Shown here: one piece after another, positions 1-64,000 of the stretch
How positions within the stretch are numbered: position 1 is the first letter of the stretch
Layout: each line of letters begins with the position of its first letter
The notes under the pieces: model-generated
Database searches by the model: none
The model's input: the letters and a program-made list of their open reading frames with translations, nothing else
Told to the model about the DNA's origin: nothing
Program-made: the position numbers and the translations under genes
From: Oopsacas minuta
Lineage: Eukaryota > Animalia > Porifera
DNA: 64,000 nucleotides
Direction of reading: 5' to 3'
Assembly (NCBI GenBank): GCA_024704765.1
Contig: JAKMXF010000302.1
Location: 372,001 to 436,000, forward strand

Positions 1-270
1 CATAAGAATTTATAAGATATGATATTACAAAATTCTAAATTTACTTACATTTGTCCTGTAGACTTTCACTGAATTTGCTAATAGTCAAATGATTGAGTAT
101 TAATTATTATATGCAAAATAGCCTTTTTATTGCATAAATGTTATTGCATGGTTTGTAATCAAAATCAGTTTCAACTGAATACAAGAATACGAATATTGCT
201 CAATTTGTGGTGGGACTTTACCAACTTGTGATTTCAAGTTTCTAAGCAGATAATTACTCTCGTATACAAT

Positions 271-477
271 TTACTGGGAGATAGCCCCTCTTAGCTGACT
301 ATACAAGTAATTGAATTCATTTTTCTGTTGTTCTCTTTTCATGAGCTCCAGCCTCAAGTATTTTTTGTGTGGAAAAGAAATTCTTAATACCGAGCCAATT
401 AAGACAACACTATTCCATTCATTTGCTGAAATATTCAATGAACTTTGACCTGCCAAGCAAGTTATCATATCATTCAT
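271..477 (-). CDS. Possible exon of an unidentified gene running off the left edge
   Basis: 68-aa ATG ORF; a further minus-strand donor-like GTAAGT near position 47 suggests more exons. No recognisable domain and I could not make the phases fit. Confidence 0.25.
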   Translation of the reverse strand: MNDMITCLAGQSSLNISANEWNSVVLIGSVLRISFPHKKYLRLELMKREQQKNEFNYLYSQLRGAISQ

Positions 478-587
478 CTCATTTGGTACAATTAAAATAG
501 AACATTTTATTATTGTTATTATTTACTTACAAATTAATTACATGCATTCAAATCCATAAAAACATTTCAAATAATTAAATAATTATT

Positions 588-3189
588 TCAGTCAAATACA
601 GAATTACGCATAAACTGCATAAACCTCGCTCTATAGAGATAAGGCTGTACTGACGAGATATTTTCTTCTTTAAGAAATCTGATCTTCGTTTTGATGAGAG
701 TTTCTATTTTTTTCTCGATATTATATGGTTGTAGCATATCTATAATGCCAATGTAGAGGAAACAAGATTCTTTTTCGTGTGTCTCTACATTACTAGGTCT
801 CCTGGTAAGAATCTTATCAGCTGGTACCTTGAAGTACCCCTTCCTGAACTGGCTAAACAGGCTCTGAGCTGGGTTTATGATAGGACTAGTAAAAGGTGTA
901 ATACTCGAGGGTGCATGCTCCCTTCGAGCACCATTCCTATACCAATGTAGATTCTGTGGATTGTAATTTACCCATTGGAAACTTGAGTCCACATCTTCTG
1001 GTAAGCTTTGTTCAGATTCGTTAAATATATTATTTTGCATGCTTGTGCTGTATCCAGTATTCTCACCCTCGCTTGTTGCAGTAACTCCAACCAGCAAACT
1101 GTAGTCCATCGCTCCTAGAGACATGTATATATACTTAGATTAATATTTTTCCTATACAATTCATATTCGTGCACTTACCGTGAGTTTGGAGGAATTCTGT
1201 ATCGAGCTCCAACTGACTTAATAAACATTTTTTCGTAGAGATATCCTTAAATTTGAAATAACTATCCATATCCAAATCTTTCATAGTTTTATTCCTTGGT
1301 CTCCCCATACCTCGTTTTACGGTCTGTCTGTTTGTGACAGATCCTTTCAGATCATACCTTTCCTTCAGTATCAACCCTTCTTCGAGATAGAACACATTCT
1401 CCATTATCACTACCATAATGAACTCCTGTTCACTCATGAATCTCAACTTTACCAAGCCATAATATCTTGTCAGTAAAGAATTTGGGTTATCCTTCAGATA
1501 ACGATAATATGGATCTAGATTTCTAATCATGAAATTTAATTCTACGGTGTTGATGGTCTTTACGATGTATTTTTTGTCATATGAGAAGAAGAAGAAACTC
1601 CCACTCTTCCCTTCTGTAAACTTTTCCATCATTGCTGCAGTCTCATTGTCTTGCAGTGGAAAAGATTTCATGAATTCTCCTTCATCTATTCCTCTCAAAT
1701 CTCTCAGGTTTTTGAAGACAAGAGGTGAAAAGTTAATAAACTCAAACTTATGGTACATGAAGGGTGCTGGTATTTGTAGTGTCCTAATTTCGTGTCTCTT
1801 CATGCTCATTGATTTCTGTATGACCTGATCTATTGTTATCTAACATGCAAATTATAATAATAAAATCCGCTAAAGTTTTAAATAAATATATTGACTTACA
1901 TGATGTTGGAAAGTACCATGACTATCACCGGCTATTTGTGACTGTGCAGTTTTCGCAGAATCCAGAATAGAATAGTTTATACAAACAACTGTAAGTCTTC
2001 TCAACTCGCTATTAAACATGTACTCTACCAATGCCTCATTCTCAGAGTTGATTAGAGTACTCCGCTCGTCGCTGCCTGTACGTGTTTTGCCCTGGGTGCT
2101 TGATGTAGAACGACTTTTCCTACCAATTTCTCCTGTCCTATTCCTTGCTCTTGTGTTTACCTTGTTCTCCATTGCGAACTTATTTTTACGTGCAGTTCGA
2201 TTTTTAGTATAAATGGGATACACCCATGCAACTAGTATTATACATCCTCTGGTTGAGTGTAGAAGAGAATAGATATAAGTTAGCGCTACTTGGAAATATT
2301 CAATTGCTCCAATTGCTCCATCATGGTAGAATCCGAAAGATTGCTCGGCCTCATTTCTCAGGACATAAATGAGTATTAAATCGATTATCCATATTACTAA
2401 TGCAACAACCCATTCTACTCCCAATCCAAATAACATCCCTAGACTTAATTTCGCTATATTACCCTTGAAATCTGGACTGAAAAGTGCGACTTTCTTCATG
2501 ATATAAAGCACTCGAATTGTTATAACCAATCCAAAGCAAAACATCACGGAGGTAGGCAGGAAATATATTAAAATAGAAGTTATAGTGTAAGATGTTAGGT
2601 CAGCTACATTCACCCAGCAGAAGAAGAACATTGACATTCCATACGGTTGCCATTCAGTCAATGGTAAAATAGTGAATAGGATAGTTATTACTAAGCTAGG
2701 TATCCATACAGCCGTATGATAGTACTTAATATATGACCCGTGTAGTCGAAATGGACGCCTTACAGCCAGCAACAAATCAACTGCAAAAATAATGTTCCAA
2801 GTATACCCTGATAACATACCAAATTCTATAGCAGCTGAATAAGGTTGGCAAGCGTACTGAAATACTCTCAATTCCTCTTTAAACAGCTGATCATAAGATG
2901 CATGACGACAGAAGAACACAACATGAGCTGTACTTACTATTAAATCTGAAAAGACTCGACCCACAACTAAACTAGCTGGATGCTTGCGTAAAGGTTTATC
3001 TATCAGCAAAAATGTAATAGTAGCAAATAAACTGACCATGCTGAATAAGCTACCGATGAAGTAGATCAACGTAAAATACCTATAACTATCTTCATTGAAG
3101 AGGTCTCCTAGTGTAGAGTTTAGTTTTATTTTATGGCTAACATTGAAAGGGATTGATGGAATTCCTTCTCCAAACTTGATTATATTCAT
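588..3189 (-). CDS. GPCR-PIP kinase fusion (7TM receptor-like domain + phosphatidylinositol phosphate kinase), 3 exons
   Basis: Exon 1 (3189-1900) has ~7 hydrophobic helices. Intron 1899-1840 (GTAAGT..TTAG, phase 0) joins in frame to exon 2 (1839-1179) with GKSGSFFFFSYD, YIVKT, RYDLKGS, KDLD. Intron 1178-1115 (GTAAGT..CTAG, phase 1) joins to exon 3 (1114-588) with MDYSLLVGV and GIIDMLQPY. Confidence 0.9.
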
Positions 3190-3382
3190 ATCCTCTCAAT
3201 ATTCCTTACCTTTTTATCCAAAATTGTTTTTATCTCGAGTTCATCCGCTAAAATGACCTGTACTAACTTAAATTATCACTCAAGCCTATTAATATTTATG
3301 GCTATGGCATTAGCTAATATCATATTTCTTAAAAGGAAATGTATATCATTAGTCTATATTATCTAACCCTTCTTTGCAATAG

Positions 3383-3877
3383 ACGTCCCTCTCAGAGGGG
3401 ACAACATCGAGAGAAGCAGGAAGTTCTGGATCTTCAACTACACGAATAGATGAAGAGGGAGGAGATAATGGTACCATGCAGGTTATGTACCATGACGTCA
3501 CAACATGGACACACGAACCTGAGCATACCAGATCTCTCGTTATAGGCAAGTTTCTTTCAAAACAGACTTACTAACCTAGATTTATGTTCTTATAATCTTT
3601 CTAGCAATTAAACAACCAGTTGGATTTGATACATCTGTTATTTTGAATATTTCAGTTCAAGATAATTGCTATACAATTGAATTTCCTTTGTTACCTGGCT
3701 CAGACCCGATTGAAGCAAATTACTGTATGTTCTCTATACCAGAGCCTAACGGAGAATTACTGCAAATGGAGACTGAAATTCGTAACCAATCACTAACGAG
3801 GTTAATTTGTGATATTTTAATTATTAATATCTTAAGTATTTATGTAAAATTAAAGAGATTATTTTCTTCTAACGTAA
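3383..3877 (+). CDS. Small uncharacterised spliced ORF; 5' end unresolved
   Basis: Open frames 3383-3545, 3605-3800 and 3856-3877 are phase-compatible via a GC-AG intron (3546-3604, AG|GCAAGT) and a GT-AG intron (3801-3855). No known domain. Confidence 0.3.
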
Positions 3878-4032
3878 ACAACTTATCCGATAACATTACA
3901 TGTTGTGTTACATGATTTGTCTCCATTTACGCGAATGTACTTTCTATTGTACCATGAGGTCAGATATCATAGTAATCTCATCTTTGTTCACGGCATACAC
4001 TAGTGCATTATATCATCTACAGCTAAAGTAAA

Positions 4033-4656
4033 ATGGAAATAAAACGTAAAATTTCTCTGCAACAAGCAAGTAAAACTGACAATACTCCTTTAATTCAACA
4101 CATTTTAACAATTTCTACGTCTGATATTGACAACCAAGATTCTGAAGGCAGTACTGCATTACACTATGCTGTTTCAAATTCTAATTTGAAATTAGTGGAA
4201 TTTTTGCTCAAGAAAGGAGCTGATCCAAATCTACGAACAGTAACCGATCTCAAAACACCATTACATCTTGCAATTGATATTCACCAATCTTACTATGCCT
4301 CTCCATCTCTGGAGCAGAGTAAAATAATCCGTATGACTCAACAAAAACATATTATGATACTCTTACTTGAGCACGATGCTTACCCTTTCTTCTCTGATAT
4401 AAATGGAGCAACTTTCTCAGCTTTACTCAATAAATTTTACAAATTGAATGAATTATTTCTTAAATTTCCATCACTCTTACCTCCAACCAAATTAAGAACT
4501 CTTGCAGCGCAGAAGATCATTACCAGTGAGCTCTTAGAAAAAATAACCCCTCTCATTCCAAAGAAACTTAGGAATTTCATTACATTCCATATGCCCATTT
4601 CTGAAACCCCGAAAATTATCTTTACAGAAATGACCTCTGCTAGTTATGTGCATTAG
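4033..4656 (+). CDS. Ankyrin-repeat protein with C-terminal SOCS-box-like motif (ASB-like)
   Basis: Ankyrin motifs GSTALHYAVSNSNLKLVEFLLKKGADPN and KTPLHLAID; C-terminal PTKLRTLAAQKII...IPKKLRNFI resembles a BC-box/cullin box. Confidence 0.75.
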   Translation: MEIKRKISLQQASKTDNTPLIQHILTISTSDIDNQDSEGSTALHYAVSNSNLKLVEFLLKKGADPNLRTVTDLKTPLHLAIDIHQSYYASPSLEQSKIIRMTQQKHIMILLLEHDAYPFFSDINGATFSALLNKFYKLNELFLKFPSLLPPTKLRTLAAQKIITSELLEKITPLIPKKLRNFITFHMPISETPKIIFTEMTSASYVH

Positions 4657-4883
4657 TGTGTCTAATATGTGAATTATTTGCACCCACTATGACTATTGTT
4701 TCTATGTTTACCTTTAGAATTGTCAAATTATTTTTTCTTTTATTGGCTTTGTATTGTTTAAGATGGATGCAAATGGACAATTAATTACATATTTTAAAAT
4801 AAACCTTCTCACTTAATTTGATCATTTTATTGGGTAATTTGTGTTTTAGATTATTTAGGTTATTTCAAAATTCTGTTTTTCAG

Positions 4884-6539
4884 GTTTAGAAATAAAGATG
4901 ATTCTGTTGGAACTTTATCACTCAATATTGCAATTCATCCTGAGTCCTTAGAGAATGATATTATATCTATATTACATCTTCCTCTCCAAGATTTGTTAGC
5001 CTCAGAGCAGAATACGCAACCAAAAGATACTTCTAACATAGTTGTTACAAACACTGAATTATCATTAGATGATATTATCCATGGTGAGGCTGGTGCTGAT
5101 TTATTGAAAACTACATGAAAATTTTCCATATCATTTTGGCTAAATTTATATCAGTCGTCCTGTTAGGTAGTTTTCTTACATAACAACCATATGCTCCAAG
5201 AGTAATGTAGAAAACAAAATTTCTCCTAGCTGAAGTTACACATCATAAAAATACTCACCGCAACTGCCGCTGATTAATAAGTAATTTCCTTTATTATATA
5301 TTTTGAGTAGGAGCTGAATTTACATCTGCGGAAACTGTAACCCACTCGCTTAACCAACATACAACAGAGGTTAGACAGGTTTTGTCTGGCAATTGGAAAA
5401 ATTTCAATTTAAAACCGTTAGACTCTGAGACTGTAAAATCTCGAGCCAGTATACTCTTGTCTTATTGTTGGTTGAATGTGAAGAGAGAGTTTATCAAGGA
5501 AGCGACTACAGCAACTAACCAAATGGAAGAAATTCTTGAAGAAATGGGATACATTTCTAAGTTAGAATCTGATTCTTTGAGAGAAGAAGAGATCAGAAAG
5601 CTCCAAGATACACACACACAGGAAATAGATAGCTTAAAGTTAGATGCAGAAAAAGGTTAGAAAACCGCGTTATAGTATGCATGTATTTTAAACAAAATTC
5701 TGTTTGCAGAAGCTGCTGCAGTTAGTGAAGAACAAATGGAACAATTAGATTATTTAAAATCGAGCAATACTAACTTCCAAAATGAAATATTACAGTTAGC
5801 TTCAAAACTTAAGACTCAACAAGAAATGTATGAATCTAAATTAGAACAACTTCTAGAGAGCTTAAACACAGAACGATCTAGACAGACAGCCTCCAAGCCA
5901 GATGATAAACTCCCTCATTTAGATAAATCAACATCTCCTCTAATTAGTACCTCTAACCTCCAATATATAGAGACATCTCATAAAAAACCGCTTGTAGTAA
6001 CTTATCCAAATCCTAATTGGGAAGAGATGGTAAGAGGGAATTTCTTAGAGCGATTAGAAATATTCTCTGATTACATGATAAAGAAACAAACTCATCTCCG
6101 TGATAAAATACGTACTCAAGTTAGTCGCGGAATTGAGATGCAATTAGCTACACAGCATAGGCTAGCTCCTATTAACACATTTAAATCTTATTACGATGTA
6201 TGTGATGACATTTCTCTGCCTTCTATATTCATGCCAACACAATGTAGTAAGCATTTAGCATATACTCCTCGAGCTAGAGCATACTTCCATCCTTTTGGTA
6301 CCAAATCAACTCGTATTTGTCAGCCCCCTACAATATTTAAGCTATCTCATAGTCATATCCCGTCAATTAATCTGTACGCACTCAGTGAGAATTATTCAAG
6401 TCGTATGGGGGAGTGGCAAACACAAGAGGATAGGGAACACCCTAATAGTGTACTCGTTGCTTATAAATCGGAAACACCAGCTCCACCCCCAAGCACATCT
6501 ATGTCATTTAGAGCCTCAACAGCATCTAGCGTAGCATAA
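4884..6539 (+). CDS. Uncharacterised multi-exon coiled-coil protein; 5' structure uncertain
   Basis: Long ORFs 5382-5660 and 5736-6539 with E/Q/K/L-rich helical content; donor AAAG|GTTAGA near 5656 and acceptor TTTGCAG near 5709. Family not recognised. Confidence 0.55.
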
Positions 6540-7085
6540 CAATTAAACACTAACTATTTCTTTATTATATTACTTATTTATTATATTGTATCTTTTTAAT
6601 AAATATTTGACGTCACTCTTCAATAATATTATAGCACCAAACTGGTAGAAATTTGTGAAATTCATAACAAGCTTTCCGCTTTCCTATACATAAAGTTTAT
6701 AATGTTACTCTCTGTAGATAGTGTCAGAATAATATATATATCATAGTGTGATGGGTCAACATCCCACTTCATAATTATTCTTTGTTCCCATTGATTACCC
6801 CTTATAAGGTCATATATTGGACAATAGCTATTATAACACAGCTCTGCTATTCATTGATGGGGATTCAATTACACTAATTTCTCAATGTTATTATTATATG
6901 TATTTCATCCACGGTGGTGCTATTATCCTATTCAATAATAATGTGAAGCTACAACATTAGAGTCCTATAAAACAGTATATAAATGCTAGTGACAGCAAGG
7001 CGTGTAGAATAATATATTTACAAAAGTTAACAACTAAATCTTTGCTAATACTTCATTCTAATTTTGTTTGGAATATTGGAGGATA

Positions 7086-10000
7086 ATGTCAAAACCTAGA
7101 CAAGTTTGGTAAGTTTTAAATCCAACATGATAGAGTTTATTTTGTTCGTGTTGATTATGCAGTGATTTATATAGTTTGAACGGCACTCGGCTTAACGACG
7201 AATACTTGATGGGGAATGCAATTGGGAAAGGAGGATTTGGAACAGTTTACGAGGCTTTTAGTACATCTAAACCTGAATTGAAGGTATATACAATATTAAC
7301 AATCTACATATATATCTATTTATTGGCTGATGCCTTTACTATTGTTTATTATTTAGAGTTAAACGAATAATTTCTATAACTTTTTGAACATCTAATAGTT
7401 TGCAAATATTTACAATAAGTTCAATGCTATATACAATTATATTATTACGATTTTGCCTTGCTTACCATATAATAATTTAATTAACTTCACATCACAATTA
7501 GTAATGCTATTATCATTACAATTTTTGATAATTATTAATTATTCCATGATGTGAATAACGTAATATGGTTAACATATATCCATAATATAGAGATGCAGTT
7601 GACGTGAAAATATTGCAGTTATTTGTCTTAACATAATGTGATTCCACAGATTCATTTTGACACCGTTATTCATTGTGTCATAAGACAGGTTTCATGTAAC
7701 CTGAATGAAGTAAACTGTCATGACAGAATACTTTTAGCGATTCTCAGATTTAATTGAATAATAATTCTGCGATCATCGGTATAACTGATGATCAACCGGA
7801 TTGAGTTTGAGGATTTTTCAGCGATAGTACAACATTGGTAGGATTGAGATTATATATAGACTATAATTGGTAGAGTGAGGTTATATATAGACTATAATTG
7901 GTAGAGTGAGGTTATAATTGGTAGAGTGAAGTTTTAAGAAGATCTATATACGATAAAAGTAAAAGCTATTTCGTATATAATTACGTATTAGAACTATAAG
8001 AAAGATGACCGAGACAAAATAATGTTCCAAACTTCTTACTAATTTTGAATATGTTAACACCTACTGCGTACATAACAATAGAGTAGTCAGCTGAATTCGA
8101 TCACTGAGATAGCTCTACAATTACACAAATGTTAATTATGGGTGAAACACAGGTTGATGCTTACTTTTATTTCTGTTAACAAAAATGACGATTGAGCATT
8201 TTAATTCGTTAGCTGAGTGTATATTTGCTACGAATAGAAATTTTATTATTTGCTTGAGTCTTGAGATCATTGAATTGCGTTTATGAAACGCTAATGTTGC
8301 AATATTTTAGCAAATATCCTACGTGTGTAAAGAGATGTAATTGAGTGTTGAACTTCCTAAGATAGTAAACTGTCAATTCCTCAATTATATTAATTACAAT
8401 CCACCTGGTGGAATTGATCCAACATTTCAAAAGACTTTAAACTTTGATTTCTTTCAATTATATCTAGCGCTACAGAGCTTATTTTACGCTAAAAATTCGC
8501 GAATTGGGTCTTAATTAGTGTTTAATTAGTCTTTTATATTTGAACTTTGCCAACCATCCGCAAAATCCTTTTTGATTAGTTCATTTCATTTGTATAATTG
8601 CCTAATTAAATAGTTCATTACTTTCAATTGCATTTATTCTCCTAACGTGGCTGACGGTTATATCCATCATCCACATAATCTTGTTTAAAAATAATGACCA
8701 ATACTTTAGTAAAATTTTATTCTTAATAATTTCTGTTTGAAAAATCATTTTCTCTAGATCGCTGTCAAAGCTATACCAAAGAAATCAATACATCATTGGG
8801 ATAAGGTAGAGTATATTAGATAATTGGATTGTCGCCTTAGGACCTTATGGATGAACTTTGCTTTTTTAACAGCTAATCCGTTTATGACATCCTTAGCAAG
8901 TCAATTAAAGTTACCATCATTGTACAATCAGCTGTCCATACGATACCCTTCTTCCAAATTAACCAGAAACTCATATTTTGTTGAGAAATCAATAAATAGC
9001 ACTTATTACAAATCATTGATTAAATTCTAATTTTAACCTTAATTACATAGTTTTACGATGATTTTGTTAAAAACTGTTTTTCATTTGTTAGATTGACTCA
9101 GAAACGCTTCCAATGGAAGTTTTATTACTTGAAAAGCTTAATCACAGAAATATTATTAAACTAGTCGAAACCTTTGAAGAGGAAGACATGTTTTATATGG
9201 TGATGGAAAGACCGAATGGCAAACACATTGACTTGTTTGATATGATTACACAAGAGGGATGTCTTGACGAAAAGAGAAGTCGTGAAATACTGTATCAATT
9301 GGTACATGCTTTAAAACATTGTCAAGACAATGGAGTATTCCATCGTGATGTTAAAGATGAAAATATTCTCGTTGACCTAGATTCAGGCGAAATCAAGCTG
9401 ATAGACTTTGGATCTGGTACTTATTTTTCAAATCAACCATTCCTTTCATTTGAAGGTAGTTTTCTATTTGGTATAACTTTAATTATATTTAATTACCAAT
9501 TAAATTAGCAGTTAATTCAAACAATTGATCACTGATTACTTTCTAGGTACTCGTGTATACTGTCCACCTGAATGGATCACAAAGCGCTCCTACCACGCTG
9601 AGCCTGCCACCGTCTGGTCGTTGGGTATTCTACTCTTTGATATGTTAGAAGGTGATATACCATTTGATAAGGACTGTGATATTGCACTTGCTAATCTAAC
9701 CTTTTCAAAGTCCAGCTCTAAAGGTAAGAATTACCCTTTCTTGTGTTATTGCTAATACAAATAATATGAATAATTTATCTGAAAACACATCGACATGAAC
9801 TCTATCCAAACTTTTTTTCTTGCATCTGCAATTGAGTCACGAACATACATTATTCCATCCTCCTCAAGTTGTTGTTGTAATACATTTCCTACGCTTCCTT
9901 CTGTTGCTTTGAATTACTTCTAATAATACATTATTCAATTAATTAATGATACGTTATACCATAGGGAGGGACTAAAATTTTTGAAGTAGTATTGCTGACA

Positions 10001-10733
10001 TATATTTTGATAGTCAGCGGTTTTTTGTTAAGTAGACATCACTAAACTAAATAATATTTGATGAATTATATCATCAACAGATGCTGAGGATTTGATTAGA
10101 AAGATGCTCTCATTATCTCCAGACAGCAGACCTAGCTTAGACCAGATTTTGCGTCATCCTTTTATGAAACACCATTCTTCTCAGCAAAAACACAAACAGC
10201 AACTTCCAAAAGCAATTGTTTTGAAAGCTTCCTCACTGATAAACCTTAGCGTGTGTATACCTACAACATCTAAAACGCCTCTATATCAACAGGCACGAGT
10301 TAACCTCCTCGCAATCAATAAAGCAGATAAACCGAAGATTATTCATCTTGACACAGTCGCTACAACAGAATCAATAACAGCTAAACCTGTAGAAATGAAA
10401 GCTTCATTACCTAATACTGTACAAGAACTACATAAATGTAAAGTTATATCACAGAACCAACCCAACTCTGGAAATGCTGTGTTAACAAGAACATCATTCG
10501 TATTGAAGAATAAAAGGAATATTGACTCAAATTTTTCATACAAAAGATCCTACAACAATATTATTGAAGTGACAGATTCAAAAGGCAAACAAGATTTGAA
10601 AGTTAAATTGGAACGAGTAACATTATCCTCACGACAAACAGCTATAAAAGAACAACAGCAACAATTGAAACGGGAAGTACCTGAAAAACTCAATAATCAC
10701 CCTTATATTGTTGGGCTAGCTGGGAGAAGATAA
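7086..10733 (+). CDS. PIM: PIM-family Ser/Thr protein kinase, 6 exons
   Basis: Phase-consistent exons give GKGGFGTVY, IAVK, hinge MERP..DLFD (PIM-type hinge Pro), HRDVKDENIL, DFGSG, GTRVYCPPEW, ATVWSLGILLFDM, RPSLDQILRHP, then a ~190-aa low-complexity tail. Confidence 0.9.
7836..7931. repeat. Intronic minisatellite, ~31-nt unit, about 3 copies
   Basis: actataattggtagagtgaggttatatatag repeated in tandem in PIM intron 2. Confidence 0.8.
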
Positions 10734-11490
10734 GTATATTTCTCCTAAAAAGCATTTATGTGAAATTTATTTGTATATATATATATAGTACGCAAGAATA
10801 TTTAAATCCTTTCAGATACAAAATCTGTACACAGCCTTGAACTCTCTTAGCAAATCAACAAGCACATATTCCGAGATTTTTATCGTCTTTATTAAACAAC
10901 TTCATTCAGAATATCTGTAATATCCTATTCACAATTCAACGATTTCAAGATAAGCAGACTCTTGAACATATTAATTACACTTGGAATTATTATATGAATT
11001 CAGAATAGCACACATTATGTACTGTCAATTTATTAACTAATTAGAAATACTTCACGTATTTCCTTATTCTCTATACATAACAGGACTTTAATTATTAACT
11101 GAACTCTGTTCAGGGAAATTACCACTTTCTTTATTTTTCATAAACCCTTGTTCAAAATGTTTAAAAGGTGTTAAATAGATCTAATAAAGTCTAAGTCAGG
11201 TGTAATAAGACAAAAGGATATATTATAATCTACTAGTAGAGAACACAACAGTATTATCAGCTGTTTCAATGTTCGCATAGAGAACAAACAATTATTACCT
11301 ATATTTCTTGCTTTATGAATGCAAGGCTTTCCTGATTAATATTTCTCAAATTAGTACAAAATCTGCTTAACATATTCTCTAAACCACAAAAACTGCAATA
11401 TCTGAAAAAGGAGATTGAACGTATTTTCAATTTGGACTCGTAAGATTTGTTTTTAACTAGTACTGTATTAGCAATTACTATATATCAAGA

Positions 11491-12594
11491 ATGTATCAAG
11501 GAAGCAATCCTAGCAATAACAAATTGGGCTTATTGCCTGCACCAACATTTGGAGGGTCAAGTAAGAAACGTGTTAGGGAATCCATGTTTCCTCTAAACAC
11601 ACCCACATACGATATAATTCCTCCAAGCGGTATGTTACCGAATAATTTTCCACCTCCTCCTTCTGTCCCACAGCCTCCATCAGTCCGTTTAGGCTTCAAT
11701 TCTTATGAGCAGCAACAAAAACGTGTTCGATTTAACAACGATCTAAACTCACCAGCTATACCCCAAGGTTACAGTTATGGGAATTTGTTACGTAATCCTG
11801 ATCCATTTCCACAGGATTATTATCAGCATAATAACTATATTCTACAAGAACCTATGAATCAGATGCCGCAACCAAACTATTATAATACAAATCAACCAAA
11901 TATGCAATACCCGGTCACTTCACTATACAATCAAGCACAACAGTACAGCATAATGCCACAATCAAGTAATACATGTTCTAGTTATATGTTAAATACGTCA
12001 CATCCTTATGCTTATGATGCACAACTGAAAGAGAACGCTGATCCGAATATCCCTAAGATTCCAATTATTCCTCAACCCCTCCCACATAGCTCACGTGTTA
12101 CTCCCCCTAAATCTAATGACACAGCCCCTTATTCTGAAACAAGAGAAAATAGAAGCCACCAGCTTAGCCGGGGATTACAACTTATCACAGTCAATCCGGA
12201 AGCTATATCTAGATGGCTTCAACTATTGGAGAGTTTTAATATATTATTCGAGATATTCGCTAACTGCATACAAGAACCTGTTCCCTTCTCTTTAACAGGT
12301 AAAGTTACTGAACAACCACCCGCTAAACTTTTCTATCTCAAAAACCCTCACTCCAAGGAAGCTTCTAACTACACACAACTAAAATGCATTTATTGGGAAA
12401 TTGAGAACCCATTACTCCCTATACAACTAGATAAGGTATATAGAATTATTGGATCTTTTGATGTTAAGAATTCTTACTTAAAAGTGTTTGATATCAGGGC
12501 AGCTAAAATCGATGAAATTGCACACTGGCCTGTGCTAGTAGCACGTTCTAACCGTCTAATTAGAAAAATGCCGATCTCTCAAAACGAAATATAA
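11491..12594 (+). CDS. SPATA22: SPATA22-like meiotic recombination protein, intronless
   Basis: N-terminal LPAPTF...KKRVR, P/Q/N/Y-rich disordered middle, C-terminal OB-fold-like LFEIFA...LKCIYWEIENPLLPIQLDKVYRIIGSFD...IRAAKIDE resembling SPATA22 as recalled (LFEVLA...LPCVFYEIDRELPRL...HRCVGNYD...VRPA). Confidence 0.8.
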   Translation: MYQGSNPSNNKLGLLPAPTFGGSSKKRVRESMFPLNTPTYDIIPPSGMLPNNFPPPPSVPQPPSVRLGFNSYEQQQKRVRFNNDLNSPAIPQGYSYGNLLRNPDPFPQDYYQHNNYILQEPMNQMPQPNYYNTNQPNMQYPVTSLYNQAQQYSIMPQSSNTCSSYMLNTSHPYAYDAQLKENADPNIPKIPIIPQPLPHSSRVTPPKSNDTAPYSETRENRSHQLSRGLQLITVNPEAISRWLQLLESFNILFEIFANCIQEPVPFSLTGKVTEQPPAKLFYLKNPHSKEASNYTQLKCIYWEIENPLLPIQLDKVYRIIGSFDVKNSYLKVFDIRAAKIDEIAHWPVLVARSNRLIRKMPISQNEI

Positions 12595-12887
12595 TTGAGT
12601 TATTGATTATGTAATTTATTCCTATATGGGAATTAGTTCAGCTCTCATAATAAGTGTATATAATCCGTTCATTTAAATATTGTTCCCATTCAATTGTATC
12701 TCAGAACTGGTTTTATCTCAATACTGTTATTCCTCAATAGTTATGTACTGTATGAATATTAATATGTAATTATTCGATATTTATAATTCTAGCTTATTAT
12801 GGGGGATACTGCGAAATTAGTCACTTGGATTGCACTTTACTGTAGACGAGTTTACAAATGAACATGAATACATTGAAAGTGAGAAAT

Positions 12888-13316
12888 TTCGGAATCAGCA
12901 TACGCGATTACCCTAGTGTAACCGTTGAAAGCAGTTTATGGGATAATTAAGACAATAGTTCACTTTATGCACATGAAAACAACAAATATTCACAATACCT
13001 TGTTGACAATATCATATTTAGAATCAGCGTACTCGTACCCGATTGCCTCATAATACCTGTTGGAACGAATTTTTGAAACATTTTCGAAAGGTGTGAAATA
13101 AGATTAATCACATGACATATATGTAGATGTACATTTGAAAATATCAGAATATGAATCTCCATTCCTGATTATCCCATAATGTCGTTGAAACGAATTTTCT
13201 AGCATCACTTGGAATTATCAGCCAAAAGATGTGAACTTATGATTTATCATAATATTTATCGCATATTGCTTACAATATATTATTCGGAATCAGCTTACTC
13301 GATTACCCTAATGTAA
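12888..13316. repeat. Pair of ~34-nt direct repeats plus degenerate motif copies (probable transposon relic)
   Basis: ttcggaatcagcatacgcgattaccctagtgtaa (12888) vs ttcggaatcagcttactcgattaccctaatgtaa (13283); related gattatcccataat-type motifs on both strands nearby. Confidence 0.55.
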
Positions 13317-13418
13317 TTGTTTACTTTACAAACATCATCAACAAAAGGATATGTTTACACACACAATAATTGAGTTAATAATATAGGTATATTTAAATTT
13401 TGTATGATTTGTATTTAT

Positions 13419-13624
13419 ATGAAGCGTGTTTCCAAAACGGCAGCAATTGGAGAGCACAAAAGTAGTTCTCAAATCATTTTGAGTACTAACCAATTCCCCT
13501 CAGACTCTGAATCTCTCTCAAGTGACCAGACTCCTAACCTCACCACAAGCTCTCTACCTACCCTACACATACCATGGGGAGGAATTTCTCTCGTATCTAT
13601 GCAGCATAACGAAATGGATGTAAG
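13419..13624 (+). CDS. Candidate first coding exon of the F-box/WD40 gene
   Basis: ATG-initiated S/T-rich frame MKRVSK...NEMDV with donor AG|GTATCG (phase 2), matching the phase-2 acceptor at 15868; the 15870 frame has no ATG of its own upstream. Confidence 0.35.
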
Positions 13625-13790
13625 GTATCGTACTATATTTGGTAGCTCCTTATAAATTTGTATGATAACCTACATACATAATTTTCTTATTAACACAGAT
13701 ATTATGAAATAATATATAAATAAAGAATAATAGGGTATAACTATGCAGAGCACCCAGGGTGTATTTATAACATTCCATTAGATTAATCTA

Positions 13791-15294
13791 TCACAATTTC
13801 AGTTCTAGGTATACTTCCTTTTCAAGCCGCCCTTTCAAAAGTTCCAGTTTAAAATGGCTGTGAAAATCGCGAACAGAATAAGTGTTGGATATTTTTTCTT
13901 TCGAGAGGAGCCCAGCTCGTTGGTAGAGGGCAGCGATTGCTTCCGAGCAGAATAGAGTTGATAGATCTTCTTGAGTGTTGCTTAACATATCAATTTTGCC
14001 TTCCATAAAGTCTATGCTGGAGAGAATCAGTTGAATCTAGTATATGGGAAACAGTTTATGACATATAGCTTATGAATAATGCTATAACTAGGAATAAATA
14101 CCTTGTCAGTTTCATATACTCTATTAGCCACCTCTTTCATAAACTTGTACATGTTCTCTTCGATTTCTCTACGTTCCTCTTCTCCTAATCCTACTAGTCT
14201 TCTTACAGCTGCTGCTCCATACCATCCGCTATACATCTTTTGTTTAAGAGGTAGGATCTCTACCCCTTGGTGTACCGTGCCTGTCTTTAGGTCTGGGAGG
14301 TTTGCTCTGTTCGTAGAACTCTCCCAAATGAATATTTCTGGGGTGTAGGAGGATCGGACCACCACACCCACATGAGAGAAGGGCTCATTTTCAAAAAGTT
14401 TTATTATTGCTCCACCACTAGTCATCCCACTCATCAACACGAGGTCACCTATAAAGTAATTGTTAAAATAAATAATAATAAATTTTAATTATACTAATTG
14501 CATGAACCTGTTTGGAGATCATTGGCTATACTTTCTAATGGTACATGCTTGTCCTTAGGCACGTGATCTGAAACGATCCCATCAATCAATTGTGTGAACA
14601 AAGGAGCTGGTTTAGAGTTTGATACAGGACCAAGGATGTTCTTAGGTTTATTTATATTCAATTCTTGGTATGTCCCATTGATACCCAAATGCTTTAGCAG
14701 TTTAGCTGGCCGTCCTATCAGGGAGGTCACGACTATCTCGGAGATTGGTTTCATAGATATTCCAAGTTTTGAGTATATAGAAGCTACTGTCAGAGTATTT
14801 GCAATCAAAGATAGAACGACTTCATTCTTATCTGGTAATCTGTCTATAAGTGCTTGTTCGTCTGGAGAGAATCCTTCCTTCCTTATTTCATCTGCAATGC
14901 TCAATAGCCTAAATACATGGTTGATGAATTGAAGTAAATGTTAAGATAATATTACTCACTTTTCAAAGCTCACAGTCTCTGCTGTTAGCCCCATATTCAC
15001 AAACAAAACCTCTGTGTAACCGTGTTGGAACATTAGAGTCATTGCACTCTTCACATTTACAACTCTTATCTTTAGGGTCTCCTTGCTGACTGGATGGTCA
15101 CTACCGTAAATAGCAAGGGGAGGTACAGGCTCTTTACATTCGTCTGGCGGTATTGTTAGCACAGCAAAGTGAAAGCCGGTGTCTTTCTCTTTTCTGAGCG
15201 CTAGCATGTCTCCAGACTTCCATGTCTGCATCAACTCTTCAATACCTCGACTACCTTTTGATTTAGGTTCTGATTTAGAGCTTTTTCCTCCCAT
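13791..15294 (-). CDS. N-myristoylated tandem permuted papain-like (NlpC/P60, YaeF/YiiX C92-like) protein, 4 exons
   Basis: MGGKSS start; exons 15294-14960, ~14908-14508, ~14448-14102 and 14036-13791 are phase-consistent. Domain 2 has LQTGDLVL, FSHVGVV, IWES, LFCSEAIAALYQRAGLL; domain 1 has WKSGDML, FHFAVL, VASIYSKLGI with no aligned Cys. Confidence 0.75.
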
Positions 15295-15869
15295 CTGTTA
15301 TCTCAATATTCTAATATAACGAATACATGAAGCATATGATTTGCTGATTAGTTGGTAACACAATTCCCAACAGCAATGATACAAATTGAATATTTGTAAT
15401 TTCAGGCTTAATCGTGAACTACGTAATATACAGCTTTAATACACTCAGTGAAGTTTTAATCTATTTCTTTTTCACTGAATTTCTAATATTCTATCAGAAT
15501 CTGGTGTTGTTCAACATTATTTCTTTCAGTTATTGATTCAAACTCCGAACTCAGGTTCTTTATACTTGTAGTGACTAAAACTGTTTTCTAATAAGTTCCA
15601 ATTACGTAAATACTATCATCTCAAAATATGTATATCTAGAATTTCACTTCTTTGAGCGACTACAAATGTTTTTAGAATTTATATAATCTGAACAATGAAA
15701 CTCTATGACTTTTGGTTCTTTTGTAATTATTCAACTTACCCGATAGCTAATACAATAGGAATACAATACCTCCCAATTAGAATCATCATTGAAATGTCAT
15801 TGTATCAATCATACGCGTGATTTCTCTTTATGCTAGCTTGTGTGACTACCTACTCATTGTATTTGTAGG

Positions 15870-18800
15870 TGTGTTCATTGCTCAACTCGGCCCAGTTCAT
15901 CTGTCCTACACTTGCTGGGTCCTGGTGCTGTTCTCTTAGAAGACAGATTAGATGCCTTGCAGCATAACTGTTCATTCATTAGAAATAATAGTTGGCCAAA
16001 GAAAGTTGGTAATTCTCGTATCTACCGAGGAAGATCTTCACTTAGAATTCCTAGAGATGGAGATACAGGTTTAGTATACAGTAGTAGAGATAGGACTGTG
16101 TATTCTCCACAGGATTGTGCTGACACTCCCCCAGAACTGAGATTGGGGAGACTAAGTAATGATACCAATGAGAATGGTGATTCTAACAGTCCATTCCAAA
16201 GTATTAGTGAACAAGAATTGCATAATAGACAAGAAATGAGATATTCTAATGGTAATGGCCACTCTTACTTCTCAACTCCTAGACCACTGAAACGCAGTTC
16301 TTTGAACCTCCTTACTAGAGATACGAATTCTAACTTATCACTAGGTAAATAGCATACTATGGATAATGCCAGTTTCTATGTAAAATATTTATTACCATTT
16401 TGTTATTTACAGATGAGATATCTTGTCGAATGCATGACCGTATTCGTAGGAGCACTCCTAACCTAGCTAATAACTCTCCTCTCATTCGAGTGAAACATGG
16501 ACACAGATTGGAAGGAGTAGATGGGAAAGAATTCAAAACTCGTATGTCTAAGATTGAATCTTGGTTCAATGAGTTTTCTGATGTACAAAGGAACGTAGTG
16601 TTAAGGAAATTATTTCCTTTGTTTACAACTGCACAAGTTCAACTCCTAATTACGACTATGGAACCATTCATAGATCCATTCTGTATGCACAATTGTCAGG
16701 TCTGTTAAATATCAATTTTTTTCCTATATATAGACCTTGCATAATATATTATCTAATAAGTTAAGTATTCGAAAGTGACTTTCTCCACTGACTTTATTTG
16801 CAATTAATTGCTTTCCCCATTCAGCTTCTTGGCAGTTTGTAAGAGAGCTACTAATAATTATCATTCATTAAACGAGCATTCATAATACTTCCATTTATAT
16901 GGAAATTATATTATTTTTTCCTAGCCCATTCTTCCCATAGTCTTATGATTCTCATCCTTCGTATTTCGCAATTAGGAACATTGACTTGTGTAAGATTTGT
17001 GTTTTCATTCATTCATAATCAGAATATTGTCGGGGTCAGCTTATGTGATCTAATTCTATATTTGACCATTAATTCTATCATTTCATTTGTTTGTCATTAT
17101 TTTTCGAGATTGATTTGTCAGTAACTAACCTACACACAAAGACAATTATCTACACAATAATCCAGGTGTAATTACCTAGCAATACAAAATCTATTATCTA
17201 ATCAAAGATTGAATTTCCATAAGATATAAGCCAATAAATATTGAAATGATACAATTTGCATATTAAACTTAATCAAATGAGTCAAGTTAAATTCATAAAA
17301 GGAAATTCATTCAGTCTCCTCAATTCTTTCAGAGACAATGTGTCTTGTAACCAATGCCATCAGTTTTCTCCAGACTCAGTGATATTACCATGCTCTCATA
17401 TATTCTGTAATAAATGCATTTACAAATCACAAGGGTTGTTACGTAAGGTTTTCAGTTCCACCATTTCCTGCTCGATTTGCCCTAAAAAATATTACTCGAG
17501 TATTACACTTGAAAAGAACTTCCTTGCAGAGCAAATTGCCTGTACTGAGAAAGTGAAAGATTATTTCTCTAAAGATGGGGCGTGTACTGATTGTCTTATT
17601 AAACCAGCAGAAGTAGCCAATTATTACTGTGGATCTTGTACGAAATATCTCTGTGAACATGATTTTGAAGCTCATAGGAAATACACAAGTGGTGCTCAGC
17701 ACCATGCTATCGTTAGTAAATTCAATATGACATGTTTGGTGTCCACATCCGTTCCCATGGAAACGCACCCCACCCATTTCGGACCCTGCCCTAGACACCA
17801 TACCGCTCTGTTGGAATTTTTCTGTGAGAAGGATCACACTCTCGGCTGTGCGATTTGTATCACTGCAGAACATCACGGTCACGATTTGTTGAAGCCGAGC
17901 CATGCATTGAGTACTTCTGTTCAAGAACTGGACAAGACTCTGATGGACCTTGATGAAGAGATTAACCTATTTCTCTCAGAGAAGAAAAGGCTCTCAAGTA
18001 TGAAAGAAAAACTAGAAGGCGAAGAGAATTCTGTCAACCAGAAGATTAATATATACTATGACGATTTGATGAAGAAAATGCAAGCAAGAAAAGCTACTGA
18101 AATAGAAACTGTGAAAAAGACATTTTCCAAATCGCGAAACACCATTTTCGAATCTCTCGAATTGATTTCCTCAGTTGTATCGCACTTATCACAGGCTCAA
18201 AATATATTAAAAATGACGCGAACTTATACACCACCTGCAACTATGCTAGAAAAATCACACTTTTTGAAGATCATCTCCAAAAATTCCATCTCAGAAGTTC
18301 AGGAATTAAAAAGTAAATTTCCACAGATGCCTGAGTTTAGAATAATCCCCGATTTTGGAATAGAAACTGGCCTAGAGTTACTTCATGTTTGTAGAGAAAT
18401 CTGTAAACTGCGTGCCATAAGTGCAAATCAATCTCCATTAGAAATACGAAACCCCGTAGGAGTTGCCATTGACGAAAAACAACAAACTTATGTCATAGAT
18501 ACTAAGGATGCTCGTGTTCACGTATTCTCCGAAACGGGTCAATTTCAACGGTACTTCAAGATCGATTCCAATTGGTTGCTAGGGATTGATGAAATACACC
18601 CCTGGGGGGTAGCAGTTAGGAATGAGACATTGTACGTATCTGATATTATCAACAAATGTGTTAACGTGTATGATGCAAACGGTGTGTTCATCGCGATTGT
18701 TGGAGTCCCTTCCTGTGAAGATAGTAATAGTGAGTTACAACATCCTGAGGGCCTGTTTGTTACAGAAGATGATTGGTTGTATGTAGCGGATCAATGGGCA

Positions 18801-21800
18801 GGTGCTGTCAAGGTTTATGACGGAGGTGAAAAGGAGAATTTCGCTTTGAAGCAGGTGATTAGAGGAGAAGGTAAAAATGCATTGAAAGAGCCATGGGATG
18901 TGAATATTGTACAACGTGAGATTATCGTACTAGATGAGGGAAATCCTTGTCTACATATTTTCTCATTACGTGGGGATTATCTACGATCTGTTATAAGTCG
19001 TGTTCCTAAGGGTAACATGGAGTTCCCTCTCTTCTTTGCATACAGCTCAGCTGACGATTCTTATATCTTCACTGACACTGAGTTAAGACGTGCCTTTAAA
19101 TATAGCAGTAGAGGAAATCTCTTATATGAGTATCCTATCCAGTTTGAGAGACCCGGGGGCGTGGCTGTATCTAGTCTAGGTCGTATCATATTTGCAGATA
19201 CAAACGCTAACACAGTTTATGCAATATGACCAGACACACTTATCACATTTAGTTTTGATTTCTTTTCAATAATTAGCTAATCAGTGATAATATTATCCTA
19301 GATCTTTTGTTGAACATTTATGTTTATTATTATCCATACGTAGGTTGTACAATATCATAATATGATTCCTTACTTTTGCTAAATAAGGCATTATTCCTTG
19401 CCTACTGGCTTACACCATAACTAATAATCTTATAGGTTTCAATATTAGTAGAAAAAGCCATATTCAATATGGTTTTACCTGAAATTCTACTTCTTTAGTA
19501 ACAATATCCTCTCGTAAGTTTATTATCTATCTACGTAATACACAGTGTTTCAATATTGAATTCAGAGCAGTATATATAATCGAGTTCAATCCGAATTTAC
19601 CAAACTAAAACAATCGTAATGGCTTTCCGTAATAATCCGAATCAAGTTAGAAATCAAGTGAGGATCAATTTCCAGCCTCCAAGAGGCAGACAAGGACAAA
19701 ACCCACCACCACTACCACCTCCAATCGTCGTAAAGTATTCAGATATACATGCTGCTTCTCTAAAGAGATTGAGGAAATTTATTGAGAATTGTTTCAGAGA
19801 AAACAAGATAGATTCTTTATTAGGAGAAACTTCAACTTTTGATTATTTAGGAGAACATATATCAGATACAATTAATGGAGAAACTCTTCTCAGTTTTTGT
19901 ATATACAACGAATTAAATTTCAAGAAAGAGGATGATAACATTAAATACAAATTCGGAGCTGTACGACCTAATGAAAAGCAGCCTGGAAATTGCCCTCCAG
20001 AAACTCCACTCCCAATAGACGAGAAGAACTGGCCTATACGTTTACACGTAGCTAAATATCTAATAGAACAAGGTGTACAGATAAATATACATAGCGAATT
20101 GACTGGTAGCTCTTGTGTCCATACAGCTGGCACTAGAGGAGATCTAGCATTCTTACAACTGTTAAATAAGTACGGTATTGAAGCGAATAGAAGGAATAAC
20201 GATGGATATCTCCCTGCATCTCTAGCATACAACTACAGACATGTTAAATGTGCTGATTATCTAGACAGGAAGTCTCTTAATTTGGTTTGTCTCTGCCGAG
20301 CTGAAATTCGACGTAATCTTGGTAAAGAGCCTGAGAAGATAATACAGTTCCTACCTGTAAGCAAATCGATGAGAGTATTTCTTGAATACGAGAACCCTTA
20401 TCCTGGATTTGTAATGTCTATTATACCTGAAAGGCCGTTTTCTGCAGAATCACTTACCGAGGGAAATATTCCTTATGAAAATATTGTGGAGTTTATACAG
20501 GGCAATGCCAGTAACATATTCCTACAATCTCACCAGCTGAAAGGCGTCTCTTATAAACATATCGTTCAGGTTTACAATGAGCTGTATAGAATGGAAGAGT
20601 TTAAAGATGAAGAGTGTATTGATGAAGTCATAAAGTCAAGATACATTCAATTTGATAATAATTCAACTAATTAGCTTACTAATTCAGTTTATTTCTCTCT
20701 TATGTTTCCTTAATAAAATTATTTCCTCAAAATGAATAATAAGTAATTGATCTAAATACAGGAATTGTGTGAGTATTCTAATCCTTTAGGGAATATTAAT
20801 ATGGCTACCTAGAGATATTTCCTTGAAGATCCTGGCCTATTTGGACCCTCACAGCCTCTCTCAGTGTAGTCAGGTGTGTCGCTCTTGGTACCACTTGGTT
20901 GAGAGTCCTGAGTTATGGTTGAATCTATGCCAACATGATAAATGGCAGTTTTCTCTGGGAGAGGAGAGATACCTATCTGTTGCATTCCTTAACAACCAGG
21001 TAGGTAGTTTAGTATTTAACCAACACGTATAGTTAAGAATACACTGCTTTAGAAACAAATTGATTGGCATAAACAATTCAAGGAAAGGTATAGATTGAAA
21101 CGTAACTGGCGCAAGGGTAGATTCTCAGTGCGTACTTTCTCTATCCAGAACAGTCAGTTACAAGAAGAAGCTGTTTCTTGTATACAATTCGATGAGACTC
21201 GTATAGTAAGTGGATCTACAAACACAATTAAAGTATGGGATATGCGTACCAATTCTGAGTTAGCTTGCTTTACACTGCTGGGACATAGTGGTATAGTTAG
21301 ATGTCTGCATTTGTATGAGAATAGACTGATTAGTGGAGCTTCTGATAAAACTATTCGTATATGGGATCTTATAAGTAATAAAGAATGGAGCAAGGCTACA
21401 TGCAGGTTGTAAATTGTTCTATTGCTAGTTTCATAGTATTTTATTATTGCATTCAAACTTGTAGAAAAACACTAACAGGCCATCTCCATACAGTACGTTG
21501 TCTAGATGCAGATTCTAGTTTTATAGTGAGCGGATCCTATGACACTAGTTTGAAAGTATGGAGTATACCAGAAGAAAGATGTATGCAGACTCTACGGGGG
21601 CATCAAGAAGCTGTGTTATGTGTTAAGTTTAATCAGGATAGGATAGTGTCTGGGAGTAAGGACTGTACTATTAGGATATGGGATTGGGCGGGGAATTGTC
21701 TACACACATTACATGGTCATCAAGGTGCTGTCACTTGTCTGAACTTTGACAGGAAGAGAATAATCAGGTGAGAAAACCAATTTTTGTTTGAATAACTTTT

Positions 21801-22138
21801 GAACTTGGAACCAATTTATACAACATTTTGTATTTAGTGGAAGTTTAGACAGTCACCTGAAGATATGGGACATGCTTAGTCACCAGTGTACCCGTACAGT
21901 AGACTGGATAAGCTCTGAGGGTCACAGAGGCGTTATCCGACACTTACAAGCTGATAATTGGAAGTTTGTGAGTGCTGCTGATGACAGAACTCTTAAAGTT
22001 TGGGATTTAGAAGGAGAACGAATATCAACACTCCAAGGACACACGGATGGAGTTACTTGTCTACATTTTAATGACAGAATGATTGTATCTGGTTCCTATG
22101 ACAAAACCATTCGTCTTTGGGACTTTTCAGCTTGCTAA
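15870..22138 (+). CDS. F-box/WD40 protein (SCF substrate receptor), multi-exon with nested genes
   Basis: Exons 15869-16345 and 16413-16700 (pre-F-box helical segment WFNEFSDVQRNVVLRKLF), phase-0 join to 20790 (GILIWLPRDISLKILAYLDPHSLSQCSQVCRSW, F-box), then exons with ~7 WD40 repeats (GH...IVSGS.D..IK.WD) ending at 22138. The WD exon phases check out; the long-intron join is inferred. Confidence 0.8.
17277..19229 (+). CDS. TRIM-NHL E3 ligase (RING, two B-boxes, coiled coil, NHL repeats), intronless
   Basis: RING CNQC...LPCSHIFCNKC...CSIC; B-box1 CTDC...YYCGSC...LC..D...H; B-box2 CPRH...FFCEKD...CAIC...EHHGH; NHL repeats NPVGVAID, HPWGVAV, HPEGLFV, EPWDVNI, RPGGVAVS. Confidence 0.9.
   Translation: MSQVKFIKGNSFSLLNSFRDNVSCNQCHQFSPDSVILPCSHIFCNKCIYKSQGLLRKVFSSTISCSICPKKYYSSITLEKNFLAEQIACTEKVKDYFSKDGACTDCLIKPAEVANYYCGSCTKYLCEHDFEAHRKYTSGAQHHAIVSKFNMTCLVSTSVPMETHPTHFGPCPRHHTALLEFFCEKDHTLGCAICITAEHHGHDLLKPSHALSTSVQELDKTLMDLDEEINLFLSEKKRLSSMKEKLEGEENSVNQKINIYYDDLMKKMQARKATEIETVKKTFSKSRNTIFESLELISSVVSHLSQAQNILKMTRTYTPPATMLEKSHFLKIISKNSISEVQELKSKFPQMPEFRIIPDFGIETGLELLHVCREICKLRAISANQSPLEIRNPVGVAIDEKQQTYVIDTKDARVHVFSETGQFQRYFKIDSNWLLGIDEIHPWGVAVRNETLYVSDIINKCVNVYDANGVFIAIVGVPSCEDSNSELQHPEGLFVTEDDWLYVADQWAGAVKVYDGGEKENFALKQVIRGEGKNALKEPWDVNIVQREIIVLDEGNPCLHIFSLRGDYLRSVISRVPKGNMEFPLFFAYSSADDSYIFTDTELRRAFKYSSRGNLLYEYPIQFERPGGVAVSSLGRIIFADTNANTVYAI
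19619..20674 (+). CDS. Ankyrin repeat and SOCS box protein (ASB-like), intronless
   Basis: Ankyrin repeats (HVAKYLIEQGVQIN, GSSCVHTAGTRGDLAFLQLLNKYG, GYLPASLA) then SOCS box SLNLVCLCRAEIRRNL...LPVSKSMRVFLEY. Confidence 0.85.
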   Translation: MAFRNNPNQVRNQVRINFQPPRGRQGQNPPPLPPPIVVKYSDIHAASLKRLRKFIENCFRENKIDSLLGETSTFDYLGEHISDTINGETLLSFCIYNELNFKKEDDNIKYKFGAVRPNEKQPGNCPPETPLPIDEKNWPIRLHVAKYLIEQGVQINIHSELTGSSCVHTAGTRGDLAFLQLLNKYGIEANRRNNDGYLPASLAYNYRHVKCADYLDRKSLNLVCLCRAEIRRNLGKEPEKIIQFLPVSKSMRVFLEYENPYPGFVMSIIPERPFSAESLTEGNIPYENIVEFIQGNASNIFLQSHQLKGVSYKHIVQVYNELYRMEEFKDEECIDEVIKSRYIQFDNNSTN

Positions 22139-22261
22139 TTCGCATATAATATGAAATTTTCGAGGCTTATTTGAATATAATTTGCAACTTTTCTAATTGA
22201 AACTTTCTACCCTTATATAATAATCTCCATACTAAACAAATCTACTTGTTTTCAATTAGTA

Positions 22262-23704
22262 ATGTTATGTGTACACAGTCAACATATTTATGACGTCACA
22301 ATATTAGTGCTTGGTGTGGATAACGCTGGTAAGACAACTTTATTAGCGAACATACTTCATGAACCTGTTTCTTACGTGGTACCGACGATTGGCTATAGGA
22401 ATGTCAAGTATAAATACAAACGCGCTCACCTCACTTTGGTAGACCTTGGAGGAGGTCAATCTATACGAAATATTTGGCCAAATTATTATTCAGAGGCTCA
22501 TGGTGCGATTTTTATTTTGGACGCTTCTGATTCTGACAGATTTGAAGAATCACGAAATGTGTTTTTAGGGATGAGTCAACATCCGTTGATGGCTAATAAA
22601 CCTGTGTTAGTTTTCGGTAACAAGCAAGATATGATAAAACCTGGAGATACAAATAATTTTGAACAATTACTTGGTTTGAAAGATTTCCAATCACCTTCTG
22701 CAAGTCAAAAAACTGATACACAGAGTTTAAATACTTTAAGCGGTGAATTCACAGCTGATTATCACAGCACTGAATATATACATAGTAGTGCTACAGATGA
22801 TGTCATCGATACATCAGATTACGATACACATGTAGTTAGAACTACACTACATGTTTCTACACCAAACTTAGGATATGTTTCCCCTAGTCCTAGCATAGTT
22901 GGGCGTGGTCATGTCCGATTCAATTACTGTATTGCTATTGATCAGAGGAAACAAATGCGACACAAAGTTATACTCAAAGGCATTTCATGGTTGTTACGCT
23001 GTATACGAAACGATTGGAATAAACTAGAATCGCGTGTGTGTAGTGATACTGCTCTACAGAAAGAAAGAGAGTTAATACAAAGAAGAGAGCGTAGTGAACA
23101 GGTTAGATTGATACTGGAGGAAAGAGAGAGGGAGAGAGGTGTAGCAAATGATCGTCCTCAATCAGCTAAATCAGGATCAAATCCATTTCTTCCTATATCA
23201 CGAGCGGTAGAGAGAGCTGAGCTACGAGAACAAACTGTACAAGATATTGAAGATATTCCTCCTCCTGATAGTGAAGAGGCTGTAGCTATTATATCGCAAT
23301 ATTTTCAAAACGCTCACAAACTGAATTCTACAACAGTTAATTCTATTCTAGGAATTGAGACAGATTTATATGTCAAACACATTAGTTCAGAACCTATTCT
23401 AAATAGCAATCAAGATGACACTATAAGAACTCTAGACACTATACATGAAGGTACTCTTAAACAACTTTACCCTAAGAGACGGGGGCGTAACAGAGTCGCA
23501 CCCATGGAGTCTTTTGGACATCTTAGATCCTCACCTGGTTTCCCTCCCTCTTCCCTATTACAAACATTCCAAAGATCTCACAAACAAGTAAGTGAGATTT
23601 ACCCCTGTATGCCTGCTAATCCATGGTGTAGGCCATTCACACCTATCCATGATGACAAAGAGCAATCTCGCTCTCTCCCTGAAATACCCGAGTGTACTGA
23701 CTAA
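22262..23704 (+). CDS. ARL13B: ARL13B-like ciliary small GTPase, intronless
   Basis: GVDNAGKTT, PTIG, DLGGG (Gly in place of catalytic Gln, typical of ARL13), NKQD, coiled coil QKERELIQRRERSEQVRLILEERE, C-terminal RVAP (RVxP motif). Confidence 0.88.
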   Translation: MLCVHSQHIYDVTILVLGVDNAGKTTLLANILHEPVSYVVPTIGYRNVKYKYKRAHLTLVDLGGGQSIRNIWPNYYSEAHGAIFILDASDSDRFEESRNVFLGMSQHPLMANKPVLVFGNKQDMIKPGDTNNFEQLLGLKDFQSPSASQKTDTQSLNTLSGEFTADYHSTEYIHSSATDDVIDTSDYDTHVVRTTLHVSTPNLGYVSPSPSIVGRGHVRFNYCIAIDQRKQMRHKVILKGISWLLRCIRNDWNKLESRVCSDTALQKERELIQRRERSEQVRLILEERERERGVANDRPQSAKSGSNPFLPISRAVERAELREQTVQDIEDIPPPDSEEAVAIISQYFQNAHKLNSTTVNSILGIETDLYVKHISSEPILNSNQDDTIRTLDTIHEGTLKQLYPKRRGRNRVAPMESFGHLRSSPGFPPSSLLQTFQRSHKQVSEIYPCMPANPWCRPFTPIHDDKEQSRSLPEIPECTD

Positions 23705-23861
23705 CTCCACTGCAAACAGATCACTTCATTTATTGATAATTTATCTCAGAACTCTGTAGCTGTTGTTGTTATTTTCGATTTCTTAACTAATTCAATATAT
23801 ACTGCTAACCTCGTAGCAGATAATTTGAGTTATTATTTATCAGTTGGAATTACTATTAGAT

Positions 23862-25133
23862 ATGTCACTTCCTGCAATTCCAGTTAACCCATTAAGTAAC
23901 CCTAAAGGTACCAAATCTCTCTGTGAGCTATGTCAACAGACCGCTACACTGCAATGCCCTCAATGCCGTGTTACGTTTTACTGTGGTGATAAACATCACG
24001 CGTTAGATTGGGAAGGGATCCATTGTAAGATATGTCCTCTCCTCGCCCCGTTTCGAGCTCTCTCCCTCTCTCAACCAGTCGGGAGAACAGCTCAAGACAG
24101 AGCTGCTCAGGAGAGGACAGACAGACTGAGAGAGATAGTAGAACTCACCCTAGAGGAGGGCAGAACTCTCCTATTTGGAGGCAAACACAATCTAGCTGTA
24201 CCTGCTGCACTTCAGTGTCTGAAATTCAGTAAAGAATTGTATGGTAAATCTAATAACAATCATATTGCAGAGCTATTGTAGTGTCTATTATATTATTTTG
24301 TAGGCACAAGAGGCTTAGACTTAGTACAACCATTCTTAGTGCTAGCAGAAGCTAGCATAGGTCTGTCTAGGCTGGGACATGCTGAGGAGTATCTGTCTCA
24401 AGCCAAGTTCTCTCTAATCCAACCGGATAAAGCGAAACGTACTAGTCAGTCTGAACTTGACTTGATGAAGAGCAAATTAAATAGGATATACGGTCTACTG
24501 TATTTAGGTGTGTGCTTAATTAAGTAACAATTATGAATCTATCAAATTTATTAGATATTCTATGTTTTAGCTCAAAATCAGACTCATAAAGCTAGAAATG
24601 CATTTGCAAATGATATCTATCTGTCTAGCATTGCTAATGGCACTACACATAGACTTGTAGCAGGTGGATACTTTTATCTTGGTAATTCATTTTTGAAAGA
24701 AGGAAAATCGCTAGTAGCACTTCCTTTCCATCAACTTGTTATTAAAATATGGATTGATTTCTTTGTTGAGAACATTACGATATGTCAACAAGATATCAAT
24801 GCAAAAGGTAATGTATTTATCAGCTAATTGATATTTCTATATACGTAAATACGATATACATTAATAGAGGGTATATCCGAGAAAATTGAGTTTGGCCCAT
24901 CCGTACAGGCTGAATCATCTGAAACACTAAAAGCTCTTCTACAACATCATTCTAAGAGAGCTTATCATTTCGGAGACGGTGCTCTTAAACAATTATTAGC
25001 AAGTCTCAGTATGTTATACTTCCTATTCAGAGATAGCGAGTCGGCTAAAAAGTATGCAGAAGATGCTCTACAGTGTGATACAATGGAATATCGAGACCTC
25101 GATCAGATTCTTAACTCACTAGCTAATAAATAA
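23862..25133 (+). CDS. ZMYND12: MYND zinc finger/TPR-like protein 12, multi-exon
   Basis: PKG...CELCQQTATLQCPQCRVTFYCGDKHHALDWEGIHCKIC, GKHNLAVPAALQCL, LAEASIGLSRLGHAEEYLSQA match ZMYND12 as recalled; stop at 25131-25133. Confidence 0.88.
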
Positions 25134-25593
25134 TGCGAATAAAGAAATATATTCACTCTTGTATCACAAACAGGTCACTTATTTATTGTAATTTGTAATT
25201 TGTAATTGTATACAAACATTGAATATATACAATTATAGTCCCGAGACGCTATATGCCAATTTATTAAGCTTCCCATTCAAATCTATAAATAATAATATGT
25301 AGATATACGTGTTCTACATAATATGTAATTTGGATAATTTGTGTTTTCACAATTATTATCTTTTATGATCCTTTGCTCTAACCATATAATGCAAATTCAT
25401 TAGGAAATTATAGATCTTAAGATCCACTCCATTCAAATTAAATTCATGTGATGCAATCACACCACTTAGAAATATTGAGGTTTATAAGGTTTATAGCTCT
25501 TTAGGCTGATAGAATTGAAATAAGTACTCCTGCTAACTCTTTTTATGAACTATAATATCATTTGAAGTAGCTAACCCATCATATTCGATTGAG

Positions 25594-27123
25594 ATGGAAT
25601 ATTTTAGAAAAAAACTTTCATACAGCGTTAAGATTTGCTTCCTAGCGATCTGTGTTGGTGTTATGTATTCTCAAACAGTTTACAGTAGCGTTCTCTTGTC
25701 TAAAGCATCGAATAATACCAATTCGAGTTCTTGGTTAGATCATTGTGACAGCAATGTGTTTCCATGTTCCGATAAAATAGTAGGGAATATTGTTCTAATT
25801 ATTTTCTACGGATTAACTCTTGCCTTTGCAGCTAAACTCATTTCGGATGGAGCTGAGCTTTTGTTGGATCTGGGTCTACCAGCTGGGTTAATAGGTGGGG
25901 TTATTCTCCCCATTTTGGGGGCGGTACCAGACTGTGCCATGATAGCTGTATCTGGTCTTGGACCAAAGGACGAAGCTCAAACTCAGCTGTCTGTTGGTAT
26001 GGGCACTCTAGCTGGCAGTACCATATTACTGCTCTCAGTTGCATGGAGTGTATCTCTGCTACTGGGACGTGTAGACTTAGTTAAAGAGGGTAATCGTACT
26101 GTAGGAATAGACAAACAATGCACAGGGTTTAGTTTATATAAACAGGGTGCTGAGATCTCCAAACAGGTTACTGTTGTAGCTATTATAATGATGATAACTG
26201 CATTCCCGTATCTTATAGTACAGAGCGCTGATTGGGTATTTGGAGCTACCAAACTTAAACAAGCTCAGCCATTGTATGTAAAGTATGCTGCATTAGTTAC
26301 AATGATAATTTGTCTTGTCTTCTTCGTCATGTACATTGTCATACAGGTAATTATGTCTGTGAAAATCGGGACCGCTAGAGTTAATAGGCATCAAAAGAAA
26401 ATGGTTGCTGAAGCAGCTAAGGCTTTCTACATGACAATGTTTGATAAAAAGATAAACGAAAAAATAGGTCAAGAAGAGAAAAATTCTCTTCTTGAGAAGA
26501 AATATTTCGGAGCCTGGAAAATAGCTGCTGCTACTCGTGTACCTGATTCATATAAGGAAGAAGATGAAGAACAACATTTAATTCCCAAAGAAAAGGAGGA
26601 AAAGAATGCGAGGGATCCAAAATGGTTGATAGCAATTAAATCAATTAGTCAGCTGGTGATTGGTGTGTTTATGGTCACATTTTTCTCAGACCCAATGTGT
26701 AATGCACTGAGTGCAATGACAGATGTGAGGAACATACAGCATATCCCGATTAGTTCATTCTATCTCTCATTCATTATTACACCGGTCTGCTCTAATGCTT
26801 CTGAACTTGTATCTTCTTTCATATTTGCACTGAAAAAGGAGAAAGAGAACATTGCTTTAACATACGCCCAACTCTACGGTGCTGCTACCATGAATAATAC
26901 ACTGTGTTTAGCAGTGTTTGCTGGTCTTGTATACTTCAGAGATTTAGAATGGTTCTTCTCGGCTGAAGTAACAGTAATTCTCCTTGTAGAGTTTACAGTG
27001 GGTATTACAGCATTGGCATTCTTCAGAATATACTATGTATTCCTGCTATTCTTTATTATCCTGCTGTATCCTCTCTCGTTGGCCATTGTTGTACTGCTAG
27101 AGAACTTAGTTCATTGGGGTTAA
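25594..27123 (+). CDS. Cation/Ca2+ exchanger (CaCA) of the plant NCL-like type, intronless
   Basis: GNIVLIIFYG, LISDGAELLL, GGVILPILGAVPD, QLSVGMGTLAGSTILLL, SNASEL, GAATMNNTLCL; two hydrophobic halves joined by a charged loop. Confidence 0.85.
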   Translation: MEYFRKKLSYSVKICFLAICVGVMYSQTVYSSVLLSKASNNTNSSSWLDHCDSNVFPCSDKIVGNIVLIIFYGLTLAFAAKLISDGAELLLDLGLPAGLIGGVILPILGAVPDCAMIAVSGLGPKDEAQTQLSVGMGTLAGSTILLLSVAWSVSLLLGRVDLVKEGNRTVGIDKQCTGFSLYKQGAEISKQVTVVAIIMMITAFPYLIVQSADWVFGATKLKQAQPLYVKYAALVTMIICLVFFVMYIVIQVIMSVKIGTARVNRHQKKMVAEAAKAFYMTMFDKKINEKIGQEEKNSLLEKKYFGAWKIAAATRVPDSYKEEDEEQHLIPKEKEEKNARDPKWLIAIKSISQLVIGVFMVTFFSDPMCNALSAMTDVRNIQHIPISSFYLSFIITPVCSNASELVSSFIFALKKEKENIALTYAQLYGAATMNNTLCLAVFAGLVYFRDLEWFFSAEVTVILLVEFTVGITALAFFRIYYVFLLFFIILLYPLSLAIVVLLENLVHWG

Positions 27124-27598
27124 TCCGATTTCTAAGAAGATAAAGTTTTGAGAGTCGCTTTCACGCTTATTATAGTTTCATATATATTCAGCTTTGGTGT
27201 ATACTAGATTTGTATTTTAGCGATATATTATTATTAATATGGGTATAGTCATTATTTTGTTATTAATTGCTCTTTGAAATATACATATGTTCCTCCTAGT
27301 ACACTTGTCTATCTAGATTGCAAATATTATTTGTGTTTACAACTCAAGTATTCAGTGTACCTTCCGAATTGTTTACACCGTTATTCCATAGCAACTAAAT
27401 TGTTTTAATACTTTATACACAAACCTGACTGCTATATAACTGAGATTATAAAAATGAGGAATTTTGTAAATCTAACAATTTTCTCGTTCATTTTTATTGT
27501 GACTTTACTAACAGAGGCTCAGAATTGAAATCGCCTATATTTATTCTATTATAATTACTCAATTAGTATTTTAGTATTTTCAATTTAAAAGTTTGCAT

Positions 27599-31115
<3,517 letters not shown>

Positions 31116-31351
31116 ATTGATACACATGAATTCGTATATAATGTATATTGTTTTGTTTAAGACATATCGGCGAATCGCTTAGTGATTAGTAGAATTGAAT
31201 TTGACTGTCTTATTGTGTTTTGATCAATTAACTAGCCGGCATTATAATCCATTCACACATCAACATGATTTAGATGGGGATATTACTTAAATATTTGTTT
31301 GTTGAATTTTAATTAATTGAAAGCAGCTTGTTAATTATAATATAGCTATAG

Positions 31352-34300
31352 ATGGCAGATACTAAGTTCAAAGCTGAATATGCTCTAACAAACAGAAGTA
31401 ATTGCAAGAAGTGTAAGGCAACTATAAACAAGGCGGAATTTAGGATAGCTAAACTTACTCCCAGTCCCTTTTCAGAGGGTGAATTACTAGCCCAGTGGCA
31501 TCATCCTGCCTGTCTATTCCAAACATTCCAAAGAGTACGAGCTACAACTAAGATAATAGAAGAACCTGATGACGTAGATGGATATGGAAACTTGGAAAAT
31601 GAAGATAAGAAGAGTTTACTTAAACTAATTGAATCAATTGAGGTAATTAATAATACATCATACAGGTAATTGTACGTACTTATTTATATTGATGTCGTTG
31701 TAGGACAGAATAAAAGTGAGGAAGACACAGTTAGCCAAATCACCAGGTGATAATTCTACAGTCACTACACCGAAGAAATCTCCAACAAAATTACCTTATA
31801 CTACACGTAAGTATTTACCTAAGATTATTAGATTTTAATTAAACGCATGTCTATAGCTACAAAACAAACTGGTAGTAGTCCCTGCAGCTCCAGAGATAAT
31901 ACTGATACACTTGGTTTTGAGGAATTCACAGATCTGTGTATCAAACTTGAGAGTAACTCTTCTCACATCGCTAAGAAGAATCTGATCCAAGAATACTTGT
32001 CAGCTCTACCAAAAGAGCATACAATACAAGCAGTACAAATGTTGTTACCAGCTCATGGCAAAGATAAATCAAGAATATACCATCTCAAGGTATAATATCA
32101 TTATATCGTATTTCCTCGAATATTTATCTACTATGCACACCCCAATATGTATATAGAGCCGGCAGCTAATGAAATTATTCTCTGGTATATTCTCCTCTGA
32201 TTTCGATAAGATGAATGAAATGACAGAACAGAATGGAGATGTGTCTGAGACAATTTGCTCTTTCTTTCTGACATCTAGCTCTGTTTCTCCAGCTGATTCG
32301 GCTTCTCTTTCTCTGACAGAGATTGACAAATGTCTAGAAGAAATGTCACAAGATGGAACTGAGAAACATCAATCTAAAGTTATACGAGGAATTCTCTCTG
32401 ATCTAACAGCTGTTGAGCTTAAATACTTTGTTAGATTGATAAAGAAAGATTTGAAGACAGCTGCTGGAGTTAAACCAGTCATGGATGCTCTATCAAATGA
32501 TGCATATGCTGCTTTCCAAGTTAGAATCATTCATAATTAATTGATATACTACATTTCTTTACGAATTTTCCCTAAGGCAAGTCAAGATATAGAAGACGTA
32601 GTAACGCGAGTCCTGAAGGCTAAAGCAAATTCAACTCCTGGTAAAATGAAAAAAGAGCTGAGTATTCGTACTAATGTTATGGTACCGATTAAGCCTATGC
32701 TTGCTGAGGCATGTAAATCTTACGCACATGCTTTCAAGAGATGTCCTAATGGATTCTATTCAGAGCTGAAGTATGATGGAGAGAGAGTACAGGTATAAAT
32801 AAGAAATTATGTAATTCTCAAATAAAATATGATAGAGATATTTACTAATGTATTCAGGTACACAAACAAGGCGATGAATTTAAGTTCTACGCTAGGAGCT
32901 TAAAGCCAGTTGCTGGCCATAAAGTCAATGAGTTTACAGAATACCTTCCTAAGGCCTGCCCAGCTGATTCAATAATATTAGACTGTGAAGTTCTGCTAAT
33001 GGATCTGAAGACAAGCAAACCTCTTCCATTCGGTACATTAGGTGTACACAAAAAGAGCAAATTTCAGGTAAATTCTTATCATTACGTCATAAAAATTGTG
33101 TTATAATGTATTGCTACAGGATGCTACATGCTGTCTGTTCATTTTCGATATAATGTACTTAAACGGAACGAGTTTAGTAGAAAAGTCATTGAAAGAGCGT
33201 AGAAAGATTCTACACAAAGTTGTTACTGAGATACCTAATCGTATACAACTTAGTCAAGGAAAATTGATCGTAAAAGGAGAGAAGCATAAACTGGAAGAGA
33301 TGATGAGTAATGTGATGAAACAAGGATTGGAGGGTCTAGTTATGAAAGGGGTGGAAGGGGTATATGAACCAGGTCAGTTGTATTAAAAATTTTAAAACAA
33401 TTTATACAATCGTTCACAATTATGGATAATTTGTTAGGGAAGAGACACTGGTTGAAAATGAAGAAAGACTACCTTTCAGATGGAGCTATGGCTGATTCTG
33501 CAGACCTTGTTGTCCTGGGTGCTTATTACGGGACTGGTGTAAAGGGTGGCCTAATGTCTGTGTTTCTTATGGGAGTTCATGATACTGTAAATAATAACTG
33601 GTGTACAGTAGCGAAAGCAGGAAATGGTCTGGATGATAATGAAATACAAAAACTACAGACAAAGTTTGATATGATTAAAATAGGGAAAGATATGAGTAAG
33701 GTTCCATCATGGTTGTCATGTACTAAGACTGTAGTCCCTGATTTCGTGGTGAAAGATCCAAAGAACTCTCAAGTATGGGAGATAGTAGGAGCTGAATTCT
33801 CAGAGTCAAGTACTCACACTGCAGATGGTATTTCTATTCGGTTTCCCAGAATAGCTAAGGTTAGAGATGATAAAGGTTGGAGGGATGCTACCGATCTACA
33901 GAGACTCAAGAAGCTGTATCAAATATCGAAAGAACACACAGATATTGGTATTCTATTCAGGTAATATAAGATCTATCGCAGTGTGGTTCCCAACCTTTTC
34001 ACTCATGGACCACAGGTTGGGGATCGCTAATCTATAGAATAGATTAATAGCCGAATTTACAAGAATTCATTGTATTTCTTATAGTCCAGACGAACAGTCG
34101 GATACAGAAATTGAAATACCAAAAGTAGGTTCAAAAAGAAAATCTCCCGCTACCAAGACAACGTCTCCTAAGGTAAAGAGAGTAAAGGAAGAAGAAACTA
34201 ATTCTTTTGACATAGTAGATCCACTACCTGATATATTCTCTGGTATAAAATTGTATATTTCAGGAAAATTACCTGTAGATGTTAGAAATAACCTGGAGAG

Positions 34301-34460
34301 ATATATTATCGCTTTTGGTGGAGTGGTATTAGAAGAATTTCATAAGACAGAGGCTGATTATACAATCCAGCCAGGTGAAGACTTATCAGAAACCGCGAGT
34401 AAAACAAATCTGGTGACAGAAGATTGGGTTTGGGATAGAATCAAGTCATCAGCTAATTAA
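31352..34460 (+). CDS. LIG3: DNA ligase III (PARP-type zinc finger, ligase core, BRCT), multi-exon
   Basis: AEYALTNRSNCKKC...WHHPAC zinc finger; adenylation motif ELKYDGERVQ; EGLVMK; WLKMKKDY; RFPRIAKVRDDK; C-terminal BRCT ending VTEDWVWD. Confidence 0.93.
33979..34028. mobile_element. ~50-bp internally deleted hAT-like element in a LIG3 intron
   Basis: cagtgtggttcccaacct...aggttggggatcgct inverted ends; ATCTAT on both flanks. Confidence 0.6.
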
Positions 34461-34595
34461 GAATTTGCATGCATTTTTAGTATATAAGAATTCTTATTTG
34501 TTCTATTCTGACAGTAATAGTTTCTTACTCAAATTTTATGGTTCATATAGCACGTATTTTAGCACAGAAATTCTAAATGTTACATTTTTATTTTA

Positions 34596-36980
34596 ATGGT
34601 AGAAATGGGATTAGTTAACTACACAATCTGGTTTGGCCTCTTACTCATAGCTACAGAGGTATATTGTGACGAATTCCCTATAACTCTCAACAAAATCTAT
34701 AGCGGTTCAATACAAAATGGATTGGCTAATTCTTATAACTTCACTCGAGAAGCAGGACAAACAGTTAGAGTAAGAACATTTATACCTGATAAAGATTTAC
34801 AATTACCTCTCTTGATATCGATTGAACAGAGAAGATCAATTCTCTCCTGGACTTTACCTCTAAATCTGACTAAATTTTCACAATTCAGTTATCATCAAGT
34901 TTCCCGTACTCTCTGTTCGGACTATACGAACACATCAGCTGTAATAACTATTTGGGTATTGACTTCCTCTATACAGCCTATTGGATATAGTCTTGAGGTT
35001 ACTGCTGTATCTCAATTCCATCTGATACCAAATACAAAAATGAATTCTACCTCTGTTAGTTTTTCCGGTGGATCTCCGTACTATATCAAGATTTCTTTCC
35101 CGGATAATTCTCCTTCTGACGTCATGAAAATATCTCTAAATTCTAATGATACGTCCTGCGTAATAGCATCACTACAGCCAGCTGAGTGTCCAATAGACGA
35201 TCTACTCAGTACAGTTGAGTATAGAGGTGTGTATCTAACATTGAAGAAAACAGCTGATTTCATATTTACCAAAGAAAATGACGTCATAAACAGCACTAAA
35301 CAGACGGTTAGTCGCTACCTAGTGCTTGTATCAGCACCTAATGAGAGGTGTAATACTAGTGCTTCTTTGAACTATTATCGATTGGAAGAAACCGGTTTCT
35401 CCAAAAAAGTAGATATTACTGTAACATTACAGATGGCTACATGGGACTATTGGAGCCCTGTAGTAATCTTGCTGGTACTGATACTCCTACCATTTTTCAT
35501 TCTAATCTCTCTATTCATTATTGAAACAGTACTAATATTCAAATCAAAACTCCTTGAGAGACATTATCCATTAATTTTCTACACACCAGAACTTGAGAAC
35601 ATTTTGCCACCAGTTGACGATAGACTTGAAAACAATTTGTTAGTCCAACAAGACTTCACTGCCTCTACAAGAGGAGTTGATGGTATGACTAGGAAAGAAA
35701 TGAAAACTACTTATAATCTGGAAATAATAACATTACATGATTTAACTCGTAAAGAAGACAAATATCTTTTGAAGAAATATTGTCTCTATCTATCATCTGT
35801 TCTCATAGTAACGATGTTCTATTCACTTCCTGCTTTACAAGTTGCTATATTCCGCGCGATTTTGTACAATGCTGGTGATAACGATCTCTGTTATTTCAAT
35901 TTCAAATGCGCTCATCCTCTCGATGGTGCTGTTTCGTTTAACAACATTTGGAGTAACATAGCTTACCTCGTACTTGGTTTAATATTCGTCGTTTTAACAG
36001 CGATTAAGCATATCATTCGTAACGATAAGTATCCAAGAGAACAAGAAGAGAAATATCGTGATTATAGGAAGAGAGGTATAACTCCTTATTATGGGTTTTA
36101 TTATGCAATGGGATTTGCATTAATGAGCGAAGGATTAATGTCATCAATATACCATACATGTCCTTCTGGTATTAATTTCCAGTTTGATACTACATTCATG
36201 TTTATTATAGCCCTACTCTCTATTCTTAAACTCCATCAAAACAGACATCCAGATGTGAGTGTAAGCGCTTCTACAGCCTTTCTACTTCTTGGTTCTCTGA
36301 TAATTCTTACTGCATTCGGATTGTTAGCTCACGATAATGAATTCATTATCGTGAGAACATTCTACGCATTGATTGTTATTGGAATAACAATCTTTCTGTG
36401 TCTGAATATTTATTTCTTCTCGCATCCTCAGTTATTCTTCACATCTGTGTTTGAAACTATCAGAGCACGTTCTCTATCTGTTTGTGCACGGTCAATAAAA
36501 AACGTTTTTTGGCCTACAGTAAACCGTCCTCGTATTGTACAAATAGGTATAATTTGCTCAATAAACACGATTTCACTAGTAGGTCTTTACTATTACAAGC
36601 TAGATGCAGCAACTGCCCTACTAATGTTCATTATATTTAATCTCCTAGCTTACATAGCTTACTACTGGGTAATGAAACTATATTATGGAGAACTATCCCA
36701 CAGACCAATTGTATGGTTATTCTCATTCCTTATGTCTATAACTTCTGGTTTCTTCTTCACCATAGCTCTCGTATTCTTCTTTAGCTCTGTTACGAATTGG
36801 CAGTTACCGCCCTCAGAATCAAGGAATCTTAACAAGGACTGTGCTTTCCTTGATTTCTACGACAACCACGATATTTGGCATGTTTTATCGGCTTTTGGAT
36901 TATTTTTCAATTTTCTATCAATAACAATGATAGATGACAATATAAGTGATAAACCTAAGGGTAAGATACGTGTTTTCTAA
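34596..36980 (+). CDS. SIDT: SID-1 transmembrane family protein (SIDT1/2-like), intronless
   Basis: Signal peptide, Asn-rich ectodomain, DLCYFNFKCAHP, FNNIWSN, IYHTCPSGINFQFDTTFM, RHPD, SRNLNKDC..LDFYDNHDIWHVLSA; multiple TM helices. Confidence 0.92.
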   Translation: MVEMGLVNYTIWFGLLLIATEVYCDEFPITLNKIYSGSIQNGLANSYNFTREAGQTVRVRTFIPDKDLQLPLLISIEQRRSILSWTLPLNLTKFSQFSYHQVSRTLCSDYTNTSAVITIWVLTSSIQPIGYSLEVTAVSQFHLIPNTKMNSTSVSFSGGSPYYIKISFPDNSPSDVMKISLNSNDTSCVIASLQPAECPIDDLLSTVEYRGVYLTLKKTADFIFTKENDVINSTKQTVSRYLVLVSAPNERCNTSASLNYYRLEETGFSKKVDITVTLQMATWDYWSPVVILLVLILLPFFILISLFIIETVLIFKSKLLERHYPLIFYTPELENILPPVDDRLENNLLVQQDFTASTRGVDGMTRKEMKTTYNLEIITLHDLTRKEDKYLLKKYCLYLSSVLIVTMFYSLPALQVAIFRAILYNAGDNDLCYFNFKCAHPLDGAVSFNNIWSNIAYLVLGLIFVVLTAIKHIIRNDKYPREQEEKYRDYRKRGITPYYGFYYAMGFALMSEGLMSSIYHTCPSGINFQFDTTFMFIIALLSILKLHQNRHPDVSVSASTAFLLLGSLIILTAFGLLAHDNEFIIVRTFYALIVIGITIFLCLNIYFFSHPQLFFTSVFETIRARSLSVCARSIKNVFWPTVNRPRIVQIGIICSINTISLVGLYYYKLDAATALLMFIIFNLLAYIAYYWVMKLYYGELSHRPIVWLFSFLMSITSGFFFTIALVFFFSSVTNWQLPPSESRNLNKDCAFLDFYDNHDIWHVLSAFGLFFNFLSITMIDDNISDKPKGKIRVF

Positions 36981-37354
36981 TTGATAGTTTACTTGACATC
37001 ATTAATGTATTATATCGAATTGTATATAATATCTTCATTAGAAGTATTATTTGTTTGTTTGTTGTTTGTTTCTACGTATAGGTTGTTAAAACTTTTTGCT
37101 TGAATTGGGAGAACACTCTTTCTTATATACTATACATGCTATTTTATCATTAATCATGTTTCTTTTATCTTATATTAATTGGATGAGAGGGAAGAAACAT
37201 ACGTATGTATATTATAAATTGGTGAGTTTTGAAGTTTTTAGCTTTCAATAAACTTCTTATAATCAATACAAAAATGGCCACAAATTATCCATTGGATGAT
37301 TCAATATATATAAACTTTAGAAGTCCTCGGAAATTCGTTCCCAGACCTGTATCT

Positions 37355-38493
37355 AGAGATTCCTCAGTTCAGATTCAGATTCAGATTCAGAACAGGAATT
37401 AGAATCTAACCAAACTCCAGTTGGAGAACATTTAATAAAGTTCCTGTATGTATCATTAGGTGATGTGGAGGGTGGGTGGGATTCAGATATTTTCTTAGAA
37501 TCAAGAGACATTAAAGACGAGTATTCCTGTACCATATGTACTGGGATATATCGTGACCCAATAATGACTAGATGTGGCCATTTATTCTGTACTACTTGCT
37601 TTGAGAAGCATAAAGGTAGGAAAATTACAACAAACTGTCCTTTGGATAGAAAAGTATTAAATGCAACTGACTACTTTGCTGACAGATTCGTGAAGAAGCT
37701 AGTAGAGAAGTTACGAGTACATTGTCCATTGGAAAAAGATAGTTGTCCCTGGTCCGGACAACTGTGTAATGTTATAGAACATGTAAAAATATGTGACTAC
37801 AGACTAGTTCTTTGCAGAGATTGTAAAATGCGTATCAAACGGAATGAATTGGCAATGCACGAGAATTCACACCTTAAGGAGAGATGTAGTCTACTCTCCC
37901 AACAGTTAATAAGAGTTAACTTGCATTCAAAGTCTGAATCAATAAATCCTAGCCTAATACCATTAGGAGCTTGGGCCATAGTGAATAAATCCCTAATCAA
38001 CAGAGGCAATTATATAACACCATTCTATTGGGTAGTGAAGAATGTTATCGGTCAGATTGAATCTTCTAAAGAGATATTCAGCCCGCCTTTCCTATCATCT
38101 ATTAATGGCTACCAATTCTGTGTACGTCTTAACATGAGTGGTCATGGAAATGGGAGCGGAACACATCTCTCTCTATACTTGTATATCATGAAGGGACCGT
38201 ATGATGACCAGATAGTTTGGCCAACTAAACATGGAACATTTAAAGCTACTCTAATGAGCCAATCGGTCGAAGGAGAGGACACACCCTACTACACAAAGAC
38301 TGCTTCAATCGGTAGTCATCCAGCATTCAGAAGGAAACTAGATATTGTAAAGAAAAACACATCAGCTGGATGGCCGATGTACATTGACTTTTTCGATCTA
38401 ATGAATGAGCGTTTTTACGTGGAGGATTCCGTAGTAATAATGCTGGATATTCTATTCCCACAAGACTCAATTTTTCCAAGTACTATTCTATAG
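37355..38493 (+). CDS. TRAF-like protein (RING, TRAF zinc finger, MATH); start unresolved
   Basis: RING CTICTGIYRDPIMTRCGHLFCTTC...CPLD; CPLEKDSCPW...EHVKIC...CRDC...H; MATH domain FSPPF...GYQFCVRLNMSGHGNGSGTHLSLYLYIMKGPYDDQIVWP. Confidence 0.88.
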
Positions 38494-38649
38494 AAGTTCC
38501 TTAAATTTGTATCTGAATACTATTGCTAATAACTTGACTATTACTAATTCGCGTTTGACTGTCTTAATTAAACTCTATGATATCTTAAGTATAATTCCAT
38601 CTGCAATTAACACAAACATATTATCTACGACAAATTCTATACAAAGCAA

Positions 38650-40043
38650 CTAAATCTTTTTGATATCTCCACCAGAAGCTACAGCAACTTTTCCTTTTGA
38701 TTTTCCCTTCATGCTACTCTGACTGCTTTTTCTCCTTTCAATAGCTTTTTCCTTTGCTTTCTCTGCTAGCGGTACAAGCATTTTCTTCTTTCCTAGTAAC
38801 TTAAGTAATTCTAGTATTACAGGGAGGTAGTTGTGTTTCCTTCTGATATTCTCTATTTGATATCTACATACAAGTATGCCATGCTTGCCAAACAGATTGA
38901 GAAAATATAGAAGAAGAATAGAAAGGAAATTACCTGATAGTTTTCGCTTCTTCCTCTGTGATATAAGTTTGTAGTTTCTCGATCTCTTCTTCAGCAGTCT
39001 CTATAATAGCTTGCAGCTGTTCAGGATCTGAAGATAGAGCTCCTGCTTCACTTGATTCTACCATCTCTCCCATCAATACAGCCTCTAGCAAACGAAAAGT
39101 TTCAAATAATTTAAGTCAATTCGTTTATCGAATAAAATCTGCCAAATATCTCACCCATTTTGAGAGCTGCGGCATCTTTTCTTTGTTCACATTGACTGAT
39201 TTTCCTTTCATACGCCATTTTCCTATCTGTTACAATTGCCATCAAATTGAACCTGATCTCCTGTTCTGGGAATGAACTTATCCTAGACTGCAGAGCTGTT
39301 TTTACTGGTATCAACCAATTCTGATCTTCTGTTATATTTACTCCCAAGTCAACTGGTCCTTCTCTCAGTCCATCCAGCTCGTATATCCGCCCCTATACAG
39401 TGTAGTAGAATTAATACTACAACACGATTATTCATAAATGCATGTTTACCATAAATGGAATATAAGCAACGAAATGAAACACGTCATCTCCTTCTTTAGC
39501 TTCTACAGGGTCTACTGCGAACATTTGTGTACGAGCAAATGCATTATGTATCTCTTTAATAATGGTAGACTCTCCTAGCGTGAGTCCCTTGTCCACTGGG
39601 CTGAATGTTTGTACGAATTCTCTGAATCCATTCAAAGTTTCTCCCAGTTCGATATCAGAATGTCTACAGTTTAGTAGTACACTCAGAATAGCTTGAGTAG
39701 CACATGCATTATTGATAGTCTATAGATGTAAATGGATTGATACGTTAGTTTATCGATTGTTAACTGTATGTACAATCACCTGTTTTGCGAAGAATAGTTC
39801 CATATCTACCGTGTTGAGTACAACAGTCCCAGTAGATGGGGTGTGGTCAGTCGGTCTCCATCTGTATAGAAAAATAAGCCCATGTACAGGACTGAGTCGT
39901 TCTTCTAGATAAACCGGATCATCTAGATAGTCTAACACTAGAAGTTCTTCTACTTGTGCTCCCACACAGCCAAACCCTCTTATCAGCTCTGTGAACACAC
40001 CAGGGTCACTCTCTATCAAACACCAGCTGTTACTACCGTCCAT
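38650..40043 (-). CDS. UCHL5: Ubiquitin C-terminal hydrolase L5 (UCH37), multi-exon
   Basis: WCLIESDPGVFTELIRGFG, HGLIFLYRW, FFAKQ|VINNACATQA (catalytic Cys), FHFVAYIP (His), IYELDGLREGP (Asp), EIRFNLMAIVTDR. Confidence 0.92.
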
Positions 40044-40213
40044 ATACTCTTAAACTAATTATTAAAATCTGAATTCCTATCATACACTTATATCACTAAG
40101 ATAAGACATACACAGTATGACGTAATAATTACAATTCATTTAACTGAGAAATAATATATAATTTCTAATAAAGACATCAAGCTTCCTATACGTATTACTT
40201 CCCTATTATTATA

Positions 40214-41884
40214 TCAATTATACTTCTCCTTACGTTTACGTTTATTGACCCATTCTCTAACCCAGTACATACAACCTCCTATAACGCCTAGATATAGCAG
40301 CACGACAAGAAATAGCATCAGATCGAATATTGGTGGTTTAACTTTGCTAACTTCCGTGATAAGTTGTAGCTCATCATAGAACTCATAACTACCATCTTCC
40401 CTCGTGTTAATCTCAATCTTTGCGAAATCGAACTCTGTACTAGCGGCGGATAGCCAATCTTTAAGAGTCTTAATTAATACATTATGTGATCCTAGTGCTT
40501 GTATAGGTCTAGGATATTTGTATATAAACTTATGTATAGCTTTAAGATACGATCTATCAATACTATGCGTCCCTTTAAGATAAGTAATGTTATCTTGTTT
40601 GGAATTGAATATTATCTGAGCTAAAGTCTCAGCAATAGCTTGTGTGTTCTCATAAAGATAATCCTCAGAATATCCTCCCTCCCTGTCTAATACAGAATGA
40701 CTGAGAGGAGAATCTGCCTCTGAATTAGAGGACAGTGTAGTACCAACAACTCTACTCAGATAGAACTGTTCATGTGGCCAGGCTTGATTATCAAAACTGA
40801 GTTTATTAACTTTACGTGTAACTACACTCACTTCTCTGTCTTCACTAACCACACCAATTTTCATGTTAGCTTCTAGTCTGTTGACAAAAGAGGCGCCAAA
40901 TGTACCCTCATTAGGTGTTTTAACAAAGTGTGCATACAATCTTTCCCCGCCTAAATCATCTAGAGATATGGAGAATTTAGAATGTACATGTAGATATGAG
41001 GTTTTCAATTTTTCAGGTGATTCAATAGCTTTCTTAAGAGATATGAAATTTAAATTACTTCCTCCACCCAGTGTAAGTAGGAACAATATATTGTAATCTG
41101 GTCTACTTTGCTCGTCAGCATACAGACGTGAGAATAAGCTAGCTATAGCCAGAAGGCTAGCTACACCCCCACAAGCTCTATAGCCATAGCATTGTAAAGG
41201 CGATGAACAAAATGTATCTATATTAGCAGATAGTGTTATCGTAGGATTCTTATTCTCTCCTCCCAATGAGCCTTGTAAATTGAGTAAAGTTACATTTTTT
41301 AACAGAGCTGGAGACTGTACTCCTTGTGTAGAGACGGTACGGAGTGCATGATTGTATTGTGTAGATACAAACCGTAGATAACCAAAGGAGAACGGGGATG
41401 CGTGTATCAACTCATTAGCTTTTACACCCTCGTAAACCTGCCTCCATTGGTGTTGTTCTGAGGGTGCAAAGTACACGGGTATAGGTACATCAGGTGTTAA
41501 GAGTTGTGTCTCAAGTTCAAGCCATCTATCACGTGCGTGTATTCCCAGTTTAGACAGCTCATCAGGAATCATTACAACCATAGCTCCGATATTCCTCTCC
41601 ACTAACTCAGTGAATAAGTTAATACCGAGTATTTCGAGAGGAGCAATCAAGCACTTACGAGCTAAATTAGTAGTAGAGTTAACTGTTGCTAGCTCCATAT
41701 CAATTAGTGTAGTAGGAGAACCATATAATGAACCGAGAGCTTCATAATGTGCTAGTCTGTATAGAGTTAGTTCTTTTAGAGATACAGTCTGTGGTAGAGC
41801 TAGTAGAAATACTATAGCTAGCCATACGAAAGGGAGAGCTGTACTTCTTTCGGATTCTAATCCTAATGATATATCTAATATCAT
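40214..41884 (-). CDS. NCLN: Nicalin, intronless
   Basis: Signal peptide, LYRLAHYE...YGS, LARKC, WLELETQLL...PIPVYF, degenerate peptidase-like fold (LLAIASLFSRLY...YNILFLL), WPHEQF, C-terminal KPPIFDLML TM and basic tail. First ATG at 41884. Confidence 0.88.
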   Translation of the reverse strand: MILDISLGLESERSTALPFVWLAIVFLLALPQTVSLKELTLYRLAHYEALGSLYGSPTTLIDMELATVNSTTNLARKCLIAPLEILGINLFTELVERNIGAMVVMIPDELSKLGIHARDRWLELETQLLTPDVPIPVYFAPSEQHQWRQVYEGVKANELIHASPFSFGYLRFVSTQYNHALRTVSTQGVQSPALLKNVTLLNLQGSLGGENKNPTITLSANIDTFCSSPLQCYGYRACGGVASLLAIASLFSRLYADEQSRPDYNILFLLTLGGGSNLNFISLKKAIESPEKLKTSYLHVHSKFSISLDDLGGERLYAHFVKTPNEGTFGASFVNRLEANMKIGVVSEDREVSVVTRKVNKLSFDNQAWPHEQFYLSRVVGTTLSSNSEADSPLSHSVLDREGGYSEDYLYENTQAIAETLAQIIFNSKQDNITYLKGTHSIDRSYLKAIHKFIYKYPRPIQALGSHNVLIKTLKDWLSAASTEFDFAKIEINTREDGSYEFYDELQLITEVSKVKPPIFDLMLFLVVLLYLGVIGGCMYWVREWVNKRKRKEKYN

Positions 41885-41954
41885 ACGCCTAGTCTGTAAC
41901 AAATAAGTCAACAATATGAAACGGATTGATAGATTTCGCAGCGGATGGACGGTT

Positions 41955-42110
41955 AGAACGGTCCCAACCTGGGTCCATGAACCCCTTGGTGGTCCACGGA
42001 TAACAGCAGGAGGTCAACAGGACCTCAAAATTTGTATTGCAGTCTATCGGATGGTTTCACAGGTTGTGTCAATTAGCACAGAGTGTCCACGGGCTGAGTT
42101 AGAATAACAA
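41955..42110 (+). mobile_element. Degenerate hAT-like element fragment
   Basis: gaacggtcccaacctgggtccatgaacccc start and gtccacgg motifs, whose reverse complement ccgtggac occurs in the 30322 copy. Confidence 0.45.
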
Positions 42111-42360
42111 TCCAATAACCAAAGTTTCTAAGATAATTTAATAATATAGATACACGCCAAACTCAATAGTAGAATAAAATACAGAACATCCATAACAACC
42201 TAATAATATCATTCTATCTATTTATACATCAAGGGTGTACTTGAAGAAATATAAAACAATGCATATCTTCACACTTCAGATAATCTTTGAGAAATAAACA
42301 AATTTCAAATAAAGAGAGATAAATATACACCTCTACCTCAGGTACATATAGAGACTAGCT

Positions 42361-45241
42361 CTATATATCACAATCTATTGAGTTTGGTACTGAATTATGA
42401 TAAATATCTTGAAATTCACTGCTACGACCCAAACCACCATATTCGAGATGATTGACGTCATAATTTAGCTCGTTTAAAGAAAAGGGATCATTCGTAGCAA
42501 GAGGGGTGTTCCATTCCATACTCATATCAGGAGTGTAGGGAGGAGGGCAAGTGATATTGTCTGTATAAGGGACTTCTATATAAGGATTTGGATCATATCC
42601 CATTGGTTTCATTTGTATACCATTATTAAACTCAGGATAATACTGGCCTTCGTACGGATAGTTAACATTTGGTCGAGGTTGGTATGTAGGTAGTGATCTG
42701 TTTAAATTCATTTCGTATTTCTCAAAACTATCTAATTGTTCTAACAGGTCAGATACTTCTGAATCTTCTGCTATATTGTTAAAGTTATGTTTGTTATGAG
42801 ATGAAATAGCAGGGAGTTTTGGTTGATACCCGCTAATAGAGGGTAAGGATGATGATGATATACGGTTGTCTATCGGGTATTTGGTCAGCTGTTTCTTAGT
42901 GATTACATCATTAACTGAACTTCTTTGATTGCCAGATTGAATGGTGTTTTGGCTGAATAAGCCATTGGGTATATGAGTATAAGAATCGTCTAGGAACTTA
43001 ACTGCATCCATGGTATGTAAACTATTAAATTCATTAACACTGTGATCAGGATCAGATAATGATGTCATCTTAGCTATATCTTCACAATCAGTTCGTTGTG
43101 CATTACAATTATCAGTATAAGAATCTGGACTAGCAGCTGAGTACTGAGAAATCTCTGAGAGAGGAGAATTAATGTTAATTTGCTCAGAAACACAATCTAG
43201 ATTCTTAGTTTGTGTCAATTCGTCTCCTTCCTTGTCAGTACTTATATCTAAAGATTTTCTACTCTCTAATTCTACTTTATTAGATTCTGGCTTTACCATA
43301 GTTTCCGTCAAATCTTCTTTATCAATCAGAACATTATTAGTGTTTTTTAATCTCATGACTAGCTCAGCTTTCTTACCAGTAGAAGGCAAGCTATGTTCCT
43401 TACATAATACTTTAAGTGACGTTACTGTCATACTCTCAAGCTCGTCTAATGTGTATCTACGTTTGGCGATTTGTTCCTTCCCTTCTATCTGTGACAGCTG
43501 TGTGACAAGATCGTTATATATTCCTGGCATAAGATCTGGATATTGTTGTCTGAGTAGATGTAGCTGTAGAAGTAATTGTTCTTGTTGTACCTCCACATCT
43601 AGATTAGATTTATTCTTGCTTTTTGATTCTGTAAGCGCTGTTTTTGTGAGACGAGTCTTCTCAAGTATTTTGCTCTTCGTAAGTCCGTTACCAGAATGGG
43701 GACATGGAATGTATTCATGGTATTTGTATGTTTTAATACCTTTCCGTGGTCTCTTGCTAGATCGTGTTTTGAGTGAGCTACTGCTGATTAGATCTTTCTT
43801 CAATGTAGATTCATTAGGAGGATCTATATTACAGGAAAATATAATATAAAATTGCACTAACATCACAGCCAAATTTAAGGAAATTACTTCGAATGTTGAT
43901 TCTCTTTGATAGAGAAGAATGCCTTGAAGAGGTTTCAGATTCATCTTGAGGAGGGAATTTGCTAGATACTGTGAAATTATCAAGCACTGAGTTATCCTGA
44001 TTAGTGATTGATTCTTCTACTATTGAGCAGTCAGGGCTAGATTCTTCAACCAGAGATTGATGCTGTAATTGTTCTCTATCATCATGTGATAATTCATAAG
44101 CTGATACTGTAGAAGGAGATGTTTGATCAAAACTGTGTGGAGTGGAGAATCGAACATTGTGAGATTTGTAAAATTCATTATTAGAGCTGCTTTGGTGTAA
44201 AGAATCTTGTGACATCTATCAAATAAGAAAATCAAAATGTTCTATTCACAAATACAAACAAATTCTCACCATTGCGCTTAATTTCTTAGCATTCTGTAAA
44301 CTCTGCAGACATTCATTGAGGAGTGGAGCTGGTGGACATAGTATACCTCTCTTGATGAGAGCCTGTGCTCTGGGTCGCTCTGATATCTTCTCGTTTAGCT
44401 TTTTCATAATCTGTTTCCTCATAATAGACATCTGACATTGATGGAGTCGTGGTGATCCAGAGAATTCTTTGAGAATATTTCCATCTATTAGTTTACCTCT
44501 GAATAAGAATATAATAATTATTATTATAATTAAGGATAAGTGTAACTTACTTTGGAGGTCTAGCGAGTAAATTCTTTTTGAGGAGGTCCTCAGTCTTTGC
44601 CCTCTCCAGTCGAATCCTCTTCTGAATTATATTAGGAGATTGTTCCCTTCCCAGTAATATACCTTTTGATATCAACTCATCAGCTGTGTGTCTGCTCTTG
44701 AGCTTCCAAGCTAAGTCTCTTTGGGCCTGGAAATTAAAATATAAGTGTCTGCAACTCTTTGGGATTTACATTAATTCAACTAACCTTCTGTAAAGCACCT
44801 GATTGAGATATTTTATTAGGATTATTAGGAGGGAAGTTAGATTTGTGTATGTTTAGACCGCGAGTAAGGCCCTCACAGAGCTCAGGGTCCAAATAACCGT
44901 TGTGTAGAGGTGGGTCATGTAATTCGAAGAGAGAAGTATCACATGCTGGAGAGGATCTATAAAATACAAAGTTAATATTATTAAGCAAATAATCAAGATT
45001 AATTGGATACTAACCTAGATTGATAATTCATCTCGTTTATGTAATCAAAGTTGAACGGTAACTGTGCTGGTCTAAGCGACTGCTCAGCTGGAACAACCGC
45101 CTCCACGTCACGCGTTTGATACATTTCGCGTGGATAGCTAGGGTCAAGAGGAACCGGATAGTTAGGCTCCGGCATTCCACCAGCCATCATATGCATAGGA
45201 TCTCCCATTGAAGAATTAGATGATACATATTGTGTGTTCAT
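42361..45241 (-). CDS. MRTF: Myocardin-related transcription factor (RPEL x3, basic, Q-rich, SAP), multi-exon
   Basis: RPEL-like repeats LAWKLKSRHTADELISKGIL, LKKNLLARPP..KLIDGNIL, LNEKISERPRAQALIKRGIL; basic KRPRKGIKTYKYHEYIP; QQEQLLLQLHLLRQQ; SAP LESMTVTSLKVLCKEHSLPSTGKKAELVMRLK. Confidence 0.88.
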
Positions 45242-45670
45242 GCTAGAGTGACCAGAGCTAGTTAGTTAGAATCGAAATTCAATAAAAATAATATTTATCC
45301 TTTCCGTTAGTATATTCTATGTATAGTCCTATCCATAACGCCAGTGCTATCAAATTCACTGAGATTCCTGATCGCAAGGCTTCTACAGCCAAATCAGATT
45401 ATCCATAAATTTTAGTATCTCAGCAAATAAAATACATTTAGCTATTTTCATAATGTTGTGTGCTACGAAAGTGGTTTATTGCAATTATGTTTTTTGAAAT
45501 TATATACTCTACAAAGGGCTGGTCTGATGACTGCAATGACGTGTGTAAAGTATATTATTATCTGCTTTAGAAATGGAAACCATCATAACTCATCAAAAGA
45601 ACTCAGTATGTGTTTGTTTTAATAAAAATATATGCTGTTAAATATGTGTAAATAAATATAATTCTATGTT

Positions 45671-48600
45671 TCATAAAGGAGTATTTCCTTTAGTTATGGA
45701 GTAGAAGGGATTGCTAGGGGGAAGTACGTTAACTGTGTTAGTTGTGGCAACACCATCAGCGTTTGAAGATTGTATTTGAACAGGTTTCCCGTCGGTACCA
45801 ACTAAACGGATTGGGGTCGATTTATGTGAGGTTATGTGCTGCCTCTCATTGAGAGTATCAGGCGTGGGAGCATAAGCGGGAGGGGGGTGCGAGGGACGAG
45901 AACCTTTTCGAGGTGAAACTTGCATTATATTTGGTTGTCTTACATTTCTATATCTAGTGAGATGTACTGGCTTTGATAGGCTTTGAGAAGATACTGTATG
46001 TTTATCTGTTGTCCAATCTAATATCTTAGGTGTCAAGGTGTCCGCGGAAATTGTCATGTTAGGTGGATCAGAAGATGGGACTACTTTGCTACTCCGACCT
46101 GATTTAGGTCTAGAGTGAGCTCGTGATGAGTTCTGACTACTCTCAAACGAATTGGAGGGAGTAACAACTCCTGTGGCAATACCCAGTTCTTTCTTAGATC
46201 TCTCGTAAGCAGCACTAGCTCTCTCTTCTGCTGTCCTGTCACTTCTACCATTCTCTTCTAGAATATTACTCATGTGTTTTCTGTTAGTAGCCATTACCTG
46301 GAGCAGAGAGTCTTCAGCTTGTTTTGCTAGTTTCCTCTCTTCTTCAATTACAGATCTTAATCCTTGCAAAGATTGAGAATTTTTATCAGACTCATCAGCT
46401 GATTGTAGGAGATCCCCTCTCATTAAAGTGAGAGTTTCTTCTGTTTTAAAATGAGAGAATAAATTCGGCTCTGTCCTTAGAGTAAATGCGTAATCAGCTC
46501 TATCTTTAGTTAACTCGTCTATTTCGAAAAGAAAATCTCTAGCTAGTGTTTGAGTTCCTTCTGAAAACTTGTCAGTAAATAGTAACTCATCTTCTTCTTT
46601 TATAACAGAGTTAGTATACACATCCTGGTTGGAGTATGAAATAGATTTTTTAGTAGACCATCTATCAACACGGATGTAGTTTGAATGCAGACAATGATAT
46701 AGACAGAGTATAATCATGAACACGATAAGAATCAATATACAACACCCTAGTATACTGCCTACTACAAGAGCTACGCTAGAAGTAGAGGGAACTGGTCCAA
46801 GATAAATAGCTATAGATACAAACTCGTAGCCGAGTATAGCTTCATAATCAGAATTTTGCAGTTGTTTGAATGTTGTAAGAGATGTGTTTGCGGTTAGAAA
46901 AGTGAGAGGGCTATTATCCTCTTCTTTAGACATGAAGAATACTATTTTCAGCTGATTATGATTAATTACGGTAAGGTGTTGAATTATACCACAAGATATT
47001 CGAGATGTTGTATTGAATACGTGACGTTTTCTGCGGCTGTTATCAGCGTCTATTCCAAGGGTATATAGATTGATCAGCTGTAGTTCTGTTGTAACATAGA
47101 ATTCCTCAGATAAATTAGCATTGGATATATTAGCGTTTAGAGTAAGTAACAACAGGTATCCAATGCCTGGATTGAATTCAGGTAGAGTTACATAGTTAGG
47201 GGGTGTAGTGGGGGTAAGGCTTGGCGATACTGTTATAGAGGATGGGAGTGTAACTGATGGGCTGATAGATGATAAAAATGTTGATGAAATAATAGGGGAG
47301 GGGTCTACTGATCGAGATATGTTGCGTTCAATAGATGAGCTTATAGGTATCGAGCTGTTATTGAATATTTGTGCCATAGATGAACTGATAGGTACCATGC
47401 TGGTATTGGATATTTGACTTATAGATGAACTGATAGGTATCGAGCTGGTATTGAATATTTCTGCCATAGATGAACTGATAGGTATCGAGCTGGTATTGGA
47501 TATTTGTACCATGGATGAACTGATAGGTACCATGCTCGTATTGGATATTTGGCTTATAGATGAGCTTATAGGTATCGAGCTGGTATTGAATATTTCTGCC
47601 ATAGATGAACTGATAGGTATCGTGCTGGTGTTAAATATTTGTACCATGGATGAATTGATAGGTACCGTGCTCGAATTGGATATTTGGCTTATAGATGAGC
47701 TTACAGGTATTGAGCTGGTATTGGATATTTGTACCATGGATGAACTGATAGGTACCATGCTCGTATTGGATATTTGACTTATAGATGAGCTTATAGGTAT
47801 CGAGCTGGTGTTAAATATTTGTACCATGGATGAACTGATAGGTACCATGCTCGTATTGGATATTTGACTTACAGATGAGCTTATAGGTATCGAGCTGGTG
47901 TTAAATATTTGTGCCATGGATGAAGTAGTAGGTATTCTATTAGTATTGGATATTTGTACCATGGACGAGCTTGTAGGTACTCTACTGGTATTGAAGGTTT
48001 GTCTGATAGATGAGCTGTTATTGAATACTGGTCCCCTTGATGAGCTGGTAGGTATTCGACTGATGTTAAATATTTGTACCATGGATGAGCTGGTAGTAGG
48101 TATTCTACTGGTATTGAATATTTGACGGATAGATGAGGTAGTATTGAATATTGGTACCATAGATGATGAACCCACGGGAATTCTGCTTGTATTGAAAATT
48201 TGATTGATAGATGATGTAGAAGATATTCTGCTAGTATTGAAAGTTTGGCTGATAGATGAGCTGGTATTTATTATTGGTACCCTTGATGATGAGCTAGTAG
48301 GTATTCTACTAGTATTGAATATTTGACCGATAGATGAGGTGGTAGTGGGTATTCTACTGGTATTGAATATTTGATCGATAGATGAGGTGGTAGTTGGTAT
48401 TCTACTGGTATTGAATATTTGACCGATAGATGAGGTAGTAGGTATTCTACTGGCATTGAATATTTGACCGATAGATGAGGTGGTAGTGGGTATTCTACTG
48501 GTATTGAATATTTGATTGATAGATGAGGTGGTAGTGGGTATTCTACTGGTATTGAATATTTGATCGATAGATGAGGTGGTAGTTGGTATTCTACTGGCAT

Positions 48601-50659
48601 TGAATATTTGACCGATAGATGAGGTGGTAGTGGGTATTCTACTGGTATTGAATATTTGATTGATAGATGAGGTGGTAGTGGGTATTCTACTGGTATTGAA
48701 TATTTGACCGATAGATGAGGTAGTAGGTATTCTGCTGGTATTGAATATTGGTACCCTTGATGATGAGCTGGTAGCTATTCTACTGGTATTGAATATTTGA
48801 CCGATAGATGAACTGGTAGTGGGTATTCTACTGGTATTGAATATTTGGCTTATTGATGAGCTGGTATTGAATACTGATGCCATAGATGAGCTGGTTGGTA
48901 TTCTAGAAGAGGAAAAAGATTGGGTGGAGATAGGAGCTGTTGCTGATGCTATTCGTGTCGATAAAGATGGAAGTATAACTAGAGTAGATGAGACAGATGA
49001 TATAGGTATTGTGGTTCTGAATGTAGTTGATATAATATATGACGTCATCAACAGGACAGATGATGAAATTTGAATAATATCTAAGCTACTACTATTCACT
49101 ACGGGGGATGTAGAGCTTGTAGTTTGCGAAGAACTAGGTAAGAAACTAGTTGACTTCCGTCCATACAAACTGATTATTACACTAAACATCTCTAAACCAG
49201 TACTATCCGACCATTCTTCAATACTATAAACATCCAATACTCTCTTAATATCAGCCGCTAGTAGCGGAGCTGTATTATTAGTTATGTAGAATACGATTCT
49301 AGTAGCAGCAATAGCTCCCGTAGAAAACTGAAGAAATTCATTCTTTATTACATTAAATGCGAAACTTCCAATTCTGAATGAGAAATAAAGTGTATACTCT
49401 AAGTATACAACATTAGATATCATTGTATTGAGAAACCGAGCGGCCAATGCTATGAAGGTAGAGTTTATGCCAAAAGTATCCGAACCGATTGGACTATATC
49501 TAAATGTAACTACAAGATAGTATTGTGTAGGTTGTAACTGTGTAAATATTTGTGACGTAGATAGTATAGATGTTAAAGTAGATTGGGAAGGAATAATTGT
49601 AGTACTTATAGGTTGTACTGATTGTGTAGCTGTAGATGATATAGATGGCGTATTAGAAGTGCTAAAAACCGCAGAGGATGATTGTTGAGGTACTAAGTAT
49701 GATGATACAATAACCTGAGAGGACATGTTAAGAACTTGTATTGAACTGCTTTCTGGTATAGTAACTGTTGATGATATAGGTTGTATAGTTGATTGTATGC
49801 TTATAGAACTAGTGAATGATGGAAGAATAGTTCGTGAAATAACAGAGCTTGCTGTAAGTGATTGTGACTCAATAATGCTAGTTACTTCCTGAGAAGCAGA
49901 GTCTGTCAAAAGTGATCGGGTAGATGAAGAAGACGGTACTATGGATGTAACGGGAACACTTGCTGTAGACATAACACTATCAACGAGTGTAGATCGAGAT
50001 GAAGGTTTAGTTGAACTGATCTCTATACTCGATTCAATCGATAAGAGAGTTGACATAGAAGTAGACATTATACTGACTATAGTAGATGATATATATTCCA
50101 TTGTAGTTGAGGCTATTTGAGGAATTGTACTGGCGCTTACAATTAGTTGAAATAAACTAAATGAAGCACTTGCAGATATGGTATCACTCGTAACATGATC
50201 TTTCCAGTCAGTTAAGTTACAATTTCTACTGAATACATCAATAGCAAAAGTTGCATTAATCAGTGTACTATTCTGAGAGATATAAAATACAAAATTGACG
50301 ATTGTATCACCTTCGTCACCCTGATGACTGAATTGAAAAATAGCATAAGAAATAAGGAATAGAGAAATATTAAGATCGTGTAATTCAACTATAACAAGCT
50401 CATCAGTAAGATAATGAGTATAATCAACATCTTCACTGGATATATTCAAGTAACAACTAGCTAATACCTGTCCGAATCTAGGTAGGTTCACATTATCCGA
50501 TCTGAAAAGTTCAAGAATCTGATCAGCGTGATATAATATAGTCATATTAATGTAATGAAGATAAGGATCAAGATCTGTCGTATCCACAGACTGGACATTA
50601 GATTCTTTAGTAATAAATAAGAGAATAATTGAGAATAGAAATATCTGAACAAGCCACAT
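45671..50659 (-). CDS. Type I membrane mucin-like glycoprotein, KIAA1549/UPF0606-like (1662 aa, intronless)
   Basis: Signal peptide, S/T-rich stalks, three related globular modules, RRKR furin-like site, IVFFM...AILGY segment before a single TM (VALVVGSILGCCILILIVFMIILCL), long cytoplasmic tail. Family call rests on recalled resemblance. Confidence 0.7.
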   Translation of the reverse strand: MWLVQIFLFSIILLFITKESNVQSVDTTDLDPYLHYINMTILYHADQILELFRSDNVNLPRFGQVLASCYLNISSEDVDYTHYLTDELVIVELHDLNISLFLISYAIFQFSHQGDEGDTIVNFVFYISQNSTLINATFAIDVFSRNCNLTDWKDHVTSDTISASASFSLFQLIVSASTIPQIASTTMEYISSTIVSIMSTSMSTLLSIESSIEISSTKPSSRSTLVDSVMSTASVPVTSIVPSSSSTRSLLTDSASQEVTSIIESQSLTASSVISRTILPSFTSSISIQSTIQPISSTVTIPESSSIQVLNMSSQVIVSSYLVPQQSSSAVFSTSNTPSISSTATQSVQPISTTIIPSQSTLTSILSTSQIFTQLQPTQYYLVVTFRYSPIGSDTFGINSTFIALAARFLNTMISNVVYLEYTLYFSFRIGSFAFNVIKNEFLQFSTGAIAATRIVFYITNNTAPLLAADIKRVLDVYSIEEWSDSTGLEMFSVIISLYGRKSTSFLPSSSQTTSSTSPVVNSSSLDIIQISSSVLLMTSYIISTTFRTTIPISSVSSTLVILPSLSTRIASATAPISTQSFSSSRIPTSSSMASVFNTSSSISQIFNTSRIPTTSSSIGQIFNTSRIATSSSSRVPIFNTSRIPTTSSIGQIFNTSRIPTTTSSINQIFNTSRIPTTTSSIGQIFNASRIPTTTSSIDQIFNTSRIPTTTSSINQIFNTSRIPTTTSSIGQIFNASRIPTTSSIGQIFNTSRIPTTTSSIDQIFNTSRIPTTTSSIGQIFNTSRIPTSSSSRVPIINTSSSISQTFNTSRISSTSSINQIFNTSRIPVGSSSMVPIFNTTSSIRQIFNTSRIPTTSSSMVQIFNISRIPTSSSRGPVFNNSSSIRQTFNTSRVPTSSSMVQISNTNRIPTTSSMAQIFNTSSIPISSSVSQISNTSMVPISSSMVQIFNTSSIPISSSISQISNTSMVPISSSMVQISNTSSIPVSSSISQISNSSTVPINSSMVQIFNTSTIPISSSMAEIFNTSSIPISSSISQISNTSMVPISSSMVQISNTSSIPISSSMAEIFNTSSIPISSSISQISNTSMVPISSSMAQIFNNSSIPISSSIERNISRSVDPSPIISSTFLSSISPSVTLPSSITVSPSLTPTTPPNYVTLPEFNPGIGYLLLLTLNANISNANLSEEFYVTTELQLINLYTLGIDADNSRRKRHVFNTTSRISCGIIQHLTVINHNQLKIVFFMSKEEDNSPLTFLTANTSLTTFKQLQNSDYEAILGYEFVSIAIYLGPVPSTSSVALVVGSILGCCILILIVFMIILCLYHCLHSNYIRVDRWSTKKSISYSNQDVYTNSVIKEEDELLFTDKFSEGTQTLARDFLFEIDELTKDRADYAFTLRTEPNLFSHFKTEETLTLMRGDLLQSADESDKNSQSLQGLRSVIEEERKLAKQAEDSLLQVMATNRKHMSNILEENGRSDRTAEERASAAYERSKKELGIATGVVTPSNSFESSQNSSRAHSRPKSGRSSKVVPSSDPPNMTISADTLTPKILDWTTDKHTVSSQSLSKPVHLTRYRNVRQPNIMQVSPRKGSRPSHPPPAYAPTPDTLNERQHITSHKSTPIRLVGTDGKPVQIQSSNADGVATTNTVNVLPPSNPFYSITKGNTPL
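47330..48880 (-). repeat. Coding tandem arrays of 45/48-nt units (SSIxQIFNTSRIPTTT and SSSxxQIxNTSxxPI)
   Basis: Plus-strand units such as atttgaccgatagatgaggtggtagtgggtattctactggtattgaat; roughly 30 units in two subfamilies. Confidence 0.92.
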
Positions 50660-50841
50660 CGAACTTGCTAAACAAATAATTCAAATTTTCGTAAGATAAC
50701 ATTATAACAAGAGTTTAATGTATATCAATTATGAATTTAATAATATTCGATATTGTATTTATCTTTTAATTAACTATATTAAACGTCACAGCCCAATAAA
50801 TACACAAATTAGCCATGCACTGCACCTCAGCTTATATACTT

Positions 50842-51952
50842 TCAAAAATGCATATTTCCTAAAGAACCGTCGAATAAACCAACAAGTGAATTTGAACTGT
50901 TTTTCTTGGGTAATACAGGTTTAGATACGATTGTAGGTTGTTGTATATGATAAGCACATTTATAAACAGACTCTATAGATGAATTGGTAAGAGACTTTAG
51001 TGTAAGAACGTCTTTGTAGAGAGGGGATTGAGGGCCGAGCTCAGGGGTGCTTAAGAGACGAGTCAAGTTATCATGAATCTTCTCTAGGTTACTCACTGTC
51101 TCTATAACTCGTTGTTCTTGTGCTGGATCCTATTTACAGAATACAGTCAACTCCTGTCATATCGAAGTCTGAAATTGTATAAATATGGTCATAGACTGTC
51201 AAAATAATAAATATATATATAAATATATATTCAATCAGATATATCTCTCCGTTTATATCGAAGAAATTATCGCGGTCCTTGAGCTTCGATATAACAAGAA
51301 TTGACTGTATTAATATTGTTTGAACTAACCTGACTGGTAGAAGATCCCAAATTCATTGGTAGGCTTTGCTTATAATTCAGTTTTCTACAGAAGGAAGGTC
51401 CTCTTATAGAGTTAGCTAGCATATTGGAGTTATTTGGTGCTATGAGTTCTATTGAGCATTTGAGAGCTGATATCCAGTTCTGAAGCTCTGAGGAGGAACT
51501 AGCTCGTAATTTATACGTGTCACCACTAACTGCCATTACTTCAAACCCCATTGGGTCATCTGATAAGTTTATAACAGTCGCGGAGTCTAAAGATATCGAT
51601 CCTCTTGCTGTTTGGGATTGTTGATCCTTTGAGATATAGTACTGAAGAATACCAGTACTGGGGTCAAGGTAAAAGTAGCGACGTTGATAACCTAATAATA
51701 ATTTCAATTACATATCAAAGTTTACTAACAAGAAATAATAAACAGCTGACCTTTCATCAAATTGGTCCATTTCTGTAAATATCCCTCTATAGTACGCATT
51801 TTAAATTTGTTGTCTATTGATTCTCTCATTGCCCTCTGAACAACAGCTGATATCTGACTCTTCTCTTCAATTGACAAATTAGACAGCTGGTCAGCTTCTC
51901 GTAGAGGAGATTCAAAATGCTCAGAAATATCCAATTCACTATGTTGTGACAT
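50842..51952 (-). CDS. PH-domain protein resembling the N-terminus of OSBPL10/11, 3 exons, no ORD found
   Basis: EGYLQKWTNLMKG|YQRRYFYLD...RGSISLDSA...YKLRASSSSELQNWISAL; donor CAG|GTTAGT (~51330) joins phase 0 to DPAQEQ...YKDVLTLKSLTNSSIESVYKC; stop at 50842. Confidence 0.7.
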
Positions 51953-52456
51953 TATAGAAGTCTAACATAACTTTTCTATAATATTTAATCAAGCTTAAAA
52001 CATTTAATTATTCCATTTTACAGGAACCTATTTATTGAAACCCCAAATAACAGAGCTCAAAGATTGAATATAAATCCCTACAAAATACAGTCAGGGTCCA
52101 AACCAGTAGCCCCAATGAAATCATTCCCATAGGATTTGTATTAATTAAGTTAGCTGAATATTAAGTTTTAGTCCCGTGGTCCACAATGTGCGATCTACCT
52201 GTACACTGTATAGGTATTTGAATGCAAATAATGCAATACAGTTCTAGAAAATATAAAATGTAATTATAGTCTATCCATACCGTAATAATTGACACCAACA
52301 AGATTAGAAGTGAAGATTAAATTTTAGTAACTAACAGAATATTATTTGGTATGTGTTTAGGTATGTAATTCTACGTGTTATATGTAGTGTAAAGGGATTA
52401 CTCTACGTAATAGCTGGAGATATCGGTACTAGTTCATTAGTCTATTGATGCTGAAA

Positions 52457-55400
52457 TCATTGTCTAGGACTTTGGTACAAATATTGTCCCCTAAACACTC
52501 CACCGGGAACTCCACGTTCCATTCTCTCCCTCCGTAATTCATCTAGTGCTCGGGCGCGAATGAACGGCGATACTATAGGTCTACGTGGATCTAAGTCTCC
52601 CACACGAAGCGGTGATCTCTCTCTAATGTTATCAATAGTTGTAGTAGGGGGAAGTGTTAGTCTAGCTCTCGCACGGAGTAATTCACGTTCTCGTTCTAAA
52701 GCAAACAGCTGCCTTTCTCTAAGAGATGGCGGGGGTTCTCTTCGAGGGATTTCTTCTCTTTCTCTTATCAATCGCTCTCTGCTAATTATAGCAGCAGGTT
52801 CTTTATCCCGATGCAAATCATCTCTGGAATGAGCTCTGCGAGTCCACTCACGGGATCGGGATCTCCTCCTACGCCCTTTCCCCTCCCGCTCTCTTGACCT
52901 GGTTCTAGACCTCCGCTTGCTCTTTTCACTCTTCTCTATACCCTTAGTAGGAGTTGTGTTGTGTAGCTTCTCCTGCATGGCTAATAATTTCTCGCGTTGA
53001 AGATGTTTTGGTGGGAACTTAGCCAACTTATCTTCTTCACTTTGTGATAAGGCATTACTTTTTATTCGCGGGCTAGTTGTATCAACCGGGGGAGGAACCG
53101 GAGGATCCTTCATTGGTGTGGATTCATTGTTATTTACTACCTCTTGTACAACTTGTGGATAAATCTCATCATTAGGGAGTTCAGGTTGTGTATCAGTAAT
53201 ATTATTATCTGTGTTTCCATTGGATATTTCTTGCTGTGATTTGTCTGGGGTTTGTTGCTGCTTGTTACAATTTGATTCTTCATTCTTGCCGGAATCTTTG
53301 CTTCTAGAAAATCGAGATCTTCTCCTTGGGCGTCTCTCTTTCCTAGATCCGATAGATTCATCATCTTTGACAACACTAGACTTGTCATCATCTCTAGGTC
53401 TGGGTCTAGGAGATTTCCGTATTCTGTCTCTCTTTCTTATTCTCAGAGTAGACCTTGTTCTGGAAATCGGCTCGAATGAAGGTTTAGGTGGAGATTCCAT
53501 AGTTCTATATAGTTTCAATGGAACTCCCAATGCATTTGAATCCGGGGGGAAATCTCTCTTCAATCTAACTCTGTCACGATCCAGCAGAGACGGTCTAATT
53601 CCAATCCCGATTGGTGAACCTCTGCCTCGAAATGTGCCGAGATCTCTACGTGCAAGGTCTAGATGATGTGAAATAGCAGTTCTTAAGGGTAGCCGTCTAC
53701 GCAAGTAGGGAGGTAAGGCTCTACTTTCTAATCGAGCTTGTTCAATGAATTCTGCATCTGACAATCTAAAGTCTCTACGTGCACGTTCTAAATCCCAAGA
53801 AAGCATTTCCTGTTCTCTCTCTTTCTCTTCTCGTTCTAATCTGAAATCTCTACCTGTCAAATTCCTGTCAAACTTCTTGTCAAGAATACGTCTGTCATTG
53901 CTGGCCCACTTGTCTTCATCTCTGAGTTGCTCAAATGGTTGTTTCCAATCCCTTCCTTCTTCATTAGAATTATGCTGGTAAGGATAAACATCGCGCTTTT
54001 TCTCCTCTTCATCGTGACGTAATGGTTGTTTATCAAGATAATCCCTTTCGAAATACCTATCACCTTGTCGTGCTGTGGGATATTGATCTCTCTGTAGCCG
54101 GTGTTCATTGTATTCATTAACATGCTCGTTTGGCTGAGAATATTCGTGTGCGAGCCGCCTATAGCCTTCTGACTGCTCATGATGCTGTCTGTGTTCTGGT
54201 AAATGTTGAGTAACTTGTAGTTGTGGGTGTAGAGGGAGTCTATGTTCAGGAGATGTATGTTCTGGGGGGATTTGATAGGGAGTGAAGTTGTCGTGTTTTT
54301 GCATTCGAGCGTAATCTTCTTGCTGGCGATACTGGTTATTTTGATTAGGTGGATAACGAACATACTCATGGGCGTGTGCACTATCATGAGGGATTTCGGG
54401 TGTTTGAGTGTGAGAGGGAGTCGGCCACTGTTGCTGGGGGTATCCTTCATAACCAATTGGTTGGCCTGCAGGCTGATTTTGCGGACCGACTAACATTTCC
54501 TTTTGTTTCTGTTTGTAATGTGCATCTCTGGCATCTTGTGACCAATATTCTGCAGTATTGTGGGAGTATGCTTGAACTTCATGTGATTGATAGGCTTGTC
54601 CAGGTACTTGTTGTTGCCCTTGTTGAAATTGATGCTCGCTCTGTTGGACCGGTTCCTGATTATAGTATGGAATCTGGAACTGTTCTGTGTTTTGAGTTTG
54701 ATTAGCTGGAGGGTGAAAAGGGTGTTGACCCTGAGGTTGTTGTCTTAAGGCTTGCAAATCTGAGTGATCTCCCTCTCCTTTTCTCTCAGCACCTGGGTAG
54801 CCAATGTAACCTGAATGAGGGTTGTTATAGCCAAATTGATCTTGGAGCTTAATCCCAAAATCAGGATGCAATTTTTGTGTACCTTCAGGCGTAATTTGGC
54901 CATCTTTGATAGGTTTCTTGAAATGTAGGTTAGACAGTGCATCTTCAATGATGGGATCATCCATTGATTTCTTTAATATTTCACCAAGTCCAGGGAATAT
55001 GTGATCGCCAGCTGTACTGCTCAGACCAAAGTTAAAAGAGACCTCTCGCTCTGCCTTATCATATGGAATCATATAAGATTCCTTGATTGCATCAGATGTA
55101 TCGCTCTCTGAAATCGGCTTGTATAGTCCGCTAGGGTTGAATAGCTTTGAAGTTATGTCGCTGCTAGAGCCAGTACCTGGTTCAGTTTTAGAACTACTCG
55201 AAGAGAAAGGTAGATCAGTTTTAGAATGAATCGATGAGAAGGGAAGAGGGGCACTTGGATTAGTCAAAGAACTTATGTCTTGTTTGGACGGATTCGTCTT
55301 TTGATCACTGCCCCTAAAACATAATAATAATAAACATACAAATTCGATATTATAAAAGTTTTCGCATACCTCAATTCTCCTAGTATCAATGTATCGACTT

Positions 55401-58400
55401 CACTGCTGCTTCTTTTCGCAGCAGCTGTACTAAGTGGTGAATCACTAGGTTTGTTCGTAACTATCATAGCAAGTAGTGTATCGGTCTTTAGTGTAGGTAC
55501 ACCTGGACCCTGTAATGTGGTCAGTAAGGAGGGAATAGTGTCACCTTTAGTGAATGGCAATAGATACAAGTCTCTGACGGTTGCAGTACAACCACCTGCT
55601 ACTCCACATCGCTGACGTTTGTGAAAATAATTGAAGAGAGTTGTAAAACTTATTTCTTCGTCACGAGATTTAGGCACCAGTCGCAGAACTACAAGTCCTT
55701 TCGTTGTGGATGAGACTATCTTCTTCAAATAGTCCCAAACCATTGTGTAGACTATCCTTCCATGGACCTAGAACAAAATTCAAAAAACATCAAGTCGCTT
55801 CCACTTAACTATAACCGGTTAATATATAGCGTGGCCATACCTGAACATTTTGTGGCAGAATTTTTTCCATATCCGGTATGTATGGTCCATAAGCTAGATA
55901 TCCGTTGGTAACACATTTGGCTAGATTGGGCATACTTATGCTACCCCTCCAAACTATCTTGTCAATTTCTGATTGTTCATCACTGTCAGAAAGGGTTGGT
56001 GAGAATTTGGGCGGAGGAATGTCTATTTCTGTTGTCATGAGTGGAGTCACAGGAATGTCATTAGATTTACTTGATTGAGATTGGATATGTTTACTCGAAT
56101 AAGCTGTTTGTTTGTTCTTTTCATCAAGCACGTACTTGTTTGAATTCTATCAATAAGAATGGAAAGTATGATATATACTACACACTACTAATCATAAACT
56201 AAGCCATGCTATATTTTTAAATGGAAAGTCGAAAATGTATAGTAATGGGTCTGAGCCACTAGAAAAGTTTGCATATATAATCTGTAGTCCGTCTTCTTTG
56301 AATAAGTTTGCTCAATTGTTTGTTGTTGGTTTACAAAGTAATAATGTTGATCTGTTTTACTATGTGAACATTTTATGTATTTATTAGTATTTTAAAACTT
56401 AAACAACATAAGAACTAATACTCGTTTAATCTTGAGCAAAACATCTTTCGTTATATGATGGGCGTGTAAAGCACACAGTTAGTTGCATTAGTCTTTTACA
56501 AGGATGATGTTATATGCTCCACATTTGAAATGTTTATACTTAATTTATGCAATAAATATGCTAGTTGTAGTGGCATAGCTGCGCCCAGGTGGAGGCTTGA
56601 TCTGATATTTTATAACTACTGGTTAGTTGGCCACACTCGAATCAAGAAGACCAACTAACATAACATCTGAGAAGATTATTCTTGCAGGCGTAATATTAGT
56701 TTGCGTATTGAGTCCTCTTTTAAAGCATTTCAATAGACAATTAATCATGGAGTGAATGAAGGAAACTCCTTAGATATTAGCATATGGATACATTAGTAGT
56801 GGGCTAACCCTAATGATCTCAAGTCCTTGTACACAAGGATTAGTTTATTTGTAATTTTATTATTGTGATTTATGAACCGCTAGGATACAGCTTCACAGTA
56901 CAATCACAAATTCGATAAAGATGTTGGCAAATCAGATTTTGGGTGTTTTATAAATGCGTACAGTCGAAATCGTTTTTTGCTTCTTTTCTCGTGCATTTTA
57001 CGGGGCAAAAAAACCCGATTTCGACTGTATTAATATTAACGCATTTGCAAGAAATTCATTCTTGCCATAACTGAAAGTCTCGAATTCTTCTAAGTAACAT
57101 TTTTCGAATTCCTCGGTAAAAAGTTGTGTGGGGTTCAATTTTCATTTAAGGCTTAGGGCTTTGTTTGGCTAGCATGGCCCCTTGACGGAGATCCGATGGA
57201 TTTCTACAAAGGAATAATTACTAAAGCAAATTGTCTAGTAAAAGTCCTATTATTATGAAGTTCCATACTTCCAGTCTTCTACACTTGGGTTGTGCTTATA
57301 CAGCATTTTTCTCGAATATTGAAGGATACTAGTAGTAGATATTGGAACAAAATATATAGCAATGCTATTAGTTGCCTATTAGGTCATTTAATGATTTATT
57401 ACCCTCTCTACCCGAAATAAACCAAAAATTTTCATTCGAGAAATGCCAATAAAGTGCTCAGCTAGTTACAAAACTCTGGACAGCTACTAACAATGACTCA
57501 TGAACAATAGTTCTCAACACCAGGGATAGTTTATTTTAGGTTTGCAAAGACCTCTTCCTTTACCTCAGTGTTATACATCTCATCTCTGATTAAAACTGAT
57601 ACAATCTGCTCCTTTACACCAAAATTTATTACCAAGTAATTAAGATAAATATTATTATGTCGAAAGAACTGTTGTGTGGTGTTGAAGATTAAGAGATCAC
57701 AATTATACAAATATAACACCTCCCCTCAGCTCTAAATTATACTATTTTATATTTTAGCAAATGAATTAAATAATGCTATCACCTGAGTCTTTGGTTGATT
57801 GTGCACATTCTTTCTGGCCATTTCTCCACTACTATAGTCAACACTACTTTGTTTATCATGTGTTTTACTACGAGTAGTTGAAATATCAGTTTTAGAATTA
57901 TTTTTTGATTCTTTAGCACTGTTAGAACTTTCTGACACCAGTACTTCCGTAGACATTTGTACCAAATTCTCTGGTAGGATCTCTCCCGAGACCACCCTTC
58001 GATACAGACTAACGTTTTTAGGATCTCTCAAACTGAAACTTAAACTCCTGTATCTGGATAGAGGGGAAGAAGTATAAACAGAAGTATTACCCCTTGTAAG
58101 GGGTAACTATTGGAATCTGCAACATCTCAATCTTACGATTGATAATCATCTTTACTAGAAATGTATTAATAGATACAGTTGTACTGTATATTACCTCATT
58201 TTTAGTATTATAACTTTTAATGATTACAATATACAGCAGAACTCGGATAACGTACACCCTCGGAAAACGAAAATTAGATTATCCGTTTAGGAAAAGATGT
58301 TACATACTAACCGAGTTCTACTGTACTGACTTTACATTTATTGATTGTTCAGAAATTATTTCAGTAGAATACATTTTTAGACTGAATATTCCGTAATTTT

Positions 58401-61400
58401 ATTTATCAATATTAATTGCCAAATATTTTATCGCATCGGAAAATTACTCAATTTGTTCGCAGTCCACACAGGTAATTTTAAAATTTAGTAAGATCTTGCC
58501 CTATAACGTAATTAATTATATTAATAATAGTTGAAGATAAGAGTTTGAATACCCTTTATAACTTCTACTGCATCATTTATTATTACAATAATTATACAAT
58601 TATAATGAATTAGCTTGCAACTATTTTCACAGATCATATCTCCCTCTATACAATTATTTGGTTTTATTCGTTATTGGACTTTCTAGACGTAGAATCGATT
58701 AGCAAAAGATATGGGTGTAGAAGTCTCAAAGGGTAACTAGATTCTGACTTTAAGAACAATCTGATACTTTTAGCATGTGAATGAATAATCATATTAGTTT
58801 GTTATAAATATAACTGGCTGGTGGGATATGTTGAAAGGGTTGTTGCAGCATCAGAGCATCAGGAAGCAAATAGATGCCGTTACTAGCATAGGACAATTAT
58901 AGACCTGTATGGCATTGGGTTTATAGATAGTTAGAACCTTTCAATTACGAGTTAAGTTAGCGTGTATAGCGTATAATACACAAGGTAGAAGGTAGCAAGT
59001 TGAAAGTCTTGTTGAGAATGTTATATCCCTTGTACAAATATTCGATCTACTTATCAAATTTTTGGGATGAATAGCCAAAGTGTACTGTTCTCGAAAAAAG
59101 AAGAGGTAATAAGCTAGACTAAAGAACTCAAGTTTCCAGCAGTTGTATTCACTCAATGGGAATGATTGTATTACTAGTACATTTAGCTTTTATGTGGCTT
59201 CTATGACAATAATGTAGATGAATTTGTACAGAATATTTGTATTGGAATACCGACAATTCGCAAATCTTCAAGGAAATGATATTGTTGGTTGGTTGTACAT
59301 TTTATTAAACTGTCATTTGTTCAAATAATAGCTTGTGTGACACTTGTACTTCAACCTATTTGTAAATGATGAAATTAAACTTCTTTCCCAAATCATGTGG
59401 ATATATTTAACTGAGATTCAGTTCAATTTATCAGAACATTTGAAGAAATTTACTGCTCCGTGAATGTCTGTGTTTTTGACCATCATATTGAACCGATCTT
59501 TCATTTACAAACCCTCCCTCACTCACCATTGTTGTAGATAGATAAATGAATCTTCAATGTTCTTCCAATAATATTGATTTGCTCTTTCTTCAGTGTATTT
59601 AAGTTTTCATTAGTTAAGGAATTTTAGATAAATAATTAATTGCTTTTTAGCAGAATTATGTCAATGAATTAATTTCTTAACATCTTAATTATTTCTATTA
59701 GTGAGTTTATGAATAATTAAATTCTGATACGTTATTATTACTTAATAGAAAACGTATATTATTTGAAGAATGAATCGTTAGATATAATTACAGATGGTAA
59801 AAAAATGGGAACGAGTTGGACCATTGGTGTACATATGACATTAACATCAGAACATAGCCTAGGCCCTAGAGGTTACTAACAATTCACTATTTATTTGCTT
59901 AAAACAAACATACGTATACGGTATTTCTGACTGATAAATTCATACAACTAAGCTATTGTATCCAAATGCCTTTACGTGAGATGTAATTGAAAATATACGA
60001 ATATATACTCTAAGTCTAATATGGTAAAGTAATTCGGAAGAATAATTCGTGACTCGTATAACAGACTTTGCTGAATTGCTGCTATACTTTATTAATTCGT
60101 ATTCGTAATATAATAATAATAAACTATTATCTCATTTTATACTCCTTACATAGAGATTTTAGAACTACCTATTCTTGTAGCGAGTGGAAATGCCACGGTC
60201 AATAGCGAACAACTGAATCTCTATCTGACTAGCAACTTTAGGAATCGAATCAGAATACTTGGTGTATTCTGATGAACTCTCTACACGAGATAAGAGAATG
60301 TCAGTTAATTGTTTGCGTGCTTTTCCTCTAACAATCTCTTCGTGGTTAGAAATTGGAGTCTCTAGTTTAATATCATATTTACTGGTCGTAGCAGAAAGGT
60401 CTTGAGATGGCCTAATAATGAACAGAAAATAAACGCATAATTGGCTAGTATGCTGGTTTGTATTATAAAGTAATAATATAGAGAAATGCAAAATTTCGAA
60501 AAATTGAAATGTGGTATGATTTCGTTCATTTTTCATCGCCCATAAACTCACAAAAATAATTTGATAGAGCGTATTTGCCCTATGACTTACCTGGGCTGAG
60601 GTTTGATAGGTACATGAGTTGAATGAGCTTTCAGCCAAGCAGCGAGACCACCGAGTGTAGGAGCAGATACGCCAGTTAGAATCTTCATGTTTGATTTATC
60701 AAGCAGTGTTACGCGCTCAGAATCAGCTGATGGGAGACCTTTGATTTGATAGAACGACTTGAGATTATTGACTGTCACTTCAATACAGGCGTTTGAACAG
60801 AAATGATTGTTCTGGTTAGTTAGTCTCTTCTGACAAGATTTGAGGTAACAACGTTTTCCTATTACATTACAAATAATACACATTTATAGGTAATATTATA
60901 ATATGAATATTATGAACACCTTCTTTGACTGGAACAGATTTTTTAGGTATTTTCAAAATCGGAATCTTTGCATCTAACCTATGTTGACTGCGTGTTGCAA
61001 TATGAGATTTAGGTTCTTTGTGTATTTGAGATCTACGTAGAATTGAGTAAAATAAATCCATTCCACACACAATTTGTATTATTATTGCTTACCTATTCGT
61101 TGCACCAGCACTCTCATTACAAACAGGACATAACCAAATATGTCTCTCTCTAGACATCTCTTCTCCTTGTTCCTGACTGATACCCACACACTCACAGTGA
61201 AACCATTTATCGCATTTATCACATATTAATATAAACCTAAACAAACACACATATAGAATACAAACGTATAATAGTTTTGTTCAAATTCTATATTACCTAT
61301 TTTCTTGAGGCTGATTGCATATACAGTCTAGGATATTGTTCCCTTTCGCTTCTTTCTTTATATTAGGGTTAGATAGTTTTAATGTTTTAGTTTGTGTTGG

Positions 61401-61857
61401 TCCAGAGAAAGGCGGTAATAACTTGTTCCTCTTTGGGGAGAGCATTTCTTCGTTGCTGGGGAAGATCTCCATGTCAGGACTGTTGAGCTCTAGAATTTGG
61501 TCCGGTGCGAAAGATTGGGCGGCTAGACCTCCGCCTGTGTTCCCGAAGTCTACCATTAGATCAGAGAAGAGTGAGGAGTCCGGGAGATTTTCCTGTACTG
61601 AGGATTCGTGATCATCATAATGAAGATTCCAATCAAGCAGGAACGTTCCCTGACAGAGAAATATGAATTACATATAACAATATATTTTAGCTTATTAGCT
61701 AAGCCTACTCTACCTTTGAATCAGTACTCCCCAATTCAGAATCCTCTCCCGCCGCTTGACTAGCAGGGTTAGCAGTAGAAGGGTTGTGTAGAAAGTCGTC
61801 TGCATCTGGAAGACCAAGATCAGGACCAGTGTAAAATGGAGGATTCGATCTGCTCAT
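52457..61857 (-). CDS. DIDO1/PHF3-like protein (PHD, BRK-like, TFIIS central, SPOC, R/E/Q-rich tail), multi-exon
   Basis: PHD CICNQP|..ICDKCDKWFHCECVG...WLCPVC; ERVTLL...APTLGGLAAWLKAH; TFIIS-M ..IEIQLF..YKNR|..RDPKNVSLYRRVVSGEILPENLVQMS; SPOC IVWRGSISM...VWDYLKKI...FTTLFNYFHKRQRCGV...DLYLLP; terminal 936-aa exon. Confidence 0.88.
56961..57027. mobile_element. 67-bp Tc1/mariner-pogo-type MITE
   Basis: TA-CAGTCGAAATCG ... CGATTTCGACTG-TA perfect 12-bp TIR, extending via TTTTTTGC/GCAAAAAA, with TA on both sides. Confidence 0.75.
58234..58323. mobile_element. 90-bp pogo/Tigger-like MITE
   Basis: TA-CAGCAGAACTCGG ... CCGAGTTCTACTG-TA, 13-bp TIR with one mismatch. Confidence 0.75.
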
Positions 61858-62122
61858 TGAAATCTGCGTGAATGAATGTAGTTCGTCAAAATAAACTCTA
61901 ATTCGCTAGTGAATATACTTTGTATTAGAAAGTTATCAATAGTAAGAAGCAGTCCAAGAAAGGCTTCTAATAGAAATTGTGTATACTTAGATTCATACAT
62001 ACACAATAATATCCATTGTGTTTTGAGCTTAACAACCGAATACTATGGATGAAATCTTATTACAACATTTACATACAATGAATCATGAAAACTAAAGTAA
62101 TTATACAATAACATATTGACAG

Positions 62123-64000
62123 ATGAGTGATGCCATTAGGGATCATGGAAATATCGTAGGATATATGTATTCTAGCTTCGATGATTTTGAAAATATTTAT
62201 ACTAAAATAATCATTGCTATACCAAATGTTACTATACCCAGGGGTAATGGGATGTAACATTTGGAATTTCAACATTCTGAGAGTTAACATTGCATTTTTT
62301 GTGGAACTTCTACAGTGGAACCTGCATAAACTAACACCTCTATAATCCGACAGTGCTTCTGATGTGAAATAGCTTCCAACAATGCAAATTCACCTACATA
62401 CTCCGACAGAATATCCCAACGAGTGTCGGTTATGCTGGTTCCACTGTATTTTTGCAACATATGTTTCTCTATATAATATTTATAGCAGAATATGTTGCTA
62501 AGAAAATGTAGCAACTCCTTTAGTAACGTAAAATTTCTGGGAATTTTAATTACCTAAGGGTCCGTTAAAACATTACGTAATATTTTCATGAATTAAGCTT
62601 TATGTAACGTTAGATTGGTTTTATGACCTTTGAGTTTACCCCAATACCTCTGAAACTCCCAGTATTTCCAGATTTAGCATTAACTATCATGTTAACCTAG
62701 ATTTTGATAAGTAAAACAATTAGCACGAGCAAAATAGAACAAGGTAACTAAATCTACAAATCATACATCATTTCAAATTCAGCCTACATCATTACCAACA
62801 AAAATTATAATTGCTCTCTACGCTTTTACAGTACAACAGCTGGATAGTACAATTATTTCTAATAATGTTTTATTCATGATTCCATCACAAAATGTTTGTT
62901 GTCTACCTAGCTGAAATAATTCGGTAAAACATACTCCTACATTATTTGAATGTTTGTTAAGCTCTTTGAAAATATTTGCGACTAATAATTTATTCCAAGA
63001 TTTATTTTCCTAAAATCAATAAACTATACTTTATAATGCAAATATTATTCTGCAGTGACGGATTTAGGGATAAACAATGTACGTAGTACATGTTGTAGTG
63101 AGAGTTTATTGTATGCTCAATTTCCTGTATTAGCTAAGAATTCAATGGCTCTCAAAAATCTTCCTCATTCAATTCAGACCAGAAGAAAGATACCTAACAT
63201 ATATGCATACACACGTTTAATGAGCCTTGAAAACACCAGCTCATTTCTGACAGATGCTATCAATCGCAAATTTGATATTGATTCAAAATTGGGCCTTCCA
63301 GAAAGTAGCTATACTAAAAACTTTCGAGTTTCAAGCAGATTCTCCCAAGTTAGTGTTGAAATACTTGGAAATATACACAAAATAAAGACTATAGACTCAT
63401 ATATCAATCCAGGTACACAACTGATTTACTTATACATTAGTACTATCAACAGTCAAGGTTCTACCGTGATACACAGGTGAGTATACTTATATATGCATAT
63501 AGTTAATCGCGAAATCTAATACCGATTAAAAATGTAGGGTACAGTCTAAGTAGATATTACTTACAGTTCAGGAAATTTATTGATAAGTAGAGTTCATCTT
63601 AGAACCTTTTTGACTAGCACAACTTGCAAATTGCATTAACAAACAAAAAGGTCAAAAGCGTTAGATAATTTTTGTACTTATTTACTAGTCTAGTCAGCGG
63701 GTGAGGCTTTAGACAGCAGGAATTTTGGGAGTCACAATTTACAGCGAAATAAAACATAATTGTTAATTATTGTACTATATAGGATGAGGGGATCTCCCAA
63801 AGGACCATCATTTGAAAGATTAATGAATATGCAAAAAGGAGATCTCGTGCTAACACATGGAGAAGTCCATTATAAGAGGCAAAAACTCCAAGATAAATTA
63901 CAATATATCTATGCTTCGTCATTAAGCATTTTCAGTGCATTTAAACTAAATAGATCGAGTTTGCATATAAGAAATACCTATTCCAGCGTAATGATGCTAG
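62123..64000 (+). CDS. Uncharacterised multi-exon gene continuing past the right edge
   Basis: Exons 62123-62243 (phase-1 donor), 63056-63476 (phase-2 donor GTGAGT) and ~63783-64000 (open to the window end) are mutually in frame. No recognised domain. Confidence 0.6.
62313..62446. mobile_element. 134-bp Tigger/pogo-like MITE
   Basis: TA-CAGTGGAACCTGCATAA ... TTATGCTGGTTCCACTG-TA, 17-bp TIR with one mismatch, TA flanks. Confidence 0.8.

What the first reader, a model, noticed from the sequence alone, without database searches (positions are those of the whole stretch)
588..3189. 7TM receptor fused to a complete PIP kinase in an animal-like genome
Seen: three exons splice in frame through two ~60-nt canonical introns into one ~830-aa ORF with a 7TM domain, a basic/Ser-rich linker and a PIPK with all key motifs (VKT, DLKGS, KDLD, MDYSL, IID). 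The linker has LRRLTVVCINYSI, an LR-x9-[S]I spacing reminiscent of the LRxGI linker I recall from GPCR-PIPKs. Known: such fusions occur in oomycetes, Dictyostelium (RpkA) and other unicellular eukaryotes, are absent from bilaterians and, as I recall, are reported in animals only from sponges. Inference: a one-protein receptor-to-phosphoinositide signalling module whose ligand and lipid product are unknown here.
Basis: partly seen in the sequence, partly recalled or inferred. Interest (0 to 1): 0.8.

Follow-up and report, generated by a model that had tools for sequence, protein, structure and literature searches.

The report
Glass-sponge receptor fused to lipid kinase
This glass-sponge gene really does encode one protein that joins a seven-helix membrane receptor to a phosphoinositide kinase, but it belongs to the old GPCR-PIPK family already reported from sponges, so it is a sound but expected find.

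Summary
On the minus strand, exons 3189-1900, 1839-1179 and 1114-588 join through a 60-nt and a 64-nt GT..AG intron into an 825-aa frame. Contigs of one run, RNA by inference, skip exactly these two introns, and one contig joins the receptor exon to the kinase exon. Six other glass-sponge assemblies keep the same introns, phases, open frame and neighbouring genes.

The N-terminal half is a GPCR: Pfam 7tm_2, an AlphaFold model at pLDDT 83 with seven helices, and only GPCRs among the Foldseek matches. The C-terminal half is a complete PIPK domain.

A profile of the receptor half alone finds GPCR-PIPKs of Oscarella, Sycon, Capsaspora and a choanoflagellate. The linker motif LRRLTVVCINYSI aligns with Amphimedon's LRKDVIFCINYGI, with Ser for Gly in all seven glass sponges. 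In the tree the glass sponges sit inside a sponge clade, beside a probably demosponge group.

Papers from 2011, 2018 and 2025 already report GPCR-PIPKs in sponges and in no other animals. This is therefore a new, glass-sponge member of a known kind. Ligand, substrate and product remain untested; the activation loop resembles type I (PI4P 5-kinase). A word search of this scan's earlier notes found no such report.

The parts
588..3189 (-). Whole coding region of the GPCR-PIPK gene (three exons, 825 aa)
   Evidence: Spliced translation is open; Pfam finds both domains; spliced contigs in run X4; six orthologs have the same structure.
1900..3189 (-). Exon 1: short N-terminus, 7TM domain, basic/Ser-rich linker and LR-x9-SI helix (residues 1-430)
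   Evidence: the six closest database proteins P0001-P0006 are exon-1-sized ORF calls.
2134..3093 (-). Seven-helix receptor domain, residues 33-352: TM1 33-63, TM2 72-95, TM3 107-144, TM4 150-174, ECL2 hairpin 183-193, TM5 198-234, TM6 245-283, TM7 with its cytoplasmic extension 292-352
   Evidence: AlphaFold2 with a 44-sequence alignment gives pLDDT 83 and pTM 0.80. All of at least 500 Foldseek PDB matches are GPCRs, with adhesion class on top. Pfam 7tm_2.
2848..2850 (-). Cys114 at the top of TM3, one half of the likely extracellular disulfide
   Evidence: One of only two invariant columns in 44 GPCR-PIPK-type 7TM sequences.
2617..2619 (-). Cys191 in the ECL2 hairpin, the other half of the likely disulfide
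   Evidence: Invariant column; lies in strand 191-193 of the model.
2041..2205 (-). Basic/Ser-rich linker, residues 329-383, disordered after about residue 352, with an invariant STSS.Q cluster (361-366)
   Evidence: pLDDT below 50 for residues 360-388. Only 37-55% identity among orthologs, but S361, T362, S363, S364 and Q366 are invariant.
1966..2004 (-). LR-x9-SI motif (LRRLTVVCINYSI, residues 396-408), the counterpart of the family's LRxGI motif, inside helix 384-419
   Evidence: near-invariant in seven orthologs, dN 0.03-0.13; the same motif in PIPK-bearing hits; Amphimedon I1FNC1; the helix is.
1840..1899 (-). Intron 1 (60 nt, phase 0), the splice that creates the fusion
   Evidence: Run X4 contig record 15 skips 1840-1899 exactly, CT..AC on the plus strand. 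Same position and phase in six orthologs, lengths 55-82 nt.
1179..1839 (-). Exon 2: PIPK N-lobe and start of the C-lobe, with GKSGS (1597-1611), IVKT Lys (1555-1563) and DLKGS (1339-1353)
   Evidence: Pfam PIP5K at 142 bits; PDB matches to PIP4K2A/B and PIP5K1A; motif positions.
1115..1178 (-). Intron 2 (64 nt, phase 1)
   Evidence: Run X4 contig record 14 skips it; the Pfam profile continues across it; conserved in six orthologs.
588..1114 (-). Exon 3: rest of the PIPK C-lobe, with MDYSL (1095-1109), a variable insert, IID, the activation loop and the stop codon
   Evidence: Pfam PIP5K at 78 bits; alignment to PIP5K1A structures.
630..749 (-). Activation loop region, residues 773-812 (GIIDMLQPYNIEKKIETLIK...ISSVQPYLY), with the di-lysine and a type-I-like Glu
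   Evidence: Aligned to zebrafish PIP5K1A as [21 protein letters not shown]; invariant or near-invariant in the orthologs.

Best explanation
This is the glass-sponge ortholog of the ancient eukaryotic GPCR-PIPK family ('type IV PIPK'; Dictyostelium RpkA, Phytophthora GKs, Amphimedon I1FNC1). One mRNA encodes a single 825-aa membrane protein made of five parts. First comes a short glycosylatable N-terminus. Second is a seven-helix receptor of the adhesion/secretin/cAMP-receptor kind with a TM3-ECL2 disulfide. Third is a disordered basic linker carrying a conserved Ser/Thr cluster. Fourth is a conserved amphipathic helix, LR-x9-SI. Fifth is a complete phosphatidylinositol-phosphate kinase domain. 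Shown here: the architecture, the splicing into one reading frame, purifying selection on every part, descent within sponges that follows the species tree, and intact catalytic motifs. Inferred: a signal sensed by the 7TM domain changes the position or activity of the tethered kinase at the membrane. This would make a phosphoinositide locally, most likely PI(4,5)P2 from PI4P because the activation loop carries the type-I-like KK-x-Glu. The receptor would thus couple to lipid signalling directly rather than only through G proteins. By analogy with RpkA it may act on endosomal or phagosomal membranes.
For: Gene model and motifs. Both Pfam domains, with the PIP5K profile continuing across intron 2. 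Both introns are removed exactly in contigs of run X4, and one contig joins the 7TM exon to the PIPK exon, while X1-X3 from the same sample keep the introns. Six orthologous loci have identical intron positions and phases, variable intron lengths, open 817-827-aa frames and conserved Ank/NHL neighbours. dN is far below dS in every region and lowest in the LR-x9-SI helix and the PIPK. A profile of the 7TM half alone finds 132 proteins, of which 62 carry a PIPK and most carry LR-x9-GI. The best named hits are Oscarella pearsei, Sycon ciliatum, Capsaspora A0A0D2WMD5 (a listed GPCR-PIPK) and Salpingoeca kvevrii. Single BLASTP alignments span both domains, for example residues 45-819 against Oscarella 25-723 at E 6e-84. 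The tree places the glass sponges inside the sponge clade, next to a clade that includes Em0019g164a (probably Ephydatia, judged from the identifier). GPCR fold. Activation-loop alignment to PIP5K1A (KKIE against KKLE). Literature: PMC5784254, PMC12716839 and PMC3206951. In the last, RpkA sits on phagosomes, its loss lowers PIP and PIP2, and its substrates and products are unknown.
Against: No biochemical data exist for this protein or, according to PMC3206951, for the kinase domain of any GPCR-PIPK. The kinase N-lobe scores higher against type II PIP4Ks (74 bits) than against type I (59 bits), so the substrate call from the activation loop alone is weak. The literal Gly of the LRxGI motif is Ser here. 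The stem branch leading to the glass sponges is long (1.4 changes per site), so function may have shifted. Run X4 is not recorded as RNA; that is inferred from the spliced contigs and the adaptor type. The placement of the PIPK domain against type I-III outgroups was not tested.
Confidence: 0.88

Rival explanations
1. There are two adjacent genes, a 7TM-only receptor ending at the stop at 1870-1872 and a separate PIPK, and the fusion is an artefact of reading through the sequence.
For: The exon-1 ORF closes with a stop 27 nt into intron 1. ORF-style public gene calls list three separate proteins at every orthologous locus. Assembled contigs drop rare variants, so a minor intron-retaining isoform is not excluded.
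Against: An X4 contig removes the 60-nt intron exactly and joins the two ORFs in frame. The intron position and phase 0 are kept in seven species although the length varies from 55 to 82 nt. Full-length fused proteins exist in Oscarella, Sycon and Capsaspora, and each aligns to the window protein in one stretch spanning both domains.
Confidence: 0.02
2. The fusion arose independently in glass sponges: an unrelated 7TM joined to an ordinary PIP5K, resembling GPCR-PIPKs only in layout.
For: PMC12716839 argues that kinase domains fused to 7TM domains repeatedly in eukaryotes (GPCR-TK and TKL). The glass-sponge stem branch is long. The motif has Ser rather than Gly.
Against: The 7TM half alone retrieves GPCR-PIPKs as its best hits outside glass sponges. 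The linker helix matches Amphimedon's residue by residue. The tree follows the holozoan species tree.
Confidence: 0.03
3. The gene comes from a protist contaminant or symbiont in the sponge assembly, not from the animal.
For: GPCR-PIPKs are far more common in protists (PMC5784254). Some of the orthologous loci come from samples labelled as metagenomes.
Against: The same neighbours (Ank, NHL, Sdh_cyt) flank the gene in seven assemblies, on contigs up to 1.57 Mb. The short GTAAGT..YAG introns are the same kind in all seven loci. The protein lies inside the sponge clade next to the probable demosponges, as the species tree predicts. Read depth matches the flanking DNA in the DNA runs.
Confidence: 0.02
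4. It is a true fused family member, but the kinase domain acts mainly as a scaffold (for example by binding V-ATPase, as the RpkA PIPK domain does) and not as a regulated lipid kinase.
For: The RpkA PIPK domain alone pulls down V-ATPase subunits, and no catalytic activity has been shown for any GPCR-PIPK (PMC3206951).
Against: GKSGS, the IVKT Lys, DLKGS, MDYSL, IID and the di-lysine activation loop are all intact and invariant in seven orthologs. Loss of RpkA lowers PIP and PIP2 levels (PMC3206951).
Confidence: 0.1

Closest known systems
Amphimedon queenslandica GPCR-PIPK (UniProt I1FNC1, 824 aa; van den Hoogen et al. 2018, PMC5784254)
   Same: It has the same layout and almost the same length (824 against 825 aa). 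Its PIPK domain starts at about residue 419, against about 431 here. The linker helix matches closely (LRKDVIFCINYGILDAVK against LRRLTVVCINYSILDSAK). Both share 7TM landmarks such as MFFFCW and HS.RG. Both are from sponges.
   Different: It comes from a different sponge class (Demospongiae against Hexactinellida). Gly in the GI pair is Ser here. The glass-sponge lineage sits on a long stem branch. I could not align the full Amphimedon sequence, because only its first part is printed in the supplement.
Dictyostelium discoideum RpkA (PMC3206951)
   Same: A 7TM receptor with a C-terminal PIPK in one protein. It belongs to the same family by the criteria of PMC5784254.
   Different: It is an amoebozoan protein and only distantly related. 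Its endosomal and phagosomal location, its V-ATPase binding and its effect on PIP and PIP2 levels are shown for RpkA only. None of these was tested for the sponge protein.
Capsaspora owczarzaki A0A0D2WMD5 and craspedid choanoflagellate GPCR PIPKs (PMC5784254, PMC12716839)
   Same: The alignment is full-length and collinear (residues 40-821 against 41-829, 24% identity, E 3e-68). The motif sits in the same place and also has a non-Gly small residue (LRKDIMLCTTWAI). In the tree these proteins branch just outside the sponge clade.
   Different: They come from unicellular relatives of animals. Identity is only about 24-27%.
Type I PIP5K (for example zebrafish PIP5K1A, PDB 4TZ7 and 5E3S) and type II PIP4K (PDB 1BO1, 2YBX)
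   Same: The same kinase fold and catalytic motifs. The activation loop resembles type I (KKIE against KKLE). The N-lobe scores slightly better against type II.
   Different: These are soluble peripheral enzymes with no 7TM domain and no LRxGI helix. According to PMC5784254, GPCR-PIPK kinase domains form their own clade (type IV).
Adhesion and secretin GPCRs (Pfam 7tm_2; for example GPR56, PDB 7SF8)
   Same: They are the best structural and Pfam matches for the 7TM bundle, and they share the TM3-ECL2 cysteine pair.
   Different: The extracellular N-terminus here is only about 32-37 residues, so there is no room for a GAIN/GPS or hormone-binding domain. Sequence identity is 13-18%.

Membership tests
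GPCR-PIPK (type IV PIPK; RpkA/GK family) | N-terminal seven-transmembrane receptor domain | tested here: met
   Pfam 7tm_2 at 35.4 bits, above the 20.6 cut-off. The AlphaFold2 model at pLDDT 83 has seven long helices and an ECL2 hairpin. All Foldseek PDB matches are GPCRs.
GPCR-PIPK (type IV PIPK; RpkA/GK family) | C-terminal PIPK catalytic domain with intact catalytic motifs (G-loop, catalytic Lys, DLKGS, MDYSL, IID, di-lysine activation loop) | tested here: met
   Pfam PIP5K at 142 and 78 bits, covering profile positions 5-287 of 288. All motifs are present and invariant in seven orthologs.
GPCR-PIPK (type IV PIPK; RpkA/GK family) | Both domains in one polypeptide, made from one transcript | tested here: met
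   An X4 contig joins 1900|1839 in frame. Intron phase is conserved in six orthologs. The protein itself was not observed.
GPCR-PIPK (type IV PIPK; RpkA/GK family) | Conserved LR(x)9GI helix in the linker between the 7TM and PIPK domains | tested here: met
   It is present as the variant LR(x)9SI (LRRLTVVCINYSI, residues 396-408), at the same place and with the same spacing. It aligns with Amphimedon LRKDVIFCINYGI and with P0032 LRRDVMYCINYGI. Other members also have small-residue variants, such as Capsaspora ...WAI. PMC5784254 reports that 9 of 60 non-oomycete members lack the motif altogether. The literal Gly is not present.
GPCR-PIPK (type IV PIPK; RpkA/GK family) | 7TM domain homologous to that of other GPCR-PIPKs, so that the 7TM alone finds family members (PMC12716839) | tested here: met
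   A profile of exon 1 only was searched against 1.84 billion proteins. The top hits outside glass sponges are 650-900-aa proteins matched at their N-termini, and 62 of the 137 proteins then on file (the 132 hits plus the glass-sponge orthologs) carry a PIPK. Named hits are Oscarella, Sycon, Capsaspora and S. kvevrii.
GPCR-PIPK (type IV PIPK; RpkA/GK family) | [quoted passage not shown] | not tested
   No type I-III outgroups were in the tree. There are only indirect hints. Beyond the sponge clade, hits to ordinary PIP5Ks fall from about E 1e-84 to 1e-46 and cover only the kinase part. Affinities to PDB enzymes are mixed between type I and type II.
GPCR-PIPK (type IV PIPK; RpkA/GK family) | Lipid kinase activity regulated by the receptor | not testable with these tools
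   This has not been established for any family member (PMC3206951, PMC12716839).
Type I PIP5K (PI4P 5-kinase) | Soluble PIPK whose activation loop carries the type-I specificity Glu after the di-lysine | tested here: inconclusive
   The Glu is present (KKIE aligned to KKLE of 5E3S and 4TZ7). However, the N-lobe scores higher against type II and the protein is membrane-embedded. I use this only as a hint about the substrate, not for filing the protein. The role of that single residue is recalled from Kunz et al. 2002, which is cited in PMC5262455 but which I did not read.
Adhesion GPCR (class B2) | Extracellular GAIN/GPS autoproteolysis domain before TM1 | tested here: not met
   TM1 starts at about residue 33, and Pfam finds no extracellular domain. 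The resemblance is confined to the 7TM bundle.

The most novel reading that the evidence does not exclude
GPCR-PIPK may be a sensor of phagosomes or endosomes, as RpkA is in Dictyostelium, that animals kept only where feeding still relies on intracellular digestion. It would then be retained in all four sponge classes and lost once in the ancestor of animals with a gut. The Ser-for-Gly change and the long branch in glass sponges would mark a re-tuning for their syncytial tissue. Its presence in sponges and absence elsewhere would also be a small rare-genomic-change argument about early animal branching.
Probability: 0.12. Interest if true: 0.55.

Novelty: new member of a known kind. Interest (0 to 1): 0.25.

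Why it matters
The result places the GPCR-PIPK fusion in glass sponges. With Amphimedon (and probably Ephydatia), Oscarella and Sycon, it now covers all four sponge classes. The fusion was therefore in the last common ancestor of sponges and, by parsimony, of animals, and was lost in the other animal lineages, as published work already proposes. The report provides a checked gene model, evidence for the transcript and seven orthologs for a family in which no ligand, substrate or product is known in any organism. It also shows that ORF-style gene calls in public collections split these fusions into pieces, so surveys based on such calls will undercount them. It opens no new question.

Tried and rejected
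Six steps led nowhere or were limited.

(1) Word-based protein searches with exon 1, alone and as a seven-sequence profile, found only the six glass-sponge orthologs. The 0.55-1.75 length window excludes proteins longer than 752 aa, so this blank says nothing about the wider family.

(2) The ESM Atlas feature search gave only generic GPCR clusters (cAMP-receptor-like, GPR143, GPR157, Frizzled) at 0.90-0.93 and no fusion cluster.

(3) The first AlphaFold run, with seven sequences, gave pLDDT 46 and was not used. The 44-sequence alignment solved this.

(4) The supplementary files of PMC12716839 are not held. I could not check whether its sponge GPCR-PIPK set already includes the Oopsacas protein, although that proteome was in its sampling.

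(5) dN/dS ratios are only indicative, because dS is saturated (above 1 or undefined) between these species.

(6) The spliced 825-aa protein has no reference form, so it could not be given to the look-up, fold or search tools as one piece. The last word search, with the demosponge-like P0017, did not return a fused public model of this gene, which is not evidence that none exists.

Readings rejected: two separate genes, convergent fusion, and protist contamination (see the rival explanations).
Full report
OBSERVATION

Reading the minus strand of 1-4200 and listing ORFs shows three ORFs in a row: 3189-1870, 1809-1135 and 1124-588. They join through two short introns with canonical ends. Intron 1 is 1899-1840 (60 nt, GTAAGT..TTAG). 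Intron 2 is 1178-1115 (64 nt, GTAAGT..CTAG). The spliced sequence is 2478 nt and translates to 825 aa with one terminal stop. An in-frame TGA at 3198-3196 lies just upstream of the ATG at 3189. No paralog lies elsewhere in the window.

DOMAINS

Pfam finds 7tm_2 (35.4 bits against a cut-off of 20.6) on residues 39-269. It finds PIP5K on exon 2 (142 bits, profile positions 5-155) and on exon 3 (78 bits, positions 159-287). The kinase profile therefore runs on across intron 2.

IS THE FUSION TRANSCRIBED?

Four public runs from one sample hold the stretch. When they were laid on 400-3400, X1-X3 were collinear with the genome; their loose ends look like Nextera adaptors. X4, whose loose ends look like TruSeq adaptors, has contigs that skip exactly 1114-1177 and 1840-1899. 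Both skips are CT..AC on the plus strand, which is GT..AG on the gene's strand. Record 15 (1027 nt) covers 1457-1839|1900-2543 and so joins the receptor exon to the kinase exon in frame.

X4 is not recorded as RNA. I infer that it is RNA from the clean removal of both introns, which is absent from the three other runs of the same sample. Contigs cannot exclude a rare intron-retaining isoform.

COMPARATIVE SUPPORT

The closest database proteins (56-64% identity) are six exon-1-sized ORF calls. At each of their loci, the 7TM ORF is followed by two PIP5K ORFs. A divergent ankyrin gene lies upstream and an NHL gene downstream. The window has the matching ankyrin ORF at 4033-4656 (+).

Spliced models built for all six loci have introns at the same two positions and phases (0 and 1), with GTAAGT or GTAGGT donors and YAG acceptors. 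Intron lengths are 55-82 nt and 56-368 nt, and the open frames are 817-827 aa.

Identity to the window protein is 62-67% in the 7TM domain, 37-55% in the basic linker, 75-94% around the LR motif and 71-76% in the kinase. dN is well below dS in every region, although dS is saturated, and it is lowest in the LR helix (0.03-0.13) and the kinase (0.16-0.21).

FAMILY MEMBERSHIP

Word searches reached no further than the six orthologs, so I ran the exhaustive profile search with the 7TM-plus-linker alignment. It returned 132 proteins at E of 0.001 or better. Counting the orthologs already on file, 62 of 137 proteins carry a PIPK domain. These include nearly every hit of 600 aa or more, and most have LR-x9-GI between the domains, for example LRRDVMYCINYGI and LRRDVMFCINLGI.

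The named top hits are Oscarella pearsei (728 aa), Sycon ciliatum XP_065187260.1 (889 aa), Capsaspora A0A0D2WMD5 (832 aa, a listed GPCR-PIPK) and Salpingoeca kvevrii (753 aa). More distant named hits come from Pigoraptor, Diplonema, Entosiphon and Diphylleia. Single BLASTP alignments span both domains collinearly: 45-819 against Oscarella 25-723 at E 6e-84, and 40-821 against Capsaspora 41-829 at E 3e-68.

The Amphimedon protein printed in the 2018 supplement (I1FNC1, 824 aa) has LRKDVIFCINYGILDAVK where the window has LRRLTVVCINYSILDSAK. The glass-sponge motif is therefore the true counterpart of LRxGI. Ser replaces Gly in all seven glass sponges.

TREE

I built a quick maximum-likelihood tree of 60 full-length proteins (LG+C20, SH-aLRT support). 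The order is Capsaspora with Pigoraptor, then the choanoflagellate pair, then a sponge clade (support 94) holding Oscarella, Sycon and a group (support 86) made of the seven glass sponges (support 100, stem length 1.4) plus a nine-member unnamed clade (support 99).

A further word search with P0017, a member of that sister clade, found about 100 related clusters. The only named one is Em0019g164a, which I read as Ephydatia muelleri from the identifier prefix; I did not check this. After that clade the hits drop to ordinary fungal and plant PIP5Ks that match only the kinase part. No named protein from a non-sponge animal appears.

Glass sponges next to demosponges is what the species tree predicts, so inheritance looks vertical. 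The tree has no type I-III outgroup and its root is arbitrary.

STRUCTURE

With 44 sequences, AlphaFold2 gives pLDDT 83 and pTM 0.80 for residues 1-430. The model has seven long helices, an ECL2 beta-hairpin, a TM7 that extends to about residue 352, a disordered stretch at 360-388 and a helix at 384-419 over the LR-x9-SI motif.

All of the 500 or more Foldseek PDB matches are GPCRs. Adhesion receptors come first (GPR56, ADGRD1, GPR133), followed by Frizzled, secretin-class and class A receptors.

The only invariant columns in the 44-sequence alignment are C114 and C191, at the top of TM3 and in ECL2. That is where GPCRs carry their usual extracellular disulfide (general knowledge). TM1 starts at about residue 33, so there is no room for a GAIN or hormone-binding domain.

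KINASE

The activation loop aligns to zebrafish PIP5K1A as IGIIDMLQPYNIEKKIETLIK against [21 protein letters not shown]. It keeps the di-lysine and the following Glu. Swapping activation loops swaps substrate specificity between type I and type II enzymes (Kunz 2000 and 2002, as cited in PMC5262455). That this one Glu is the switch is my recollection of Kunz 2002, which I did not read. The N-lobe, in contrast, scores higher against type II PIP4K2A (74 bits) than against PIP5K1A (59 bits). PI4P 5-kinase activity is therefore the likeliest reading but is weakly based.

HOW IT PROBABLY WORKS

Shown: one transcript; one reading frame under constraint along its whole length; a GPCR-fold receptor; a conserved linker helix; and a catalytically complete PIPK.

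Inferred: a change in the receptor's conformation alters the position or activity of the tethered kinase at the membrane, giving local phosphoinositide synthesis, probably of PI(4,5)P2. The LR helix may lie on the membrane like a helix 8, as PMC5784254 proposes.

In Dictyostelium, RpkA sits on endosomes and maturing phagosomes, binds V-ATPase through its PIPK domain, and its loss lowers PIP and PIP2 levels. Its substrates and products are nevertheless unknown (PMC3206951).

WHAT IS KNOWN

Riyahi et al. 2011 (PMC3206951) already noted a sponge homolog. Van den Hoogen et al. 2018 (PMC5784254) list one Amphimedon GPCR-PIPK and none in other animals. [quoted passage not shown]

Earlier scan notes call this genome a glass sponge, and one names Oopsacas minuta. 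The mix of library types seen fits that genome paper's methods, but I did not verify the species. I found no text that describes the glass-sponge ortholog itself.

VERDICT

This is a new, hexactinellid member of a known family, in the one animal phylum where it is expected. Interest is modest. A word search of this scan's earlier notes returned no report of a PIP-kinase fusion.

Noticed in passing
L004:8277-9123 (+): A second, truncated copy of the gene lies just after the NHL neighbour. It starts in the linker, keeps the LR motif, intron 1 and the kinase N-lobe up to ...RERYD, and then jumps to IIDMLQPYN.... It has no 7TM domain and no DLKGS-MDYSL core, and a stop follows the deletion. It looks like a recent, decayed partial duplicate.
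   Followed up: partly
window 4033-4656 (+); L001 and L004-L008 flanks: The gene order Ank (divergent), GPCR-PIPK, NHL-repeat gene and then an Sdh_cyt gene is kept across the glass-sponge assemblies, although synonymous sites are saturated.
   Followed up: partly
window 2092-2109 (-), residues 361-366: Within the otherwise fast-changing basic linker, S361, T362, S363, S364 and Q366 are invariant in all seven orthologs. This could be a phosphorylation cluster of the kind that regulates GPCR tails.
   Followed up: no
window 3190-3410 (-): The X4 contig runs collinear for at least 220 nt upstream of the ATG. It passes the in-frame TGA and several upstream ATGs. This is either a long 5' UTR with small upstream ORFs or read-through from the neighbouring gene.
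   Followed up: no
proteins P0157-P0247: About 100 demosponge-like clusters are 600-700 aa and cover only about 76% of the full-length query, so they lack the first part of the receptor. At every glass-sponge locus the fusion is called as three separate proteins. ORF-style calls therefore hide this architecture in public collections.
   Followed up: partly
L008:6016-6383: Intron 2 is 368 nt in this ortholog against 56-73 nt in the other six. I did not examine what was inserted.
   Followed up: no
window 2617-2619 and 2848-2850 (-): C114 and C191 are the only invariant columns across 44 GPCR-PIPK-type receptor domains from sponges to excavates.
   Followed up: partly
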